Assembly (NCBI GenBank): GCA_964550205.1
Contig: CAZJYD010000006.1
Location: forward strand, 30,725-94,724
DNA: 64,000 nucleotides
Origin: an uncultured Bacteroidales bacterium
GTDB lineage: Bacteria > Bacteroidota > Bacteroidia > Bacteroidales > JAIOZK01
Reading direction: 5' to 3'
The position numbers and the translations under genes were made by a program. Positions 1-64,000 of this stretch are shown piece after piece (within the stretch, counting starts at the first letter, position 1; each line of letters begins with the position of its first letter). Under the pieces are notes generated by a model. That model did no database searches. It was not told the DNA's origin and worked only from the letters and a program-made list of their open reading frames with translations.

Positions 1-409
1 TTGATTGTGCAGAACCAATACCCACTGATAAACCTTGGCCCAATGAGCCTGAAGCAATTCTTACTCCTGGCAATCCCTCATAGGTTGAAGGATGACCCTG
101 TAATCTTGAGCTTATCTTTCTGAAAGTTCCCAGTTCTTTTTTATCGAAGTAACCAGTCCTGGCTAATACACTATAATAAGCCGGTGTAATATGACCATTG
201 GACAGAATAAATACATCTTCCCCTTTTCCATTCATCGTAAAATTACCTGGATTATGCCTTAATACATGAAAATAAAGGGCAACAAAAAAATCGGCACATC
301 CCAAAGACCCTCCGGGATGACCGGATTTAGCATCATGTACCATTCTGATGATATCTCTTCGTACCTGTGTAGATATTTTATTTAAATATTCGTAATCTGG
401 CATAGTCAT
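1..409 (-). CDS. transketolase, N-terminal (TPP-binding) subunit; partial, runs off the window edge
   Basis: Reverse-strand translation from the ATG at 409 reads MTMPDYEYLNKISTQVRRDIIRMVHDAKSGHPGGSLGCADFFVALYFHVL...GHITPAYYSVLARTGYF...LQGHPS...GSLGQGLSVGIG, typical of split transketolase N-terminal halves. It is absent from the ORF track because it is truncated by the edge. Confidence 0.85.
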   Translation of the reverse strand, partial: MTMPDYEYLNKISTQVRRDIIRMVHDAKSGHPGGSLGCADFFVALYFHVLRHNPGNFTMNGKGEDVFILSNGHITPAYYSVLARTGYFDKKELGTFRKISSRLQGHPSTYEGLPGVRIASGSLGQGLSVGIGSAQS

Positions 410-569
410 TTTTTTTCAAAAATAAATTAAATCAATTCGAAAAAAAACAATTGTTAATAAATATGGAAAACTTATCACAATATTTATTTTTTACTATTGC
501 ATTATTCTGATTTAATTCCACTTTTTCCAAAATATATCTAATTTTACAAATTCTTTTAAATCAATCCCA

Positions 570-3551
570 ATGAAAGATAAAAATATAAACTTGCATTTGC
601 CCATTATTTTTATTTTCACAATTATAACGGGTTTTTCTGTTAATTCTTACTCCCAGAATACAATAATTAATAATAACAATTATGCGGATAGCTTATGGGT
701 TGATTCTGTTTTCAATTCATTAAGTACTGATGAAAAAATTGCCCAGTTATTCATGTTACGCGCCAATAATCCTGGAGGAGCTTATTTCGAAGAAGTCAGT
801 GAGTATATCAAAAAATACAATATCGGAGGAATAACATTCTATCGTTCAACACCACATAAGCAAGCCCAACAAACTAACTACTGGCAGAGCATTGCCAAAA
901 CACCACTGCTAATTTCGATAGACGCAGAATACGGACTGGCTATGAGACTTGACAACATTATTTCTTTTCCTTATCAAATAACTCTTGGAGCGATTCAAAA
1001 CGACAGTTTAATATATCTAATGGGAAGAGAAATAGGAAAACAATGCAATTTCATGGGAATACATATGAACTTTGCTCCCGTTGTAGATATCAATAATAAT
1101 CCTGATAATCCTGTTATTAATAGCCGTTCATTTGGTGAAAATCGCTATAATGTTTATTTAAAAGGCAAAGCATATGCAAAGGGATTAAAAAGAGAAAATA
1201 TTATTGCCACAGCTAAGCATTTCCCCGGTCATGGAGATACGGATATTGATTCTCATCTTGACCTTCCGGTTATAGGTTGTGACTATAACAGACTGGATTC
1301 GCTGGAGCTTTTTCCTTTTAGATATTTAATAAAGGATAGTATAGACGCAATAATGACAGCTCATTTATACATTCCCTCCCTCGAAAAAGAAAAAGACAAA
1401 CCTTCTACCTTATCAAGATCAATTGTTACGGAATTACTACGTAATAAACTTGGCTTCGATGGCCTGATAGTTACCGATGCACTTGAAATGAAAGGTGTAA
1501 CAAAATATACCGTCCCCGGAGATATTGAAGTTCAGGCTTTGCTTGCAGGAAATGACATCCTGTTATTACCTGAAGACCTGCCAAAAGCAATGAAAAAAAT
1601 TAAACAGGCATTGAGAAAAGATATTATATCCGAAGAAATGATAAATGATAAATGCAAAAAGATTTTAAAATATAAATACAGGGCTGGCCTTAATAAAAGA
1701 GATACTGTTACAATTAAGAAGGATTTATTAAAAAACATAAATACATCATATGCTAATTATCTCAATAATATATTATATAAAGAAGCAATAACACTGGTAA
1801 AGAATAAAGATCGACTTGTTCCTCTTACTAATATAGATACATTAAAAATTGCATCATTATCAATATCTGAAAACAACAATGATGAGTTTGGTCAATTACT
1901 TAGCCGATACGCAAAAGTTGATGGATTTGCAATTTCCAAAAACTCTTGTAAGAAAGATAAGGAAACAATAATTAATCAACTTAGAGATTATAATGTGATA
2001 ATTATTGCTGTTCGGGGAACAAATATCAGAGCCCGCGAAAATTTCGGGATCACAAAAAATGCAATTGACATAATTGATACTTTGTCCTGTAACAAAAAAG
2101 TAATACTTGATATTTTTGCTAATCCCTATTCATTAGGTTTCCTTGACAACCTTGATAATATTGAATGTATCATTGTTTCATATCAGGATAATTATGAATC
2201 TCAAAATGCATCATCACAGATCATTTTCGGTGGTATACCATCAAAAGGAAAATTGCCAGTTACAGCATCTGAAGAATTCCCATTAAATACAGGATTAAGA
2301 ACACACAAGATAAGACTGGAATATAACTCTCCTGAGGCTTTTAATATTCGACCATCCGACCTCAAAAAGATAGATTCTATCGCCTTATCAGGGATCGAAA
2401 ACGAAGCTTATCCCGGATGCCAGGTATTAGCAGCAAAAAATGGAAAAATCTTTTATAATAAAACTTTTGGTTATCATACTTATGCAAAAACAAATCCTGT
2501 AATGCATGACGATATTTATGACATTGCATCAATAACGAAGATAGCTGCCACTACCCTTGCTATAATGAAACTATATAAGAAAGGAAAATTAGATATTGAT
2601 GACAGGATTGGTAAATACTTACCTTTTTTTAGAAATAGTGAAAAGAATGACATCATCATCCGGGAACTAATGGCACACCAGGCAGGAATGAAAGCATGGA
2701 TACCCTACTATCTCTTTACGCTTGATAAAAACGGGCATCCGGATTCCTTAATATACAGAACAGAAATTTCAGAGGAATATCCTGTAAGGTTAGCAGAAAA
2801 TATTTATATAAAAGAAAATTATGCTTTTAAAATATTCTATAGTATTTTGTTGTCTCCTCCAAATGAGAGCCACGGATATCAATACAGTGATTTAGGGTTT
2901 TACCTTTTATCAAGAATTATTGAAAATGTAACTAACCAACCTTTCGAAGAATATGTGGAAAAAAATTTTTATATCCCCATGGGAATGAGCTCTACAACTT
3001 TTCGCCCCAGAAGAAAATTTGAACTGAATAAAATAGTACCCACCGAAAATGATAAATATTTCAGAATGCAGCTTTTACATGGAGATGTGCATGATCCCGG
3101 TGCAGCAATGTTAGGAGGTGTTTCAGGGCATGCAGGCTTGTTTTCAAATTCAACAGACCTTGCAAAACTTATGTATATGTTATTGCAGAATGGCTATTAC
3201 GGAGGTGAAAAATATCTTGATTCAACCATTATAAATGAATTCACAAAATCACAGTTTCCCTTAAATTTGAACAGACGCGGTATTGGTTTTGATAAACCAC
3301 CTTTTGTTTATGAAAAAGATGGGCCTGTGTGTAAATCTGCCTCAGAAAAAAGTTATGGTCATTCCGGATATACAGGTACTTACGTTTGGGCCGATCCGGA
3401 AGAAGATCTTATCTATGTATTTCTATCCAACAGAATTCATCCCGACGCAAACAATACAAAAATTCTTGATTTAAACATAAGAACTAATCTTCATCAGGCT
3501 ATATATGATGCATTAAAAAATTCAAAAGCTGATCAGTTATTAGATGATTAA
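570..3551 (+). CDS. fusion protein: N-terminal glycoside hydrolase family 3 (NagZ-like) domain plus C-terminal serine beta-lactamase/PBP-fold hydrolase domain
   Basis: Hydrophobic signal-like N terminus. GH3 motifs KHFPGHGDTDIDSHLDLP and IVTDALEM. The C-terminal half has SxxK (ASITK), a Y-S-D triad (YQYSDLG) and HSGYTGT, matching the class C beta-lactamase fold. Confidence 0.8.
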   Translation: MKDKNINLHLPIIFIFTIITGFSVNSYSQNTIINNNNYADSLWVDSVFNSLSTDEKIAQLFMLRANNPGGAYFEEVSEYIKKYNIGGITFYRSTPHKQAQQTNYWQSIAKTPLLISIDAEYGLAMRLDNIISFPYQITLGAIQNDSLIYLMGREIGKQCNFMGIHMNFAPVVDINNNPDNPVINSRSFGENRYNVYLKGKAYAKGLKRENIIATAKHFPGHGDTDIDSHLDLPVIGCDYNRLDSLELFPFRYLIKDSIDAIMTAHLYIPSLEKEKDKPSTLSRSIVTELLRNKLGFDGLIVTDALEMKGVTKYTVPGDIEVQALLAGNDILLLPEDLPKAMKKIKQALRKDIISEEMINDKCKKILKYKYRAGLNKRDTVTIKKDLLKNINTSYANYLNNILYKEAITLVKNKDRLVPLTNIDTLKIASLSISENNNDEFGQLLSRYAKVDGFAISKNSCKKDKETIINQLRDYNVIIIAVRGTNIRARENFGITKNAIDIIDTLSCNKKVILDIFANPYSLGFLDNLDNIECIIVSYQDNYESQNASSQIIFGGIPSKGKLPVTASEEFPLNTGLRTHKIRLEYNSPEAFNIRPSDLKKIDSIALSGIENEAYPGCQVLAAKNGKIFYNKTFGYHTYAKTNPVMHDDIYDIASITKIAATTLAIMKLYKKGKLDIDDRIGKYLPFFRNSEKNDIIIRELMAHQAGMKAWIPYYLFTLDKNGHPDSLIYRTEISEEYPVRLAENIYIKENYAFKIFYSILLSPPNESHGYQYSDLGFYLLSRIIENVTNQPFEEYVEKNFYIPMGMSSTTFRPRRKFELNKIVPTENDKYFRMQLLHGDVHDPGAAMLGGVSGHAGLFSNSTDLAKLMYMLLQNGYYGGEKYLDSTIINEFTKSQFPLNLNRRGIGFDKPPFVYEKDGPVCKSASEKSYGHSGYTGTYVWADPEEDLIYVFLSNRIHPDANNTKILDLNIRTNLHQAIYDALKNSKADQLLDD

Positions 3552-4443
3552 AATCCGTCAACATAAATCGGAAAAAAGGAATTTATTTCTAGTTACATTA
3601 CTGAATTTTATTATTTCAGCAGCCGAAATAGCTGGTGGGATATTCTCTAACAGTCTTTCACTTATTTCCGATGCATTTCATAATATCGGCGACGGACTGG
3701 CGGTACTTATTGCATACATAGCAGTAAAAGTAAGTAAAAAAGATTCTGATTACAAAAAAACCTTCGGTTACAAAAGAATACAAATACTGGCTGCTTTATT
3801 TAATTCTGTAGTTCTAATTGTTATAAGCATCTATCTTATTTATAAGGCTTATAACCGTTTTATTGATCCGGAACCGGTTAAAAGCCTGCCCATGATTATT
3901 GTTGCATTTATTGGCCTTGCAGCAAATATTATAAGTGTTTTCTTATTAAGAAAATATTCAAAAGGTAACCTTAACATTAAATCAGCTTATCTTCATCTGA
4001 TTAGTGATACATTATCTTCTTTTTCAGTAATCATTGGAGGAATATTAATTTACTTTTTTAAGGTTTTTTGGATAGATCCATTGATCACTGTTATTATAAG
4101 TATTTATCTTATTAAAGAGACCATCAAAATCCTTCTTGAAACATTTAATATTTTGATGCAAGCCGCACCTAAAAACATAAATATTCCCGATATACAAAAG
4201 AAATTAACTGAAATACCTGAAATTAAAGGAATACACCATGTACATATCTGGAAGCTAAGCGACAAGGACATCCTTTTTGAAGCTCATGTTGATCTGATCA
4301 ATGATTTTACAGTTAGCGAAAGTGAAATAATTTTGCATAAAGCTGAAGAGTTATTAAATAAAGAATTTGGTATAACTCACGTTACTTTACAGATGGAGTA
4401 TGACTTTTGTGATGATAAAAACCTAATTTACAAAGCTTACTAA
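3544..4443 (+). CDS. cation diffusion facilitator (CDF) family metal efflux transporter
   Basis: Six predicted TM helices. Metal-site motifs SDAFHNIGD and HLISDTLSS. C-terminal cytoplasmic domain (IHHVHIWKLS). Overlaps the upstream gene by 8 nt. Confidence 0.85.
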   Translation: MIKIRQHKSEKRNLFLVTLLNFIISAAEIAGGIFSNSLSLISDAFHNIGDGLAVLIAYIAVKVSKKDSDYKKTFGYKRIQILAALFNSVVLIVISIYLIYKAYNRFIDPEPVKSLPMIIVAFIGLAANIISVFLLRKYSKGNLNIKSAYLHLISDTLSSFSVIIGGILIYFFKVFWIDPLITVIISIYLIKETIKILLETFNILMQAAPKNINIPDIQKKLTEIPEIKGIHHVHIWKLSDKDILFEAHVDLINDFTVSESEIILHKAEELLNKEFGITHVTLQMEYDFCDDKNLIYKAY

Positions 4444-4487
4444 TATAATGTTTAGTAAGTTATGATTATAAAATATATAAAATAAGC

Positions 4488-5303
4488 ATGGGTAATAGAA
4501 CCAAATCAATATTTCTATGGATATTATCGTTTTTTTTGATGATAGGAGTAGCTGTTTATCAGAGATTAACAGGCCCTACCTATCCGGTTGAAGGACAAAG
4601 AGAAATTGGTAAAGATGCTGTAACCTTCTATTTACCAACTTCTCATGTTACAGACCATGATGCCGTTATAAAAGTATATGCACCTAATAAAAACATAAAA
4701 GGCCACTTTATTTATAAACGGTATAAAAGTTATGATACATTAAAAACAGTTGAAATGACAAGACGGCAGGATACATTATTCGCAAATATACCTAAGCAAC
4801 CTGCTGCCGGAAAAGTGATTTATGAAATAAAAATAATTAAAGAAAACACTGTATACGATCTAACAGAAGAACCAGTAATTATAAGGTTCAAAGGCCATGT
4901 ACCAATTTATATCTTAATTCCACACATTATCTTTATCTTCAGTGCAATGGTGTTATCTACACGAACAGGTTTGGAAGCTTTAACCAAAGGTTCGTACACT
5001 TTTTTATACACTAAAATAACACTTGTTTTATTGTTCCTTGGTGGCCTTATTTTTGGTCCGTTGGTTCAAAAGTATGCTTTCGATGCATTTTGGACAGGCT
5101 GGCCCGTAGGTCACGACTTGACTGATAATAAAACAATAGTTTCTTTTATATTTTGGTTAACTGCTTTTTTCAAATTAAGAAAGAATAAAGAAAACAGAAC
5201 ATGGCCAATTATTGCATCAGTTATGTTATTAATAATTTTTTTAATACCTCATAGTTTGCTTGGTTCTGAAATTGATTACAGGAAAACACAAAACATTGAA
5301 TAA
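4488..5303 (+). CDS. conserved-looking integral membrane protein, function unknown
   Basis: 271-aa ORF with an N-terminal TM helix, a soluble ~120-aa domain, then 4-5 TM helices. No motif recognised. Confidence 0.55.
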   Translation: MGNRTKSIFLWILSFFLMIGVAVYQRLTGPTYPVEGQREIGKDAVTFYLPTSHVTDHDAVIKVYAPNKNIKGHFIYKRYKSYDTLKTVEMTRRQDTLFANIPKQPAAGKVIYEIKIIKENTVYDLTEEPVIIRFKGHVPIYILIPHIIFIFSAMVLSTRTGLEALTKGSYTFLYTKITLVLLFLGGLIFGPLVQKYAFDAFWTGWPVGHDLTDNKTIVSFIFWLTAFFKLRKNKENRTWPIIASVMLLIIFLIPHSLLGSEIDYRKTQNIE

Positions 5304-5318
5304 ACAAAACTTTTAATT

Positions 5319-5924
5319 ATGACATATGCAATTATAGCAATCACAGTAATTATTTCAATACTTGCATTTAATAACAGAGAAATATTTAACAAACTTCAAT
5401 TTAATGCATATGTAATAAAATACCGTAAAGAAGCCTGGCGTTTTTTTACTTATGGTTTAATACATGCAGGGTGGATACATCTCTTTATAAATATGTTTGT
5501 CCTTTATTCATTTGGCAGGACTGTTGAAAAAACTTTTGCTATAATATTCGATATCAAAGGCTATTTCTATTTTTTAATATTGTACGTTGGAGGTATAATA
5601 TTTTCCATACTATTCGACTTCAAAAAACATAAGGGGGATATTTATTATAATGCCGTTGGTGCTTCAGGCGCCGTTTCTGCTGTAGTATTTTCAAGTATTT
5701 TTATTTACCCTACCGGTTCTATTTATCTTTTTCTGATTCCCATACCAATTCCTTCTGTAGTGTTCGGGATACTTTATCTTATCTACTCAGCATACATGTC
5801 AAAGAGAGCTTCAGATAATATAGGTCATTCGGCGCATTTCTGGGGAGCTGTATTTGGAATATTATTTACAATAATACTAAAACCTGATTTGGTTAATAAC
5901 TTCTGGCATCAGATTTTTGGTTAA
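5319..5924 (+). CDS. rhomboid family intramembrane serine protease
   Basis: Multi-TM protein with the catalytic-serine motif GASGAVSAV and a downstream histidine motif HSAHFWGA. WRFFTYGLIH region typical of rhomboids. Confidence 0.8.
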   Translation: MTYAIIAITVIISILAFNNREIFNKLQFNAYVIKYRKEAWRFFTYGLIHAGWIHLFINMFVLYSFGRTVEKTFAIIFDIKGYFYFLILYVGGIIFSILFDFKKHKGDIYYNAVGASGAVSAVVFSSIFIYPTGSIYLFLIPIPIPSVVFGILYLIYSAYMSKRASDNIGHSAHFWGAVFGILFTIILKPDLVNNFWHQIFG

Positions 5925-5931
5925 AAGGATA

Positions 5932-6522
5932 TTAATTCAATGTAGGATCTGCAGGGAAATTAGGCCAAAAGGAATATTCATCACCAAGAACCTTTAATGA
6001 AGTGCTCCATAATTTGGTTGGGTCTGTTTTCAATAATTCTTTTGAAGGCATCTTTGATACAACCCATGAATTTTTATCCAGTTCCCCATCAAGCTGTTTT
6101 GAAGCCCAACCTGAGTATCCAATATAGAACCTTATATCTTTAGGATCAAGAATTTTTAAATTTATCATTTCTTTGATCTGCTCAATTTCACCTCCCCAAT
6201 ACAATCCTTCTTGTATTTCAGCACTATTATCGATTTTTTCACCAAGGGTGTGGATAAAGAATAAGCTGTCATTTTTTACAGGGCCTCCAAGAAACAATGG
6301 TGCATTAAATTCAGGAAAATCCTTTACTATTTCATTGAATTTAGCTTTAATAGGCTTATTCATAATAATTCCAAATGAACCCTCCTCATTATGTTCAGCA
6401 AGCAAAACTACTGAGCGTTTAAAATAGTAATCCAGAAGAAAAGGCTCCGAAATCAACAACTTTCCCTTTCCGGGAGCAATGTCATTAGTTTTAATTGTTA
6501 AGAGATCATTTAAATTAATCAT
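5932..6522 (-). CDS. YqgE/AlgH family protein (UPF0301)
   Basis: LLISEPFLLDYYFKRSVVLLAEHNEEGSFGIIMNKP and GGPV...FFIH...GYSGW segments match the family pattern. Confidence 0.8.
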   Translation of the reverse strand: MINLNDLLTIKTNDIAPGKGKLLISEPFLLDYYFKRSVVLLAEHNEEGSFGIIMNKPIKAKFNEIVKDFPEFNAPLFLGGPVKNDSLFFIHTLGEKIDNSAEIQEGLYWGGEIEQIKEMINLKILDPKDIRFYIGYSGWASKQLDGELDKNSWVVSKMPSKELLKTDPTKLWSTSLKVLGDEYSFWPNFPADPTLN

Positions 6523-6575
6523 ACCTTTTGATGATAAAAATTAATAATTGATTACTAATTTTGACCAATGATATA

Positions 6576-7973
6576 ATGACAAAAATAATACCAAATTGTA
6601 TGTTTGTAAAGGATAATTCCGATAAATATAATTTACTGAGAAAGAATTATTCTTATTTCGTCTTTGAAAACTTCGAAATCAAAAATAATGACTCCTCTTT
6701 AATTGTTAATTATAATTTTAATCTTGACAATAAATTCAAGTTCAACCATATAATAAAATTCCCAAAAAGGGATATTATTTCCAATATCGTATCAAATGAG
6801 GAAGAATTATCTTCGCTTTTTTTTCACCTTGGTATGATTGAACTAATAAGTTATTGGAAAGCTGCCTGCCCACCGAAATTGATTATAAAACCCTATGAGC
6901 TAACTACAGAACAAATCACATGGTGGAAAAAATTATACTACAAAGGCCTTGGAGAATTTTTCCACACAAACAAAATTTCACCTGATTATAACGAGTTCAT
7001 TAGTATTTATTCTATTGGCTCTCAGAAACCTGATAAATTGTTGATTAAACCACAGGATAAAACTATCGTACCGGTTGGTGGAGGAAAAGATTCTGTGGTA
7101 ACACTTGAAATATTAAAAAATGCCGGTATTGAAATTATTCAAATGTTGATCAATCCGCTAAAATCACAACAAGAAACTATTAAAAATGCCGGTCTGGCAT
7201 CTGAGAATTGTGTTATCATAAAACGCTATATCGATTCTCTGTTATTAAAGTTAAATGATAAAGGATTTCTTAACGGACATATACCATTTTCTGCTGTTGT
7301 GGCATTTATTGGCTTGATATCTTCTTACATTACCAAATCAAAATATATTGCATTGTCAAACGAAAGTAGTGCCAACGAACCAACTATTCCAGATACATCA
7401 ATAAATCATCAATATTCCAAATCATATGAATTTGAGAAAGATTTTCGAAACTATGTACAAGAATATATTTGTGATAACATTGAATATTTCAGTTTTCTCA
7501 GGCCTTTGAATGAACTTCAAATAGCCAAGATATTCTCAATTTTCAAGAAACATTTTAGTTCTTTCAGAAGCTGTAATGTTGGAAGTAAAAAAAACAAATG
7601 GTGTGGAGAATGTTCCAAATGCCTTTTTACTTACATAATTCTTTCACCCTTTGTTTCAAAGAAAGAACTTGCTGATATTTTTAATAAGAACATGCTGGAC
7701 GACATAAACTTAAAAAATACATTTGATCAATTAATAGGATTAACAAAAGAAAAACCTTTCGAATGTGTTGGAACAAAGAATGAAATAAATGCAGCTTTAA
7801 GCAAGTTGATCTTTAATAATGATAATAAACTTCCATATTTGCTCAGTTATTATAAAAATACTAGTAATAAACAATATATTGACAATTTAGAACAACTTCT
7901 CAATGATTATGATGAAAAAAACTTTTTACCAACAAAATTCAAAAACCTTTTAAGGAACACAATCAAATGGTAG
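6576..7973 (+). CDS. MurL-like protein (candidate UDP-MurNAc-L-Ala-L-Glu epimerase); PP-loop-like ATP-binding motif
   Basis: ~465-aa ORF whose stop overlaps the start of a MurD-family ligase by 7 nt. Contains VPVGGGKDSVVT (SGGxDS-like PP-loop) and a CGECSKC motif. Assignment rests on gene context and size, not a search. The track start at 6561 is TTG; the first ATG is at 6576. Confidence 0.45.
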   Translation: MTKIIPNCMFVKDNSDKYNLLRKNYSYFVFENFEIKNNDSSLIVNYNFNLDNKFKFNHIIKFPKRDIISNIVSNEEELSSLFFHLGMIELISYWKAACPPKLIIKPYELTTEQITWWKKLYYKGLGEFFHTNKISPDYNEFISIYSIGSQKPDKLLIKPQDKTIVPVGGGKDSVVTLEILKNAGIEIIQMLINPLKSQQETIKNAGLASENCVIIKRYIDSLLLKLNDKGFLNGHIPFSAVVAFIGLISSYITKSKYIALSNESSANEPTIPDTSINHQYSKSYEFEKDFRNYVQEYICDNIEYFSFLRPLNELQIAKIFSIFKKHFSSFRSCNVGSKKNKWCGECSKCLFTYIILSPFVSKKELADIFNKNMLDDINLKNTFDQLIGLTKEKPFECVGTKNEINAALSKLIFNNDNKLPYLLSYYKNTSNKQYIDNLEQLLNDYDEKNFLPTKFKNLLRNTIKW

Positions 7974-9343
7974 AGCTGAAAGAAATTTTTAATAAATATA
8001 AAAAAATACTCATCCTTGGATTTGGTAAAGAAGGTAAATCCACGTACCGATTTATAAGAAAAAATCTACCGGACAAGAAACTTGTTATAGCTGACAAAAA
8101 CAAAAATATTATTTCACAAAATAAAATCCTGACTACCGACAAATTGCTAAATTTCAGTTTAGGAGAGAATTATCTTAAAAATTTGGATAATTATGATCTT
8201 ATATTAAAATCACCAGGGATTCCTGTAAAAAATATTAAAAGTATAATTGGCAAGGTCGACTCACAAACAAGCATTTTCCTGAAACATTTTCACAACATAA
8301 CGATTGGAATAACAGGTACCAAAGGAAAAAGCACCACATGCTCGCTTCTCTATAATATACTTAAAACGAATAAGGATCAAGTTGTTCTGGCAGGAAATAT
8401 AGGTATTCCTCCTTTTGATGCTATAGAAAAGATCAAACAAAATACAAATATTATATTTGAATTATCGTCACATCAGCTTGAATTGATTAACAAGTCTCCA
8501 TATTTTTCTGTAATTCTAAATCTTTTTGATGAGCATCTTGATCATTTTGAATCAACAGAGGAATATTTTAATTCAAAGCTTAATATTACCAGATTTCAAA
8601 ACAGTAATGATCTACTGGTTGCTAACAATGATGGAGATGCTTTAAAATCTTTGTTAAAAAAAATAAATCCTTTGTCCCAAACTTATAAATTCTCTTGCAA
8701 GAAGATACAAAAACCGGGCTGCTATATTTATCAAGGGTATTATTATTTCCGAAGACCAAACAATGAACCTGAAAAACTTTTTAAAATAATTAATAACAAT
8801 TCACTCATTGGAAATCATAACTTACAAAATATACTGGCAGTAATTTGCTGTGCCAAATTACTAAACATTCCTGATAATAAAATACAGGATGGAATTGTGA
8901 ATTTTAAAGGTCTTGAACACCGGCTTGAATATGTGGGTCGTTATCATAATATCGATTTTTACAATGATTCTATCGCAACAGTACCTGAGGCAACTATTGC
9001 TGCAATTGAATCTCTTAAAAATGTTGATACGATTATACTTGGTGGTTATGACAGGGGTATTGATTACACAAAATTTGTCAATTATTTAAAACATTGCAAA
9101 ATAAGAAACATGATTTTTACAGGTCCTGCCGGAAAGAGAATGCACGAATTATTAAGATATAACAGAATAAAAAATAAGAACTTATTTATACCAGACCAAT
9201 TTGAAAAAATAGGAAGTATCATTATTAAACAAAGTGGTAAAAATTCTGTTTGTTTGCTTTCACCTGCTGCGGCTAGTTATGACCAGTTTTCTAATTTTGA
9301 AGAAAGAGGTAACTTATTTAAAAAAATAGCAAGAAGTCTCTGA
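7967..9343 (+). CDS. murD: Mur ligase family protein, MurD-like (candidate MurD2, UDP-MurNAc-L-Ala:L-Glu ligase)
   Basis: N-terminal Rossmann-like ILILGFGKEGKS. Mur ligase P-loop GITGTKGKSTT. C-terminal GLEHRLE and SPAAASYDQF motifs typical of MurD. Confidence 0.75.
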   Translation: MVELKEIFNKYKKILILGFGKEGKSTYRFIRKNLPDKKLVIADKNKNIISQNKILTTDKLLNFSLGENYLKNLDNYDLILKSPGIPVKNIKSIIGKVDSQTSIFLKHFHNITIGITGTKGKSTTCSLLYNILKTNKDQVVLAGNIGIPPFDAIEKIKQNTNIIFELSSHQLELINKSPYFSVILNLFDEHLDHFESTEEYFNSKLNITRFQNSNDLLVANNDGDALKSLLKKINPLSQTYKFSCKKIQKPGCYIYQGYYYFRRPNNEPEKLFKIINNNSLIGNHNLQNILAVICCAKLLNIPDNKIQDGIVNFKGLEHRLEYVGRYHNIDFYNDSIATVPEATIAAIESLKNVDTIILGGYDRGIDYTKFVNYLKHCKIRNMIFTGPAGKRMHELLRYNRIKNKNLFIPDQFEKIGSIIIKQSGKNSVCLLSPAAASYDQFSNFEERGNLFKKIARSL

Positions 9344-9380
9344 CCTTATTGCAATTAAAAGTTTTTAATAATGAATGATG

Positions 9381-9839
9381 CTATTTGCTTTCTTTTTCTT
9401 TAGTTGCTCCTGTTGTTTTTTTCTTTGGTTTTGTTCCCGATTTAGTATCTTTAGCAGAGTCTGATTTTGAAGCTGATGGTTTGCTGACTTTTTTAGTCCT
9501 TTTCTTTGTTTCTGATTTATCTTTCACTATCTCATCAGTTTCTTTTGTTTCCGGTATTTGCTTTTTTACAGATTCCGGTTTATCTGCTTTTTTATCTTTC
9601 CGCTCAACCTGTTTTTTATCTTTTGCAGCTTTTGCAACTTTTTCTTTGGATTTCTTTGTTACTTCTGCTGCTTTTTTCTTTTCTGGTTCTTCTTTATCAG
9701 CTATTTTTACCTTTTTCTCTTTTGCTTCAACTTTAGAATCAAAAGCATCCTTTTTCTTGTGCTTTTTTCTTGGTCTTCTTACACCATATGAACCTTTATA
9801 AATTTTACCACGTTTAGTTTTACTGTCTCCTTTTCCCAT
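9381..9839 (-). CDS. ribosomal protein bTHX homologue with a long lysine/glutamate-rich C-terminal extension
   Basis: The N terminus MGKGDSKTKRGKIYKGSYGVRRPRKK aligns by eye with Thermus THX ([25 protein letters not shown]). The ORF stays open for ~120 further K/E/S/T-rich codons. Confidence 0.7.
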   Translation of the reverse strand: MGKGDSKTKRGKIYKGSYGVRRPRKKHKKKDAFDSKVEAKEKKVKIADKEEPEKKKAAEVTKKSKEKVAKAAKDKKQVERKDKKADKPESVKKQIPETKETDEIVKDKSETKKRTKKVSKPSASKSDSAKDTKSGTKPKKKTTGATKEKESK

Positions 9840-9968
9840 ATTTAATCATTTTTGGTTTTAAAAAAATAAAATTAATAATAATTTAGCATTATTTTAATAA
9901 ATGATACATTCAAAATACATATGCATTAAAAAATCTATTTCCGGATTTAATATATCATCAAAAAAACA

Positions 9969-9976
9969 TACTTTTG
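9969..9976 (+). promoter_or_regulatory. Bacteroidota-type -7 promoter box (TACTTTTG)
   Basis: Matches TAnnTTTG, 19 nt upstream of the ATG at 9996. Confidence 0.45.
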
Positions 9977-9995
9977 CACGGTAAATTTTAAAACT

Positions 9996-10688
9996 ATGGC
10001 AAAAAAGAAAGGCAGATCAGACGACCGAATGGTTGCTGTTGAAGAAGCTCTCAGTAAAACCGAACAATTCATAGAAAATAATCAAAAACCAATTCTGATA
10101 GTTGTTGGGATAATTGTGGTTTTGGTTCTCGGATATTTTGGATATAAAAAACTTTATCTAAAACCTTTGAATAAAGAAGCCCAATCACAAATGTTTATGG
10201 CTGAAATGTATTTCAGGCAAGATTCGCTGGATAAGGCCTTATATGGTGATGGTAATTATCTTGGCTTTTTAGATATAATAGATGATTACGGTGCGACCAA
10301 GGCAGGTAATCTGGCTAACTACTATACAGGGATTATCTATCTGAGAATAGGGCAATATGAGGAATCCATAAATTACCTTAAGGATTTCGATAGTGAAGAT
10401 CAAGTTATTGGTCCAATGGCTATGGGAGCTCTTGGTGACGCTCATATTGAATTAGGACAACCTGAAAAAGCCGTTAATTATTACCTGCAGGCCGCAAATA
10501 CATATGAAAATGATTTCCTTACTCCGGTTTTTCTTCAAAAAGCCGGGTGGACTTATGAGAGCATGGATGAATATAAGAAAGCCCTCAGACTTTATGAGCA
10601 AATAGAAAAAGAATATCCAATGAGTATTGAGGCAAGAAACATTGAAAAATATATTCAGAGAGCGAAAAAAATCATAGAAAAAGGATAA
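9996..10688 (+). CDS. membrane-anchored tetratricopeptide-repeat protein (YfgM-like architecture)
   Basis: Single N-terminal TM helix followed by TPR-like helical repeats (GNLANYYTGIIYLRIGQYEESINYL, GALGDAHIELGQPEKAVNYY). Confidence 0.65.
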   Translation: MAKKKGRSDDRMVAVEEALSKTEQFIENNQKPILIVVGIIVVLVLGYFGYKKLYLKPLNKEAQSQMFMAEMYFRQDSLDKALYGDGNYLGFLDIIDDYGATKAGNLANYYTGIIYLRIGQYEESINYLKDFDSEDQVIGPMAMGALGDAHIELGQPEKAVNYYLQAANTYENDFLTPVFLQKAGWTYESMDEYKKALRLYEQIEKEYPMSIEARNIEKYIQRAKKIIEKG

Positions 10689-10724
10689 ACCAAATACATA
10701 TTTTCGTATTATCTAAGATTTGCC

Positions 10725-11717
10725 ATGAAAAAACAGCTCAGGATTGCATTTATGGGAACACCTGATTTTGCAATTCCATCACTTAAAATTCTCCTTGAAA
10801 ATAATTACAATGTTGTTACTGTGGTAACCACACCGGATAAACCTGCTGGCAGGGGAAAAAAAGTATTGCCTTCTCCTGTAAAGGAATTTGCAGATATAAA
10901 AAACCTTAGAATACTACAACCCTTCAACCTGAAGGATTTCAACTTCATTAAAAGAATAAATAATCTCAATATCAACCTGCAGGTTGTAGTTGCATTCCGA
11001 ATTTTACCTGCCGAAGTTTGGAAAATCCCCAAATTTGGCTCATTCAACTTGCATGCCTCATTGCTTCCCCAATACAGAGGGGCAGCACCAATTAACAGGG
11101 TTATCATGAACGGAGAAACAGAAACCGGTGTAACTACATTCTTTATTGATAATAATATAGATACAGGGAAAATAATATTCAGAGAAAAAATATCAATTAT
11201 GCCTGATGAAACTGCAGGACAATTACATGATAGACTAATGAATGAAGGAGCTCATTTGGTTTTAAAAACGGTTAAGGCAATTGAAGATAATAAATACACA
11301 ACTATCACTCAACCACAACTTATAACTCAAAAGGAGAAAATAAAAACAGCTCCTAAAATATTCAGAGAAGACAGAGAAATTGATTGGTATAAAAGTAAGC
11401 AGCAAATATATGACCTTATAAGAGGATTAAGTCCATACCCGGCTGCTTTTACTTATTTGCTATCACCTGATAATATATCCTATAACATTAAAATATTTGA
11501 AGCATTACCATTGAATAATAACACAACAAATGCAAAAAAACCAGGCTCAGTTATTACAGATTCTAAAACTTATCTTCATGTAGCAACCAGTAATGGCTTC
11601 ATCAAATTAATAAGCATTCAACTTGAGAGTAAAAACAAAATGAACATTGATGAATTTCTAAGGGGATTCAAAATTGATAATAGCTGGAAGATGGTAAAAC
11701 AGCGGAATCTACATTGA
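10725..11717 (+). CDS. fmt: methionyl-tRNA formyltransferase
   Basis: RIAFMGTPDFAIPSL, TTPDKPAGRGKK, NLHASLLPQYRGAAPI (formyltransferase HxSLLPxxRG motif) and a C-terminal Fmt domain. Confidence 0.9.
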   Translation: MKKQLRIAFMGTPDFAIPSLKILLENNYNVVTVVTTPDKPAGRGKKVLPSPVKEFADIKNLRILQPFNLKDFNFIKRINNLNINLQVVVAFRILPAEVWKIPKFGSFNLHASLLPQYRGAAPINRVIMNGETETGVTTFFIDNNIDTGKIIFREKISIMPDETAGQLHDRLMNEGAHLVLKTVKAIEDNKYTTITQPQLITQKEKIKTAPKIFREDREIDWYKSKQQIYDLIRGLSPYPAAFTYLLSPDNISYNIKIFEALPLNNNTTNAKKPGSVITDSKTYLHVATSNGFIKLISIQLESKNKMNIDEFLRGFKIDNSWKMVKQRNLH

Positions 11718-11827
11718 ATAATTTCCCAATAGTGGAATATTACTGCCAACTTATCAACAAAATAGTTGTTTTATTAACATTTCCAAGGGTTTTAGAGCGT
11801 TTTGCTTGACTTTTATTCTATATAGCT

Positions 11828-11835
11828 TATATTTG
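11828..11835 (+). promoter_or_regulatory. -7 promoter box (TATATTTG) with upstream TTTG at 11801-11804
   Basis: TAnnTTTG match 44 nt upstream of the hup ATG. A TTTG -33-like element lies ~23 nt upstream. Confidence 0.5.
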
Positions 11836-11879
11836 CATGCATTCGTAAGTTTTTAATTATTAACCAAAAATCAAGTAAT

Positions 11880-12152
11880 ATGAACAAAGCAGAATTAATT
11901 GAAGCTATTGCTTCCGATGCAAAATTAACAAAAGCCGATTCAAAAAGAGCCTTAGACGCATTTATCGGTTCAACATCAAAAGCTCTAAAAAAAGGCGACC
12001 GTGTAGCTCTAGTAGGATTTGGTTCATTCTCAGTTGCTAAAAGAGCTTCAAGAAAAGGAAGAAATCCTCAAACAGGTAAAGAAATCAAGATTCCTGCTAA
12101 GAAAGTTGTAAAATTCAAACCTGGTAATGAACTTTCAAAGGTTGTGAAATAA
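11880..12152 (+). CDS. hup: HU family DNA-binding protein
   Basis: [11 protein letters not shown]...GFGSFSV..R..R.GRNPQTG.EI.IPA...V.FKPG is a canonical HU/IHF sequence. Confidence 0.92.
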
Positions 12153-12172
12153 TTTAATTAAGGTACTTACAA

Positions 12173-12208
12173 AGAGGCTGTTGAAAATACAACAGCCTCT
12201 TTTTATTT
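12173..12208 (+). terminator. rho-independent terminator after hup
   Basis: Perfect 11-bp stem AGAGGCTGTTG / CAACAGCCTCT with a 6-nt loop, followed by TTTTTATTT. Confidence 0.75.
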
Positions 12209-12291
12209 ACGATTTTTCATTTATACATTGTACGAACAAGAATTAATTCCTCCTTGTTTCTTTAAATAATAAAACTTATAATACCCTGCTC

Positions 12292-12876
12292 CTATTTTGC
12301 AGGATAGTTCAATTTAAACCTGTATGGTAGTTTTGCATCTTCTTTTGCATAATCAACACCAATACGCTCCGAAACAGAAACATCTTTATCTGAAACTTTA
12401 ATTCCATTGTCCTCAAGCCATATTGTTTCACCCAGCAGATCTGTTCCTGTATGTTTATAATGAATTCCCAAAACTTTAGATAGCTTACCTGGCCCATTGG
12501 AAATATTACCTGAATTTGTTTTCCTGTTAATTCTTGACAACATAATTTCAATGCCATTTGTTGGAAGCAATCCCCTGATTAATACAGCTTGCGGGACATT
12601 TTTTTTATTCGTAACAATATTAAAAAGCGAATATATTCCATAACACAAGTATATATATGCCGTTCCACCTATCCTGAACATTACCTCAGTTCGTTGTGTT
12701 AGCCTGTTATTGTATGCATGACATGCTTTGTCATATATTCCATTGTATGCTTCTGTCTCAGTAATAATACCTCCTGTTACCTTACCATCATAATTCGTGA
12801 ATAATGATTTTCCTAATAATTCCTTAGCTATTTTAACAACATCATCTTCCAAATAAAATGATCTGGGTAACTTCAT
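12292..12876 (-). CDS. mpg: DNA-3-methyladenine glycosylase (Mpg/AAG family)
   Basis: LPRSFY..DVVKIAKELLGK.L.....GKVTGGIITETEAY.G..DKACHAY and GPGKLSKVLGI motifs. The track start at 12924 overlaps recQ; the ATG at 12876 (MKLPRSFY) fits the family N terminus better. Confidence 0.85.
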   Translation of the reverse strand: MKLPRSFYLEDDVVKIAKELLGKSLFTNYDGKVTGGIITETEAYNGIYDKACHAYNNRLTQRTEVMFRIGGTAYIYLCYGIYSLFNIVTNKKNVPQAVLIRGLLPTNGIEIMLSRINRKTNSGNISNGPGKLSKVLGIHYKHTGTDLLGETIWLEDNGIKVSDKDVSVSERIGVDYAKEDAKLPYRFKLNYPAK

Positions 12877-12893
12877 TTCTGTTGAATTAAATT

Positions 12894-14813
12894 TTAAAAG
12901 TTTAGTGTAAATTGCTGCTTCCAATGCAATTTACCTTCCTTTTCAATAATACTGCCATTATCTTTTAACCACTGGATTATTCGTATTATTTTTTCAGCTT
13001 TTATTTCTTTCATTTCACGAATAAGATCATAAATAGTCATATCTTTATTTTTCAAAATTAACTTAACTCTTTCCATAATCTGATCAAATTCAAAATCGTT
13101 AATTTCAATTTTATTTCTTTTCCTGCATACATCACATTGGCCGCATCTTTTTGATGATTTTTCACCGAAATACTTCAATAGATATTGACTTCTGCATATA
13201 TTAACCGAAGTCACATAATCAATAATTGATTGTATTCTTTTTACTGCGGTTTCTTTTCTATCGACGTATATTTCTTTTGATATTAATAAGTCCTTTTTAT
13301 CAAGGCGTTCTTGTGTAAATATTATTCGTGGCTTATCAGTTCCTGTAAGATAGGTCAGTATTTCATAATTATTCAGCTTTTCCAATATTTGTATTACTTT
13401 CTCTTTATCCATAGATGAGCGTGAGGCTAATTCGTTTTCATTTATCTTAACAAATTCACTGAATAAACCGCTATATGAGCGTAATAGTAATTTTATAAAA
13501 CGGTCATATTTGGGGTTTTCCACCTGAAACCTGTAGAGGTCTTCTTTATTTATATTTATATGTACTTTTGATGGATTATCAAAAGCTTCTGTTAACATAA
13601 GATAACCTTGTTTTTCAAGAAATTTTAATGCGTTATAAACAATCAGGGGTTTGAAATTATAGTTCTTTGCAAAATCAGATAATTCAAAGTCAAAGGATGA
13701 ATCCCTGCCACTGCCAACAGCTAATTGAAAGTAATTACCCAGAGCATGATATATTGTCCTGATGGTTTTTAATGAGGGAAAAGCGTTGTTTAGATTGTTC
13801 TTCAACACGCTTATATCAGCTTTATCATAAATAAGTACGGCATAAGATTGTCTCCCATCTCTTCCGCCCCTGCCTGCTTCCTGGAAATAGGCTTCAAGGC
13901 TGTCAGGAAGATCCATATGTATTACAAGCCTTACATTTGGTTTATCAATACCCATACCGAAGGCATTCGTAGCAGTCATGATTCTTTTTGTACCCTGCAT
14001 CCAACTATCCTGTTTATTACTCCTTTCTTTTGGTTTTAATCCTGCATGATAATAATCAGCACTTATATTATTATTAATCAGGAAATCTCTTATTTCCCTT
14101 GTTTTTCTTCTGTTCCTGACATAAATGATACCGCTGCCGGGAACATTTCTTAATATCTTCAAAAGCTGGTTATATTTCCCTTCTTCATTTATTACAACAT
14201 AGGAAAGGTTCTTTCTCTCAAATGAACTTTTTATAACATTTTTTCTGCCGAATTTTAATTTTTCCTGTATATCCTCAACAACATCAGGAGTGGCTGTCGC
14301 TGTCAGGGCCAGTACCGGGGTTTTTGGCATAAATTTTCGTACATCAGCTATATTAAGATATGGAGGTCTGAAATCATAACCCCACTGTGAAATACAATGG
14401 GCTTCGTCCACAGCTAAAATGTTTATGTTCATGTTTTGTAAAACTTCCTGGAAGTTTGATAATACAAGTCTTTCAGGAGAAACATAGAGAAATTTATTTT
14501 CACCATACAGACAATTGTCTATTGCCACTTCAATTTCATTCCTGTGCATGCCTGAGTGTATTGCCGCTGCTTTAATGCCTTTTTTTCTAAGATTCTCTAC
14601 CTGATCTTTCATTAGTGCAATCAAGGGAGTAATAACCAGGCATATACCTTCCATTGCAATACCAGGAACCTGGAAACATATTGATTTTCCACCCCCTGTG
14701 GGTAGTAATGCAAGAGTGTCATTTCCTTCCATCACAGTAGTAATAATATCTTCCTGGAATGGCCTGAAACTGGAATATCCCCAATGCTTAATTAGTATGT
14801 TCCTGACCGACAT
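12894..14813 (-). CDS. recQ: RecQ family ATP-dependent DNA helicase
   Basis: FRPFQ, LPTGGGKS (Walker A), AVDEAHCISQWGYDFRP (DEAH box), TATA, zinc-binding CGQCDVC. Confidence 0.9.
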   Translation of the reverse strand: MSVRNILIKHWGYSSFRPFQEDIITTVMEGNDTLALLPTGGGKSICFQVPGIAMEGICLVITPLIALMKDQVENLRKKGIKAAAIHSGMHRNEIEVAIDNCLYGENKFLYVSPERLVLSNFQEVLQNMNINILAVDEAHCISQWGYDFRPPYLNIADVRKFMPKTPVLALTATATPDVVEDIQEKLKFGRKNVIKSSFERKNLSYVVINEEGKYNQLLKILRNVPGSGIIYVRNRRKTREIRDFLINNNISADYYHAGLKPKERSNKQDSWMQGTKRIMTATNAFGMGIDKPNVRLVIHMDLPDSLEAYFQEAGRGGRDGRQSYAVLIYDKADISVLKNNLNNAFPSLKTIRTIYHALGNYFQLAVGSGRDSSFDFELSDFAKNYNFKPLIVYNALKFLEKQGYLMLTEAFDNPSKVHININKEDLYRFQVENPKYDRFIKLLLRSYSGLFSEFVKINENELASRSSMDKEKVIQILEKLNNYEILTYLTGTDKPRIIFTQERLDKKDLLISKEIYVDRKETAVKRIQSIIDYVTSVNICRSQYLLKYFGEKSSKRCGQCDVCRKRNKIEINDFEFDQIMERVKLILKNKDMTIYDLIREMKEIKAEKIIRIIQWLKDNGSIIEKEGKLHWKQQFTLNF

Positions 14814-14983
14814 ACCTAAATCAATTTATACGAAATTAGCAAAATCTTTATAATAATCCGGGTATAGATAAAATTATCCCGATCTAATAATTTTTTAACT
14901 TCACGTGGATATGTCATTTTCTTTATCAAATGGTTTTAATCTGAGAGTTGTTTGCTTTCATCCTTCCATATCAGCTGAATTAT

Positions 14984-14991
14984 TATATTTG
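14984..14991 (+). promoter_or_regulatory. -7 promoter box (TATATTTG) 5 nt from the start codon
   Basis: TAnnTTTG match. Only 5 nt separate its G (14991) from the ATG at 14997, which implies a leaderless or near-leaderless mRNA. Confidence 0.4.
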
Positions 14992-14996
14992 CGTTC

Positions 14997-16943
14997 ATGT
15001 TTAAACTCAGGGCATCAAAAGGTAATATCCATCTTGTTTTGTTATATAAATTATTAATTGCCCTGATACTATTATTTATTTCCCGCTTGTTTTTTTATCT
15101 TTTTAATATTGATTATTACAGCAATATTAACACGGGTGAATTAATAAAAATACTCTTCTACGGATTAAGGTTCGACCTGTCAGCAGTTCTTATTATAAAC
15201 CTGCCTTTAATTTTTCTTAATGTGATTCCTTTTCCCTTTCGTTATAAAAAGCTTTATCAGATAATTGTAAATGTTTTGTTCTTCTATATAGTAAATTCCA
15301 TTTTCCTTATGGCCAATTATGCTGACTCTGTCTATTTTCGTTATACATTAAAGCGTTCCATGGCCGATGTTTTTCAATTTTTATCAAATGAGAAAAACGA
15401 AATAATGCTTTTGCTTCCCAATATGATCAGTGATTTCTGGCCTGAATTCGTTACAAGTTTACTTTCTGTAATAATATTGATTTTTTTGGGGTCAAGATTT
15501 AAAGTTAATACTAACGCATCTAATTTATCATCTATTACAAACTATCTCAGACAAACAATAATTTTTATAATTACCGGATTTATAGTAATTATTGGTATCC
15601 GTGGCGGATTCCAGCTAAAACCAATAAATATTGTAACTGCAGGGCATTATACAAAATCCAAAAATATTCCTTTACTACTAAATTCTACATTCACAATAGC
15701 TAAAACTATAGATCAAAGGAATATTAAAAAAATCAGCTTTTTTCCGGAAAAAGAATTAAGCAGAATTTATAATCCTGTTCATGAACCAGATAAATTACCT
15801 GACTCCTGCTTTCAGAAAAAGAATGTTATTATAATTATTATGGAAAGCTTCTCTTCTGAGCATTCTGCTTTGCTGAATCCAAAATACTATCAAGATGAAA
15901 ATAAAGGATACACTCCCTTTCTTGATTCACTAATGAAAAAAAGTATTTATTTCAATGGATATGCCAATGGCACACGATCTATTGAAGCAATCCCTGCTAT
16001 TGTTGCCGGTATACCAAGCCTGATGAACAGGGATTTTTTATCTTCTTTTTACTCAGGTTCCAAAATTAACAGCATCGCAAGTTTATTAAAAGAAAAAGCT
16101 TATACAACGGCATTTTATCATGGAGGCACTAATGGAACGATGAGTTTTGATGTATTTGCTAAAATAGCCGGTTTTGACAATTATTATGGACGTGATGAAT
16201 TTAATGATGATAAATATTTTGATGGAAAATGGGGAATCTATGATAAACCTTTCTTTGATTTTTTTTCAAAGAAATTAGATAATACTCCTCAGCCATTCTG
16301 TGTGGTATTCTTTTCTCTCTCATCTCATCATCCCTATAAAATCCCTGATAAATATAAAAACAAGTTCAAAAATGGAAAACTACCTATACATGAAAGCATC
16401 GGGTATGCAGATTATTCTTTAAATCAATTTTTTAAAAAAATAGTCAATACTGAATGGTATGATAATTCACTTTTTGTAATAACCGCTGATCATACGTCGG
16501 AAGCATATTTACCTGAATATCAAACCAGAATAGGCAGTTATAAGATACCTATCATTTTCTATCAACCGGGTGACTCGGCAACAGGTTTTATCAATACAAA
16601 GGCTCAGCAAACCGATATTATGCCAACAATATTAAACAAACTGCATTACAATGAAGATTATGTGGCTTTCGGTTCTGACCTGTTTAATGAACAAGATATT
16701 CATTTTGCAATAAATTATTTATCGGGTACCTACCAGTTAATTCAGGGTGATTATGCATTGATATCTGAGAAAGGTAATGCTATTTCACTTTATAATATTA
16801 AATACGATAAGAAGCTGAATAATAATATTGCCGATCAAAAAGAATATATAACAGAATGTATGGAAAGACTTACCAAAGCCATAATTCAACAATACAACAA
16901 CAGACTGATCGAAAATAATTTAACTATTGATAAAAATGATTGA
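14997..16943 (+). CDS. LTA synthase (LtaS)/phosphoglycerol-transferase family membrane sulfatase-fold protein
   Basis: Five N-terminal TM helices followed by an extracytoplasmic alkaline-phosphatase-superfamily domain (IIIMESFSSE, GTRSIEA, SSHHPY, ITADHTSE). Confidence 0.8.
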   Translation: MFKLRASKGNIHLVLLYKLLIALILLFISRLFFYLFNIDYYSNINTGELIKILFYGLRFDLSAVLIINLPLIFLNVIPFPFRYKKLYQIIVNVLFFYIVNSIFLMANYADSVYFRYTLKRSMADVFQFLSNEKNEIMLLLPNMISDFWPEFVTSLLSVIILIFLGSRFKVNTNASNLSSITNYLRQTIIFIITGFIVIIGIRGGFQLKPINIVTAGHYTKSKNIPLLLNSTFTIAKTIDQRNIKKISFFPEKELSRIYNPVHEPDKLPDSCFQKKNVIIIIMESFSSEHSALLNPKYYQDENKGYTPFLDSLMKKSIYFNGYANGTRSIEAIPAIVAGIPSLMNRDFLSSFYSGSKINSIASLLKEKAYTTAFYHGGTNGTMSFDVFAKIAGFDNYYGRDEFNDDKYFDGKWGIYDKPFFDFFSKKLDNTPQPFCVVFFSLSSHHPYKIPDKYKNKFKNGKLPIHESIGYADYSLNQFFKKIVNTEWYDNSLFVITADHTSEAYLPEYQTRIGSYKIPIIFYQPGDSATGFINTKAQQTDIMPTILNKLHYNEDYVAFGSDLFNEQDIHFAINYLSGTYQLIQGDYALISEKGNAISLYNIKYDKKLNNNIADQKEYITECMERLTKAIIQQYNNRLIENNLTIDKND

Positions 16944-17823
16944 CAACTCAAAGAAAGATATCCATATAATAGTAAATCCCGCAGCAGGCGTAAGAAATCC
17001 AACGAGGATTAAAAAATATGCATATCAGGAAATTGATCAATATAAATTTAATGTAAAGGTATCATACACTGATAAATCTGATCATGCTACTCTCCTTGCC
17101 AGAGAATCCCTTAAAAAAGGATGCAAAATAATTGTTGCTGCCGGTGGAGACGGATCAGTTAATGAAATAGCAAAATCTACTGTTGATAAAGATGCAATAA
17201 TCGGAATTATTCCTATAGGGTCTGGAAATGGATTGGCGCGACATCTTCAAATACCAACCGATCCTGTAAAAGCATTTAGAATTATAAATCAACTTAAAAC
17301 CAGGAAAATCGATACTGTTAAAATAAATGATGATATTTATGTAAATATAGCCGGAATAGGTTTTGATGCAAGAATAGCCGAAAGATTCGCAAAAACAAAA
17401 AGAAGGGGTTTTATAGAGTATTTTAAAACAATAGTAAGCGAGTATTTTAAATATCAACCTCAAGATTATTGTTTACTTCTTGAGAAAACAGAAATTACTA
17501 CAAAAGCATTGTTTATATGCTTTACTAATTCAAGCCAGTATGGATATAATACAATTATTGCTCCTGAAGCAAGCCTTGACGATGGCCTTATAAATATTTG
17601 CATAGTGCAGAAGATACCACTCTCAAAGTGTCTTTACAATGCATATCTACTTTATACTAAAAACATTCACAAATCGGAATATGTTAAAACATATCAAGCC
17701 AGGGAAATACAGGTAATACAGAGAAATTGCAGACTTGTAAATATAGATGGTGAACCTGAATATTTTCAGGGAAAACTTAATATTAAAATCAATCCATTAT
17801 CTTTGAATGTTATAATACCTTAA
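16927..17823 (+). CDS. diacylglycerol kinase catalytic-domain lipid kinase (YegS/DgkB-like)
   Basis: IVNPAAG, AAGGDGSVNE, IPIGSGNGLA motifs of the DAGK_cat family. Overlaps the upstream gene by 17 nt. Confidence 0.8.
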   Translation: MIKMIDNSKKDIHIIVNPAAGVRNPTRIKKYAYQEIDQYKFNVKVSYTDKSDHATLLARESLKKGCKIIVAAGGDGSVNEIAKSTVDKDAIIGIIPIGSGNGLARHLQIPTDPVKAFRIINQLKTRKIDTVKINDDIYVNIAGIGFDARIAERFAKTKRRGFIEYFKTIVSEYFKYQPQDYCLLLEKTEITTKALFICFTNSSQYGYNTIIAPEASLDDGLINICIVQKIPLSKCLYNAYLLYTKNIHKSEYVKTYQAREIQVIQRNCRLVNIDGEPEYFQGKLNIKINPLSLNVIIP

Positions 17824-17869
17824 TGGTAAAAATAAATGTACAATACTTTATTAAGAAAACATAAAGATC

Positions 17870-19276
17870 ATGAATTATTACAAATTATTATTAACCAGTA
17901 CCCTATTGTTTTTAATTACTGGAATTTCTCAGTCACAAAACGAAAAAAACGAAATAATAACAGATGACGTACTTGACAAGATCAAGCAATCAGTTTGGGA
18001 TGATCCGGATAACAGAGCATTAATCAATGCAGTTACCAACAATAATATTAAAAAGCTTGCATTGAATCGTGAAAATGTTGGAAAGATAAATCACTATTAC
18101 TCACACAAAGTTAAAACTGCCGGAATAACAGACCAGGAGTCAACAGGCCGCTGTTGGCTATTCACAGGTTTAAATGTTTTAAAGCCTGTTATTCTTGAAA
18201 AGATAAACCTCAAGACATTTGAATTTTCTGAAACTTACAATTTTTTCTGGGATCAGCTCGAAAAGTGCAATCTTTTCCTCGAAGCTATAATTTCAACAAG
18301 GGATAAACCTAAAGATGATCGAACTGTCGACTGGCTTTTTAAACATCCGCTACAGGATGGAGGTCAGTGGACCACATTTGCTGATATTGTCAAAAAATAT
18401 GGTGTAGTGCCAAAATCTGCTATGCCTGAAACATATCAAAGCAAAAACACAAGGAGGATGCGCTCATTACTCAAACAGAAGTTACGGGAAGACGCTCTTT
18501 ATCTCAGGCAAATGTACAAAGAAGGCAAATCACTTGATGAAATTCGCGAGGAAAAAATCAATATGCTTTCGGAGGTATACCGTATTTTAGTTTTATCGAT
18601 GGGCAAACCCCCGGAAGAATTTCAATGGCAATATGTAAATTCAAATAGTGAAATAAGCGAAATGAAAACATACACCCCAAAGGATTTTTATGATCAATAC
18701 ATAGGAATTAATCTCGATGATTATGTTATGTTCATGAACGATCCTTCAAGGCCTTATAAAAAACTTTATGAAATTGAATATGACAGAAATATGGTTGAAG
18801 GGTATAACTGGAAATACATTAACCTTCCCAATAAATTGATAAAAGAGTTTGCAAAAGCTTCCATAATGGATAATAATGCAATGTATTTTTCCTGCGATGT
18901 TGGTAAACAATTGAATAAGGATGACGGTACTTTGGATATTAACAATTATGATTATGATGATTTGATGGGAGTGAAATTCGGAATGACAAAAGCAGAAAGA
19001 ATAACGACATACTCCAGTGCTTCAACACATGGCATGGCACTGGTAGGGGTAAATATAAACAAAGACGGAGAAACTGATAAATGGCTTCTTGAGAATAGTT
19101 GGGGTCCTGATGCCGGTTATAAAGGATACTTAACAATGACAGATGAATGGTTTGATGAATACATGTTCAGGGTTGTAATAAATAAACAATACATCGAAAA
19201 AGAAATACTAAAAATACTGGAACAAACACCTGTTAAACTTCCGCCCTGGGATCCTATGTTTCAACCTGAGCAATAA
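17870..19276 (+). CDS. pepC: aminopeptidase C / bleomycin hydrolase (peptidase C1B), with signal peptide
   Basis: Catalytic-Cys motif QESTGRCWLF. HGMALVG and ENSWG motifs (His/Asn of the papain fold). Confidence 0.85.
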   Translation: MNYYKLLLTSTLLFLITGISQSQNEKNEIITDDVLDKIKQSVWDDPDNRALINAVTNNNIKKLALNRENVGKINHYYSHKVKTAGITDQESTGRCWLFTGLNVLKPVILEKINLKTFEFSETYNFFWDQLEKCNLFLEAIISTRDKPKDDRTVDWLFKHPLQDGGQWTTFADIVKKYGVVPKSAMPETYQSKNTRRMRSLLKQKLREDALYLRQMYKEGKSLDEIREEKINMLSEVYRILVLSMGKPPEEFQWQYVNSNSEISEMKTYTPKDFYDQYIGINLDDYVMFMNDPSRPYKKLYEIEYDRNMVEGYNWKYINLPNKLIKEFAKASIMDNNAMYFSCDVGKQLNKDDGTLDINNYDYDDLMGVKFGMTKAERITTYSSASTHGMALVGVNINKDGETDKWLLENSWGPDAGYKGYLTMTDEWFDEYMFRVVINKQYIEKEILKILEQTPVKLPPWDPMFQPEQ

Positions 19277-19332
19277 TTATAATTAATGCATTGGCTCAAT
19301 CTAAATCCCAGTGCATAATTTGGGATAATTGA

Positions 19333-19340
19333 TATATTTG
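19333..19340 (+). promoter_or_regulatory. -7 promoter box (TATATTTG)
   Basis: TAnnTTTG match 19 nt upstream of the ATG at 19360. Confidence 0.45.
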
Positions 19341-19359
19341 TATAAATAAAAAAAGGATT

Positions 19360-20628
19360 ATGTTCAAATCATTAAGTGAGCTCATAACAGGTTGGTTAAC
19401 CAAGGCCGGAATGGGTGAAAATATTGCCAAGATATTTGGCGATTATGCTGGTCTGCTTGTTGTTTTTATTCTTGCTTTTATTTCTTTCTTCATAACAAAA
19501 AAAATTATCACATACTTAGTTCATATTCTGGTAAGAAAATCAAAAACCAACTGGGATGATATTTTTGTTAAGCATAAAGTTTTTTCCCGCTTATCATATT
19601 TTGTTCCCATTTTTATTATTTACATACTCACACCCGTGGTGGTTACCGAGTATCCATTAACTGTTGATATTATTGTAAGTATTCTGAACATCTTCATGGT
19701 TATATTAGCCATAGCTGTCATTCTAGCAATTTTGAAAGGTTTTCAGGAGATATATGATAGTTTCGAGATTGCCAAATCAAGACCTATTAAAGGATACATA
19801 CAAGTAGTAAAGATCATATTATATATTTTTGGTATTATCATAATTATAGCAAATCTTCTGGGCAAAGATCCTACCACATTGCTAATCAGCTTGGGTACTC
19901 TTTCAGCAGTTTTAATGCTTATTTTCAAAGACCCCATACTTGGGTTTGTCGGGGGCATACAGCTTACCGCCAATAATATGGTTCGCCTCGGTGACTGGAT
20001 ATCCATGCCTAAATACGGAGCAGATGGTACTGTTATCGACATCTCTTTAACCACAGTTAAAGTCCAGAACTGGGACAAAACTATAACTACTATTCCAACA
20101 TATACACTCATTACTGATTACTTCCAAAATTGGCGGGGCATGGAAGAATCAGGTGGCAGAAGAATAAAACGATCAATAAATATTGATATATCAAGCGTTA
20201 AATTCTGCTCTCCTGAAATGCTTGAACGTTTTAGAAAATTTAAATTTATCAGAGACTATATAGCTAAAAGAGACAAAGAGATTGAAGAGTATAATAAAAA
20301 GCATAATATTGACAATTCCATACTTGTTAATGGTAGAAGGCAAACAAATATTGGAATATTCAGGGCTTATCTTAAAGAATATCTCAAACATAAACCTGAA
20401 ATTAATCCTGATATGACATTTCTTGTACGGCAATTGCAGCCAACAGAGAATGGTATTCCTATCGAAATATATGTTTTCAGCCGTATCCAGTCATGGGCAA
20501 AGTACGAAGATGTACAATCGGATATTTTTGATCATATCCTGGCAGTTATTCCTCATTTTGACCTCATAGTATTTCAAAATCCATCCGGCTCAGATTTCAG
20601 GATATTCGCTCATGAAAAACATCATTAA
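19360..20628 (+). CDS. mechanosensitive ion channel (MscS) family protein
   Basis: Multiple TM helices followed by the MscS beta-domain pattern (IFKDPILGFVGGIQLTANNMVRLGDWI...GTVIDISLTTVKVQNWDKT). Confidence 0.85.
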   Translation: MFKSLSELITGWLTKAGMGENIAKIFGDYAGLLVVFILAFISFFITKKIITYLVHILVRKSKTNWDDIFVKHKVFSRLSYFVPIFIIYILTPVVVTEYPLTVDIIVSILNIFMVILAIAVILAILKGFQEIYDSFEIAKSRPIKGYIQVVKIILYIFGIIIIIANLLGKDPTTLLISLGTLSAVLMLIFKDPILGFVGGIQLTANNMVRLGDWISMPKYGADGTVIDISLTTVKVQNWDKTITTIPTYTLITDYFQNWRGMEESGGRRIKRSINIDISSVKFCSPEMLERFRKFKFIRDYIAKRDKEIEEYNKKHNIDNSILVNGRRQTNIGIFRAYLKEYLKHKPEINPDMTFLVRQLQPTENGIPIEIYVFSRIQSWAKYEDVQSDIFDHILAVIPHFDLIVFQNPSGSDFRIFAHEKHH

Positions 20629-20689
20629 AGAAATGATAATGTGATTTTTATTATTTTTGATAAAAACAATTATTTATAAAATGACCGGA

Positions 20690-23500
20690 ATGAAATATAT
20701 TTTCAGAAAGTCCATCTTAACAGGAATATTTCTTATATCGTCATTTTCATTATTAGGACAAACCTGCGTTATTAAAGGAAAGATAACCGATGCTGAAACT
20801 GGCAAACCTTTAGTGGGTGTAAATATCACCGTTAAAGATAAAATGATTGGTACTTCTACCAATAACAATGGAATTTTTGCGCTACAAACTAAAACACAAT
20901 TCCCTTTTAATATTATTGTATCATATATAGGTTTTAAAACAAAAGAAATTAAAATTAAATCCTACAGTACTGATCTTAATATTCAACTCAGCGAACATCC
21001 GATCCTTGGTCAGGAAGTTGTAGTGTCAGCTTCCCGTGTTGAGGAAAGTATAATGCGTTCACCTGTTTCAATTGAAAAGTTAACTCCCCTGGAAATTGAG
21101 CAAATATCCGCTCCGAATTTTTTTGATGGACTTTATCAAATTAAGGGAGTAGATATGAATGTTCACAGTTTAACATTCAGATATCCAAACACAAGGGGAT
21201 TTAACGGTGAATCAAATACAAGAATGAACCAAATAGTAGATGGTGTTGAAAATATTCCACCCGGGTTGAGTTTCTCTGCTGGTAATATCTTTGGTCTTTC
21301 ACCCCTTGATGTTGAAAGTATTGAATTACTTGTTGGTGCTTCTTCCGCTTTATACGGCCCCGGAGGTATTAATGGCAGTTTATTAATGAATAGTAAGAAC
21401 CCTTTTGATTATCCTGGTTTGAGCGGATCACTTCAAACCGGATTGATGCATGTGGATAAAGATTATCAGGGAAATCCTACACTAATGGAAGACTTTAATT
21501 TCAGGTTCGCCAGAGTATTTAATGACAGGTTAGCATTTAAGATCATAGGTAGGTATCTAAATGCCAACGACTGGCATGCAACAGATTACAGGGACAAAAA
21601 TCATTTGGATGACCCTTCAATAAACAGACATAACAATCCCGGCTATGACGGAGTCAATGTATATGGAGATGATTTGATTGCTCCCGTGAACCTGAAAAAG
21701 ATAGCTCCGGGTGTAGGAGAAGGAATTGCCAAACAAATGGGATTCAAACCGGGATCATACGAATACGATTCCACTATTAAAGCTATTACAAGGCTTTTTC
21801 CTGACCAGGTTATTTCAAGAACAGGATGGAAGGAAGAACATCTGGTAGATTACAATACTAAGATATTAATGCTCGACGGATCAGTTCACTACAGAATGAC
21901 CGAAAGCCTCGAAGGCTTATTAAGTGTTAATTACGGTAAGGGAACCAGTGTTTATACCGCTCATAACCGCTTTTCTTTGAAGGATTTTCACATGACTACT
22001 ATTCATGCAGAAGTGAAAAACCCCAACTATTACATAAGAGGCTACACAACCATTGATAATTCAGGCGACACTTACAATGCAGGTGGTGCAGGTATGGCGT
22101 TGAATGAAAAATGGAAACCAAGTAAACAGTGGTATGAAAGATATATAGGTGTATTTACCATGCTCTACCTAATGGATACAAATAACATACAGCGAGCTTA
22201 CGATTCGGCAAGGGTAGTTGCAGATAACAGATATCCAGATGGTAAAATAAGAAATCCCGAGCAACCCGCATTACCACAACCCGGAACCGAAGAATTTGAT
22301 GAAATGCTTAATGATATAAAAAGCAAACATGTCAGTGAAGGAGGTGCAAAAGTATTTGATAACAGTAAGTTATATCACCTGGAAGGTATGTATAATTTCA
22401 AGGAACATTTTAATGTAGTTGATCTTATCATAGGTGCAAGTTACAGATTATACAGAATTAGCAGTGAGGGTACCGTATTTTATGACAAACCGGGCGATCC
22501 CATAACAATTAACCAATTTGGTGCATTCACTCAGATTACAAAAAAATTCCTTAATGATAAACTGAAAATCACTTTAGCAGGCAGATTTGATAAAAATCAA
22601 TATTTTAAAGGACGTTTAACCCCACGTTTTTCATTAGTGTATTCAATAGATAATGATGAAGATCATAATTTACGTGGTTCAATACAAACTGCTTACCGTT
22701 TTCCAACAGTAGCAGACCAATGGGTTAACCTTGATGTGGGAGCTTACCGTGTAATTGGTGGTTTACCTGAAGTTAGGGAGCAATATAATTTCGATGAGTA
22801 TCCTGCCTATCCATTAACAGGAAGAAATCCTATAACTGATTCTGCCTGCACCGAATGTGGTTATTATGAATTTCCCGAGTTCAGTCCGGAGAGGGTACTA
22901 ACGTATGAGGTCGGTTATAAAGGATTGTTTTTAGGTAAAAAGCTATACATTGATGCTTACATCTTTCTGAATAAATATAATGGTTTTATTGCCTACCAAG
23001 TTCTTGAGCAATATACCGGCACTGATTCTGCAAGACGTTTCCAGGTAACTGTCAGCACAGTTGATCCGCTAAGTTCGTTTGGCTGGGCATTAGGCCTTGA
23101 TTACAGAACACCCAGAGGATTCATGATAAGAGGTAACGTAGCGTATAATGCTCTTCAAAAATTAGAAAACAAAACAATTGGTTTCGAATCCAGATTTAAT
23201 ACACCCCGTTACAGATTTAATATCTCGGCAGGTAAAAGAAAAATATTTAAACGTTTCGGTTTTAATATAAGCTACCGCTGGCAAGATGAATTTTTATGGC
23301 AGTCGCCTTTCGGTACAGCTGAAATGCCTTCATTTTCAGTATTGGATGCCCATATTTCTGTAAAATTTGATGCTGCTGATATACAACTTAAAATAGGTGG
23401 TTCAAACATTCTGAATAAATCCTATACAACAAGTTTTGGCAGTGCCCAAATTGGTGGTTTATATTATATAACCCTTTTATATGACCAATTGATGAACTAA
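20690..23500 (+). CDS. TonB-dependent outer-membrane receptor with N-terminal CarboxypepD_reg-like domain
   Basis: Signal peptide. GKITDAETGKPLVGVNITV...SYIGFKTKEI (CarboxypepD_reg). Plug-domain motifs (VVVSASRVEESI, IELLVGASSALYGPGGINGSLLM). Long beta-barrel. The track start at 20657 is probably too far upstream. Confidence 0.85.
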   Translation: MKYIFRKSILTGIFLISSFSLLGQTCVIKGKITDAETGKPLVGVNITVKDKMIGTSTNNNGIFALQTKTQFPFNIIVSYIGFKTKEIKIKSYSTDLNIQLSEHPILGQEVVVSASRVEESIMRSPVSIEKLTPLEIEQISAPNFFDGLYQIKGVDMNVHSLTFRYPNTRGFNGESNTRMNQIVDGVENIPPGLSFSAGNIFGLSPLDVESIELLVGASSALYGPGGINGSLLMNSKNPFDYPGLSGSLQTGLMHVDKDYQGNPTLMEDFNFRFARVFNDRLAFKIIGRYLNANDWHATDYRDKNHLDDPSINRHNNPGYDGVNVYGDDLIAPVNLKKIAPGVGEGIAKQMGFKPGSYEYDSTIKAITRLFPDQVISRTGWKEEHLVDYNTKILMLDGSVHYRMTESLEGLLSVNYGKGTSVYTAHNRFSLKDFHMTTIHAEVKNPNYYIRGYTTIDNSGDTYNAGGAGMALNEKWKPSKQWYERYIGVFTMLYLMDTNNIQRAYDSARVVADNRYPDGKIRNPEQPALPQPGTEEFDEMLNDIKSKHVSEGGAKVFDNSKLYHLEGMYNFKEHFNVVDLIIGASYRLYRISSEGTVFYDKPGDPITINQFGAFTQITKKFLNDKLKITLAGRFDKNQYFKGRLTPRFSLVYSIDNDEDHNLRGSIQTAYRFPTVADQWVNLDVGAYRVIGGLPEVREQYNFDEYPAYPLTGRNPITDSACTECGYYEFPEFSPERVLTYEVGYKGLFLGKKLYIDAYIFLNKYNGFIAYQVLEQYTGTDSARRFQVTVSTVDPLSSFGWALGLDYRTPRGFMIRGNVAYNALQKLENKTIGFESRFNTPRYRFNISAGKRKIFKRFGFNISYRWQDEFLWQSPFGTAEMPSFSVLDAHISVKFDAADIQLKIGGSNILNKSYTTSFGSAQIGGLYYITLLYDQLMN

Positions 23501-23514
23501 TTAAGACTCATATT

Positions 23515-24081
23515 ATGACTCCTGTCGCTGAAAAAATCATTAAAAAATATTATAAAGAAAAATCAGATTCATATATTTACTTATACAAACACAGTTGTTC
23601 CGTAGAAAGCCTTGCAGTAAAGATAGCGCAGCATAATGAACAATACTCACCCAATATTGAGTTCATAAAAACGGCTGCTATGCTTCATGATATAGGTATT
23701 TTTATGACCAATGCACCTGGCATAGGTTGTTTTGGAAAATACCCATACATTGCACATGGATATCTTGGACGTGAATTACTTGAAAAAGAAAACCTGAAAG
23801 AAATAGCCCCTGTCTGTGAAAGGCATGTAGGATTAGGGATTACAGTTAAAGATATAATAAGTGAAAACCTGCCACTACCTAAAAGAAATATGGTACCTGT
23901 TTCAATTGAGGAACAAATTGTTTGTTATGCTGATAAATTTTATTCAAAAAAACCAAAATACTTAATCCATCCCAAACCTCTTGAAAAAATAAGAAATAAA
24001 GCGAGGAAATACGGACCAGAAAAAGCAGCTATTTTTGAAGAATTCGTAAATAAATTTGGCTCTGAATATATTTATGAATAA
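23515..24081 (+). CDS. HD-domain phosphohydrolase
   Basis: HS...VA, AAMLHDIG and CYADK motifs of the HD superfamily. Confidence 0.75.
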   Translation: MTPVAEKIIKKYYKEKSDSYIYLYKHSCSVESLAVKIAQHNEQYSPNIEFIKTAAMLHDIGIFMTNAPGIGCFGKYPYIAHGYLGRELLEKENLKEIAPVCERHVGLGITVKDIISENLPLPKRNMVPVSIEEQIVCYADKFYSKKPKYLIHPKPLEKIRNKARKYGPEKAAIFEEFVNKFGSEYIYE

Positions 24082-24085
24082 TAAA

Positions 24086-24712
24086 TCATTTATTCTGATA
24101 GGTTTTAACCATTTGCCTCAAACCTTTCAGTGTTTCAAACGGATTATCAACAACTTTGAGATTAGCCAGCCATGAAGGAATGCTACCACCCGGTTCTGTT
24201 AGGATTTGATAAATAATTTTAACTTTATTTTTTTGAGGTATAATTTTCCAAAAACCATTCATTTTCTTTATCCTAACAATTCCTTCTTTTTCAGGCAAGT
24301 AATTTGGTAATGCTTTCATTTCCATAATAACAGTTCCGCTATTATTATGATATAAATGCCTCTCAACAATAACATCACGATTTTGCACAGGCCATGGAGC
24401 TTTTGTTTCCACATAATCTATTTGTATGCTGTCACCTGTCCTTTTTAAAAGTTTTGCCTTTTCTACATCAGGCATCCATTTATCAAACTCATTAACATTA
24501 CAAATAACATCAATAATTGTTTTAACACTGGCATCAAGATATACCACACCTTTAAACTCATCAAAATTGGATTCTTTTACTTCCCTTGTATAGACCTCAA
24601 TACCTTCGGAGTCCTTTCTCAATTCCCATGAATTTGTCTGGGCAAAAATACAATGCGCAGAAAATAAAATAATGAATAAATAAATTACTTTTTGATAATT
24701 CATAGATAACAT
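24086..24712 (-). CDS. secreted START/lipid-binding domain protein
   Basis: Signal peptide (FSAHCIFAQ). WELRKDSEGIEVYTREV...FKGVVYLDASV...W.P........PWPVQNRD pattern of the START/Bet v1-like fold. Confidence 0.65.
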   Translation of the reverse strand: MLSMNYQKVIYLFIILFSAHCIFAQTNSWELRKDSEGIEVYTREVKESNFDEFKGVVYLDASVKTIIDVICNVNEFDKWMPDVEKAKLLKRTGDSIQIDYVETKAPWPVQNRDVIVERHLYHNNSGTVIMEMKALPNYLPEKEGIVRIKKMNGFWKIIPQKNKVKIIYQILTEPGGSIPSWLANLKVVDNPFETLKGLRQMVKTYQNK

Positions 24713-24784
24713 CTTTTAAAAATTTTGATATAAAAATAAACATATTTTTATTTTTGTATAATATGTAAAAAATAACCAAATTTA

Positions 24785-26014
24785 ATGACAAGAACGGTAG
24801 TTTACATTACATTGATTGATTTAATGCTTGCACAGTGCAATAACAACACTAACAAGCAATCAGAAATAATTATACTGCCTGATATTCAGGATGATAAAAT
24901 AATATCCGTTCAAACCGATACAATAAAACATAAAAAGGAAAATTATCTTTTTCTGAATATCAAACCGAAGAAAAAAACACCTTCAAAAAACTATAAACCC
25001 GCTGAACTATTTGAAAAAAGCTCAGATATTTATTATGCTCCCACAAAGAAAAATCCAATTAAGAATAATTCATTTACAATGACTTATTATTCAATTAAAA
25101 CAGACCCCATATCTGATTATTACTCCCCTGAACTATCGGAAAACTTTAAAATATTCACTGCAATTTTTGATAACGACGTTTATTTTGGAACTGATTTTTA
25201 TTACACTAATGGCATTAAATTTGAACTAATACACCCCGGGCTTAAAAAGCTTCCCCTTAAATATTTGCTTTATCCTTTCTATGGTCTTCAGGAAACATAT
25301 TTCGGATTGAGCTTTGTGCAAAACATGTATACGCCTGTTTTTTTGGACGTTAATAATATACTTACAGGCGACCGCCCTTTTGCTTCATACCTTACATTGG
25401 ATTATTTCAAAATATCACTTGATCCGGTAAGAAAAACCAGGTTTAATTCGGCTTTATCATTTGGTCTTATAGGACCAGGATCTTTAGGAGGAGAGGTTCA
25501 GAATATCATTCATGATATTGAACCTACAGGCTGGAAATATCAAATTAGTAATGACCTGATCATTAATTACAGTTTAACGATGGAAAAAATTATTTTATTC
25601 AATAGAGGAATTGAATTAAGCGGTATAATTAATGGACAGTTAGGATCACTTTATAATAATATTGGCGGGGGTATTAAATTTTCAATAGGTAATTACTCCG
25701 CCTTTAATACTATACGTAACTTCAATCCTCATATCCCTGTAAATGACAATAAATTCAGATATAATTTTTTTATTACAACAAAAGGCTTTGTAATAGGATA
25801 TGATGCAACCTTGCAGGGAGGCTTACTAAACTCAAATTCTATATATACTTTATCAGATAATGATATTTCACGGATTATTTATAAATATTCAGCAGGCATT
25901 AATCTGCAATACCGAAAAATAAGTCTTAATGTGCAAAACAATTATATTAGCCAAGAGTTCAAAAACGCCAAACCTCATTGGTGGCTTAGCATCACGGCAT
26001 CAATTAGATTATAG
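24785..26014 (+). CDS. lipid A deacylase LpxR-like outer-membrane protein (DUF2219-like)
   Basis: DNDVYFGTDFYYTNGIKFE, FVQNMYTP, DRPFASYL segments resemble the LpxR family. Beta-barrel-like alternating C terminus. Confidence 0.55.
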   Translation: MTRTVVYITLIDLMLAQCNNNTNKQSEIIILPDIQDDKIISVQTDTIKHKKENYLFLNIKPKKKTPSKNYKPAELFEKSSDIYYAPTKKNPIKNNSFTMTYYSIKTDPISDYYSPELSENFKIFTAIFDNDVYFGTDFYYTNGIKFELIHPGLKKLPLKYLLYPFYGLQETYFGLSFVQNMYTPVFLDVNNILTGDRPFASYLTLDYFKISLDPVRKTRFNSALSFGLIGPGSLGGEVQNIIHDIEPTGWKYQISNDLIINYSLTMEKIILFNRGIELSGIINGQLGSLYNNIGGGIKFSIGNYSAFNTIRNFNPHIPVNDNKFRYNFFITTKGFVIGYDATLQGGLLNSNSIYTLSDNDISRIIYKYSAGINLQYRKISLNVQNNYISQEFKNAKPHWWLSITASIRL

Positions 26015-26130
26015 GGGAAACCCCTTCTACCCTGCTTAAAGAAATAAAAACATACTATAAAAAACCTATCATTAATTCACTTCATTAAATTATCCTAATT
26101 TCAATTTTGAAAAATCATTATTTTTATATA

Positions 26131-26138
26131 TACCTTTG
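26131..26138 (+). promoter_or_regulatory. -7 promoter box (TACCTTTG)
   Basis: TAnnTTTG match 21 nt upstream of the ATG at 26160. Confidence 0.45.
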
Positions 26139-26159
26139 TAATCTAATAGAAGTATTGAT

Positions 26160-26756
26160 ATGCATACTCTGGAACCTCATTATAACTGGCAGCATTGCTA
26201 TATTGCATCGGAAGATGAACTCTCTCCCTTTTATGGCCGTGAATACAGTGAGTTTGAATTCACTCATACCATATATGATCATCTGATTCACCCTCAATGG
26301 GATGATATAGGTTCATCAACACTTTTTATAAAAATTTTGTACGCTAACTACGAAAATGGCTATGCGGTAATTGAAATGCTGGGTGAATGGAATGATTGCT
26401 TGCATAACGATATTATGTACCTGAAAAGAAACATAATAGAACATTTACAGAATAATGGTATCAACAAATTCATACTTGTCGGTGAAAACATTTTAAATTT
26501 TCACTCCAGCGACTCCGACTATTACGAAGAATGGACTGAAGACAACGAAGAAGGCTGGATAGTAGGATTAAATTTTCGTGATCATGTAATAAATGAGTTT
26601 GAAAAAGCCAATCTTGATTACTATATTTGCTTTGGAGGTAAATTTAACAGTTTCACATGGAGGGTTTTTGAACCATTGCAATTATGTGAAAGGATTAATG
26701 ATCTCTTTAATAAAAGACTAACAGCCCCTAACTATGAAAAAAAGTATGACCATTAA
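26160..26756 (+). CDS. hypothetical cytoplasmic protein
   Basis: 198-aa acidic ORF with no recognised motif. Its 3' end overlaps the acylphosphatase gene by 23 nt, suggesting co-transcription. Confidence 0.55.
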   Translation: MHTLEPHYNWQHCYIASEDELSPFYGREYSEFEFTHTIYDHLIHPQWDDIGSSTLFIKILYANYENGYAVIEMLGEWNDCLHNDIMYLKRNIIEHLQNNGINKFILVGENILNFHSSDSDYYEEWTEDNEEGWIVGLNFRDHVINEFEKANLDYYICFGGKFNSFTWRVFEPLQLCERINDLFNKRLTAPNYEKKYDH

Positions 26757-27003
26757 TATTTACGGTCGTGTTCAAAACGTAGGATTCCGTTACTATACTC
26801 ATAAAACTGCAATAAAATATAATATAACGGGATTCGTAAAAAATGAATCTGATGGTTCAGTTTATTTAGAAGCTGAGGGTGAGGAAAAAGATATGGACAA
26901 TTTTATACAATGGTTGCATGATGGTCCTACATGGGCTCAGGTAGAAGATATTAAATTAAAGGAAATACCATTCCAGAATTATAAGATATTCACTGTTCAT
27001 TAA
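26734..27003 (+). CDS. acyP: acylphosphatase
   Basis: IYGRVQNVGFRYYT...GFVKNESDGSVYLEAEGE matches the acylphosphatase signature (V.G.VQGVGFR ... G.V.N..DG.V). Confidence 0.85.
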   Translation: MKKSMTINIYGRVQNVGFRYYTHKTAIKYNITGFVKNESDGSVYLEAEGEEKDMDNFIQWLHDGPTWAQVEDIKLKEIPFQNYKIFTVH

Positions 27004-27007
27004 TATG

Positions 27008-27670
27008 CTAAGGCTTCCTGGCTCTTATTATTTCTCTCTTACCTTCCGGACCTGGTAATTTAAAAACTTCAAATCCGCATTCCTTCAATACTCTCTTTAC
27101 GCTTCCCTTAGAAGAATAAGTTGTTAACAAACCACCGGGTTTTAAAGAATTAATTATCATATTAAATATTTCCTTTTCCCATAGTTCAGGTTGATAAGAT
27201 GGGGCGAATGCATCAAAATAAACTATGTCGAAATTATTTTCCGGTAATTGAGTATTTGTTAGATCCACTTGTATTTTGTGCAGAAAAAAACCGGAAGAAC
27301 ATTCTATTTGTTTGTTCCATTTACACATATGTATTCTTGAAAAAAAATCATTTTCACCAAGGAAATGGCAATAATTAAGCTTCTGCCAAATCTCTTTTTT
27401 TAATGGATACAATTCAATCGCTGTATAATATATTTCTAATCTACTTTTCTTCGATTCAATAAATGTTAACAGTGTATTTAAACCTGTTCCGAATCCTGCT
27501 TCAAAAATTGAAATACTGTCCTTTTTATCTTTCAATACATTAAATCCGCATTCAATAAAAATATGCCTTGATTCTGATATAGCTCCGTAATGAGAATGAT
27601 AATATTCACCCATACGGGGAATGAAAAGAGTATGAGAACCATCTTTTGTAGTTATAAGACTAAGATCCAT
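27008..27670 (-). CDS. SAM-dependent tRNA U34 (mnm5s2U) methyltransferase, MnmC C-terminal-domain/MnmD-like (DUF752)
   Basis: TKDGSHTLF...GEYYHS..GA..ES.H.FI..G; EAGFGTGLN; YFDAFAP..QPELW pattern. Confidence 0.75.
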   Translation of the reverse strand: MDLSLITTKDGSHTLFIPRMGEYYHSHYGAISESRHIFIECGFNVLKDKKDSISIFEAGFGTGLNTLLTFIESKKSRLEIYYTAIELYPLKKEIWQKLNYCHFLGENDFFSRIHMCKWNKQIECSSGFFLHKIQVDLTNTQLPENNFDIVYFDAFAPSYQPELWEKEIFNMIINSLKPGGLLTTYSSKGSVKRVLKECGFEVFKLPGPEGKREIIRARKP

Positions 27671-27682
27671 TATTCGTCCTGT

Positions 27683-28972
27683 TTATTTATTATATAGTAA
27701 ATGAATGTTTTTAAGTTGAGCGTTCAAGTAAACATCAGCAAGTTTTGAATTGTTAGAATAACTATATATCTTTAAAGTGTTTTCATTTCCACATACCAAA
27801 ATATTATAAATCTCATCATATTCTATGTATTTTGGAAAATAACTAATCGGCAATTGGTTAAAATTTCCGTTATTAGTCTGATAGCTGTATATACCATTAT
27901 TGGTGGCAACTACTAATTCATCTTTACTAACGGAATCAACATCAATTGCCTTTCCGGTGTTTTGAGACAGATGTTCAAAATAGTTTTCCGATAAATAATA
28001 TTTACCGGCAACAATACCATTATGTTTGTTTCCCAATACAAAAAGGCAATTATTATTAATCGGAATAAAATAAACAATATCAAAATCGATCAGCTTTCTC
28101 TTCATATAGGCACCTGTATTGCAATGATAAATAACTATATAGTGTTCCTGACCTAAAGTTAATCTGTTGTCAGTTACAATGTAATTACCACACAACACTA
28201 TGTTCTCAGGTATTGTATCTTCCTTAGCCACAATAGAATATCTTACAGTACCAGACTGGTTGTATCCGTATAGAGTTCCGTTTTCTGTTCCGGCATATAC
28301 CAATTCATTCGTATACAGAGCTGAATAATAAGGAAAAGGTATACCTGGTTCGGATTCCCATTCTATAGACAAATCATTCATATTATAACAGTATAAATGT
28401 TCAGGATCATTATCTGAAATAAAATATAATTGATGATATTTAGAACTTATATCTGAAAGGAAACAAGGACAATTAATGTGAAGCAATTTCTTTTTATTAA
28501 GTAACAGATCAAATTCATTTATCTCAGTGTTTTTTTCATTAGGCTGTGTTACTGCAATGATTTTCTCAAGTTCCAAAGGAACCTCCCTGAGCCTTATCGA
28601 CCTGTATTTACGTGCAGTTGCAAAATTATCTTTTGCAGTAATAACTATATAATAATAACCTGATGAAAGCTGAATATCATCAACAGGGTATAATTCATTA
28701 AATACGACTTTTTCTTTATTATTAACATTAATAGTTACGGGAGGAAGCAAATTAACCAAATTATTATCAGTAAGAGATATGCTAATCTTATTAATACCTT
28801 TATCATCATTAGCGGTGCCGCTTACAACTATGGTATCCAGAACATTAAATTCCTGCCCATCGAATGGTTTCATAATATTTACAATTGGTATTGTTTCGCT
28901 TTCCTCCTTGCAAGCCAGTATTAAAATAATCAGAGTAATTAATAAAGAAATATTTTGGAGTAATCTGTACAT
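27683..28972 (-). CDS. lipoprotein with Ig-like N-terminal domain and beta-propeller-like body, function unknown
   Basis: Lipobox LILAC. VVSGTANDDKGINKISISL (Ig-like). Repeated Y/W-rich strands downstream. Confidence 0.5.
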   Translation of the reverse strand: MYRLLQNISLLITLIILILACKEESETIPIVNIMKPFDGQEFNVLDTIVVSGTANDDKGINKISISLTDNNLVNLLPPVTINVNNKEKVVFNELYPVDDIQLSSGYYYIVITAKDNFATARKYRSIRLREVPLELEKIIAVTQPNEKNTEINEFDLLLNKKKLLHINCPCFLSDISSKYHQLYFISDNDPEHLYCYNMNDLSIEWESEPGIPFPYYSALYTNELVYAGTENGTLYGYNQSGTVRYSIVAKEDTIPENIVLCGNYIVTDNRLTLGQEHYIVIYHCNTGAYMKRKLIDFDIVYFIPINNNCLFVLGNKHNGIVAGKYYLSENYFEHLSQNTGKAIDVDSVSKDELVVATNNGIYSYQTNNGNFNQLPISYFPKYIEYDEIYNILVCGNENTLKIYSYSNNSKLADVYLNAQLKNIHLLYNK

Positions 28973-29045
28973 ATTGTTTTTTACTTAATTAAAATCATGG
29001 ATAAGAATTGTTAATTTTACACAGTAAATTTAATAAAATCACCTT

Positions 29046-29756
29046 ATGTTAAAAAATTTGGATATTGAAAAAATTCTCTTTCTTGATATTGAAACGGTAC
29101 CTGAATATTCCGGTTATGATGAGCTACCCGTGCAAATAAAAAAGTTATGGGATCGTAAAGCTGAATACATCAAGAGAGATAAGAATGAAACTCCGGATAT
29201 ACTGTATTCAAGGGCTGGAATATACGCAGAATTTGGCAAGATAATCTGTATCTCGGTTGGCTTTATTAAAAATGAAGAAGCCCGTATTAAATCATTTGCA
29301 GGTGAGGATGAAAAAATACTACTTGAAGAATTTGCAAATTTGATACGTGAGTATTACAGTAGGCAAGACTATTTATTATGTGCACACAATGGAAAAGAAT
29401 TTGATTTCCCTTACATCGCAAGAAGGATGCTTATTAATGGAATTGACCTTCCTGCTACACTTGATCATGCAGGTAAAAAACCCTGGGAAATCCCCCATCT
29501 CGATACCATGGAACTCTGGAAATTTGGTGATTTTAAAAGCTATACTTCCCTCGAATTACTGGCTGCAATATTCAAAATACAAACTCCAAAAGATGATATG
29601 GATGGCAGCGAGGTATACAAAATATATTGGGAGCACAATGATCTTGAAAGAATAGTAAATTATTGTCAGAAAGATGTATTAACTATCATTCAACTTTTTT
29701 TAAAATATCAGGGCAAACAATTATTACCAGATGATAAAGTATCAATTATAGAATGA
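29046..29756 (+). CDS. DEDD-type 3'-5' exonuclease (PolB-exonuclease-like, RNase H fold)
   Basis: ExoI LFLDIETVPE, ExoII CAHNGKEFDFPYIARR, ExoIII YCQKDVLT. Confidence 0.75.
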   Translation: MLKNLDIEKILFLDIETVPEYSGYDELPVQIKKLWDRKAEYIKRDKNETPDILYSRAGIYAEFGKIICISVGFIKNEEARIKSFAGEDEKILLEEFANLIREYYSRQDYLLCAHNGKEFDFPYIARRMLINGIDLPATLDHAGKKPWEIPHLDTMELWKFGDFKSYTSLELLAAIFKIQTPKDDMDGSEVYKIYWEHNDLERIVNYCQKDVLTIIQLFLKYQGKQLLPDDKVSIIE

Positions 29757-29772
29757 TATCTGATTATATTTC

Positions 29773-29780
29773 TATATTTG
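29773..29780 (+). promoter_or_regulatory. -7 promoter box (TATATTTG)
   Basis: TAnnTTTG match 23 nt upstream of the ATG at 29804. Confidence 0.45.
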
Positions 29781-29803
29781 CGATAAATTAAAACTTATTA
29801 ATT

Positions 29804-31135
29804 ATGAAAAAGAATTTAGTTCTATCATTAATTTTGATTTTACCGATTTTTATAAAAGCGCAGCAATCGGAAGATAAAAAATTCGGGATTGAATTTCACG
29901 GTTTTGTTAAAACCGATATTTTTTATGATTCAAGACAGAATGTAGCAATACGTGAAGGTCATTTTTATCTTTACCCAAAACCTGAATTACTTGATGAAAA
30001 TGGCAAAGATATTAATGACAAAGCTAATTTCAATATCTTATCCATACAAACCCGCCTGAAAGGGATCATCTCAGGTCCTGATGTATTAGGGGCCAAAACA
30101 TCTGCATTGATCGAAGGTGCTTTTTTCGGTAATATAGAGAACGACATTAACGGTTTCAGATTACGGCATGCTTTCGCTAAATTATCATGGCCAAAGACAG
30201 AGTTATTAATTGGCCAATTTTGGCATCCCATGTTTGTTACGGATTGCTTCCCCGGAACAGTATCATTTAATACAGGAGCCCCCTTTCAACCTTTTTCAAG
30301 AAATCCGCAGGTAAGATTAAGTCAAAATATTTTTAAGAATTTCAATATCCAATTGGCAGCAATATCTCAAAGAGACTTCAGAGACACAGGTCCTGATGAC
30401 AAAAGTTCCTCCTATTTACGTAATGATGTTTTACCCGAAATGAATCTTACAATTAAATATCATAAAATCAACAAAGAAAGAGGAACTGAATTCCTCGTAG
30501 GCATCGGAGGAAATTATAAAAGACTAATGCCGAGACTTGAAGCAACAGCACAAATAAATGACAGCACAACTGTTGTATATAAAACAGACGAAACCGTTTT
30601 CGGTTATTCAGGTATGGCTTTTTTTAAGATAAAAGTCCCTGCAATAACAATTAAAGCTGAAGGAGTATACGGTCAAAGCACTTACAGTATGACAATGCTT
30701 GGCGGTTATGCTGCCAAATCATGGACAGACCAGACCAAAAACTTATACGATTACACTCCTCTGGATGTGATTTCGTTATGGACTGATATACACACAAATG
30801 GTAAAAAATGGCAGTTTGGAATATTTGGTGGATATACCAGAAACAATGGAACTACAAACCATATACTGACAAATAATAATATCAGGGGACCAATTTATGC
30901 AAGAGGTTATGATACAAAGCATAATACATACATCGATTATGTTTACAGAGTTTCACCACGTGTAATATACAACGTAGGTAAAATGCGCTTTGCAGGTGAG
31001 GTTGAATATACTACGGTAGGTTATGGATATGATGACAATGAAAATTATGATGCTATTGACAAACATGCTATAGTAAACAATCCAAAAGACATATCTAACC
31101 TTAGAATACTGCTTGCAGTTTACTATTTCTTTTAA
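29804..31135 (+). CDS. outer-membrane beta-barrel porin-like protein
   Basis: Signal peptide (IFIKAQQ). Alternating beta-strand pattern throughout. C-terminal aromatic signature ...LLAVYYFF. Confidence 0.6.
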   Translation: MKKNLVLSLILILPIFIKAQQSEDKKFGIEFHGFVKTDIFYDSRQNVAIREGHFYLYPKPELLDENGKDINDKANFNILSIQTRLKGIISGPDVLGAKTSALIEGAFFGNIENDINGFRLRHAFAKLSWPKTELLIGQFWHPMFVTDCFPGTVSFNTGAPFQPFSRNPQVRLSQNIFKNFNIQLAAISQRDFRDTGPDDKSSSYLRNDVLPEMNLTIKYHKINKERGTEFLVGIGGNYKRLMPRLEATAQINDSTTVVYKTDETVFGYSGMAFFKIKVPAITIKAEGVYGQSTYSMTMLGGYAAKSWTDQTKNLYDYTPLDVISLWTDIHTNGKKWQFGIFGGYTRNNGTTNHILTNNNIRGPIYARGYDTKHNTYIDYVYRVSPRVIYNVGKMRFAGEVEYTTVGYGYDDNENYDAIDKHAIVNNPKDISNLRILLAVYYFF

Positions 31136-31201
31136 TAAACGGATTTCTGAGAAATAAGAATAAGTTTTCCATCAAATAGTCATTACGACATATTTTACTT
31201 T

Positions 31202-31209
31202 TAATTTTG
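31202..31209 (+). promoter_or_regulatory. -7 promoter box (TAATTTTG) 5 nt from the start codon
   Basis: TAnnTTTG match. 5 nt separate its G (31209) from the ATG at 31215. Confidence 0.4.
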
Positions 31210-31214
31210 CAAAA

Positions 31215-31964
31215 ATGCTTCTTGGAGTAATTTCTGATATACATGAAGACTTTATAAACCTGGAGAAAGCAATATCATACCTGAAGAAAATAAGCTGTGA
31301 CGAGATAATCTGCCTCGGCGATATTATAGGTTATAACCCTGTTTATTTTAACCATGCCGGAAAACTTAAGCCTTCACAATCATTGAAACTTGTTAGGGAT
31401 AATTGTACCGTTGTTGTTGCCGGTAACCATGATCTGTTTGCTATTAATAAATTACCACAATACGATGCAGGTTTTAAATATCCGGCAAACTGGTATGAAT
31501 TTAGCAGAAAAGCACAGGAAAGAATATCAAGGGACAAGGTATGGATATATGAAGAAGAACATCCGGCTATAGATAATAAAGATTACAATTATATCAATTC
31601 ATTACCCGAATATTTTGTAAAAAGAAGCAACGTTATAGACGTCTTTTTGTCACACTATCCATATCCTGATTTAACAGGTTCAACAACAACATTCATTGAA
31701 AATCATGAACAATTACTTTCACACTTCAATTTTATAAAAGAAAAAAAATGTGATCTCAGCATTTCGGGTCATAGACATGTTGAAGGTTGTTTGTTAGCAA
31801 ATGAAAAAGAAATAAAAGTCCGGTCATTTGGGAAATATAATTTAAGTGATAATATTTTATGGATTGACGGACCTTGCATTACCAAAGGACATAAAGAAAA
31901 CGGATTTATGGTATTGGATACTGAAGAAATGATTATTGAGATTATTCCTCTGGAAAGTCTTTAA
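31215..31964 (+). CDS. metallophosphoesterase (calcineurin-like)
   Basis: ISDIHED, CLGDIIG, VAGNHD, GHRH motifs. Confidence 0.8.
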   Translation: MLLGVISDIHEDFINLEKAISYLKKISCDEIICLGDIIGYNPVYFNHAGKLKPSQSLKLVRDNCTVVVAGNHDLFAINKLPQYDAGFKYPANWYEFSRKAQERISRDKVWIYEEEHPAIDNKDYNYINSLPEYFVKRSNVIDVFLSHYPYPDLTGSTTTFIENHEQLLSHFNFIKEKKCDLSISGHRHVEGCLLANEKEIKVRSFGKYNLSDNILWIDGPCITKGHKENGFMVLDTEEMIIEIIPLESL

Positions 31965-31973
31965 ATTTGTTGT

Positions 31974-33131
31974 ATGGAGAAACATATTTTGTCCAAATCA
32001 ACCTTCATCAGGGGAGTTCAATGTCTTAAATCATTGTACTTAAATAAAAAGCGGCCTTTTTTACGCGATAAGCTTTTTGCTGAACAAAAAGCAAAATATA
32101 AAAGAGGATGGGATATTGGTTTGATAGCGCAGGAACTTTTTCCGGGTGGAATAAATCTGAGGCCAAAATCACCTTTTCAATATAGAAAAGCTATTGAAAC
32201 AACAAAAAAATAATTCAAAGCGCTTCACATAAAACATTGTATGAAGCGGCTTTTCAGTATAATAAGGTTTTGATATTTCTGGATATATTATACAAAGAAG
32301 ATAATGGCTGGCATGCTTTTGAGGTTAAAAGTTCCAAAAAAATCTCAAAAACCTATCTTCTTGATGCAGCAATACAGTATTATGTGATCTCAAATTCCGG
32401 AATTGAGTTAACGGATTTCTCAATTGTATATATTAATAAAGATTATACCAGGGGTGACCAGGTAGATATTTCTGAATTGTTTAAAAAGGAATCGGTTATT
32501 GATAAAGCCAGGTCATTGCAAGGATTTATAAAAGAACAAATAATTGAAGAGAAGAAAATACTCGATCTAAAGCATTCTCCACAAATTGATATTGGTTCTT
32601 ATTGCTATAACCCATATCCCTGCGATTTTATCAGACACTGCTGGAAACATATTCCTGAAAACTCAATTTTTAACATCCCATTTCTGGATAATGAGAAGAA
32701 ATTCGAATTATACAAAAAAAACATAATTAACCCATCGGAAATAAAAGATATTTCCGTATTGAATGAAAAAGCCAGAATTGGTGTAAATTCACAAATATCA
32801 AAAAAACCATATATAGCAAAAGATAATCCGAGTACATATTTTAAAAGTATCAGGCAAGCTGTTTACTTTCTAAAAGTATTAACCCATAGACCGGCATTTC
32901 CTGAATACAGCAATACGAAACCATATGAAGTACTGCCTTATCATTTTGCAATTGGGATAATTGAAAACAATAATCTGGAAATATTCAACTGGCATTCAAA
33001 AATTAACTATGATCCCAGAATTAATTTCTTTGAGAATTTTTCAGAAGAACTACCTGATGAAAGCTCTATTATTATTTATGATCAGCCCGAAATTTTAACA
33101 TTGTTAAATTATGAAATACACATAAATTACT
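31974..33131 (+). pseudogene. DUF2779-type (Cas4/PD-(D/E)XK-like) nuclease gene, frameshifted at an A7 tract and 3'-truncated
   Basis: The 79-aa ORF (KSTFIRGVQCLKSLYL...) ends at TAA 32211-32213. The family sequence continues in the -1 frame through the A7 run at 32204-32210 (..KKIIQSASHKTLYEAAFQY..WHAFEVKSS..) and includes the Cys cluster CYNPYPCDFIRHC. Family-like sequence stops near IIIYDQPEILTLL, so the C-terminal ~100 aa seem to be missing. Confidence 0.7.
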
Positions 33132-33162
33132 TTTGTTTTTTTATTATAAATAAAAAAACAAA
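33132..33162. repeat. perfect 14-bp inverted repeat with a 3-nt loop
   Basis: TTTGTTTTTTTATT (33132-33145), ATA, AATAAAAAAACAAA (33149-33162). Lies inside the 530-aa ORF at the junction between nuclease-like and sensor-kinase-like sequence. Confidence 0.85.
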
Positions 33163-33268
33163 CGAAGTAACTAATATTTTTAATTCCCCCAACAAAAAAT
33201 ATTCAATAAGTGACAATTTAATAAGAACATTTTTTATTGATAAATACAATTTTTTAACCCGGAATAAC

Positions 33269-34304
33269 GATATCTTTTATCATCATGATCCGGAACACCC
33301 GGGTAGTATTAATGCCGGTTATGTTAGAACGATCTGCAAAGACAAACAAGGCAGAATATGGATAGGCACGGACATTGGCGGTATTGGCTATTTTGACGGA
33401 AAGCATAATGAATTCGTTAAATTTGTTCATGATCCTTACGATTCAACATCACTTAGTAATAATTATATTCATTCAATTTACGAAGATGCCAAAGGTAACA
33501 TCTGGATAGGAACAAACGGAGGGCTCAATAAATTTCTACCGAAAACTAATTCCTTCAAACATTACACAATAGAGGATGGATTGCCAAATGATGTCATTTA
33601 TGCCATTTTAGAAGACGACAAAGGTAATCTTTGGCTGTCCTCAAATATGGGTATTTCAAAATTCATTGTCAGCAAAGAGGAATTCAGGAATTATGATGCA
33701 GACTACAATTTACAAGGTAATGAGTTTAATTATTCAGCCTACTATAAAAGTGATGACGGGGAAATATTTTTTGGGGGTACAAATGGAGTAAGCTCATTTT
33801 ATCCACACGAAATAATCGATAATGAATAAATATCGATTATAAAGATCCTGTTTTCAGCATCGAATTTTCTGCCTTGAATTTTTTTCAACCTGATAAGAAT
33901 CAATATGCCTATAAATTATCAGGGCTGAAGGGTTCAGAAGATAAATGGATTTATTTAGGCAATAAAAACTTTGTTGATTTTACCGGTATTCAACCCGGTT
34001 TATATGCGCTATATGTAAAAGGCTCTAATAATGATGGTGTATGGAATGAGAAAGGCATAAAGTTAAATATTATTGTACTAGCTCCATTCTGGCACAAGCT
34101 ATGGTTTCATTTACTTATAGCAGCATTTATTTTATTAATAATTCTTATTGCTGTCTGGATTAAAGTCATGAACGAAAAACAACAGCGCGAAAAACTGACA
34201 AGAATGGTTAATGAGCAAACAATGGTAAATTAAATGTTGAAAGCACAGTAGATAAAGGCAGCACTTTTTCATTTACTCTTCCTAAAGATACCTCCACTAA
34301 ATAA
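33269..34304 (+). pseudogene. remnant of a propeller/Y_Y_Y-type sensor histidine kinase
   Basis: Reg_prop-like repeats (KDKQGRIWIGTDIGGIGYFD, EDAKGNIWIGTNGGLNKF, EDDKGNLWLSSNMGISKF). A stop, then in another frame IDYKDPVFSIEFSALNFFQPDKNQYAYKLSGL (Y_Y_Y) plus a TM helix. A stop, then in a third frame NGKLNVESTVDKGSTFSFTLPK (extreme end of HATPase_c) to TAA 34302-34304. HisKA and most of HATPase_c are absent. Confidence 0.7.
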
Positions 34305-34501
34305 GAACAATTAAATGTAATATCAAGTAAAATACGAGGGTTATTTACTTAACAAAGCACTAATACATCTGTATTTTAATTCTGGGATTTTTTTCCGTTT
34401 TTGGCAATTTTTATTCAAGCATTTGTTTTTCAGTGTTTATTTTGTTAATAAATTATTAAGGAAAGTCCTTGGAAAAATTGAAAAACGAAATTCTATTTTT
34501 G

Positions 34502-34509
34502 TACTTTTG
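34502..34509 (+). promoter_or_regulatory. -7 promoter box (TACTTTTG; overlapping TATTTTTG at 34494-34501) 5 nt from the dnaB start
   Basis: TAnnTTTG match. 5 nt separate its G (34509) from the ATG at 34515. Confidence 0.4.
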
Positions 34510-34514
34510 AATTC

Positions 34515-36029
34515 ATGGATGAAAAGAATAATAAATCAGCCAAGGCCAAGCGTATCAAAAAACAGCCTTTAAGTCAGTTATTTAATGAACATGGGAAAGT
34601 TCCTCCTCAGGCGGTTGATCTTGAAGAGGCTGTTTTGGGAGCTATAATGCTTGAAAAAGATGCATTAACTGCAGTAATAGATATTTTAAAACCTGAAATG
34701 TTTTATAAAGATAACCACCAAACTATTTACAAAGCTATCACCAAGCTATTTGCAAAATCCGAACCTGTTGATATTCTCACCGTTACTGAGGAACTGAAAA
34801 AGAGTGGTGAACTCGAACTAATAGGAGGTTCATATTATATCACTCAATTAACCAACAGGGTTGCTTCAGCAGCTAATGTTGAATATCATGTGCGAATCAT
34901 AACTCAAAAATATATTCAGCGTGAATTGATCAGAATATCTTCGGATATTATTAAAGATTCTTATGAAGACATTACAGATGTATTCGATTTGCTTGATAAA
35001 GCTGAGCAAAATCTGTTTTCTATAAGCGAAACCAATCTGAGAAGAAATTACGATAACATGCAAACCCTTGTCAGGGAAGCTATTAGTGAAGTGCAGGCTG
35101 CCAGGGAACAGGAATCACATTTAAGAGGAGTGCCTTCAGGCTTTACCAAACTGGACAGGGTAACTGCCGGGTGGCAAAAATCAGATCTCATCATTGTTGC
35201 TTCAAGACCTGGTATGGGAAAAACAGCTTTTGCCCTTTCAATGGCCCGTAATATTTCTATTGATTTTAACCGGCCTGTTGCATTCTTTTCATTGGAGATG
35301 TCATCCCTTCAATTGGTCACCAGACTTATCTCAAGTGAAACAATGCTCCCATCAGATAAATTAAGAAAAGGGACACTTGAAAATTACGAATGGGAACAAC
35401 TTAACGCAAAGATCAATGATCTTGTCGATGCTAAAATATTTATTGATGATACACCTGCCTTATCTATATTTGAATTAAGGGCAAAATGCCGCAGGCTTAA
35501 AGCCCAGCATAAAATAGAAGCTGTGTTTGTTGACTATCTGCAGCTTATGTCTGCACCTGCCGACTATAAAAGTAATCGCCAGGAAGAGATCAGTAATATT
35601 TCGCGTTCGCTTAAAAGCCTTGCCAAAGAGCTTGACATACCAATAATTGCCCTGTCGCAGCTCAGCAGAGCTGTTGAAACAAGAGGCGGAACTAAAAGAC
35701 CTATCCTTTCAGACCTGCGCGAATCAGGCGCAATAGAACAGGATGCCGACCTTGTATTATTCCTGTACCGCCCTGAATATTACGATATTGATCAGGATGA
35801 AGAAGGAAATATAACACATGGCATTGCAGAAGTTATAATTGCAAAACACAGAAATGGACCTTTGAAAAACATCAATCTCAAATTTATCGATAAATATGCC
35901 AGGTTTGAAGATATTGAAGCAGAAGAATATGGTGATACCGAAACGGGTTCAGAATATGATTACCCAAATGGAAAAACTGTAAGAACAGTACCCTCAAAAA
36001 TGAATGATGATAAAGCACCACCATTTTAA
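34515..36029 (+). CDS. dnaB: replicative DNA helicase DnaB
   Basis: PPQAVDLEEAVLGAIM, GFTKLD, ASRPGMGKTAFAL (Walker A), FSLEMS, VDYLQLM, IIALSQLSR, DLRESGAIEQDAD. Confidence 0.95.
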   Translation: MDEKNNKSAKAKRIKKQPLSQLFNEHGKVPPQAVDLEEAVLGAIMLEKDALTAVIDILKPEMFYKDNHQTIYKAITKLFAKSEPVDILTVTEELKKSGELELIGGSYYITQLTNRVASAANVEYHVRIITQKYIQRELIRISSDIIKDSYEDITDVFDLLDKAEQNLFSISETNLRRNYDNMQTLVREAISEVQAAREQESHLRGVPSGFTKLDRVTAGWQKSDLIIVASRPGMGKTAFALSMARNISIDFNRPVAFFSLEMSSLQLVTRLISSETMLPSDKLRKGTLENYEWEQLNAKINDLVDAKIFIDDTPALSIFELRAKCRRLKAQHKIEAVFVDYLQLMSAPADYKSNRQEEISNISRSLKSLAKELDIPIIALSQLSRAVETRGGTKRPILSDLRESGAIEQDADLVLFLYRPEYYDIDQDEEGNITHGIAEVIIAKHRNGPLKNINLKFIDKYARFEDIEAEEYGDTETGSEYDYPNGKTVRTVPSKMNDDKAPPF

Positions 36030-36078
36030 TTCTGTAATTATACTCTAATAATCAAATTCAAAACGTTATTTAACAAAA

Positions 36079-36105
36079 AAAGCCGGCCTTAATCTGACCG
36101 GCTTT
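36079..36105. terminator. bidirectional rho-independent terminator between convergent dnaB and the minus-strand small-gene cluster
   Basis: Stem AAAGCCGG / CCGGCTTT. Flanked by A7 on the left (T7 when read on the minus strand) and TTTGAATTTT on the right. Confidence 0.6.
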
Positions 36106-36110
36106 GAATT

Positions 36111-36329
36111 TTACTTTTCTAACTTTTTCTTTAGTTCATCTATTTCCTTAGTGAACTTATCGTTTTCCTCTTTCAGCTTCTTATTTTCTTTTTTCATTTT
36201 ACCAAGTTCATTATTCAAATCATCCTTTTCCTGCTTAGTCTTGTCAAGATCATTTTTCAGGTCAAGAATATCTCTCAGATAAGAAGCAATTTTCTGGTTT
36301 AATAACTCTATGTCTGATTTTTCAGCCAT
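36111..36329 (-). CDS. small coiled-coil protein (72 aa), function unknown
   Basis: Continuous heptad-like K/E/L-rich sequence (LKNDLDKTKQEKDDLNNELGKMKKENKKLKEENDKFTKEIDELKKKLEK). Confidence 0.55.
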   Translation of the reverse strand: MAEKSDIELLNQKIASYLRDILDLKNDLDKTKQEKDDLNNELGKMKKENKKLKEENDKFTKEIDELKKKLEK

Positions 36330-36365
36330 GATATTTTGATTTAAATTAGCAAAAGATAAAATATA

Positions 36366-36878
36366 CTATTTATAAATTGTAAGTGTATGTCCGGCAATAA
36401 TAAAATCAGGATCAGGAATATTATTATCACAGGCAATCTTAGGATATTTCCAACCATCGCCATAATATTTCTGAGCAATCAAATAAAGAGTTTCCCCTCT
36501 TTTAATCAAGTGTTCAATTGTTCTTGGTTTATTAGCTTTCCTGAGTTTTTCATTTAATTCAGCTACCTTGGTTTCTAATTCTTTTTTTTCAGTTTGAATT
36601 TTATCATTTTGCATATGAAGTTGTTCAACCTGTTCTTTCAGTCTACCATTCTCAGTCCTTATACCAGCTGAATTTTTACGCATGAATATTATTGCCAAAA
36701 CAAGGGCAGCTACCAATAATATTATCAGAATGATACATATTATTAGGTATGTTTTTTTTCTTTTACCACGCTTTTTAATTCTTTTCAGAACATCAAATGC
36801 TTCCAGATCAGAATTACAATCAGGGCACGTGGTATTCCCTTCACTAATTTCTTTGTAATGACATACAGGACATTCCAT
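36366..36878 (-). CDS. zinc-ribbon / single-TM / coiled-coil / LysM-domain protein
   Basis: N-terminal CPVC-x13-CPDC zinc ribbon. TM helix (YLIICIILIILLVAALVLAIIF). Coiled coil. C-terminal LysM (HLIKRGETLYLIAQKYYGDGWKYPKIACDNNIPDPDFIIAGHTLTIY). Confidence 0.75.
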   Translation of the reverse strand: MECPVCHYKEISEGNTTCPDCNSDLEAFDVLKRIKKRGKRKKTYLIICIILIILLVAALVLAIIFMRKNSAGIRTENGRLKEQVEQLHMQNDKIQTEKKELETKVAELNEKLRKANKPRTIEHLIKRGETLYLIAQKYYGDGWKYPKIACDNNIPDPDFIIAGHTLTIYK

Positions 36879-36989
36879 GGTACTAATTTTATGATTAAAG
36901 CCCCAATTTATAAAAAAAACTTTAATAAATCAAGCTTTGCTATAACCATTTAATAAATATGATGATAAATATTGAAAAGTAATAGCTTA

Positions 36990-37346
36990 TCACATATTCT
37001 TGGTTATACCATGTACTTCGTTGGCTACCCTTTGATTATAAGAAAATGCAAGTTCCCGGTAATTGATAAGATCAACTATTGTTCCGATCAAACACAATCC
37101 TGCAGTAAATAAATACAAAATACCCATACCTATTTGTCCGATCATAAATCTTTGAATACCTGCAACAACAACCAAACCAAGTAATGTTGCCAGTAAGATC
37201 ATATTAGGATCTTTGCGCCTGCTTCTGTAAATATTTGCAAAATTGTGTAATTGCTTTTCATTGTATTCACTGGTAAGGTTCTGGATAAATACCAGCTCCT
37301 GACCTTGTAATTCCGGTAAAAATTCTAATATATGTGCCATAATCAT
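36990..37346 (-). CDS. TM2 domain-containing membrane protein
   Basis: Two TM helices with the pattern LLATLLGLVVVAGIQRFMIGQIGMGILYLFTAGLCLIGTIVDLI typical of the TM2 domain (G..G..RFY.G....G...L.T.G...I....D). Confidence 0.7.
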   Translation of the reverse strand: MIMAHILEFLPELQGQELVFIQNLTSEYNEKQLHNFANIYRSRRKDPNMILLATLLGLVVVAGIQRFMIGQIGMGILYLFTAGLCLIGTIVDLINYRELAFSYNQRVANEVHGITKNM

Positions 37347-37347
37347 A

Positions 37348-37620
37348 CTATTTAAAAATAATTTTTATTTGATTATTTGTTTGTTTAAAAACCATGAATA
37401 TTCTTAATGTTAATACTAACATAGCAAAGATCCCAAGAGGATGGCATTGCAGAGAATGGCCTAACTCACCCCTGAACAGATACGAAATTGATCTCCCAAG
37501 ACCGCATCCCGGACAAAATTCCCATCCAAGATTTTTAAAAGGACAAAAACTGTAATGATGTTCCGCAGGGCTATGTATTGCCAATAAGAACAAAGCACTT
37601 ATCCATATAAATGCTTCCAT
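37348..37620 (-). CDS. DUF2752-like membrane protein
   Basis: CPFKNLGWEFCPGCGLGRS motif between TM helices. Its stop lies 1 nt from the TM2 gene start. The ATG at 37620 (MEAFIWISALF) is preferred over the track start at 37722. Confidence 0.65.
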   Translation of the reverse strand: MEAFIWISALFLLAIHSPAEHHYSFCPFKNLGWEFCPGCGLGRSISYLFRGELGHSLQCHPLGIFAMLVLTLRIFMVFKQTNNQIKIIFK

Positions 37621-37938
37621 ATTATGCCTTATGAAATATATAACTTTTCTTTTCAATTTATAATTAAACAACTTTACAACAAATATACATAAGTGAGTGA
37701 AAATATTCAATATTATATTCATTTTGATACAAGGGGAATTTAATAATTTCGTCCTATGATTGATTCCAAATTTTATTTTTTTCTTTTCAATTTGGTAAGC
37801 AGAATAATATCAATGTCAGATTCTCTTATTTATAATTTCTGTAAAACAGATCATTTAAAATAAAATCAGCACTATGGAAAAAAATGAATTTATCAAAAAG
37901 AGACCCGGGCTGGAAACCAAAAAGAATGAAGAAATATT

Positions 37939-38898
37939 TTATACAAGCCTGTTTATCAGAACCTCAATAAGCAATGCAACCGTACACAAAGAACCAAATA
38001 AAAGGTTAAGCCTGGCGGTTTGTCCGTCCAATGAAATAAAATCCACGGGATTTTTCGGACTTTTCCTTTTCAATGCTTTCTTCCACAAATTAATAGCTAA
38101 AGGAAGTGCAAGCATAGTTATCAGGAAAGTGAAAGGCATGGCTGTTACCTCGGGAATATAAAAATATGGTATTAAAATTAATCCAATAACCATAATAAAA
38201 GGGCCATATATCAATATTCCATAATACCTCAATGATTTCTTGTCACCAAGCAATGACGCAACTGTAATAATATGCCGTACTTTGTCAGATCTAATATCAC
38301 GCCAGTTGTTTGCATGTAGAATTGCAATAACAAGAGTAGCCATAGGAATAGCCCAGAGAACAGGTATCCATGACAAATGTCCGCTTTGCACATACCATGC
38401 ACCCAAAGAACCCAGTATTCCAAAATCCATAAAAACAGAAAAGTCACCAAGCGCATTGTATTTCAAAGCTATCCTGTTTCCTGTTGTATAAAAAAATCCA
38501 ATGGCTAATCCGACTAACCCAATAACAAGAAGCCAAATGCCACTAAACCAGGTTAAAACAAGACCTAATACCAATCCAATAACAAATAAAAGTATCGCAG
38601 CCCTTCGCGCTTCCTTAATTGAAATAAGCCCACGAACAATGCCACCGCTTCCGGGATTTGGAATTTTATCCAATCCTTTTTTATAATCATGTATGTCGTT
38701 TAAAATATTTGATCCTGCATGCAAAATAACCATTGCGAATAAAGCCATTAAAAAAATCCATATATTAAAATCAGCACCTCCGTATACGACGGCAAGCACT
38801 GTTCCAAAGATGACAGGCATTACCGAGGCAGGCAGAGAAAACGGACGGATAGAAATCCTCCATTTTTTGATAAAAGAAATATTTTTGGGAGTATCCAT
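37939..38898 (-). CDS. UbiA-family aromatic prenyltransferase (MenA-like)
   Basis: 8-9 TM helices. First Asp-rich motif NILNDIHDYKKGLD and second motif NNWRDIRSD. Confidence 0.7.
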   Translation of the reverse strand: MDTPKNISFIKKWRISIRPFSLPASVMPVIFGTVLAVVYGGADFNIWIFLMALFAMVILHAGSNILNDIHDYKKGLDKIPNPGSGGIVRGLISIKEARRAAILLFVIGLVLGLVLTWFSGIWLLVIGLVGLAIGFFYTTGNRIALKYNALGDFSVFMDFGILGSLGAWYVQSGHLSWIPVLWAIPMATLVIAILHANNWRDIRSDKVRHIITVASLLGDKKSLRYYGILIYGPFIMVIGLILIPYFYIPEVTAMPFTFLITMLALPLAINLWKKALKRKSPKNPVDFISLDGQTARLNLLFGSLCTVALLIEVLINRLV

Positions 38899-38991
38899 TT
38901 TTTAAACGTTAATTATCAATATCATCAAATACAGAAAACAAAAATACGCATTTATCTTTAATAAATAGAGGTTTTTACATGTTACTTATTC

Positions 38992-40008
38992 TCAGATTAC
39001 GGTCACTTCCCTTTCAAGACTCATACCGAATTTATCGTATACCGAACGATGTATTTGCCTTGATAATTCCAATATTTCTTTTCCTGAAGCCCTGCCAAAA
39101 TTAATTAATACAAGCGCCTGCTTATCGTATACACCAACATTACCATCCCTCCTGCCCTTCCATCCGCATTGTTCAATAAGCCAGGCTGCAGGAATTTTAT
39201 AATACATATTATCAAGTTGATGCGAAACAATATCAGGATATTTTTCTTTTAAATGAAGATAATGATCTTTGCTGATAACCGGATTTTTAAAAAAGCTACC
39301 AGCATTGCCATATTCATCAGGATCAGGAAGTTTTTCAGCCCTTATTAATGAAATAACTTTTGCAACATCCTGGGGAGTTGGTCTGTAAATCCCTGCTTTA
39401 AGCAATCTATTCCTGACCGACCCATAATCTTTTTTTACTTTATTAACTTTTGACAACCTGTATTTGACAGATAAAATAATATAATCAATATGTTTTTCTT
39501 TGAATATACTGTTTCTGTATCCGAACTTACAATCCTTCTTTAAAAAAGTCCTGATAGTTTTGCTCACCCTGTCATAAGCTTTAAGCATAACAAAGCAATC
39601 CTTTTGCTCAACTCCATAAGCACCAATATTTTGAATGGGGGCAGCTCCGACACAACCTGGAATTCCTATCAAATTCTCAATGCCATATAATTGTCTGTTC
39701 AGGCAATTCTCAACAAAAGTATTCCAGTTCTCACCCGCCGAAACCTCTATTTCAGTATGGTCTTCTGTTTCATGAATAATATTAATACCCTTTAACTTAT
39801 TTTTTATTACAAGGCCTTTATAATCGCCGGTAAACAAAACATTCGATCCCTCTCCCAATAACAGAACAGGCATTCCCTTCTCTCCGGCATAAGATAATAA
39901 AAACTTAATATGGTCTGTATGGGTAACTTCGGCGAACAAGTCTGCTTTGGCATCTACTCCAAAAGTGTTGTGATCTTTAAGTGATATGTTCTTTTGTATC
40001 TCGATCAT
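38992..40008 (-). CDS. murB: UDP-N-acetylenolpyruvoylglucosamine reductase
   Basis: LKDHNTFGV, LLLGEGSNVLF, GIPGCVGAAPIQNIGAYG, GNAGSFFKNP, AAWLIEQCGWKG. Confidence 0.92.
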   Translation of the reverse strand: MIEIQKNISLKDHNTFGVDAKADLFAEVTHTDHIKFLLSYAGEKGMPVLLLGEGSNVLFTGDYKGLVIKNKLKGINIIHETEDHTEIEVSAGENWNTFVENCLNRQLYGIENLIGIPGCVGAAPIQNIGAYGVEQKDCFVMLKAYDRVSKTIRTFLKKDCKFGYRNSIFKEKHIDYIILSVKYRLSKVNKVKKDYGSVRNRLLKAGIYRPTPQDVAKVISLIRAEKLPDPDEYGNAGSFFKNPVISKDHYLHLKEKYPDIVSHQLDNMYYKIPAAWLIEQCGWKGRRDGNVGVYDKQALVLINFGRASGKEILELSRQIHRSVYDKFGMSLEREVTVI

Positions 40009-40063
40009 AAATCATTTTCAGTCATCAAAGATAAAGCTATTTACAGAGTTGACAGATAATAAT

Positions 40064-40071
40064 TAAATTTG
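40064..40071 (+). promoter_or_regulatory. -7 promoter box (TAAATTTG)
   Basis: TAnnTTTG match 18 nt upstream of the ATG at 40090. Confidence 0.4.
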
Positions 40072-40089
40072 ATTGCTGTTTCTTTTATA

Positions 40090-41205
40090 ATGAAAAAAGC
40101 AATTGTATCGGTAATCAATGACCTTGTCACTGACCAGAGAGTTAACAAAACCTGCACTGCTCTTGCAAAGCTGGATTTTTCTGTTACCCTTGTGGGAAGA
40201 ATTAAAAAAGACAGTATACATATTGACAAAAGAAGCTATAAAACACACCGGATGAAGCTTATATTCGAAAAGGGTCCTTTTTTCTATGCCGAATATAATA
40301 TGAGGCTATTCTTATATCTCTTATTTCATAAATGTGATCTGTTATTTTCTAATGATCTGGATACTCTTCTGCCTAACTATATCATTCATAAAATAAAACG
40401 AATACCAATCATTTTCGATAGTCATGAATATTTTACCGAAACCCCGGAACTTGTTAACAGGAAATTTATTCAAAAGATATGGAAAAAAATAGAAAGATCC
40501 ATACTTCCAAAATTAGATGACATAATTACTGTAAATAAATCAATAGCAAAACTTTTTGAAAATGAATATGATATTGAAGTAAAAGTTGTAAGAAATATAC
40601 CACAAAATATAAATATAAAATCATTAAAAAGCAGAAAAGAACTTGATCTTCCTGAGTACAAAAAAATCCTTATTCTGCAGGGATCAGGCATTAATATTCA
40701 GCGCGGTGCTGAAGAATTGATAGAAGCAATGAAATATGTTAATGATGCCATCCTTTTAATCATTGGTGGTGGTGATATTTTCGACAAACTGGAAATACTA
40801 TCACAAGATTCAGTATTGAAAGAAAAGATCATGATAAAACAAAAAATGCTATATGAACAACTTTTTCACTACACAGCCAATGCCGATATAGGAGTTACCA
40901 TTGATAAAGATACCAATATTAATTACAGGTACAGTTTACCAAACAAATTGTTTGACTATATCCATGCCGGAATACCCGTACTGGCATCAAAACTGCCTGA
41001 AATACAAAAGATAGTTGAAAAATATGATATAGGCGAATTTATCCCTGATCATAATCCAAGGCATATAGGTGACAAGTTAAATGAAATGCTTCACAATAAA
41101 CAAAAATTGCAAAGGTGGAAAGAAAACATTATTTTTGCATCTAAAGAACTAACCTGGGAGCAGGAGGAAAAGCAACTTATTAAAATACTTAAAAAATATG
41201 CCTGA
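40090..41205 (+). CDS. glycosyltransferase (GT-B fold, GT4-like)
   Basis: N-terminal VINDLVTDQRV.K and C-terminal EALPNKLFDYIHAGIPVLAS-like segment (SLPNKLFDYIHAGIPVLAS), characteristic of GT1/GT4 enzymes. Confidence 0.7.
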   Translation: MKKAIVSVINDLVTDQRVNKTCTALAKLDFSVTLVGRIKKDSIHIDKRSYKTHRMKLIFEKGPFFYAEYNMRLFLYLLFHKCDLLFSNDLDTLLPNYIIHKIKRIPIIFDSHEYFTETPELVNRKFIQKIWKKIERSILPKLDDIITVNKSIAKLFENEYDIEVKVVRNIPQNINIKSLKSRKELDLPEYKKILILQGSGINIQRGAEELIEAMKYVNDAILLIIGGGDIFDKLEILSQDSVLKEKIMIKQKMLYEQLFHYTANADIGVTIDKDTNINYRYSLPNKLFDYIHAGIPVLASKLPEIQKIVEKYDIGEFIPDHNPRHIGDKLNEMLHNKQKLQRWKENIIFASKELTWEQEEKQLIKILKKYA

Positions 41206-42325
41206 AAAGCATATACACATTGTATCTTTCGACATACCTTATCCCCCTAATTACGGAGGAGTAATTGATGTATTCTATAAAATAAAGGCGCTACATCAAA
41301 CAGGCATAAATATTCACTTGCACTGTTATGAATATCCAGGCAGGGATCGTGCAGAGGAATTAGAAAAATATTGCTATTCCGTTGATTATTACAGGCGAAA
41401 AACAGGAATTATTTCGGCACTTAATATCAAACCTTATATCGTTGCAAGTCGCAGATCACAAAAACTACTTCGCAATCTGCTTAAAGATGATTATCCCATA
41501 ATCTTTGAGGGCATGCACAGTTGCTTTTACCTTGATCATCCCAAATTAAATAAAAGATTTAAGATATACAGGGAATCAAATATTGAACACCGTTATTACT
41601 TTAACCTCTTTAAAGCAGAAAAAAAACTGTATAAAAAACTGTATTATATTATAGAAAGCAATAAACTAAAACATTATCAAAACATGCTGAAGCATGCCAA
41701 CTTAATGCTTGCTGTTTCACAGTCCGATACAGATTACCTTCAGGGATGTTTTCCGGGAAATAAAGTTATTCATCTCCCAAGCTTTCATGCAAATGAGGAT
41801 ATAAAAATTAAACAGGGTAAGGGAAAATATGCTCTTTACCATGGTAATATTGAAGTGCCTGAAAACACACGTGCGGCTGAATATCTTATTAAAAATGTTT
41901 TCGACTCGTTAGATATACCATTGATAATTGCAGGAATGAATCCTCCTGAAGAGATCAAAAAGCTGGTGAACAGTTACCCCAGGGTTGAATTAATTTCAAA
42001 TCCTACTGATAAAGAAATGTTCGACCTCATCAGAGATGCTCACGTAAATATTCTTGTAACATTTCAGGCAACAGGTCTTAAGCTGAAATTGCTTAATACT
42101 TTGTATAACGGAAGGTACTGTCTTGTTAATGATAAAATGCTCAGCGGAACTAAATTGGCAGAGTTATGCAATATAGCTAATAATGCAGAGGAAATGAAAG
42201 CCAAAATACGGGAAATTGCAGAAAAATCTTTTTGCAAGGATGATATCTCTGGCAGGGAGCAAAAACTCAATGGGATGTATTGTAATAAGATAAATGCAAA
42301 ACAACTAGTAAGTTTGATTTCCTGA
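41198..42325 (+). CDS. glycosyltransferase (GT-B fold)
   Basis: HIVSFDIPYPPNYGGVIDVF N terminus and GT-B-like C-terminal half. Overlaps the upstream GT gene by 8 nt. Confidence 0.6.
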   Translation: MPEKHIHIVSFDIPYPPNYGGVIDVFYKIKALHQTGINIHLHCYEYPGRDRAEELEKYCYSVDYYRRKTGIISALNIKPYIVASRRSQKLLRNLLKDDYPIIFEGMHSCFYLDHPKLNKRFKIYRESNIEHRYYFNLFKAEKKLYKKLYYIIESNKLKHYQNMLKHANLMLAVSQSDTDYLQGCFPGNKVIHLPSFHANEDIKIKQGKGKYALYHGNIEVPENTRAAEYLIKNVFDSLDIPLIIAGMNPPEEIKKLVNSYPRVELISNPTDKEMFDLIRDAHVNILVTFQATGLKLKLLNTLYNGRYCLVNDKMLSGTKLAELCNIANNAEEMKAKIREIAEKSFCKDDISGREQKLNGMYCNKINAKQLVSLIS

Positions 42326-42979
42326 ATCAATGATCTCGCCATCTTCGCATTTTAATATTCTTGATGGAAATTTATGAATTAAGTTATAATTATGCGTAGC
42401 CATAAAAACAGCTCTTCCCGAATAACTTATATCCATAAGCAACTCAACTATACCGTTTGATGTTTGCGGATCAAGATTACCTGTTGGTTCGTCAGCAAGA
42501 ACTATTTCAGGATCATTAATTAAAGCCCTGGCAATGCCAACACGTTGTTGTTCTCCAAGCGATAATTGATGAGGCATTTTAAATCCTTTGGTACTTAAGC
42601 CAACTTTACCGAGCACATCCAGAATACGTGCCTGAATATGCTTTTTGTCTTTCCAGCCGGTAGACTTCATAACATATACAAGGTTTTCATTTACAGACCT
42701 GTCGGGTAACAATTGAAAATCCTGAAAAACAATACCTAGTTTTCTTCTTAAAAAAGGAATCTCCTTTCTTTTTATATTCCTGAGATGGAAACCGGTAACC
42801 TTTGCCCGTCCCTCTATTACAGGCAATTCAGCATAAATAGTTTTTAAAAGGCTGCTTTTTCCACTGCCTGTTTTACCAATCAGATATACGAATTCACTCT
42901 CATTTATAGTAAAAGATACATTGTTAAGCACCAGAACTTCTTTTTGGTAAACAGGCACTTTCTCAAAATGAATAACCAT
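42305..42979 (-). CDS. ftsE: cell-division ABC ATPase FtsE-like
   Basis: Walker [33 protein letters not shown], signature [14 protein letters not shown] (variant of LSGGEQQR), Walker [12 protein letters not shown]. Confidence 0.75.
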
Positions 42980-43007
42980 ATCAAACGGAATAATGAATTA
43001 CTATATA

Positions 43008-43682
43008 TTAAAAATCAGCCTTAATTAAATGTGTAACTCCAGCAATTACCATTTGCACAGCAATAACTGATAATATTAATCCCATAATACGGGATATAAC
43101 ATTAATGAATCCTTTACCGAGGTATTTAACCAGTTTATCACCACTAATAAACATTAAAAAGGTAATGAGACACATTACAGCAAAAATAAAAACCACTACC
43201 GATATATGTACTACAGGGCTTAGTTTTGTTGTTGCATTAGCTCCCACAAAGTTCATTGCAGTTGCTATAGTACCGGGGCCAGCCAAAATGGGCATACACA
43301 AGGGTGAAATAGCAACATTTTCATTGGCCTGTAAAACTTGTTTTCTGATATGTTCCTTGTGGTCATCTGTGCTGGGATGTTGGATATTTGAAGTTTTACC
43401 ATGAAGCATATTCATCCCTACAAAAAATAACAAAATGCCTCCCGTTATTTGAAAAGCTGGCAAAGTAATACCAAAAGCCTTAAAAATGAAATGACCTGAT
43501 ATACAAAACAGTGTAACTATTATAAAGGAATATAATATAGAGTGAAAAGCAATTTTTCTTTTTGTCTTTTCACTATCAATATTTTTAGTAAGAGAAATAA
43601 AAACAGGAGTATTTGCAACAGGATTCATTATCGCAAAAAATCCCATAAATACTGTGCCGGCAAAAAGTATAACTGGACTCAT
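43008..43682 (-). CDS. MarC family (UPF0056) integral membrane protein
   Basis: FFAIMNPVANTPVF N terminus, six TM helices, PLCMPILAGPGTIAT motif. Confidence 0.8.
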   Translation of the reverse strand: MSPVILFAGTVFMGFFAIMNPVANTPVFISLTKNIDSEKTKRKIAFHSILYSFIIVTLFCISGHFIFKAFGITLPAFQITGGILLFFVGMNMLHGKTSNIQHPSTDDHKEHIRKQVLQANENVAISPLCMPILAGPGTIATAMNFVGANATTKLSPVVHISVVVFIFAVMCLITFLMFISGDKLVKYLGKGFINVISRIMGLILSVIAVQMVIAGVTHLIKADF

Positions 43683-43816
43683 AATTAATTATTTTTTAAT
43701 TTACTTTTTGGTTCGTTATTAGCTGTGTATAGTAAATAGCTAAATTAATTAAATAAATCATAAAACCTATAAGTTCTCTAATTCAAAAATATTAAAATTA
43801 TTGATGAATACCTTGG

Positions 43817-44389
43817 TTAAACCAACCCGGAAAAACCCATAAATGCCAGTGATAATATACCTGCAACTACAAGGGCAATAGGAGCTCCACGCATTCCTTT
43901 AGGAACATCCATTAAATCCAGGTGCTCCCTGATTCCTGCGAACAGGGTCATGGCCAAAGTAAAACCTAATGCATTGGCAACAGCAAAAACAACACCTTCC
44001 AGCAGATTATAATCATTTCCAACTGTTAGCAAGGCAACTCCCATAATAGCACAGTTCGTTGTTATTAAAGGGAGGTATATTCCAAGTGCCTGGTATAAGG
44101 GGGGACTGACTTTTTTCAGAATGATTTCAACCATTTGAACCAAAGAGGCTATAACAAGAATAAAGCTTATTGTTTGCAGGAAAGTAATTCCGAAAGGAAT
44201 TAGTACATAATTTTGTATCAACCATGTAACTATTGTTGCTATTGTCATTACGAATAATACTGCTCCGCTCATTCCCACTGCAGTATTAACTTTTCCTGAA
44301 ACACCAAGAAAAGGGCAAATTCCAAGAAACTGAGCTAAAACAATATTAGTTACTAAAATTGCTCCTATAATTATTACAAAATATTCCAT
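43817..44389 (-). CDS. rnfA: Rnf electron-transport complex subunit A
   Basis: [30 protein letters not shown]. Last gene of an rnfBCDGEA-ordered cluster. Confidence 0.9.
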
Positions 44390-44399
44390 AGCCTTATAA

Positions 44400-44987
44400 T
44401 TAAGTAGTTTTCTTTATTTTATTCAGTAATGCTATCATATATCCCAAAACGATAAAAGCGCCGGGTTGAAGAATAAACACCAGTATACCATCTCCTTCAA
44501 TAAATTTGGCACCAAATAATGAACCGTTGCCAAGTATTTCGCGTATAGCTCCGAGTATTGTTAAAGACATAGTAAATCCCAGTCCCATTCCAAGTCCGTC
44601 AATTGCTGAAGATAAAGGATTATTTTTTGATGCAAATCCTTCTGCCCTTCCCAAGACAAGACAATTAACAACAATCAGGGGAATAAAAATACCAAGTGAT
44701 TCGAATAAGCTTGGCACGTATGCTTCCATAACCATTTCAACTATGGTGACGAAAGATGCAATAACCACTATAAAAGAAGGTATTCTCACTCTGTTGGGTA
44801 TAAAGTCCTTTACTAAAGAAACCACGATATTAGAACATAGTAGCACGAAAGTAGTTGCTATTCCCATTCCAAAACCATTAAACGCAGATGAGGTAACGGC
44901 CAGTGTCGGACATAAGCCTAACAATAGTACCAGAACGGGATTCTCTTTAATAAAACCTTTTGAAAAATTTTTCCATTGTTTCATCAC
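44400..44987 (-). CDS. rnfE: Rnf electron-transport complex subunit E
   Basis: [33 protein letters not shown]. Confidence 0.9.
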
Positions 44988-45568
44988 TTTTTCCCTCCTG
45001 TTGTTTTTTCATATGTTTTATATGCTCTTGTCAGAGCATCGCAAAAAGCTCTGGAGCTTATTGTGGCCGCAGTAATTGCATCAACGTTACCACCATCTTT
45101 TCTAACTTCCAGTTTGAACCTGGCCGGATTTTTTCCCTTGAATTGATCCCGGAAGTTCTGCGTTTCCATTTTCGTCCCTAAACCTGGTGTTTCCTTCTGT
45201 TGTAGTACTTCAGTATTAATTATTGATCCGTCAGGACGCAATCCAACCATAATTTTTATCTGGGTCGGATCATAACCTTTATTGGAATATGTTGATATGG
45301 CAGTTCCTACTAACTTATCATTTTTATATCCCATATTAAATACTAGTGAATCTTCTCCATTCTCAGGCATTACTTTAAAGGTATGCAGGCTATCGAATTC
45401 AGGCATCACCGAATTAATAGCTGCTTTTTCTTCGGCCTCCCTTGCTAATCTTATTGGTTCACTGGTTATGGAATAAATACCACCCAGGGCAAAAGAAGCA
45501 ATAGCTGTAATAATAAACAGTGTTAACAGCATATTTATAAATGAAGATTCTTTACTTTTATTTGACAT
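44984..45568 (-). CDS. rnfG: Rnf electron-transport complex subunit G (FMN-binding)
   Basis: N-terminal TM anchor. ETPGLG. Covalent-FMN motif [12 protein letters not shown]. Confidence 0.88.
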
Positions 45569-46604
45569 TTTTTACTACCTCCCCAAAACGTTTTGGTTTA
45601 AAAGCTCTGTTGATAAGTGGTGCAAACGCATTCATAATAACAATTGCAAATGAAACACCTTCAGGGTATGCACCCCAGAATCTTATTACCATTGTTATAA
45701 TACCACATCCTATTCCAAATATAATTTGTCCCTTTGGTGACATCGGCGAAGAAACCATATCTGTAGCCATATAAAATACACCAAGCATAAGTCCACCGGT
45801 TACCAGGTGAAATAATGGATTAACATAATAAGTAGGATCTATCAGCCAAAAGATACCGGCAAATATAAATGTTGTAAGCAAATACGAAGCAGGAATATGC
45901 CAGGTAATGATCCTTCTGTATAACATGTATATTGCCCCTATTATAAGAGCAATAGCTGATACCTCACCTAAGCAGCCTCCCATATTTCCGTATAATTCAT
46001 TAACATAATCAGGTATCTTATATACTATTTCCTTCCCGTCAACAATGGCTTTTGTTCCGTTTTCCATAATATCCTGAACCGTCCGGTCATTTTTCAAACC
46101 TTCCTTGATCATTCCCAATGGAGTTGGGCCGGTAACGGCATCAGTTATTTTTTGAGCAAATAAAGGTTTTGGAACTGGCCATGTAGTCATCTGAACCGGA
46201 AAGGAAATAAGCAGAAATATCCTTCCCACAAGTGCAGGATTAAACGGATTTTTCCCCAAACCACCAAAAGACATCTTAGCAATACCAATAGAAACAAATG
46301 CTCCTATGGCTAATATCCACCACGGTATATTGGCAGGGACGTTAAATGCAAGTAAAATACCAGTAACCAATGCTGATCCGTCATTTATTGTTAATGGCCC
46401 CTTAATTATATACTTCTGTATAACCCATTCAAAGAACATACATGATAATGCAGATATCAGCAGTACCCGCAATGCATCTATTCCAAAAAAATAAACAGAA
46501 ACCAGGATTGCAGGTATCATGGCATACACAACACCATACATTAGCTTTTTCACCGAAATATCTCCGTGAACATGAGGAGAACCCGATACCGTAAGTACAC
46601 TCAT
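45558..46604 (-). CDS. rnfD: Rnf electron-transport complex subunit D
   Basis: SGSPHV..., FNPALVGR, MATDMVSSP motifs. ~10 TM helices. Confidence 0.9.
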   Translation of the reverse strand: MSVLTVSGSPHVHGDISVKKLMYGVVYAMIPAILVSVYFFGIDALRVLLISALSCMFFEWVIQKYIIKGPLTINDGSALVTGILLAFNVPANIPWWILAIGAFVSIGIAKMSFGGLGKNPFNPALVGRIFLLISFPVQMTTWPVPKPLFAQKITDAVTGPTPLGMIKEGLKNDRTVQDIMENGTKAIVDGKEIVYKIPDYVNELYGNMGGCLGEVSAIALIIGAIYMLYRRIITWHIPASYLLTTFIFAGIFWLIDPTYYVNPLFHLVTGGLMLGVFYMATDMVSSPMSPKGQIIFGIGCGIITMVIRFWGAYPEGVSFAIVIMNAFAPLINRAFKPKRFGEVVKNVK

Positions 46605-46607
46605 ATC

Positions 46608-47945
46608 TTATTTTTTACCTCTGTTTCTAATAATTTGACCAACTTTTGTTTTTCCAACTCTTATATAATCTAATAGGGGCCTGCCCGAAGGACAAATATA
46701 ATGACAAGATCCACACTCCATGCAATCCATTATACGCTGCTTTTCCGTCTCATCCCATATTTCATGTTCGGCAAGCTGTGCAAGCAATATCGGCTCAAGG
46801 CCCATCGGGCATACTTGTATGCATCTCCCACATCGTATACAGGGTTTTACAGGTACCCTTTCGGATTTGGATTCATCAAACAGTAGAATACCGGAAGTTC
46901 CTTTTACGACAGGTGTATCCAGTAAAGTTAACGCCTTACCCATCATTGGACCACCTGAGACAATCTTGCCTGTTGCTTCCGGTAAGCCACCAATACTATT
47001 TAATAATTCACTAACAGGAGTTCCTATCCTGACAAGAAAATTCTGTGGCTCCTTGACATTGCTTCCTGTAACTGTTACTACTCTCTCAAAAAGCGGTTTA
47101 TTTTTTTGAATTCCCTCATATACGGCAAAGGCTGTTCCTACATTATTTACAACACATCCTACCTCAATTGGCAACTTTCCGGAAGGCACTTCGCGACCGG
47201 TAAGTGCATTTATCAATTGCTTTTCTCCACCCTGTGGATATTTAACCTTCAGACCATAGATTTCAATATCATCATATTTTAGAGCAATCTCCGATAAATT
47301 GGTAATGGCATCGGGTTTATTATTCTCAATACCTATCATGCATTTGTCAACACCAAGGCCTTTCATCAATATTCTTGCCCCTATTACTATCTCTTCACCC
47401 TTTTCAAGCATCAGTTCATGATCCGAAGTCAAAAAGGGCTCACATTCCACTCCGTTCAGTATTAAATATTCTGCTTTTTTACCTTCAGGCACCATCAGCT
47501 TAACATGGGAAGGAAAGGTAGCACCCCCCATTCCAACAATGCCCATTTCTTTAACCTTTTTAATTATTTCATCTCTGGAAAGAGTAATTTCACTTTTAAT
47601 ACTATCAGAACGATCGATGTCTTCATACCATTCATCTCCTTCAACATTAATTATAATGGCAGGTTTCTTGTATCCACTTTGATCAACAACATTATCAATT
47701 TTCAATACTTTACCGGAAACAGAAGAATGAATATTAGCCGAAATAAAAGCTTCCCCTTTTGCTATCAGCTGTCCAACTTTTACAGTATCTCCTTTTGCTA
47801 CGACTGGTTTGGAAGGAGCTCCTAAATTTTGTGAAGTTGGTATAAAAACCTGTTTTGGTATTGATATGGTTTTTATTTCTTTTCCTGCAGAAAGTTTATT
47901 TTCTTCCGGATGAACACCACCTAATTTAAATGTTTTCAATCTCAC
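46608..47945 (-). CDS. rnfC: Rnf electron-transport complex subunit C
   Basis: GGVHPEENK, GMGGATFP, NGVECEPFLTSD, two ferredoxin motifs (CIRCGRCIQVCP, CMECGSCHYICP). A GTG at 47945 (MRLKTFKLGGVHP) is preferred over the track ATG at 48053, which lies inside rnfB. Confidence 0.88.
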   Translation of the reverse strand: MRLKTFKLGGVHPEENKLSAGKEIKTISIPKQVFIPTSQNLGAPSKPVVAKGDTVKVGQLIAKGEAFISANIHSSVSGKVLKIDNVVDQSGYKKPAIIINVEGDEWYEDIDRSDSIKSEITLSRDEIIKKVKEMGIVGMGGATFPSHVKLMVPEGKKAEYLILNGVECEPFLTSDHELMLEKGEEIVIGARILMKGLGVDKCMIGIENNKPDAITNLSEIALKYDDIEIYGLKVKYPQGGEKQLINALTGREVPSGKLPIEVGCVVNNVGTAFAVYEGIQKNKPLFERVVTVTGSNVKEPQNFLVRIGTPVSELLNSIGGLPEATGKIVSGGPMMGKALTLLDTPVVKGTSGILLFDESKSERVPVKPCIRCGRCIQVCPMGLEPILLAQLAEHEIWDETEKQRIMDCMECGSCHYICPSGRPLLDYIRVGKTKVGQIIRNRGKK

Positions 47946-47970
47946 TATCCTTCCTTTTTTTATTTGGAAA

Positions 47971-48909
47971 TTATTGCTTTTTCTCAGATTTATTCTCTTC
48001 TTGTTTTTTATTATTAGCTGATTCCTTCTTTGGTTCAGTTTTTTTCCCTGCACTATCCTTATCTTTCTTTGTTTTGCCCGGTGGAAAATTTATTTCGTGT
48101 ATGGCTCCTGTAGGACATTCAGACACACATTTTCTGCATAGTTTACATTTCTCGTAATCAATATATGCAAGATTATTTTTCATGGTGATAGCATCAAAGG
48201 GACAAACATTATAGCATTTTTTGCAACCGATGCAGGCTACTTTGCAATTTTTTCTGGCAGGGCCACCTTTTTCTTCGTTAATACATGAAACATATATTCT
48301 TCTGTTTTTCTTACCTTTATTTCTAAGTTCAATAATATCCCGTGGGCAGGCTTCAACGCATGCACCACAAGCAACACAATTATCTTCAATAACAACAGGA
48401 AGGTTAGTTTTTTCATCCATGTACATGGCATCAAAATCACATGCTTCAACACAATCTCCCAAACCCAGACAACCATAAGGACATCCGCTTTCACCATGAA
48501 ACAAATTATTGGCAAATGAGCATGTTGCAGGACCGTCATACTTTACTTTTTTGGGAGCATTTTGTAAGCTGCCATTGCATCGCACAACAGCTACTTTAGG
48601 TTCCTTTTCCTCAACTTCCAAGCCCATAACATCCGCAACTATATTCATTACATCACTTCCTCCCACAGGACAATTTAATCCTTCCAGGTTTCCTTCTTTT
48701 TTTGCCTTTGATACAATAGCTTCAGCGAAATTACGACAACCTGCAAATCCACATCCTCCACAATTAGCACCCGGAAGCTGTTCCTCAACATCATCAATCC
48801 TTGGATCATCAATAACCTTGAATTTACGGGCAACAAAGTATAATACCACAGCAGCAATAATCCCCAATGCACTTAACGTTACTATAGCATAAATTATAAC
48901 TTCGTTCAC
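47971..48909 (-). CDS. rnfB: Rnf electron-transport complex subunit B (polyferredoxin) with lysine-rich C-terminal tail
   Basis: N-terminal TM helix, NCGGCGFAGC, several CxxCxxCxxxCP motifs. GTG start preceded by AAGGAG. The last ~40 aa are K/E-rich. Confidence 0.88.
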   Translation of the reverse strand: MNEVIIYAIVTLSALGIIAAVVLYFVARKFKVIDDPRIDDVEEQLPGANCGGCGFAGCRNFAEAIVSKAKKEGNLEGLNCPVGGSDVMNIVADVMGLEVEEKEPKVAVVRCNGSLQNAPKKVKYDGPATCSFANNLFHGESGCPYGCLGLGDCVEACDFDAMYMDEKTNLPVVIEDNCVACGACVEACPRDIIELRNKGKKNRRIYVSCINEEKGGPARKNCKVACIGCKKCYNVCPFDAITMKNNLAYIDYEKCKLCRKCVSECPTGAIHEINFPPGKTKKDKDSAGKKTEPKKESANNKKQEENKSEKKQ

Positions 48910-48914
48910 TTATT

Positions 48915-48920
48915 CTCCTT
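48915..48920 (-). promoter_or_regulatory. Shine-Dalgarno-like AAGGAG upstream of the rnfB GTG start
   Basis: The minus strand reads AAAGAAAGGAGAATAAGTG, leaving 5 nt between GGAG and GTG. By eye, other genes in the window lack such a sequence. Confidence 0.5.
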
Positions 48921-48972
48921 TCTTTGATTAATTACACTTCCTCTTCATAAGAAAACATTGTAATTATAATAC

Positions 48973-48988
48973 TGTGAAAAAATTCACG
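48973..48988. promoter_or_regulatory. CRP/FNR-family-type palindrome TGTGA-N6-TCACG
   Basis: Sequence TGTGAAAAAATTCACG. It begins 2 nt downstream (in the rnf direction) of a TAAATTTG -7 box (48990-48997, minus strand), so it overlaps the predicted rnfB transcription start. Confidence 0.45.
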
Positions 48989-48989
48989 G

Positions 48990-48997
48990 CAAATTTA
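48990..48997 (-). promoter_or_regulatory. -7 promoter box (TAAATTTG) for the rnf operon
   Basis: TAnnTTTG match on the minus strand, ~80 nt upstream of the rnfB start. Confidence 0.4.
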
Positions 48998-49094
48998 TAA
49001 ACAAATATGAAACAAGAATGCATCAAGAAATTTCTAAATTATATAGCATTGTTATTTAAATTCACTATAAATTGAATTAAGAAGAACAATAAAT

Positions 49095-49787
49095 TTAACC
49101 ATTTCTACTGATTAGGGCAAGAGAATTCTTATTAATGATCTTTATCTTTTTCTTTTCAAAATTAATTATCTTATCCTCTTTAAATTCAGAAAGTATACGA
49201 ATGGCACTCTCAACAGAAATACCCGCCATCTCGGCAATATGTTTTCTGGTAATATTACTGTTGATCATCTCAAACTCATCACTGTCGATATAAAGAAGAA
49301 CTTCGGCAAGCCGACCATGCATGTTTTTGTTGTTGATATTTCTGAGCTTATTGAATATTTCTTCATCATTTTTGCAATACCATTTAATTATCTCCTGTGC
49401 AAAATCGTTATTGGATGCTATTAGCTTTTTAAAATCATCTTTTTTTATCAAGCACAAAATCGTATCAGTAATAGCAGAAACGGAATAATAACAATGTTCC
49501 TTAACACAAAAAAGTGATGATAAACCAATGTACTCCGAAGGTTTTAATATTTTAACAATGAGGTTTTTATTGCTCGGACCTTCGAGATATTTAATTGCAT
49601 AACCTTTTACGATATACATTATATTTGATGAAAAGGAACCCTGTTTGTATATTGTTTCTCCCTTCCTGTATTTGATCTGGGCTTTGTTTTGGTTAATGAA
49701 CTCAAGCTCAGATTTTATAAGCTTATTAAAACATTCAGACTGATATTTACAATCAATACAATTGATCTTTTCTAGCGATAACGACAT
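49095..49787 (-). CDS. Crp/Fnr family transcription factor with an FNR-type four-cysteine signature
   Basis: cNMP-binding-like beta-roll (YRKGETIYKQG) and C-terminal HTH (IAEMAGISVESAIRILSEF). Cysteines C10-x2-C13-x5-C19 plus C112 mirror E. coli FNR C20-x2-C23-x5-C29 plus C122. Confidence 0.75.
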   Translation of the reverse strand: MSLSLEKINCIDCKYQSECFNKLIKSELEFINQNKAQIKYRKGETIYKQGSFSSNIMYIVKGYAIKYLEGPSNKNLIVKILKPSEYIGLSSLFCVKEHCYYSVSAITDTILCLIKKDDFKKLIASNNDFAQEIIKWYCKNDEEIFNKLRNINNKNMHGRLAEVLLYIDSDEFEMINSNITRKHIAEMAGISVESAIRILSEFKEDKIINFEKKKIKIINKNSLALISRNG

Positions 49788-49843
49788 CTTTCAAGCTTTT
49801 AATCATTAATAAATTTTTTTGCCCAATGCTAAACAATAGCCTG

Positions 49844-49851
49844 CAAATATA
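49844..49851 (-). promoter_or_regulatory. -7 promoter box (TATATTTG) for the FNR-like gene
   Basis: TAnnTTTG match on the minus strand in the divergent intergenic region. Confidence 0.4.
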
Positions 49852-49997
49852 TCATTAATCGATTTAAAAAATACATAATATTTATTGTCAAATAAGATAT
49901 AATTTACTGCAAAATATCATAAAATATAATGCTATAATTCATCAATTATTGTAACAACATACATGCTGTATTCAACCGAAACAAATACTTTCCATTA

Positions 49998-50005
49998 TAA
50001 TTTTG
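49998..50005 (+). promoter_or_regulatory. -7 promoter box (TAATTTTG) for the second Crp/Fnr gene
   Basis: TAnnTTTG match 39 nt upstream of the ATG at 50045. Confidence 0.4.
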
Positions 50006-50044
50006 TAATGGTATATTAGAATGTTCAACAAATAGGATAAAGCC

Positions 50045-50713
50045 ATGAAGACAACTAATAAAAATATCACAGATGTTTGTTTCGATCAAAAAGAAATCAA
50101 TAAGATAATTGAGTTATGTGATGATGACAGAACATTGTTTTATGAGAAATCAAAAGACATATATTGTAAAAACACAAAATCCGATGCTGTATATTACTTA
50201 AAGGAAGGTAAAGTAAAAGTTCACATTAACATATTTAATGGAAACAGCCAGATCACCAGATTTGTAACCCCTGGTGAAATGTTTGGATTAAGGTCAGCAA
50301 TCACAGGTAATAATCATTTAACTACTGCCACTGCCATTGAAGATTCTACAATATGTGTAATACCCAGGAATACTTTTCTACAAATCATAAAAGAAAAAAC
50401 TGAAATCTCAACATGCATCCTTAAATACTTAATAAATATGCTTCATGATATTGAAAACAGAAGCATTTCTTTTTTAATGAAATCCGAAAGAGAACGTTTA
50501 GCTGAAAACCTTTTAGTCCTGCATAATAAATTCCATTCGGATACAATTAAAATCTTAAAAAAGGACCTGGCAAACTACACAAATATTGAAAGAGATTCGC
50601 TAACATCTCATTTACGCATATTTAAAGATCAGGATTTAATTGCATTCAACAGTGAAAGAATAAAAATAAAAAATATTGATGCCCTGAAAAAACTTGCACG
50701 GTCAGATGTATAG
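50045..50713 (+). CDS. Crp/Fnr family transcription factor (no N-terminal Cys cluster)
   Basis: Beta-roll (YYLKEGKVKVHI...GEMFGL) and C-terminal HTH (LANYTNIERDSLTSHLRIF). Confidence 0.75.
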   Translation: MKTTNKNITDVCFDQKEINKIIELCDDDRTLFYEKSKDIYCKNTKSDAVYYLKEGKVKVHINIFNGNSQITRFVTPGEMFGLRSAITGNNHLTTATAIEDSTICVIPRNTFLQIIKEKTEISTCILKYLINMLHDIENRSISFLMKSERERLAENLLVLHNKFHSDTIKILKKDLANYTNIERDSLTSHLRIFKDQDLIAFNSERIKIKNIDALKKLARSDV

Positions 50714-50770
50714 ATCACAATTTTGTTTTGAACAATTAATTGATTAGAAATAAAAACTTAAATACTTTTT

Positions 50771-52123
50771 ATGAAAACAACAGATATTTTGGTAATCGGT
50801 GGAAGTGCAGCGGGCGTAACAGTTGCATTGACATCAAAAACAAGGAATCCTGACAAAAAAGTTACTTTAATCAGGAAAGAAGAAAAGGTAATGGTACCAT
50901 GTGGTATACCATATATCTTTGGAACAGTTAAAACAACTGATAATAATATCCTGCCCGATGCAATGTTGGAAAAGTCTAAGATTGATATTCAGATTAATGA
51001 AGCAGTTGATATTGATTTTGACAAAAAAATATGTATTCTTAAGAATGGGGAAAAAATAGTTTACGAAAAAATCATTCTTGCAACAGGTTCCTCTCCTGTT
51101 AAGCCAAAATGGCTGAATGGTGGTGATTTTGATAACGTATTTACTATCCCAAAAAACAAAAATTATCTTGATAATATTCAGGCAAATCTTAATGGTGCAG
51201 AAAATATAGTTGTTGTAGGAGCAGGGTTTATTGGTGTTGAAATAGCAGATGAGCTGAACAAAGCCGGTAAAAAAGTTACTCTTGTTGAAAAATTACCTCA
51301 GATTTTGGGATTGGCTTTTGATAAAGAATTTGCTGATGCTGCTGAAGATATTTTAAAAAGCAGGGGTATTAACGTTATTACAGGAGCCGGCATAAAAGAG
51401 ATAAACGGAAATGGAAAAGCAGAAGAAGTATTATTGGAAAACGGTAATAAGCTACCAGCAAATGTTGTGATTCTCTCAATGGGCTATAGACCTAACACAG
51501 AGCTTGCCAAACGTTGTGGTCTGGATATTAATGAGCGTGGTTTTATTAAAGTTGATGAATATCTCAGAACAAACAAACCCGACGTTTTCGCTGTTGGCGA
51601 CTGTGCCGAAAAAAAGGACTATTTTACCAGGAAAACAAGTTCAATTATGCTTGCTTCAACAGCATGTGCAGAAGCACGTGTAATCGGGCTCAATCTGTAT
51701 AAATTATCAACCCCAAAATCATTTGGTGGTACAATTGCAGTATATTCAACAGCAATTGGCGATATTGCTTTTGCCACAGCAGGTATTACTGAAGAAATGG
51801 CAAAAAAAGAAAACTACGAAATTGTAACTGGTACTTTCGAAGGGCCTGATAAACATCCGGGATCATTACCGGGCACACATAAACAAAAAATTAAACTCAT
51901 CGCATCTAAAGAAACAAAAACATTGCTTGGGGGTGAAATAATGGGAGGAAGCAGCACCGGTGAGCTTATCAATACTATTGGTTTGGCTATTGAGAACAAA
52001 ATGACACTGAGCTCACTACTAACATCTCAAATAGGAACCCATCCATTACTGACAGGATCACCGATAGGATACCCTCTTCTTAAGGCAGCAGAGATAGCAT
52101 GTAATAACAGTAATTCTCATTAA
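50771..52123 (+). CDS. FAD-dependent pyridine nucleotide-disulfide oxidoreductase, NADH oxidase / CoA-disulfide reductase family
   Basis: FAD motif VIGGSAAG. Single redox Cys in VPCGIPY (Cys44, equivalent to Cys42 of Nox/Npx). NAD motif VVGAGFIGVE. GDCA motif. Confidence 0.8.
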   Translation: MKTTDILVIGGSAAGVTVALTSKTRNPDKKVTLIRKEEKVMVPCGIPYIFGTVKTTDNNILPDAMLEKSKIDIQINEAVDIDFDKKICILKNGEKIVYEKIILATGSSPVKPKWLNGGDFDNVFTIPKNKNYLDNIQANLNGAENIVVVGAGFIGVEIADELNKAGKKVTLVEKLPQILGLAFDKEFADAAEDILKSRGINVITGAGIKEINGNGKAEEVLLENGNKLPANVVILSMGYRPNTELAKRCGLDINERGFIKVDEYLRTNKPDVFAVGDCAEKKDYFTRKTSSIMLASTACAEARVIGLNLYKLSTPKSFGGTIAVYSTAIGDIAFATAGITEEMAKKENYEIVTGTFEGPDKHPGSLPGTHKQKIKLIASKETKTLLGGEIMGGSSTGELINTIGLAIENKMTLSSLLTSQIGTHPLLTGSPIGYPLLKAAEIACNNSNSH

Positions 52124-52131
52124 TAAACAAC

Positions 52132-52184
52132 AGGGGTGTATATTACAACCTATATGACTTGTGACATGCACCCCTATTTTTTTT
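52132..52184 (+). terminator. putative rho-independent terminator between convergent genes
   Basis: AGGGGTG (52132-52138) pairs with CACCCCT (52169-52175), followed by a T8 run. The loop is long (~30 nt), which lowers confidence. Confidence 0.45.
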
Positions 52185-52187
52185 ACT

Positions 52188-53540
52188 TTATTTGAGAATT
52201 AATTTCTTTCTGACAATTAAATCATCTGAACCTAACTCTATAATATATATTCCCTTTAAAATGGAAGAAACATCTACTGCACCCTTTACGTGCTTTTCAT
52301 GTAATACTATCCGACCAACCTGATCGTAAATTTTTAATTCTCCGGAGTAACTTTTATTGTTCTTTGTTATGAATATTTCTTTATTGGCAGGATTAGGATA
52401 TAAGTGAAACCTAACATCCGTAACAGTTTCAAAAACACTTGAAGCATTACAGGCTTCTTCGACTTCTGTTTGCGAGCTGCATCCACTGTTATTATTATGT
52501 AACCAAATTATTCCACCGGGATCAGCCAGGTAATCACAAACACTTTTTACTTCACATTCTGATAATAATGGATTATAGGTTATCTTCAGATTTGTAATAG
52601 TTTGATAACCTATATTTTCAATACCCCGCAATGATTCTAATGTTTGATTTCCACCTATAATCAATTCTCCTCCTATTGAAGTAAGATTTTCCAATCCTGC
52701 TAAGTTAGAAAGAGTATCACAACCTTTTATTTCCAAACCACCACCAATAGAATTTAAATTACTCAAATTAGATAAGTCATCTAAAGGAGGCCCCAGAATA
52801 CTCATTTTTCCGTTTACATTATTTAGAGCATCTAATCCTGTTAACGAATGAAGTGCAATAAGTGTATTTAATAAAAAATTACCATTGACAGATGTAAGTG
52901 AATTTAATCCTGATAAAGTTTCTATTCCTTTACAATCATTAATCACAAAGTTACCTTCAACGCTTGTTAAGGAACTTAATCCGGTAAAATCTGTAATATT
53001 ATGTACGTATGCCATATCCATTCCTCCTGTCGTAGTAACTGATTCCAGACCAGTTAAACTACTTAATGCTTCATGATAACCGATCTCCAATTCACCACCA
53101 ATTGATTCTAAAGCATCCAGTCCGCTTAAATCCGTAAGTACATGATTTTCGTAAAGAAAAAGACCGCCTCCTATTGTCTCCAAGGCATCCAGACCACTAA
53201 GTTCTGTCAGGGATTCATTATATTCAATCCGAAGGTATCCTCCTATTGACTTCAAATTATCCAAACCGGAAAGATTAGTAAGGTTGTCATTTTCATTTAT
53301 TTCAAGATAACCGTCAATTTTTTCCAGTACATCTAATCCGTCAAGGTTATTTATATCCGTTTCATAACCAGTACCAATGCTAACATCGCCTTCAATTTCT
53401 ATACAATCCGGATAATTGGTCTGGAAGTTATCTATCGCTTCCTGGCTCAGAAAAACTATACCATCGGGCAAACATGTTTGAGAGAACACAAAACCTTTTA
53501 TAAAAAGGGTCAATAAAAATAATAAAGCTATTTTTTTCAT
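52188..53540 (-). CDS. leucine-rich-repeat surface protein with T9SS C-terminal sorting domain
   Basis: Signal peptide. ~10-11 tandem 24-aa units (LSGLDALESIGGELEIGYHEALSS consensus). C terminus LYPNPANKEIFI...GIYIIEL...KKLILK typical of Por/T9SS tails. Confidence 0.8.
   Translation of the reverse strand: MKKIALLFLLTLFIKGFVFSQTCLPDGIVFLSQEAIDNFQTNYPDCIEIEGDVSIGTGYETDINNLDGLDVLEKIDGYLEINENDNLTNLSGLDNLKSIGGYLRIEYNESLTELSGLDALETIGGGLFLYENHVLTDLSGLDALESIGGELEIGYHEALSSLTGLESVTTTGGMDMAYVHNITDFTGLSSLTSVEGNFVINDCKGIETLSGLNSLTSVNGNFLLNTLIALHSLTGLDALNNVNGKMSILGPPLDDLSNLSNLNSIGGGLEIKGCDTLSNLAGLENLTSIGGELIIGGNQTLESLRGIENIGYQTITNLKITYNPLLSECEVKSVCDYLADPGGIIWLHNNNSGCSSQTEVEEACNASSVFETVTDVRFHLYPNPANKEIFITKNNKSYSGELKIYDQVGRIVLHEKHVKGAVDVSSILKGIYIIELGSDDLIVRKKLILK
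52565..53345 (-). repeat. intragenic tandem array of ~72-bp (24-codon) imperfect LRR units
   Basis: Recurrent DNA pattern ...CCnCCAATTGA..TCCAA.GCATCCAG.CC.CTTA... visible on the plus strand. The protein-level periodicity is L.GL..L..IGG.L.I..N..L.. Confidence 0.75.
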
Positions 53541-53644
53541 TTTTCTATATTTAGTAATTAATGATTTCGGTAAAAGTAAGAAGATTATTCCAATTATTCT
53601 TATGGGATTGGTATAAAACGCTTAATTAGGTCCCCTGACATTAG

Positions 53645-54451
53645 CTAAATAAAAAGTAACAAACTAATTGCCATTATAGCCATACCTGCAATAAGACCTC
53701 CGATGGCGATATGATGTTCTCCAAATTCTTCGGCGGTTGGTAAAAGCTCATCCAATGATATATAAACCATAATACCAGCCACACTGGCAAATATAACTCC
53801 AAAGGTAGATTCATTAAAAATACTTCTTAAAATAAAATAGCCTATTACGGCACCAACCGGCTCTGCCAACCCGGACAAGAATGACAGCCAAAAAGCTTTT
53901 CGTCGTTTCCTTGTTGCGTAATAAATAGGTACCGAAACCGCAATACCTTCTGGTATATTATGAATTGCAATAGCAACTGCAATGCTTATTCCAAGAGCAG
54001 GATCTGATAAAGCCCCTATAAAGGTAGCCAGGCCCTCAGGGAAATTATGAATGGCAATAGCAAGTGCTGAAAACATCCCCATACGCAGCAACTTGTTCTT
54101 ATTTTGAGGCTCTATATTCCGTGCATCAATATTTTTTATTTCATGTGGGTTTTCATAGGAAGGGATCAACTTATCAATTATTGCTATTAGTGCTATACCT
54201 GCAAAAAATGCAATAACTGTATAAATATATCCAAATTTATTACCATAAGCAATTGCTAATGATTCTTTTGCTTTTACAAAAATCTCAACCATTGAAACAT
54301 AGATCATAACTCCGGCTGAAAAACCTAATGACGCAGTTAAAAACTTCGGATTGAATTTTTTAGATAATAGCGACATTATACTTCCAATCCCGGTTGATAA
54401 TCCAGCAAAAACGGTTAGGCCAAATGCAAACAAAATATTTCCCGTATCCAT
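53645..54451 (-). CDS. zupT: ZIP family zinc transporter ZupT
   Basis: 8 TM helices. HNFPEGLA and HNIPEGIAV metal-binding motifs. Confidence 0.88.
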   Translation of the reverse strand: MDTGNILFAFGLTVFAGLSTGIGSIMSLLSKKFNPKFLTASLGFSAGVMIYVSMVEIFVKAKESLAIAYGNKFGYIYTVIAFFAGIALIAIIDKLIPSYENPHEIKNIDARNIEPQNKNKLLRMGMFSALAIAIHNFPEGLATFIGALSDPALGISIAVAIAIHNIPEGIAVSVPIYYATRKRRKAFWLSFLSGLAEPVGAVIGYFILRSIFNESTFGVIFASVAGIMVYISLDELLPTAEEFGEHHIAIGGLIAGMAIMAISLLLFI

Positions 54452-54552
54452 TAATAAACGCTTTTAAATTATTATTAATCAAGCATTCTATAACTTAAAA
54501 CCGGTCTCAATTTGTAACGATCTTAAAGGCTCCATTGCTTTTGGCTACCAGG

Positions 54553-54765
54553 CTATTTTTTCTCCTTAATTTTACAAGTTCTTAGTCCAAAAGGCATGTA
54601 GAGCGGACAATTACCAATTAAGCTTGTCAGCAGAAAAACACCTGCAACCACTAATATTACAATACCCCATGTTCCGGTTATAACATTTGTAAAATAAAGT
54701 ACCACTAAAATTGCAGCGATTATCACCCTGATAATTCTGTCTGCTATACCCATGTTCTTTTTCAT
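54553..54765 (-). CDS. DUF2892 (YgaP-like) small membrane protein
   Basis: GIADRIIRVIIAAILVVL...GNCPLYMPFGLRTC matches the family pattern. Confidence 0.75.
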   Translation of the reverse strand: MKKNMGIADRIIRVIIAAILVVLYFTNVITGTWGIVILVVAGVFLLTSLIGNCPLYMPFGLRTCKIKEKK

Positions 54766-54800
54766 ATGTATTAATTTAAATTTGTAAATAATTTCCTTTG

Positions 54801-54808
54801 CAAATATA
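54801..54808 (-). promoter_or_regulatory. -7 promoter box (TATATTTG)
   Basis: TAnnTTTG match on the minus strand, 35 nt upstream of the DUF2892 gene start. Confidence 0.4.
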
Positions 54809-54870
54809 CCACATCATTTCTTTTATAAATTATTTCTTTTCCATATTCAGAAAGGAATCATTGAGTGATT

Positions 54871-55503
54871 TTAAGGATAATTTTCTTGTGTGTTCATCAA
54901 ATTAATTATCAGTACAAGTCTTTCTTCCTTTTTGGTAAAATCAATTTTTTGAAAACTTTTTAATATATGTGAATATGATTGTGGGTTTAAGCCTCCACTT
55001 TTCTTAATTAATTCAAAGTATGATTTAAAGAAATCATTACGTTTTGAAAGAATTTTTAACAATTTAAAATATCTTCCATGCATATTAAGATCAAAGGAAA
55101 ATGGTTGACACACATTCAAAGTTAGTTTATTCCCATTACAGAGTTTAGCAGTATCATTGATGATATATATTTCTTTAAGTGCCTCTTTATCAAGGGACTT
55201 GTAAAACTGTAGCCTTTCTTTTCTACCCGGCAAAAGAATGTTAAAGTCACCCCTTTCAATGGCGACCGGGCATGTGTTACTTAAAAAATCAACATAGGCT
55301 TTATCAATAAGTAAGTTTTTACCTGTTTGTTTTATGACAAAATTATCGTAGAAATCAATAATCTTGTTTATAGTTATCAGTTGATTGCTATTAAAAACTT
55401 TATTCAGGGTTTTGTTCTGATGAGAGCAGCTTACAAAAAATCCGACCGCTAAAATAAAAATACATGTTAAATATCTTCTCAATTTTTTCATAATACATTT
55501 CAA
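54871..55503 (-). CDS. hypothetical lipoprotein
   Basis: Lipobox-like FFVSCS after a hydrophobic leader. No recognised motif. Confidence 0.5.
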   Translation of the reverse strand: MKCIMKKLRRYLTCIFILAVGFFVSCSHQNKTLNKVFNSNQLITINKIIDFYDNFVIKQTGKNLLIDKAYVDFLSNTCPVAIERGDFNILLPGRKERLQFYKSLDKEALKEIYIINDTAKLCNGNKLTLNVCQPFSFDLNMHGRYFKLLKILSKRNDFFKSYFELIKKSGGLNPQSYSHILKSFQKIDFTKKEERLVLIINLMNTQENYP

Positions 55504-55555
55504 TATATCAAATAATTCTTATATCCCTTAATTTCATTAGTGTGTAACTTATAAT

Positions 55556-56329
55556 CTATTTTGATATTCGTACACGGTTAATCCATCCAATTACTCTATG
55601 TGGAATAAGAGGTAATAATAACACAATTAGTTTATTAAATACCCCGGGAATGCATTCCGGTTTAGCCTTAAATAGGGCTTTTACTCCTGAATAAGCAACT
55701 ATTTCGGGCTTTTTCATTATTCTCAATCTCATAGCCAAAGGCACATTTACGCGATCCATATTATAAAAAGCTGTAGCCGTGGCACCGGGTATCATGCATG
55801 TGACTTTGATCCCATAAGGTTTCATTTCGGTTCTGAGAGCCCGTGTAAAAGAACGAATAAAGGTTTTTGTTGGTCCGTAGAAGGAAATAACCGGGTAAGG
55901 CATCACAGCCGAAATAGAGGACATATTCAGAATATATCCATTTTTTCTGTATATCATTTTTTTACCAAACAAATGACAGAGTAAAGCCGGGGTTATTACG
56001 TGAAGCTGCAGAATAGCAACTGCATTTGAATATTCGACTTTTGCTGCTTCTCCCATAACTAAAATACCTGCATTGTTTACAAGCACCTCAACTTCAAAAT
56101 GATTTTTTTCACAAAAATCAAAAACTTCTTTTGCTGCTTCTGTATTTGTCAGATCAATATTTAATGTTAGTACTGAAACAGGATAGGTGTCCTCTAACGT
56201 TTTCTTTAAAATATCCAATTGTTCAGGCTGATTGCTCACAGCAATGACTGAATAACCATGATGGGCCAGCTCTTTTGATGTGTGCCAACCGATACCTGAA
56301 GAAGCTCCTGTTACTAATGCATATTTCAT
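55556..56329 (-). CDS. short-chain dehydrogenase/reductase (SDR)
   Basis: TGASSGIG cofactor motif, NNAG, catalytic S...YxxxK (YGPTK). Confidence 0.85.
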   Translation of the reverse strand: MKYALVTGASSGIGWHTSKELAHHGYSVIAVSNQPEQLDILKKTLEDTYPVSVLTLNIDLTNTEAAKEVFDFCEKNHFEVEVLVNNAGILVMGEAAKVEYSNAVAILQLHVITPALLCHLFGKKMIYRKNGYILNMSSISAVMPYPVISFYGPTKTFIRSFTRALRTEMKPYGIKVTCMIPGATATAFYNMDRVNVPLAMRLRIMKKPEIVAYSGVKALFKAKPECIPGVFNKLIVLLLPLIPHRVIGWINRVRISK

Positions 56330-57552
56330 GTGCCGTTTAATTTTCCATAAAGCATTTTGCGTATTTCAGGACTTGCCTCCTCGTTCTGAATACAAGATGC
56401 TTTTTGGGTATACATAACCGCTATACAATAATTACAAATATCGCATGTTGATATTGACAATTCACGCTGACGCAGTTTTTTAACAAAATCGGGATCTTTA
56501 ATCAGCGCCCTTGCAATTGCTACCATTTCAAATTTATTATCGAGCACTTCCAATATCTTTTCCCGTGATATCAATCCTCCTACATAGACTAAAGGTAGTT
56601 TTAACTGTTCTCTGAACTTCAATGCATCTTTTAGAAAATAGGCTTCCTGGTATGGCTTTGCCCTGATCAACTCATTTCCTAACATTCGGACAAATATCTT
56701 CATTAATTTATTGTTCATATGATATGCCATAATTCTGATCGGCATTGTCCCTCTCAGGATATACATAGGTGCTTTACTCACAAAACCGCCGCTTAATACA
56801 ATAGCATCGGCTCCGGTCTGTTCCAACATCCCAGCTACTTCCAGACATTCCTCTGTTTCCATACCACCCTTAAATCCATCACTCATATTCATTTTTACCA
56901 ACACGGCTATATCATTTCCGGCTGCCTTTTTTACTTTGCTCATAACCATATGCATGAAACGTGAGCGATTTTCGAGAGAACCGCCAAATTCATCTTTTCT
57001 GTGGTTGGTATAGGGCGAAAGAAACTGACTGATAAGATATCCATGCCCGGCATGAACTTCCACCGCGTCAAAACCCGATTCACGAGCAAGATATACAGCC
57101 TTGCCAAAAGCTTTGGCTATCTCCCTTATCTCAGTTTTTGTCATAGCCCTGGGGAATGTCGGGCCATACAGATTAATACGTGAACTCGGTGCAACAGGTC
57201 TTGAACCGGTAACAGATGATCTGGCCATATTGCCGCAATGACCAATTTGTATTGAACAAGCAGCTCCTTCTTTGTGCACAGCATCAGTCAATATTTTCAG
57301 TTTATTAACCACCTCTTTTCTCAACCACAATTGATGAGGGAAAGATAATCCTGACCTGTCAATTGCTGCATATGCAACGGTTGTCATTCCAATACCGCCA
57401 GCCGCTACCGCACGGTGGTAATCTATCAGGTCATCAGAGGGTGAGTTTCCCGGGCACATACCTTCAAAAGCCGCTGCACGGATAGTCCTGTTGCGAATTG
57501 TAACAGGCCCAAGCTTAAAAGGTGTGAAAAGTACACTATCTGATGTTGTCAT
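56326..57552 (-). CDS. Old Yellow Enzyme-family NADH:flavin oxidoreductase with C-terminal four-Cys motif
   Basis: TIRNRTIRAA, HAGHGYLISQFLSP, RxDEFGGSLENR motifs of the OYE TIM barrel. C-terminal CDICNYC-x10-C. ATGA overlap with the SDR gene. Confidence 0.8.
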   Translation of the reverse strand: MTTSDSVLFTPFKLGPVTIRNRTIRAAAFEGMCPGNSPSDDLIDYHRAVAAGGIGMTTVAYAAIDRSGLSFPHQLWLRKEVVNKLKILTDAVHKEGAACSIQIGHCGNMARSSVTGSRPVAPSSRINLYGPTFPRAMTKTEIREIAKAFGKAVYLARESGFDAVEVHAGHGYLISQFLSPYTNHRKDEFGGSLENRSRFMHMVMSKVKKAAGNDIAVLVKMNMSDGFKGGMETEECLEVAGMLEQTGADAIVLSGGFVSKAPMYILRGTMPIRIMAYHMNNKLMKIFVRMLGNELIRAKPYQEAYFLKDALKFREQLKLPLVYVGGLISREKILEVLDNKFEMVAIARALIKDPDFVKKLRQRELSISTCDICNYCIAVMYTQKASCIQNEEASPEIRKMLYGKLNGT

Positions 57553-57623
57553 ATATTATTTTTTAAACAAAGACTTTCCGTATTCATATCTTTTTATCCA
57601 CATTCTGTCAGTAATTATTATTA

Positions 57624-58082
57624 TCAAAAAAGCAATAACATACCAAATTGGCTTTCCTTTAGGAAAAAAATTGTTGAAGGATGCTCTCTTATAATTGTTT
57701 TTCTTGAAAAGATACCCGACAGAACATAAGCTGGTAATAATGAAATTAAAATTGTAATTATTATTAATAGAGTTCCTTTTTCTATACCCTCAATATAAAT
57801 CAGATAAAGATAAAAATAAAAATGCAATGAGGCAATAATCCAGACTATAAAAAAAGTAATCCATCGTTTATTTGTATTATTCGATCTCCTGTTATTTTTC
57901 AATGAGCAAAAGAAAATACTCACCAGAGCAGGTGCAAAAGCTCCGATACGCATAAGTGGCAGTTGTAATAAGAAACTATCAGGAAACAACAAATAAGCTA
58001 AACTCCACGCGATCCATGATAACAAATAAACAAACATAAAGAAAAATAGTATGTCATATTTCAGAAGTAATTTCATATGCAA
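57624..58082 (-). pseudogene. probable truncated CPBP-like (CAAX protease/Abi-type) membrane protein fragment
   Basis: The N-terminal layout (FFFMFVYLLSWIAWSL...GAFAPALVSIF) resembles CPBP intramembrane proteases, but the ORF ends after ~150 aa, before any EExxxR/H motif region. Confidence 0.3.
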
Positions 58083-58440
58083 TCAGGTACTTGATCTGCA
58101 AATCATATTTTTCATCATTTATCGTTTTAATCTGTTTAACAAATGATTTTTTATTTACTATAAAAGCCACAGCATATAATGGTATCTTTTGGTTGTAAAA
58201 GTTCTTTTTGAGATCAGTAATATGAAGCCTAATAACAAGGCTATCAAGAAGCCTTGCCAAATAGAATGAAGAAGGGTCCATCCGGTTAGCCTCAATGATT
58301 TCATCCAAAAATACTACATCTAAAATTCTTCCTTATTATTATTAATATAATGACTCCTGACTTTTTTATCCGCCTGATTTGCCAGTAAGAGGAGAAGGCG
58401 GAAATACACATAATCAGTACTCAATTTTCGTATTTAGTTA
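58054..58440 (-). pseudogene. possible remnant of a P-loop/AAA+ ATPase gene, broken across frames
   Basis: Minus-strand fragments in different frames: STDYVYFRLLLLLANQADKKVRSHYINNNKEEF(stop), then GRILDVVFLDEIIEANRMDPSSFYLARLLD... (Walker-B-like hhhhDE). No Walker A segment is present. Confidence 0.25.
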
Positions 58441-58549
58441 ATTCATTTTCTATAATTTCGATTTTGTTTCTTATTGTTTTTTGAGGATTAAATTTGTTCA
58501 ATATTGATAACGCTATAAGTGAAATTACCGCAAAAATAATTTTAAGAAC

Positions 58550-59056
58550 TTAGTTTTTCGCTTGCAAGGCTTCGTTTACTTTCGCCACATCATCATTCTT
58601 TATGATGAATCCCAAGCTAATGAAATCAATTTTCCATTGATCGTTTGTTTGCACTAAATGAGATGTTTGGCAAATAGGCATTTGCGGATTCCATTCCGGG
58701 AATGTGATTCTTTCCATAATCACAGCAGATTTACCACCGGGAGAAATTTTAATCTTTCTCATATCAACATTGTATGAATAAGCTGCGGTTGTATCGGCGA
58801 AAAATTGGGAACACATTTCCAGGAAAGCAGTTTTATCCATATTTTCTTCAGGGTCAGAACCGTAAAATTTGCCATCTTCAGTAGTAAGTTGATCTATCTT
58901 GTTCAGGTGATTACTATTCCAGGCTTCAAGATACTGATCTGCTATTTACTCAGTTGATTTAACCAATTCTGCTTGATCCTGATTGTGGGATTTCGTCCCG
59001 GAAGAGCAACCATACGCAAATAGAATTAAAATAATCACTAAAGCGTTTCTTTTGAC
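58550..59056 (-). pseudogene. NTF2/SnoaL-like lipoprotein gene with an in-frame stop and no canonical start
   Basis: Minus-strand reading: (ATT)VKRNALVIILILFAYGCSSGTKSHNQDQAELVKSTE-TAA-IADQYLEAWNSNHLNKIDQLTTEDGKFYGSDPEENMDKTAFLEM... continuing into the 96-aa ORF. The in-frame TAA is at 58946-58948. The signal peptide is preceded directly by the upstream gene's stop. Confidence 0.6.
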
Positions 59057-59059
59057 AAT

Positions 59060-60913
59060 TTACTTCCAAATTTTCAATTCTTGCCCATCTGCCCCAATAA
59101 AAACCACATAACTAATATGTGCTTCGTACTTTATCTTAACATTACCAATGATCGATTCTGCTTTTTTAACATTAAATGGCACACGCAGACTGACTCCTTC
59201 TGTTTTTATACCTGAATGTTCCACCAGGTTGATAAGGTAATAGTCTCCTTTGTCCTCACTGAAAAATCGTAATTTAGATAGCCCGTATCTGAAATCAGAG
59301 ATCTTGTCAAGTGTAGTTATCCATGTTCTTTCTTTTTTGACTTTTGAAACCAAGCTTTTTAAAGGAATTAAGGTCTCCTCGCTTCTTCCTGAATAACCAG
59401 GGTGCCCTATATATACCATAACTCCATTATAGGGTTTTACAGCTAATTTCCAGTAATTCAACAAATAATTTTGATATAGTTGAACCGCTTTTTGTATTTG
59501 TTTCGGATTTGTATCTTTTTCATTGATAAAGTCTTGGTAGAAGTAAAAATCATCATGGTAAACGGGTGATATTTCCATAATATCACTTGTAGTGAAAAAC
59601 TGGTCATTGGAAATGATAAGATTATACGGAACAACTGAACCATGAAAAAATGTAAGGTTGTTAGCTCCTATAGTCGACACGTATTTTACTCCTTTTTCAT
59701 TAAGAGCCATCAAGCCCCAATAACTGGGGGTTGTATAAGGGAATCTGAAACCTGTGAAGGTTTGCTTCCAGTGATTTTCATTTCTTATTATATCCATAAG
59801 TGCTCTTGAATAATCCAATCCAGGATATCTTTTGTATCCAAATCCACTTGAGCCCAGCAAAAGGTTCTCCCCCTTAATATAGTTATATGTATCCGAATTA
59901 ATAAGTCCATTAGTAAATAAAACAGGCTTTATTTTTTCTTTTTTGAGGTACTTAAATACTCTTTGATATTGTTCCACATCTCCGTTAGCATTCAGGCTTA
60001 CACAAAAAGCCTGTGCGTAGTTCTCAGGCCAGGGATTAAGCTCTAATTTTATATTATTTAGTTGTTTAAAGTCATCAATAACATAGTGGTAAAAATGCGA
60101 GATTTGTTGTGCACTGAATTCTCCTCCGCTTGTTACAGTTTGCAGGAAATCAGAGGTTGCCAGGAGGTAAGTTGTACCTTTTCCATGTCTGTTTTTTATT
60201 AATGCCGGCAAACTGTCTTCGTTCAATATCCAGTTACCCAATACTTCCATTGAATCAGAAAAAACAGAATCCATAACCAGTGCCCATTTACTGTGAGCTG
60301 GTTCTTCTCTGAAGCTTCCCTCAAAACGCCCTGGTATTGTAAAACTGATATGATGGTCGTCCATATACCGTTCTTCCATTGTTCCGCCTAAACACTCGGC
60401 CAGCGGGAAATTTTCAGGCGTTAGTCTTTTGAATACTGAAATCCGGTCGGTGCCGTCGTGGTAGTTTCTTCCGACATTGTCCCCTGCTATCAGAACACCG
60501 CCTGCAGCAACAAACTCACAAAGTATTTTCAATTCTTCATCCGACATAAACGACAATGAGTAGTTTCTGTCGTTATCATGGAAGCCCTGAGCAGTGGATA
60601 AAACAAGAATATTGTATTGAAACAGGGCCTCTTTGTCAAAGAGAATCTCGCGTGTTTCCATACTGGAAACAACACCTTTCTGGTTCATGGACTGAATTGC
60701 AACAATGATCCCTTCTGGTAAAACCCCGTTTCCGCCCTTTAGTCCTGTCGTAATGAATAAGGCTTTGGGAAGTTGCCTGAATAAAGGGATTTCCTTTTTT
60801 TCTGAAAAAGTATATTTGCTTTCTGTATTACAGGAGATTATTCCTGCGAGCACAATAATAGCTATGACAGAGAGCAGGGAAAAACCGTGTTTAAATCTGT
60901 CTTTCATTACCAT
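59060..60913 (-). CDS. lipoprotein, function unknown; N-terminal GATase1/ThuA-like segment and C-terminal deacetylase-fold-like segment
   Basis: Lipobox GIISC. YNILVLSTAQGF...LCEFVAAGGVLIAGDNVG. Later AFCVSLNANGD...KIKPVLFTNG and VMVYIGHPGY...WITTLDKISDF resemble the strand order of NodB-fold proteins without the canonical TFDD/HxxH residues. Overlaps the upstream gene by 7 nt. Confidence 0.45.
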   Translation of the reverse strand: MVMKDRFKHGFSLLSVIAIIVLAGIISCNTESKYTFSEKKEIPLFRQLPKALFITTGLKGGNGVLPEGIIVAIQSMNQKGVVSSMETREILFDKEALFQYNILVLSTAQGFHDNDRNYSLSFMSDEELKILCEFVAAGGVLIAGDNVGRNYHDGTDRISVFKRLTPENFPLAECLGGTMEERYMDDHHISFTIPGRFEGSFREEPAHSKWALVMDSVFSDSMEVLGNWILNEDSLPALIKNRHGKGTTYLLATSDFLQTVTSGGEFSAQQISHFYHYVIDDFKQLNNIKLELNPWPENYAQAFCVSLNANGDVEQYQRVFKYLKKEKIKPVLFTNGLINSDTYNYIKGENLLLGSSGFGYKRYPGLDYSRALMDIIRNENHWKQTFTGFRFPYTTPSYWGLMALNEKGVKYVSTIGANNLTFFHGSVVPYNLIISNDQFFTTSDIMEISPVYHDDFYFYQDFINEKDTNPKQIQKAVQLYQNYLLNYWKLAVKPYNGVMVYIGHPGYSGRSEETLIPLKSLVSKVKKERTWITTLDKISDFRYGLSKLRFFSEDKGDYYLINLVEHSGIKTEGVSLRVPFNVKKAESIIGNVKIKYEAHISYVVFIGADGQELKIWK

Positions 60914-63909
60914 ATTTTCTTAATCGTTAATTCTTTACCAGGTTTCGCATGCAACAATATTTTACCATCTCTGTTCTGATAAAAACCATCATCTTCCGAG
61001 CCTGAAACTTCTATTTTTGGAGCTTGTGTATAAAAGTAAAAACATAAAGGGTTATCAAAATTGCTTGTATCAAAAGGAATTTCGATAGTTACAAAAATGA
61101 ACTGACCAAATTCGTTTACCTTAAGATTAGCTTTGTCCCGTTCTTTCTGATATTGAAATACATCTTTTTCCGTAGCAATCCAGGAGTTGGTATTACGTGA
61201 CAGTCGCAGGTGTTTTTCCAGCTCTTTCTGGCTGATCTGACTGATCGCTTTTGACTTTTGTTCCGTTTCAGGTATAACCATACTTGTGATATCTTCATAC
61301 TGAAGAACAAGCCAACCTTTATTTTCTTTCAGTTTTTCCAGCACAGATTTAGCTGACAGATCGGAAGCCTTTACCATGATATTGCTCCTCGTTTCTTTGG
61401 TTTCAATTATATCATGACCCTTATTATGCAACTGAGCAACTTCATCAATCCCCATTGTTTTTAATCGTTTACCTGATTTAGTTATTGTATACCCTGCCTG
61501 TTCCTGGCGTAATTCCTTATCAATATTGAAGCTTGCCTTTTTTCTGTATTTATTCAGCAGAGGTTCGGCCAGTTCGTACTGACTGTATGCACTTTTATCA
61601 AACCTAAAGGAAACAGCATTCGAATGACCCATATAAAATTTACAGAGCTCAAAATAGTCTTCCACCGGCCTTGATAATCTCTGCAAAGGTTTATAAAAAT
61701 CATATTTAAAACAATATCTTAATGAATCATAAACAGGTTTTAATCTTTGTACAAAGGATGGTTCTTTCCATGTTTGCCATTCGTGTAAATAGGTACCATC
61801 ATCAGGAATCCTGTATAGTTCTTTGTTAGTTGTGTCTGTTACAAATATTTGTAATTCTATTCCCTTTGTTTTTAAACATTCAATTTCCGGTGTTTCTATA
61901 ACATTGTCCAAAACACATCCCTTTGAAGGATCAGTGACATTAAGCAAATGCCAGGTTAATCTCATTTCAAGTATATTTGTACTATCATTGTAGTACCAGT
62001 CGGCATTGGAGTATTGCGGCCGGCTATTGTTTCCAAAGATTAGCAGGCTTCGGTTCAACACGATCGAATCCACATGCTCACCTGTGAGGAATTCACGGCC
62101 TCTGTTGGTAAACATAAGTTGTTCAATAAATTTGGCATTTTCATTCGTAACCGATCTGTAATCCGGTATATTGTCATTGAAAATATCCGTATAAACTGAA
62201 TATGTTTCATCAACAAGTATTCGGGCGCTATCTTTATTGATGATCTCAATAAAAAATTCAAAACCATTTTCGAATCTTTCTTCGGTAAATGGAAGTCGAT
62301 GGTCTCCCTGTTCACCAGGCACAATATCAATGGCGATATAAATGTTTCTATTTTCAAAGTTCAGTTTTTCAACAGGCAGTGCTATATGAAAATAAGAAGG
62401 ATCACCACTGGTTCTGATACTTTGTAGCTTTCCTGCCTCTGCATGCTGCCAGTCATCCAAGATACCATCCAGTATTTTCCTCTCCGGTTCAAGCGCCATT
62501 ATACCAAAATTCTGTTCCGGATTTTCCATATTATGCCATAGTTTGCGATTTTCAAAAGGAATTTCAAAATCCATAACCAGCCAGTTGTGTTTAAACCATT
62601 CATCTGCCCATTCAAAATATATGGCACCAGCACAACCAGATTTAAAAATATTACGAGTAAGCCTGCTGTTTAAATGTGCATGCGATAATTCATCGTGCCC
62701 TCCTTGGTCCAGACCAGATGGGGTTTGATGGCTGTTGCCTCTGCTGGAAGGTAATCCATACTCTGCAATTACAAGAGGCATTCCCTGATGATGAACCTTA
62801 AGTTCGCTTAAATAAGCCCTGAAATTATCCTCTTCTCCTTCCTCATTCAAATAACCGGCATATTTAGGATCCAGATATATGAAGTCCGGGTAATAAGGAT
62901 ATACGTGGTAAGAAGCAAAAATACCCGGGAAAAATACAGGGCTGGCATGAAAATTCATAAAATCAACATACTCCAGGTCATTGTCATATTCTCTCACTCT
63001 TTCATTTTCAATAAATTCGGTATTATGAAAAAGAGGATCAAGAGGCAACCAGTTTACAAATGAAACCATGTGCTGCATACTATAGGTCATAGTTTCATAA
63101 AGTACGATAAAATCCATCATTCTGGCCAGCCAGACTTCCATAGGTGTGCCATAATGCACACCAATAAAATGGCCCTGGAAGTGATCAGAGGTATTCTGAT
63201 GGTTAGTTTTCACAACACCATCAGGTTCCCACTCCCGGCCAAAAAGAATACCGGCAACATATTGAGATACATCTGTTGAGTATATTCCGTGAGCTTTACC
63301 TTTTTTGGGTTTTAAAACCGCATTTCCATGCAGTACATCAATAACATCGGTTATTTCTTTTTGCATCGCCCTTGTGTAGTCTGCATCAAGATAATTATGT
63401 GTTTCCGGAATAGTTGCCCAAACACCCTGCAGAAGATAAAGTGGCTTATCGTGGTGTAATAAATTGTATTGGGCAAAGGCATTATAAAATTCAGGAGGAA
63501 GAATCGTGTATGTTCTAATGGTGTTGGCTTCCATTTTTCCGATCAATATTAACCATTCTAAATACTCTTCCATTGACATAGAGAACTCCGCAGGAAATTT
63601 TCCGGGCAAAGCCACGCCTATGTTTACGCCTTTCATTAAAAACCCCTCCCATTCTATCTCCCTGCTTTCATTATTCTTTCGGAGAGATTTAAAAGCATCA
63701 CCATCTGTTTGAAAATAATAATTAACCTCGTTGGCAAGGTTCTGCAATACTTCCAAAGGCAACTGACCAACCAGTGGGGCATTATCATCTTCGATATATT
63801 CTTTGACGATTTTTTCTGAACGAATGGATTGCTCGTACCTCAGCATTTCATATACAATATAGCTTAATAATGCTATAAGTATCAGTACAATTATTACTTT
63901 TCCTTTCAT
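60907..63909 (-). CDS. membrane-anchored 1000-aa protein: clan GH-A (GH17-like) glycoside hydrolase-like domain plus degenerate CE4 (NodB)-like C-terminal domain
   Basis: N-terminal TM helix. KGVNIGVALPG...IRTY. Candidate acid/base in LFGREWEPD and nucleophile in PLVIAEYGLPSSRG (compare GH17 ..SE.GWPS.G). C-terminal AVSFRFDKSAYSQYELAEPLLNKYRKKASFNI...HNKGHDIIE...WLVLQYEDI follows NodB-fold order with substituted catalytic residues. Confidence 0.5.
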   Translation of the reverse strand: MKGKVIIVLILIALLSYIVYEMLRYEQSIRSEKIVKEYIEDDNAPLVGQLPLEVLQNLANEVNYYFQTDGDAFKSLRKNNESREIEWEGFLMKGVNIGVALPGKFPAEFSMSMEEYLEWLILIGKMEANTIRTYTILPPEFYNAFAQYNLLHHDKPLYLLQGVWATIPETHNYLDADYTRAMQKEITDVIDVLHGNAVLKPKKGKAHGIYSTDVSQYVAGILFGREWEPDGVVKTNHQNTSDHFQGHFIGVHYGTPMEVWLARMMDFIVLYETMTYSMQHMVSFVNWLPLDPLFHNTEFIENERVREYDNDLEYVDFMNFHASPVFFPGIFASYHVYPYYPDFIYLDPKYAGYLNEEGEEDNFRAYLSELKVHHQGMPLVIAEYGLPSSRGNSHQTPSGLDQGGHDELSHAHLNSRLTRNIFKSGCAGAIYFEWADEWFKHNWLVMDFEIPFENRKLWHNMENPEQNFGIMALEPERKILDGILDDWQHAEAGKLQSIRTSGDPSYFHIALPVEKLNFENRNIYIAIDIVPGEQGDHRLPFTEERFENGFEFFIEIINKDSARILVDETYSVYTDIFNDNIPDYRSVTNENAKFIEQLMFTNRGREFLTGEHVDSIVLNRSLLIFGNNSRPQYSNADWYYNDSTNILEMRLTWHLLNVTDPSKGCVLDNVIETPEIECLKTKGIELQIFVTDTTNKELYRIPDDGTYLHEWQTWKEPSFVQRLKPVYDSLRYCFKYDFYKPLQRLSRPVEDYFELCKFYMGHSNAVSFRFDKSAYSQYELAEPLLNKYRKKASFNIDKELRQEQAGYTITKSGKRLKTMGIDEVAQLHNKGHDIIETKETRSNIMVKASDLSAKSVLEKLKENKGWLVLQYEDITSMVIPETEQKSKAISQISQKELEKHLRLSRNTNSWIATEKDVFQYQKERDKANLKVNEFGQFIFVTIEIPFDTSNFDNPLCFYFYTQAPKIEVSGSEDDGFYQNRDGKILLHAKPGKELTIKKIW

Positions 63910-63910
63910 A

Positions 63911-64000
63911 TTAAAAACTTTTTGAAAGGTTTATAAATCCAATCCAGTTTTCATAATAAGGATTCTTAAAGCGTGATCCGCTAAGTGAAACCGAAAATGA
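63911..64000 (-). CDS. 3' end of an upstream co-oriented gene (partial; function not determinable)
   Basis: Open minus-strand frame from the window edge (...SFSVSLSGSRFKNPYYENWIGFINLSKSF) to TAA at 63911-63913, 1 nt before the ATG of the 1000-aa gene. Confidence 0.6.
   Translation of the reverse strand, partial: SFSVSLSGSRFKNPYYENWIGFINLSKSF

Follow-up and report, generated by a model that had tools for sequence, protein, structure and literature searches.

Organisation of the locus

The window, i.e., the whole stretch of 64,000 nucleotides that was analysed, ends in three closely packed genes on the minus strand. An upstream gene, truncated where the window stops, is followed by a gene for a protein of 1000 residues (hereafter the giant) and by a gene for a lipoprotein of 617 residues (the partner). 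The genes and their domains are given below.

63911..64000, minus strand: 3' end of the upstream gene (last 29 codons and stop), cut by the window edge; C-terminus of the predicted exporter
60907..63909, minus strand: giant gene, 1000 aa; anchor, clan GH-A barrel, beta-rich domain, degenerate CE4-like domain and C-terminal beta-sandwich
63814..63906, minus strand: N-terminal transmembrane/signal-anchor helix of the giant, aa 2-32 (AF2 helix 2-32)
62485..63636, minus strand: (beta/alpha)8 barrel of clan GH-A type, aa ~92-475 (Foldseek against PDB)
61741..62415, minus strand: beta-rich domain, aa ~499-723 (AF2 secondary structure)
61132..61656, minus strand: degenerate CE4/NodB-like domain, aa ~752-926 (family profile against PDB)
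60913..61128, minus strand: C-terminal beta-sandwich of the giant, aa 928-999 (AF2 model)
59060..60913, minus strand: partner gene, lipoprotein of 617 aa; Rossmann/GATase-like N-domain, CE4-like (beta/alpha)7 barrel and beta-sandwich
60830..60913, minus strand: signal peptide with lipobox I-I-S-C28 (sequence; C28 at least 90% conserved)
60059..60775, minus strand: N-domain of the partner, aa ~47-285, class-I-GATase/GH42M-like (Pfam, Foldseek matches to GH42 domains)
59273..60031, minus strand: CE4-like barrel of the partner, aa ~295-547 (profile against PDB: 7bly, E=1.7e-4)
59063..59269, minus strand: C-terminal beta-sandwich of the partner, aa 549-617 (AF2 model; hhalign)

The open reading frame listing of the window places the two complete genes at 60907..63909 (1000 aa) and 59060..60913 (617 aa) on the minus strand, reproducing exactly the 1-nt gap and 7-nt overlap claimed in the preliminary description. 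From 64000 to 63911 the minus strand is an open frame (SFSVSLSGSRFKNPYYENWIGFINLSKSF*), and its TAA (63913-63911) stands one base before the ATG of the giant at 63909. The 7-nt overlap runs from the first ATG of the partner (60913-60911) to the stop codon of the giant (60907-60909); a second in-frame ATG, two codons downstream, would reduce it to 1 nt and is the start in the database copy of the partner (P0121, 615 aa). Translational coupling of giant and partner fits either start codon. The database twin of the partner lies on a 7.6-kb contig (L082) that begins inside the giant. A terminator scan 3' of the partner found none. In five close loci, scanning with Rfam for a riboswitch ahead of the synthase gene returned a tRNA only.

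Gene order in related genomes

In related genomes, the cassette runs from a GT2 processive synthase, through a TPR protein with a predicted outer-membrane barrel, to the giant and finally the lipoprotein partner. The locus of a 64%-identical ortholog (L001) has this order, as do essentially all FCB-group loci with enough flank; since the order is kept at 40-64% protein identity, the packing is more than chance. A survey of the co-occurrence of giant and partner, which had been suggested at the outset, found the partner gene in all FCB-type loci with enough flank, two exceptions aside. The synthase and exporter genes that the preliminary description placed beyond the window edge are present, as GT2 and TPR genes, in L001 and other orthologous loci, and the truncated frame at the edge is the C-terminus of a TPR protein (20 of 29 residues identical to the L001 copy). 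Every FCB locus with enough flank has the GT2 gene upstream, and in this organism its position would be beyond the window edge. The operon, originally described as having at least three genes, thus has four, going by the related loci.

The GT2 proteins of the orthologous loci carry the processive-synthase motifs D, DAD (IDADS), TVCED and QRxRWHQG and match the Pfam families Glyco_tranf_2_3 and Chitin_synth_2. Their best NCBIfam match is PgaC_IcaA (126 bits, E=1.8e-36), followed at 50 bits by cellulose synthase; no c-di-GMP-binding PilZ or MshEN domain was detected on the GT2 with Pfam. The TPR protein of L001 has a signal peptide and about five TPRs (Pfam), and matches the TPR region of PgaA (E=2e-13). 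Its C-terminal domain of ~300 residues is beta-periodic and aromatic-rich, with a terminal Phe in 10 of 14 orthologs. From the periodicity and the C-terminal Phe only, we infer that this C-terminal domain of the TPR protein is the outer-membrane beta-barrel of an exporter; the barrel stays a prediction because profile searches of this domain against PDB and Pfam returned no match.

Conserved versions of the cassette occur in Bacteroidota, Ignavibacteria, Cloacimonadota and WOR-3, and the core of the giant adjoins TPR and GT2 genes, sometimes fused to them, in Gemmatimonadota and other phyla. Of 57 non-FCB loci, 51 have a TPR protein immediately after the core; one protein joins GT2 to the core (P0389) and five join TPR to it (P0258, P0263, P0272, P0291, P0293). 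The system is wider than the Bacteroidota. A catabolic locus for a foreign polysaccharide would be another way to read these genes, as polysaccharide utilisation loci often encode GH-A folds and alpha-amylase-family genes lie downstream of the cassette in L001. The downstream genes, however, show no conservation between loci, SusC/SusD are absent, and the cassette is tightly and conservedly linked, or even fused, to the synthase and the TPR exporter. The catabolic reading was rejected on the last two grounds and is regarded as highly improbable.

The giant protein and its GH-A barrel

The giant belongs to a large family with more than 4137 homologs; at 90% identity there are more than 4,000 clusters of it, and its core alone forms about 1,400 at 50% identity. 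Neither Pfam nor NCBIfam gave a family match at E≤1, and a profile of 51 homologs found no GH in the PDB at E≤10; the AF2 model has a pLDDT of 85 and a pTM of 0.86. The single N-terminal transmembrane anchor described earlier was recovered as a hydrophobic helix (residues 2-32 in the model), conserved in the family consensus. We infer a topology with the N-terminus inside and the remainder in the periplasm, and such an inner-membrane anchor would hold the enzyme in the periplasm beside the synthase, a further point against the catabolic reading.

The proposed TIM barrel of GH-A/GH17 style agrees with the model, whose barrel matches those of clan GH-A in Foldseek searches of the PDB: GH157 (9fz9, E=7e-10) is the best, followed by GH2, GH17 (6fcg) and GH5. 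Both motifs singled out as catalytic candidates, GREWEPD and VIAEYGLPSSRG, are present. Strand 4 (residues 218-223) is followed by RE226WE228P (candidate acid/base codons 63226-63234), and strand 7 (residues 379-384) contains E383 at its end (codon 62761-62763). All 82 homologs compared, which come from several phyla and are 34-64% identical, share R225, E226, W227, E228, P229, E383, R132, H335 and Y337. Read from the predicted strand ends, E228 (or E226) is the candidate acid/base and E383 the candidate nucleophile, and the barrel is probably an active sugar-cutting enzyme of a new family. The part shared with Gemmatimonadota homologs is a conserved core of aa ~87-735, which takes in the beta-rich domain (tblastn/BLAST coverage q87-735 in non-FCB loci); Gemmatimonadota versions are without any CE4 module.

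For the NodB-like region claimed at the C-terminus of the giant, fold and homology hold: the family profile matches CE4 6dq3 (E=4e-5) and the N-terminal domain of PgaB (4u10, E=0.044). The catalytic Asp and the Asp-His-His triad are absent. Motif 1 is RFDKS in place of the canonical TFDD, motif 2 (GHDIIETKE) is without HxxxH and motif 5 (QYED) is without His. Only 3 of 51 sampled members have canonical CE4 motifs in this tail, the giant of the window having one of the most degenerate tails in the sample; relatives such as P0054 and P0057 score above the PF01522 threshold with canonical motifs. The terminal beta-sandwich is of the same type as the module at the C-terminus of the partner and of the stand-alone CE4 paralogs (BLAST of stand-alone CE4 against giant tails). 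Alignment of giant and partner with hhalign matched the last helix and the beta-sandwich (E=1.5e-4, probability 51%). A close paralogy of the giant tail and the partner barrel was considered and rejected, as only these elements align.

The partner lipoprotein

The partner was correctly described as a lipoprotein of 617 residues: its signal peptide ends in the lipobox IIS-C28, in keeping with the general pattern [LVI][ASTVI][GAS]C. The AF2 model (pLDDT 88.9, pTM 0.88) has as structural neighbours the CE4 enzyme 3rxz (E=6e-11, TMt 0.67), NDST1 (9f6z) and GH42 trimerisation domains, and the whole chain aligns with PelA (9cgy) at a TMq of 0.46 over 704 columns (Foldseek). The match of the N-domain to Pfam Glyco_hydro_42M is below threshold (E=0.004), with better scores for orthologs. 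Invariant in this domain are the motif H112-D113-x-D115-R116 and residues R88, R149, N150, D156, R157 and E181. The HDxDR motif is restricted to the non-canonical clade, the canonical paralog having HDNPQ.

The preliminary description also placed a second NodB-like segment in the partner; the fold is confirmed by the matches to 3rxz and PelA, while the catalytic base and the metal triad are missing. Alignment with the D275N mutant of SpPgdA and BLASTP against a paralog show the catalytic Asp-Asp replaced by N308-A309 and the two metal-binding His by S356/Y360. The best SpPgdA alignment of the partner profile is with this mutant entry (2c1i), whose substitution presumably abolishes activity. 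A canonical paralog of the partner (L023:1003-2781; 33% identity, E=2e-112, BLASTP) has TFDD and HSxxH at the positions of SLNA and SSGFGY in the partner, and the Asp-His-His triad is retained in the canonical paralogs of both L017 and L023. N308 is invariant in 51 of 51 partner sequences. The barrel keeps R390 (motif 3), D454-D455 and H504 (motif 5), and the 42 invariant columns, many of them polar, include N308, R390, E447, D454, D455 and H504.

This conservation, together with HDxDR, could mean a non-canonical activity in place of pure binding. One or both CE4-like modules would then be non-canonical, possibly metal-independent enzymes, the partner acting via N308, R390, D454, D455 and H504 or via the HDxDR of its N-domain, and the operon would still modify its polymer. 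The clade specificity of HDxDR is in line with this, as is the PuuE-like subgroup among the top structural neighbours (3cl6, 1z7a, 3rxz), which includes a metal-independent enzyme. PelA itself departs from the CE4 rules in being without the motif 3 Arg (PMC12022489). Nevertheless, the partner has other residues in place of the base Asp and of all three metal ligands, the best SpPgdA alignment of its profile is with the D275N mutant, the PelA mutants D528A, D530A, H600A and H604A are inactive (PMC12022489), and the giant tail is strongly degenerate. A non-canonical activity is hence considered rather unlikely, and both NodB-like modules of the window are probably pseudoenzymes.

Canonical and degenerate CE4 domains across lineages

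The combination of a hydrolase and a deacetylase-like domain had been likened to the logic of PelA and PgaB. The likeness holds for the architecture and probably not for the deacetylase chemistry in this organism, because both NodB-like modules are without the catalytic Asp and the Asp-His-His triad. Elsewhere, canonical CE4 domains persist in two forms: fused to the giant (about 20 loci) or stand-alone upstream of GT2 (PF01522, E=7e-20; about 15 loci, for example L009 at 5910-6989). No locus has both forms, and about 35 of about 50 FCB-type loci keep one of them. Such mutually exclusive retention argues for selection for deacetylation of the product, and the distribution indicates that deacetylation belongs to the ancestral system. 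It is proposed that sister lineages deacetylate the polymer via the canonical CE4 and that the clade of the window lost the enzyme from the operon. A canonical deacetylase could exist elsewhere in the source genome. The loci would form an evolutionary series, from the fused canonical domain, through duplication with a stand-alone canonical copy, to degenerate modules only, and this active-to-dead series can serve to test non-catalytic roles of PelA- and PgaB-like modules.

Proposed function and nature of the polymer

The best reading, with a probability of roughly 0.7, is that the region forms the distal half of a synthase-dependent exopolysaccharide operon of four genes, with the giant as a GH-A hydrolase and CE4-like pseudoenzymes that hand the chain to the exporter. 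The GT2 synthase in the inner membrane, presumably encoded just past the window edge, would polymerise the sugar into the periplasm, with the giant held beside it by its N-terminal helix. The GH-A barrel, whose fold and invariant residues are described above, may act as a retaining endo-glycosidase or transglycosylase (E228/E226 as acid/base, E383 as nucleophile) that trims or releases the chain, a role played in known systems by BcsZ, the GH153 domain of PgaB, the GH166 domain of PelA and AlgL. The CE4-like domain of the giant and the PelA-like lipoprotein would, as pseudoenzymes, bind the polymer or serve as a scaffold and deliver the chain to the TPR domain of the exporter, and the predicted C-terminal beta-barrel of the latter would take it across the outer membrane.

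An N-acetylhexosamine polymer is the most likely product. A neutral beta-glucan (curdlan-, laminarin- or mixed-linkage-like) is an unlikely alternative; the GH-A protein would then be a beta-glucanase or transglycosylase remodelling the glucan, and the CE4-like modules would only bind carbohydrate. Glucan remodelling has precedents in the GH17 of NdvB, a GH17+GT2 protein which the fusion P0389 resembles, and in the GH72 of fungi. The CE4-like modules of the window are catalytically degenerate, and the best fold matches of the giant barrel are endo-beta-1,3-glucanases (GH157, GH17) and not hexosaminidases; the latter point, like the Gemmatimonadota versions without a CE4 module, also counts against the proposed mechanism. 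Fold similarity within clan GH-A does not, however, predict substrate. Against a glucan also stand the preference of the GT2 for the PNAG synthase family (126 bits vs 50 for cellulose synthase) with its Chitin_synth_2 match, the mutually exclusive retention of canonical CE4 in most FCB-type loci, and the architecture of the partner, which is that of the hexosamine-polymer deacetylases PelA, Agd3 and NDST1.

A broader reading of the system is more tentative and falls somewhat short of an even chance. According to it, the giant core (aa ~87-735), the PgaC-like GT2 and the short TPR-porin would represent a new clan GH-A family and an unrecognised exopolysaccharide archetype across Bacteroidota, Ignavibacteria, Cloacimonadota, WOR-3, Gemmatimonadota, Acidobacteriota and others, while both deacetylase modules in the clade of the window would be pseudoenzymes binding and escorting a fully acetylated polymer. 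If true, it would constitute a natural experiment in which modification enzymes became export chaperones.

The synthase-dependent systems for exopolysaccharides such as cellulose, PNAG, Pel and alginate have a central place in biofilm biology, but nearly all work on them concerns Proteobacteria and Firmicutes, while the present cassette is abundant in environmentally dominant phyla without a characterised matrix polymer. Literature searches yielded no described counterpart of the cassette, in agreement with the initial impression that no characterised Bacteroidota system has such a layout. An operon-classification paper (PMC7112194) makes no mention of the phyla carrying it, and the epsSMASH preprint, in which most exopolysaccharide clusters are uncharacterised, does not describe it. 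The probable new GH family offers a possible biofilm-dispersing enzyme and CAZy entry, and the gene fusions specify which parts touch each other.

Comparison with known systems

The PgaABCD system of E. coli and Bordetella, which makes poly-beta-1,6-GlcNAc (PNAG), resembles the cassette in several respects: the GT2 is closest to PgaC/IcaA, the exporter combines TPRs with a predicted beta-barrel, as in PgaA, and a GH barrel and a CE4 domain share one periplasmic protein, as in PgaB, that CE4 being canonical in sister lineages. A true, if divergent, pgaABC locus with the giant as PgaB ortholog would account for these likenesses, including the PgaA TPR match and the weak match of the giant tail to the PgaB deacetylase domain. 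The GT2 score of 126 bits, however, compares with an equivalog cutoff of 422 (TIGR03937). The giant barrel belongs to clan GH-A and not to GH153, has no sequence match to the GH153 domain, and PgaB is absent among its 50 best fold matches. The order of domains is reversed (GH then CE4 in the giant, CE4 then GH in PgaB), the anchor is a membrane helix in place of a lipid, no PgaD is seen, a PelA-like lipoprotein is additional, and the CE4 modules of the window are without catalytic residues. The PgaC score and the PgaB architecture led to the rejection of a pga assignment, and this reading is considered very unlikely.

PelA consists of a GH166 domain, an alpha/beta domain, a CE21 deacetylase and a beta-rich domain. 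The partner has the same succession of an alpha/beta domain, a (beta/alpha)7 deacetylase-fold barrel and a beta-rich domain, and the Pel system shares the TPR-porin companion and the hydrolase-plus-deacetylase logic. The alpha/beta and deacetylase domains of PelA have been modelled as the contacts of PelB (PMC12022489). Unlike in PelA, the hydrolase of the cassette is on a separate polypeptide and of a different clan, the synthase is a GT2 and not a GT4 PelF complex, and the partner is a lipoprotein; PelA residues H526, D528, D530, H600 and H604 have no equivalents in it (N308, A309, S356 and Y360 there). An N-domain followed by a deacetylase barrel is also found in Agd3 (CE18, the fungal galactosaminogalactan deacetylase) and in the N-terminal half of human NDST1, in which a non-catalytic Rossmann-like domain precedes a (beta/alpha)7 deacetylase barrel (PMC10864358). 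The partner of the window, by contrast, has lost the triad and the base, carries no sulfotransferase domain and is a bacterial lipoprotein of a synthase-dependent operon.

With clan GH-A (nearest the endo-beta-1,3-glucanase LaGH157, then GH17, GH2 and GH5), the giant barrel shares the (beta/alpha)8 fold, the two invariant Glu (one following strand 4, the other closing strand 7), a conserved Arg on strand 2, a conserved His/Tyr after strand 6 and a beta-sandwich after the barrel. It differs in its low identity (11-14%), in the strand-4 motif R-E-W-E-P in place of N-E-P, and in that it would be part of a membrane-anchored biosynthetic protein in place of a secreted catabolic enzyme. Finally, the cellulose system BcsA/BcsC/BcsZ and NfrB/NfrA/YbcH likewise combine a GT2 synthase, a TPR-porin and a periplasmic accessory protein or hydrolase, although their accessory proteins are unrelated in sequence to those of the cassette, which would extend the synthase-dependent paradigm and not overturn it.

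Operon layout and conservation of the cassette

According to the ORF list, the portion of the operon lying in the window is as follows.

63911-64000, minus strand: 3' end of a third gene, cut by the window edge (open frame ending in TAA)
60907-63909, minus strand: giant gene (1000 aa)
59060-60913, minus strand: partner lipoprotein gene (617 aa)

The two complete genes occupy exactly the coordinates assigned to them in the preliminary description. The giant stop codon overlaps the first ATG of the partner by 7 nt; with the second in-frame ATG, two codons on (the start of the database copy P0121), the overlap is 1 nt. The TAA of the upstream frame (64000 to 63911, minus strand) ends one base before the giant ATG, and this open frame implies a third gene extending beyond the window. 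Of its 29 C-terminal residues, SFSVSLSGSRFKNPYYENWIGFINLSKSF, 20 match the end of the TPR protein encoded in L001, a 668-kb contig carrying the ortholog P0002 (64% identity to the giant); thus, judged by this match, the window carries the distal 2.03 of the four genes in the operon. Genes for the anticipated synthase and for a putative exporter do precede the giant in L001, where a 490-aa GT2, a 513-aa TPR protein, a 1016-aa giant and a 611-aa partner follow one another, neighbours overlapping or abutting. G+C content is ~30-38% over the whole window, and the locus is unremarkable in composition.

The downstream context of the cassette is not conserved between L001 and the window. In L001, the closest relative, the cassette is followed by two genes of the alpha-amylase family, one of them SusG-like (L001:15439-19665); these are absent from the window, where two overlapping TTG-start ORFs of 152 aa (very hydrophobic) and 84 aa (57624-58308, minus strand) and a 96-aa ORF (58550-58840) are present; these belong to no obvious family and are not kept beside the cassette in other loci.

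Homologs of the giant fall into more than 4,137 clusters, almost all annotated as hypothetical. Across 162 fetched loci, the four-gene order is retained in Bacteroidales, Flavobacteriales, Saprospiraceae, Ignavibacteria and Cloacimonadota, while the partner is relocated upstream in WOR-3-like genomes. The proposed co-occurrence of giant and partner is borne out: of the FCB-type loci whose downstream flank reaches 2 kb or more, just two, L022 and L134, lack the partner. L022, a 13.7-kb contig, is the one clear exception to the cassette: it encodes a full-length giant homolog including the tail (1160-4345) with no GT2, TPR or partner gene nearby.

The core of the giant (residues ~87-735) occurs without tail and partner in Gemmatimonadota, a Polarisedimenticolia (Acidobacteriota) MAG, Eisenbacteria, Vulcanimicrobiota and one cyanobacterium. 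A TPR protein with a C-terminal domain directly follows the core in 51 of the 57 non-FCB loci, and in 17 a GT2 gene is no more than 7 kb away. An exhaustive HMMER search using the core as query returned ~1,400 representative clusters at 50% identity, among them a GT2::core fusion (P0389); TPR::core or TPR::core::TPR fusions occur in P0258, P0263, P0272, P0291 and P0293. Cross-phylum gene order and physical fusions together establish, on comparative grounds, the synthase, hydrolase-like core and TPR exporter as a functional triad, and it is against this association with a synthase that the rival proposal of a catabolic role for the genes has to be weighed.

Several core homologs of ~1060-1090 aa (P0273, P0288, P0294, P0296 and others) bear an N-terminal extension of ~400 aa with no Pfam match. 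In Gemmatimonadota-type loci the core/TPR pair is repeatedly followed, ~1 kb further on, by a gene for a ~420-aa protein that is HEAT-repeat-like by eye (L059:14475-15746, and likewise in 16 more non-FCB loci).

Synthase and putative exporter

The L001 GT2 matches Glycos_transf_2, Glyco_tranf_2_3 and Chitin_synth_2, and its motifs VPAYNEE, NDGS.D, IDADS, TVCEDME and QRxRWHQG constitute a processive membrane synthase set. Its best curated-family match is PgaC/IcaA at 126 bits, followed at a distance by cellulose synthase (50 bits) and NodC (38 bits). This match would suit a true pga system, but the equivalog cutoff is 422 bits, and pga membership is rejected on this score and on the mismatch to PgaB architecture. 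A basic C-terminal tail, W(K/N)KFERKG(I/V), is conserved on the GT2s (L001:8440-8503 and orthologs in L002-L023) and recognisable even in Gemmatimonadota (WGAMERRGV); since no PilZ or MshEN domain was found on these synthases, the tail might serve in regulation or in binding a partner.

Upstream of the L001 GT2, a tRNA gene (6175-6248; Rfam, 70 bits) sits within a 1.3-kb ORF-free stretch (5730-7033), between an unrelated gene and the synthase; no riboswitch was found near the synthase in five close loci. Immediately 5' of the GT2 in L006 (2438-5431, with an equivalent in L007) is a gene for a 997-aa protein that resembles, by eye, a fusion between a receiver domain and a PPDK-like enzyme that binds PEP/pyruvate; this protein could be a regulator.

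The TPR protein comprises a signal peptide, ~5 TPRs and a ~300-aa C-terminal domain with no sequence match in Pfam or PDB. The dominant period-2 hydrophobicity of this domain, its aromatic content of 18.7% and the Phe that ends 10 of 14 orthologs suggest an outer-membrane barrel, the protein thus being a putative short exporter of the PgaA/PelB/BcsC type.

Putative glycosidase barrel of the giant

The giant has no Pfam or NCBIfam match at E<=1. A confident AF2 model built from 51 homologs (pLDDT 85, pTM 0.86) divides this minus-strand gene product as follows.

aa 2-32: N-terminal helix
aa ~92-475: alpha/beta barrel
aa 499-723: beta-rich domain
aa 752-926: alpha/beta domain
aa 928-999: beta-sandwich

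Foldseek against PDB matches the barrel to a GH157 endo-beta-1,3-glucanase (E=7e-10), then GH2, GH17 (6fcg), GH5 and GH140, with 7-19% identity across these clan GH-A folds; none of PgaB, PelA, Sph3 and Ega3 ranks within the top 50 matches. By modelled fold, the barrel is a clan GH-A member outside every described sequence family tested. The catalytic candidates proposed earlier, GREWEPD and VIAEYG, gain support from the model: the stretch G-R-E226-W-E228-P comes after predicted strand 4 (218-223), E383 lies within predicted strand 7 (379-384), and the E226/E228 motif, E383, R132, H335 and Y337 are invariant in 82 of 82 homologs (34-64% identity). The strand-4 Glu and E383 would sit where clan GH-A enzymes canonically carry their acid/base and their nucleophile, and a retaining mechanism is predicted accordingly.

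CE4-like modules

The preliminary description had also proposed NodB-like regions in both proteins; CE4 homology is upheld in each, but in the window both modules lack the catalytic Asp and the Asp-His-His metal triad. The giant family profile matches CE4 6dq3 (E=4e-5) and the PgaB N-domain 4u10 (E=0.044), and PF01522 exceeds threshold in some relatives. Textbook motifs (SLSFDDAG, GGHEISLHGLLH, FSYHH) occur in the tails of P0054, P0057 and P0070, the canonical set being present in only 3 of 51 sampled family members; the majority carry FDNAG, GHEIALQ and YHH. The window giant has RFDKS, GHDIIETKE and QYED, and its domain is catalytically dead as judged by the canonical metal-dependent mechanism.

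The partner carries a lipobox (IIS-C28, with C28 conserved in at least 90%) and a confident AF2 model (pLDDT 88.9, pTM 0.88). Foldseek retrieves the CE4-fold enzymes 3rxz (E=6e-11, TMt 0.67), HP0310 and PuuE, as well as GH42 "trimerisation" (GATase-like) domains and human NDST1; the best whole-chain match is PelA 9cgy (TMq 0.46 over 704 columns). PelA consists of GH166, mixed alpha/beta, CE21 deacetylase and beta-rich domains, and a published AF2 model of PelAB predicts that it touches PelB through the alpha/beta and deacetylase domains (PMC12022489). NDST1 and Agd3 are laid out alike, with a non-catalytic N-domain ahead of the deacetylase (PMC10864358). The whole-chain match and this domain plan indicate that the partner, as modelled, corresponds to PelA minus its hydrolase domain.

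The partner is substituted at its active-site positions: its profile finds its best alignment in the D275N mutant of SpPgdA, with TFND opposite SLNA, and a paralog in L023 (33% identity, E=2e-112) has CQTFDDGG and GHSYNH against CVSLNANG and SSGFGY in the window partner. Canonical CE4/CE21 membership of the window modules is ruled out by the missing triad. Catalysis by a non-canonical route is the rival explanation; N308 is invariant in 51 of 51 partner sequences, and R390 (motif 3), D454-D455 and H504 (motif 5) are kept. In the GATase-like N-domain, H112-D113-x-D115-R116 (window 60568-60582), R88, R149, N150, D156, R157 and E181 are also invariant. The canonical-CE4 paralog has HDNPQ in place of the HDxDR motif; therefore, the non-canonical clade may have gained a new functional site.

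Canonical CE4 genes in sister lineages

When neighbouring genes were clustered, a ~359-aa protein emerged that is encoded immediately upstream of the GT2 and has canonical CE4 motifs (PF01522, E=7e-20), sharing a terminal helix and beta-sandwich with the giant's tail. The canonical partner paralog also occurs in L017, L023, L093, L096, L109 and L111. Among 60 FCB-type loci, a canonical CE4 is fused to the giant in ~20, none with a stand-alone copy (configuration A); ~15 combine a degenerate fused copy with the stand-alone canonical CE4 (B); and ~14, including L001-L003, L006 and L007, have the degenerate copy alone (C). That A and B exclude each other shows, as read from gene content, that deacetylase activity is under selection in most lineages, and this in turn favours an acetylated polymer, in the simplest case one of N-acetylhexosamine. 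The rival product, a beta-glucan, would accord with the GH157 match and is set against this argument for an acetylated chain. By similarity, the window belongs to configuration C, and its clade has lost the canonical CE4 from the operon; no other homolog of the stand-alone enzyme was found within the 64-kb window.

Proposed mechanism and comparison with known systems

The best-supported scheme has four steps and builds on the observed order and fusion of genes, the modelled folds, the invariant positions and the lost motifs, with topology, activity, binding, exporter barrel and polymer identity as its predicted elements. The GT2 would polymerise and translocate the chain; the GH-A barrel of the membrane-anchored giant, whose position next to the synthase is supported by the P0389 fusion, would cleave or transglycosylate it; the catalytically dead tail of the giant and the PelA-like lipoprotein would bind it and dock to the TPRs; and export would proceed through the predicted barrel.

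Literature searches found no description of the cassette, which is less surprising in view of the epsSMASH preprint, where 62-96% of the EPS clusters detected lack characterisation. In its proposed manner of working the cassette resembles PgaABC and Pel, while the placement of a membrane-anchored giant beside the synthase recalls BcsB and BcsZ.
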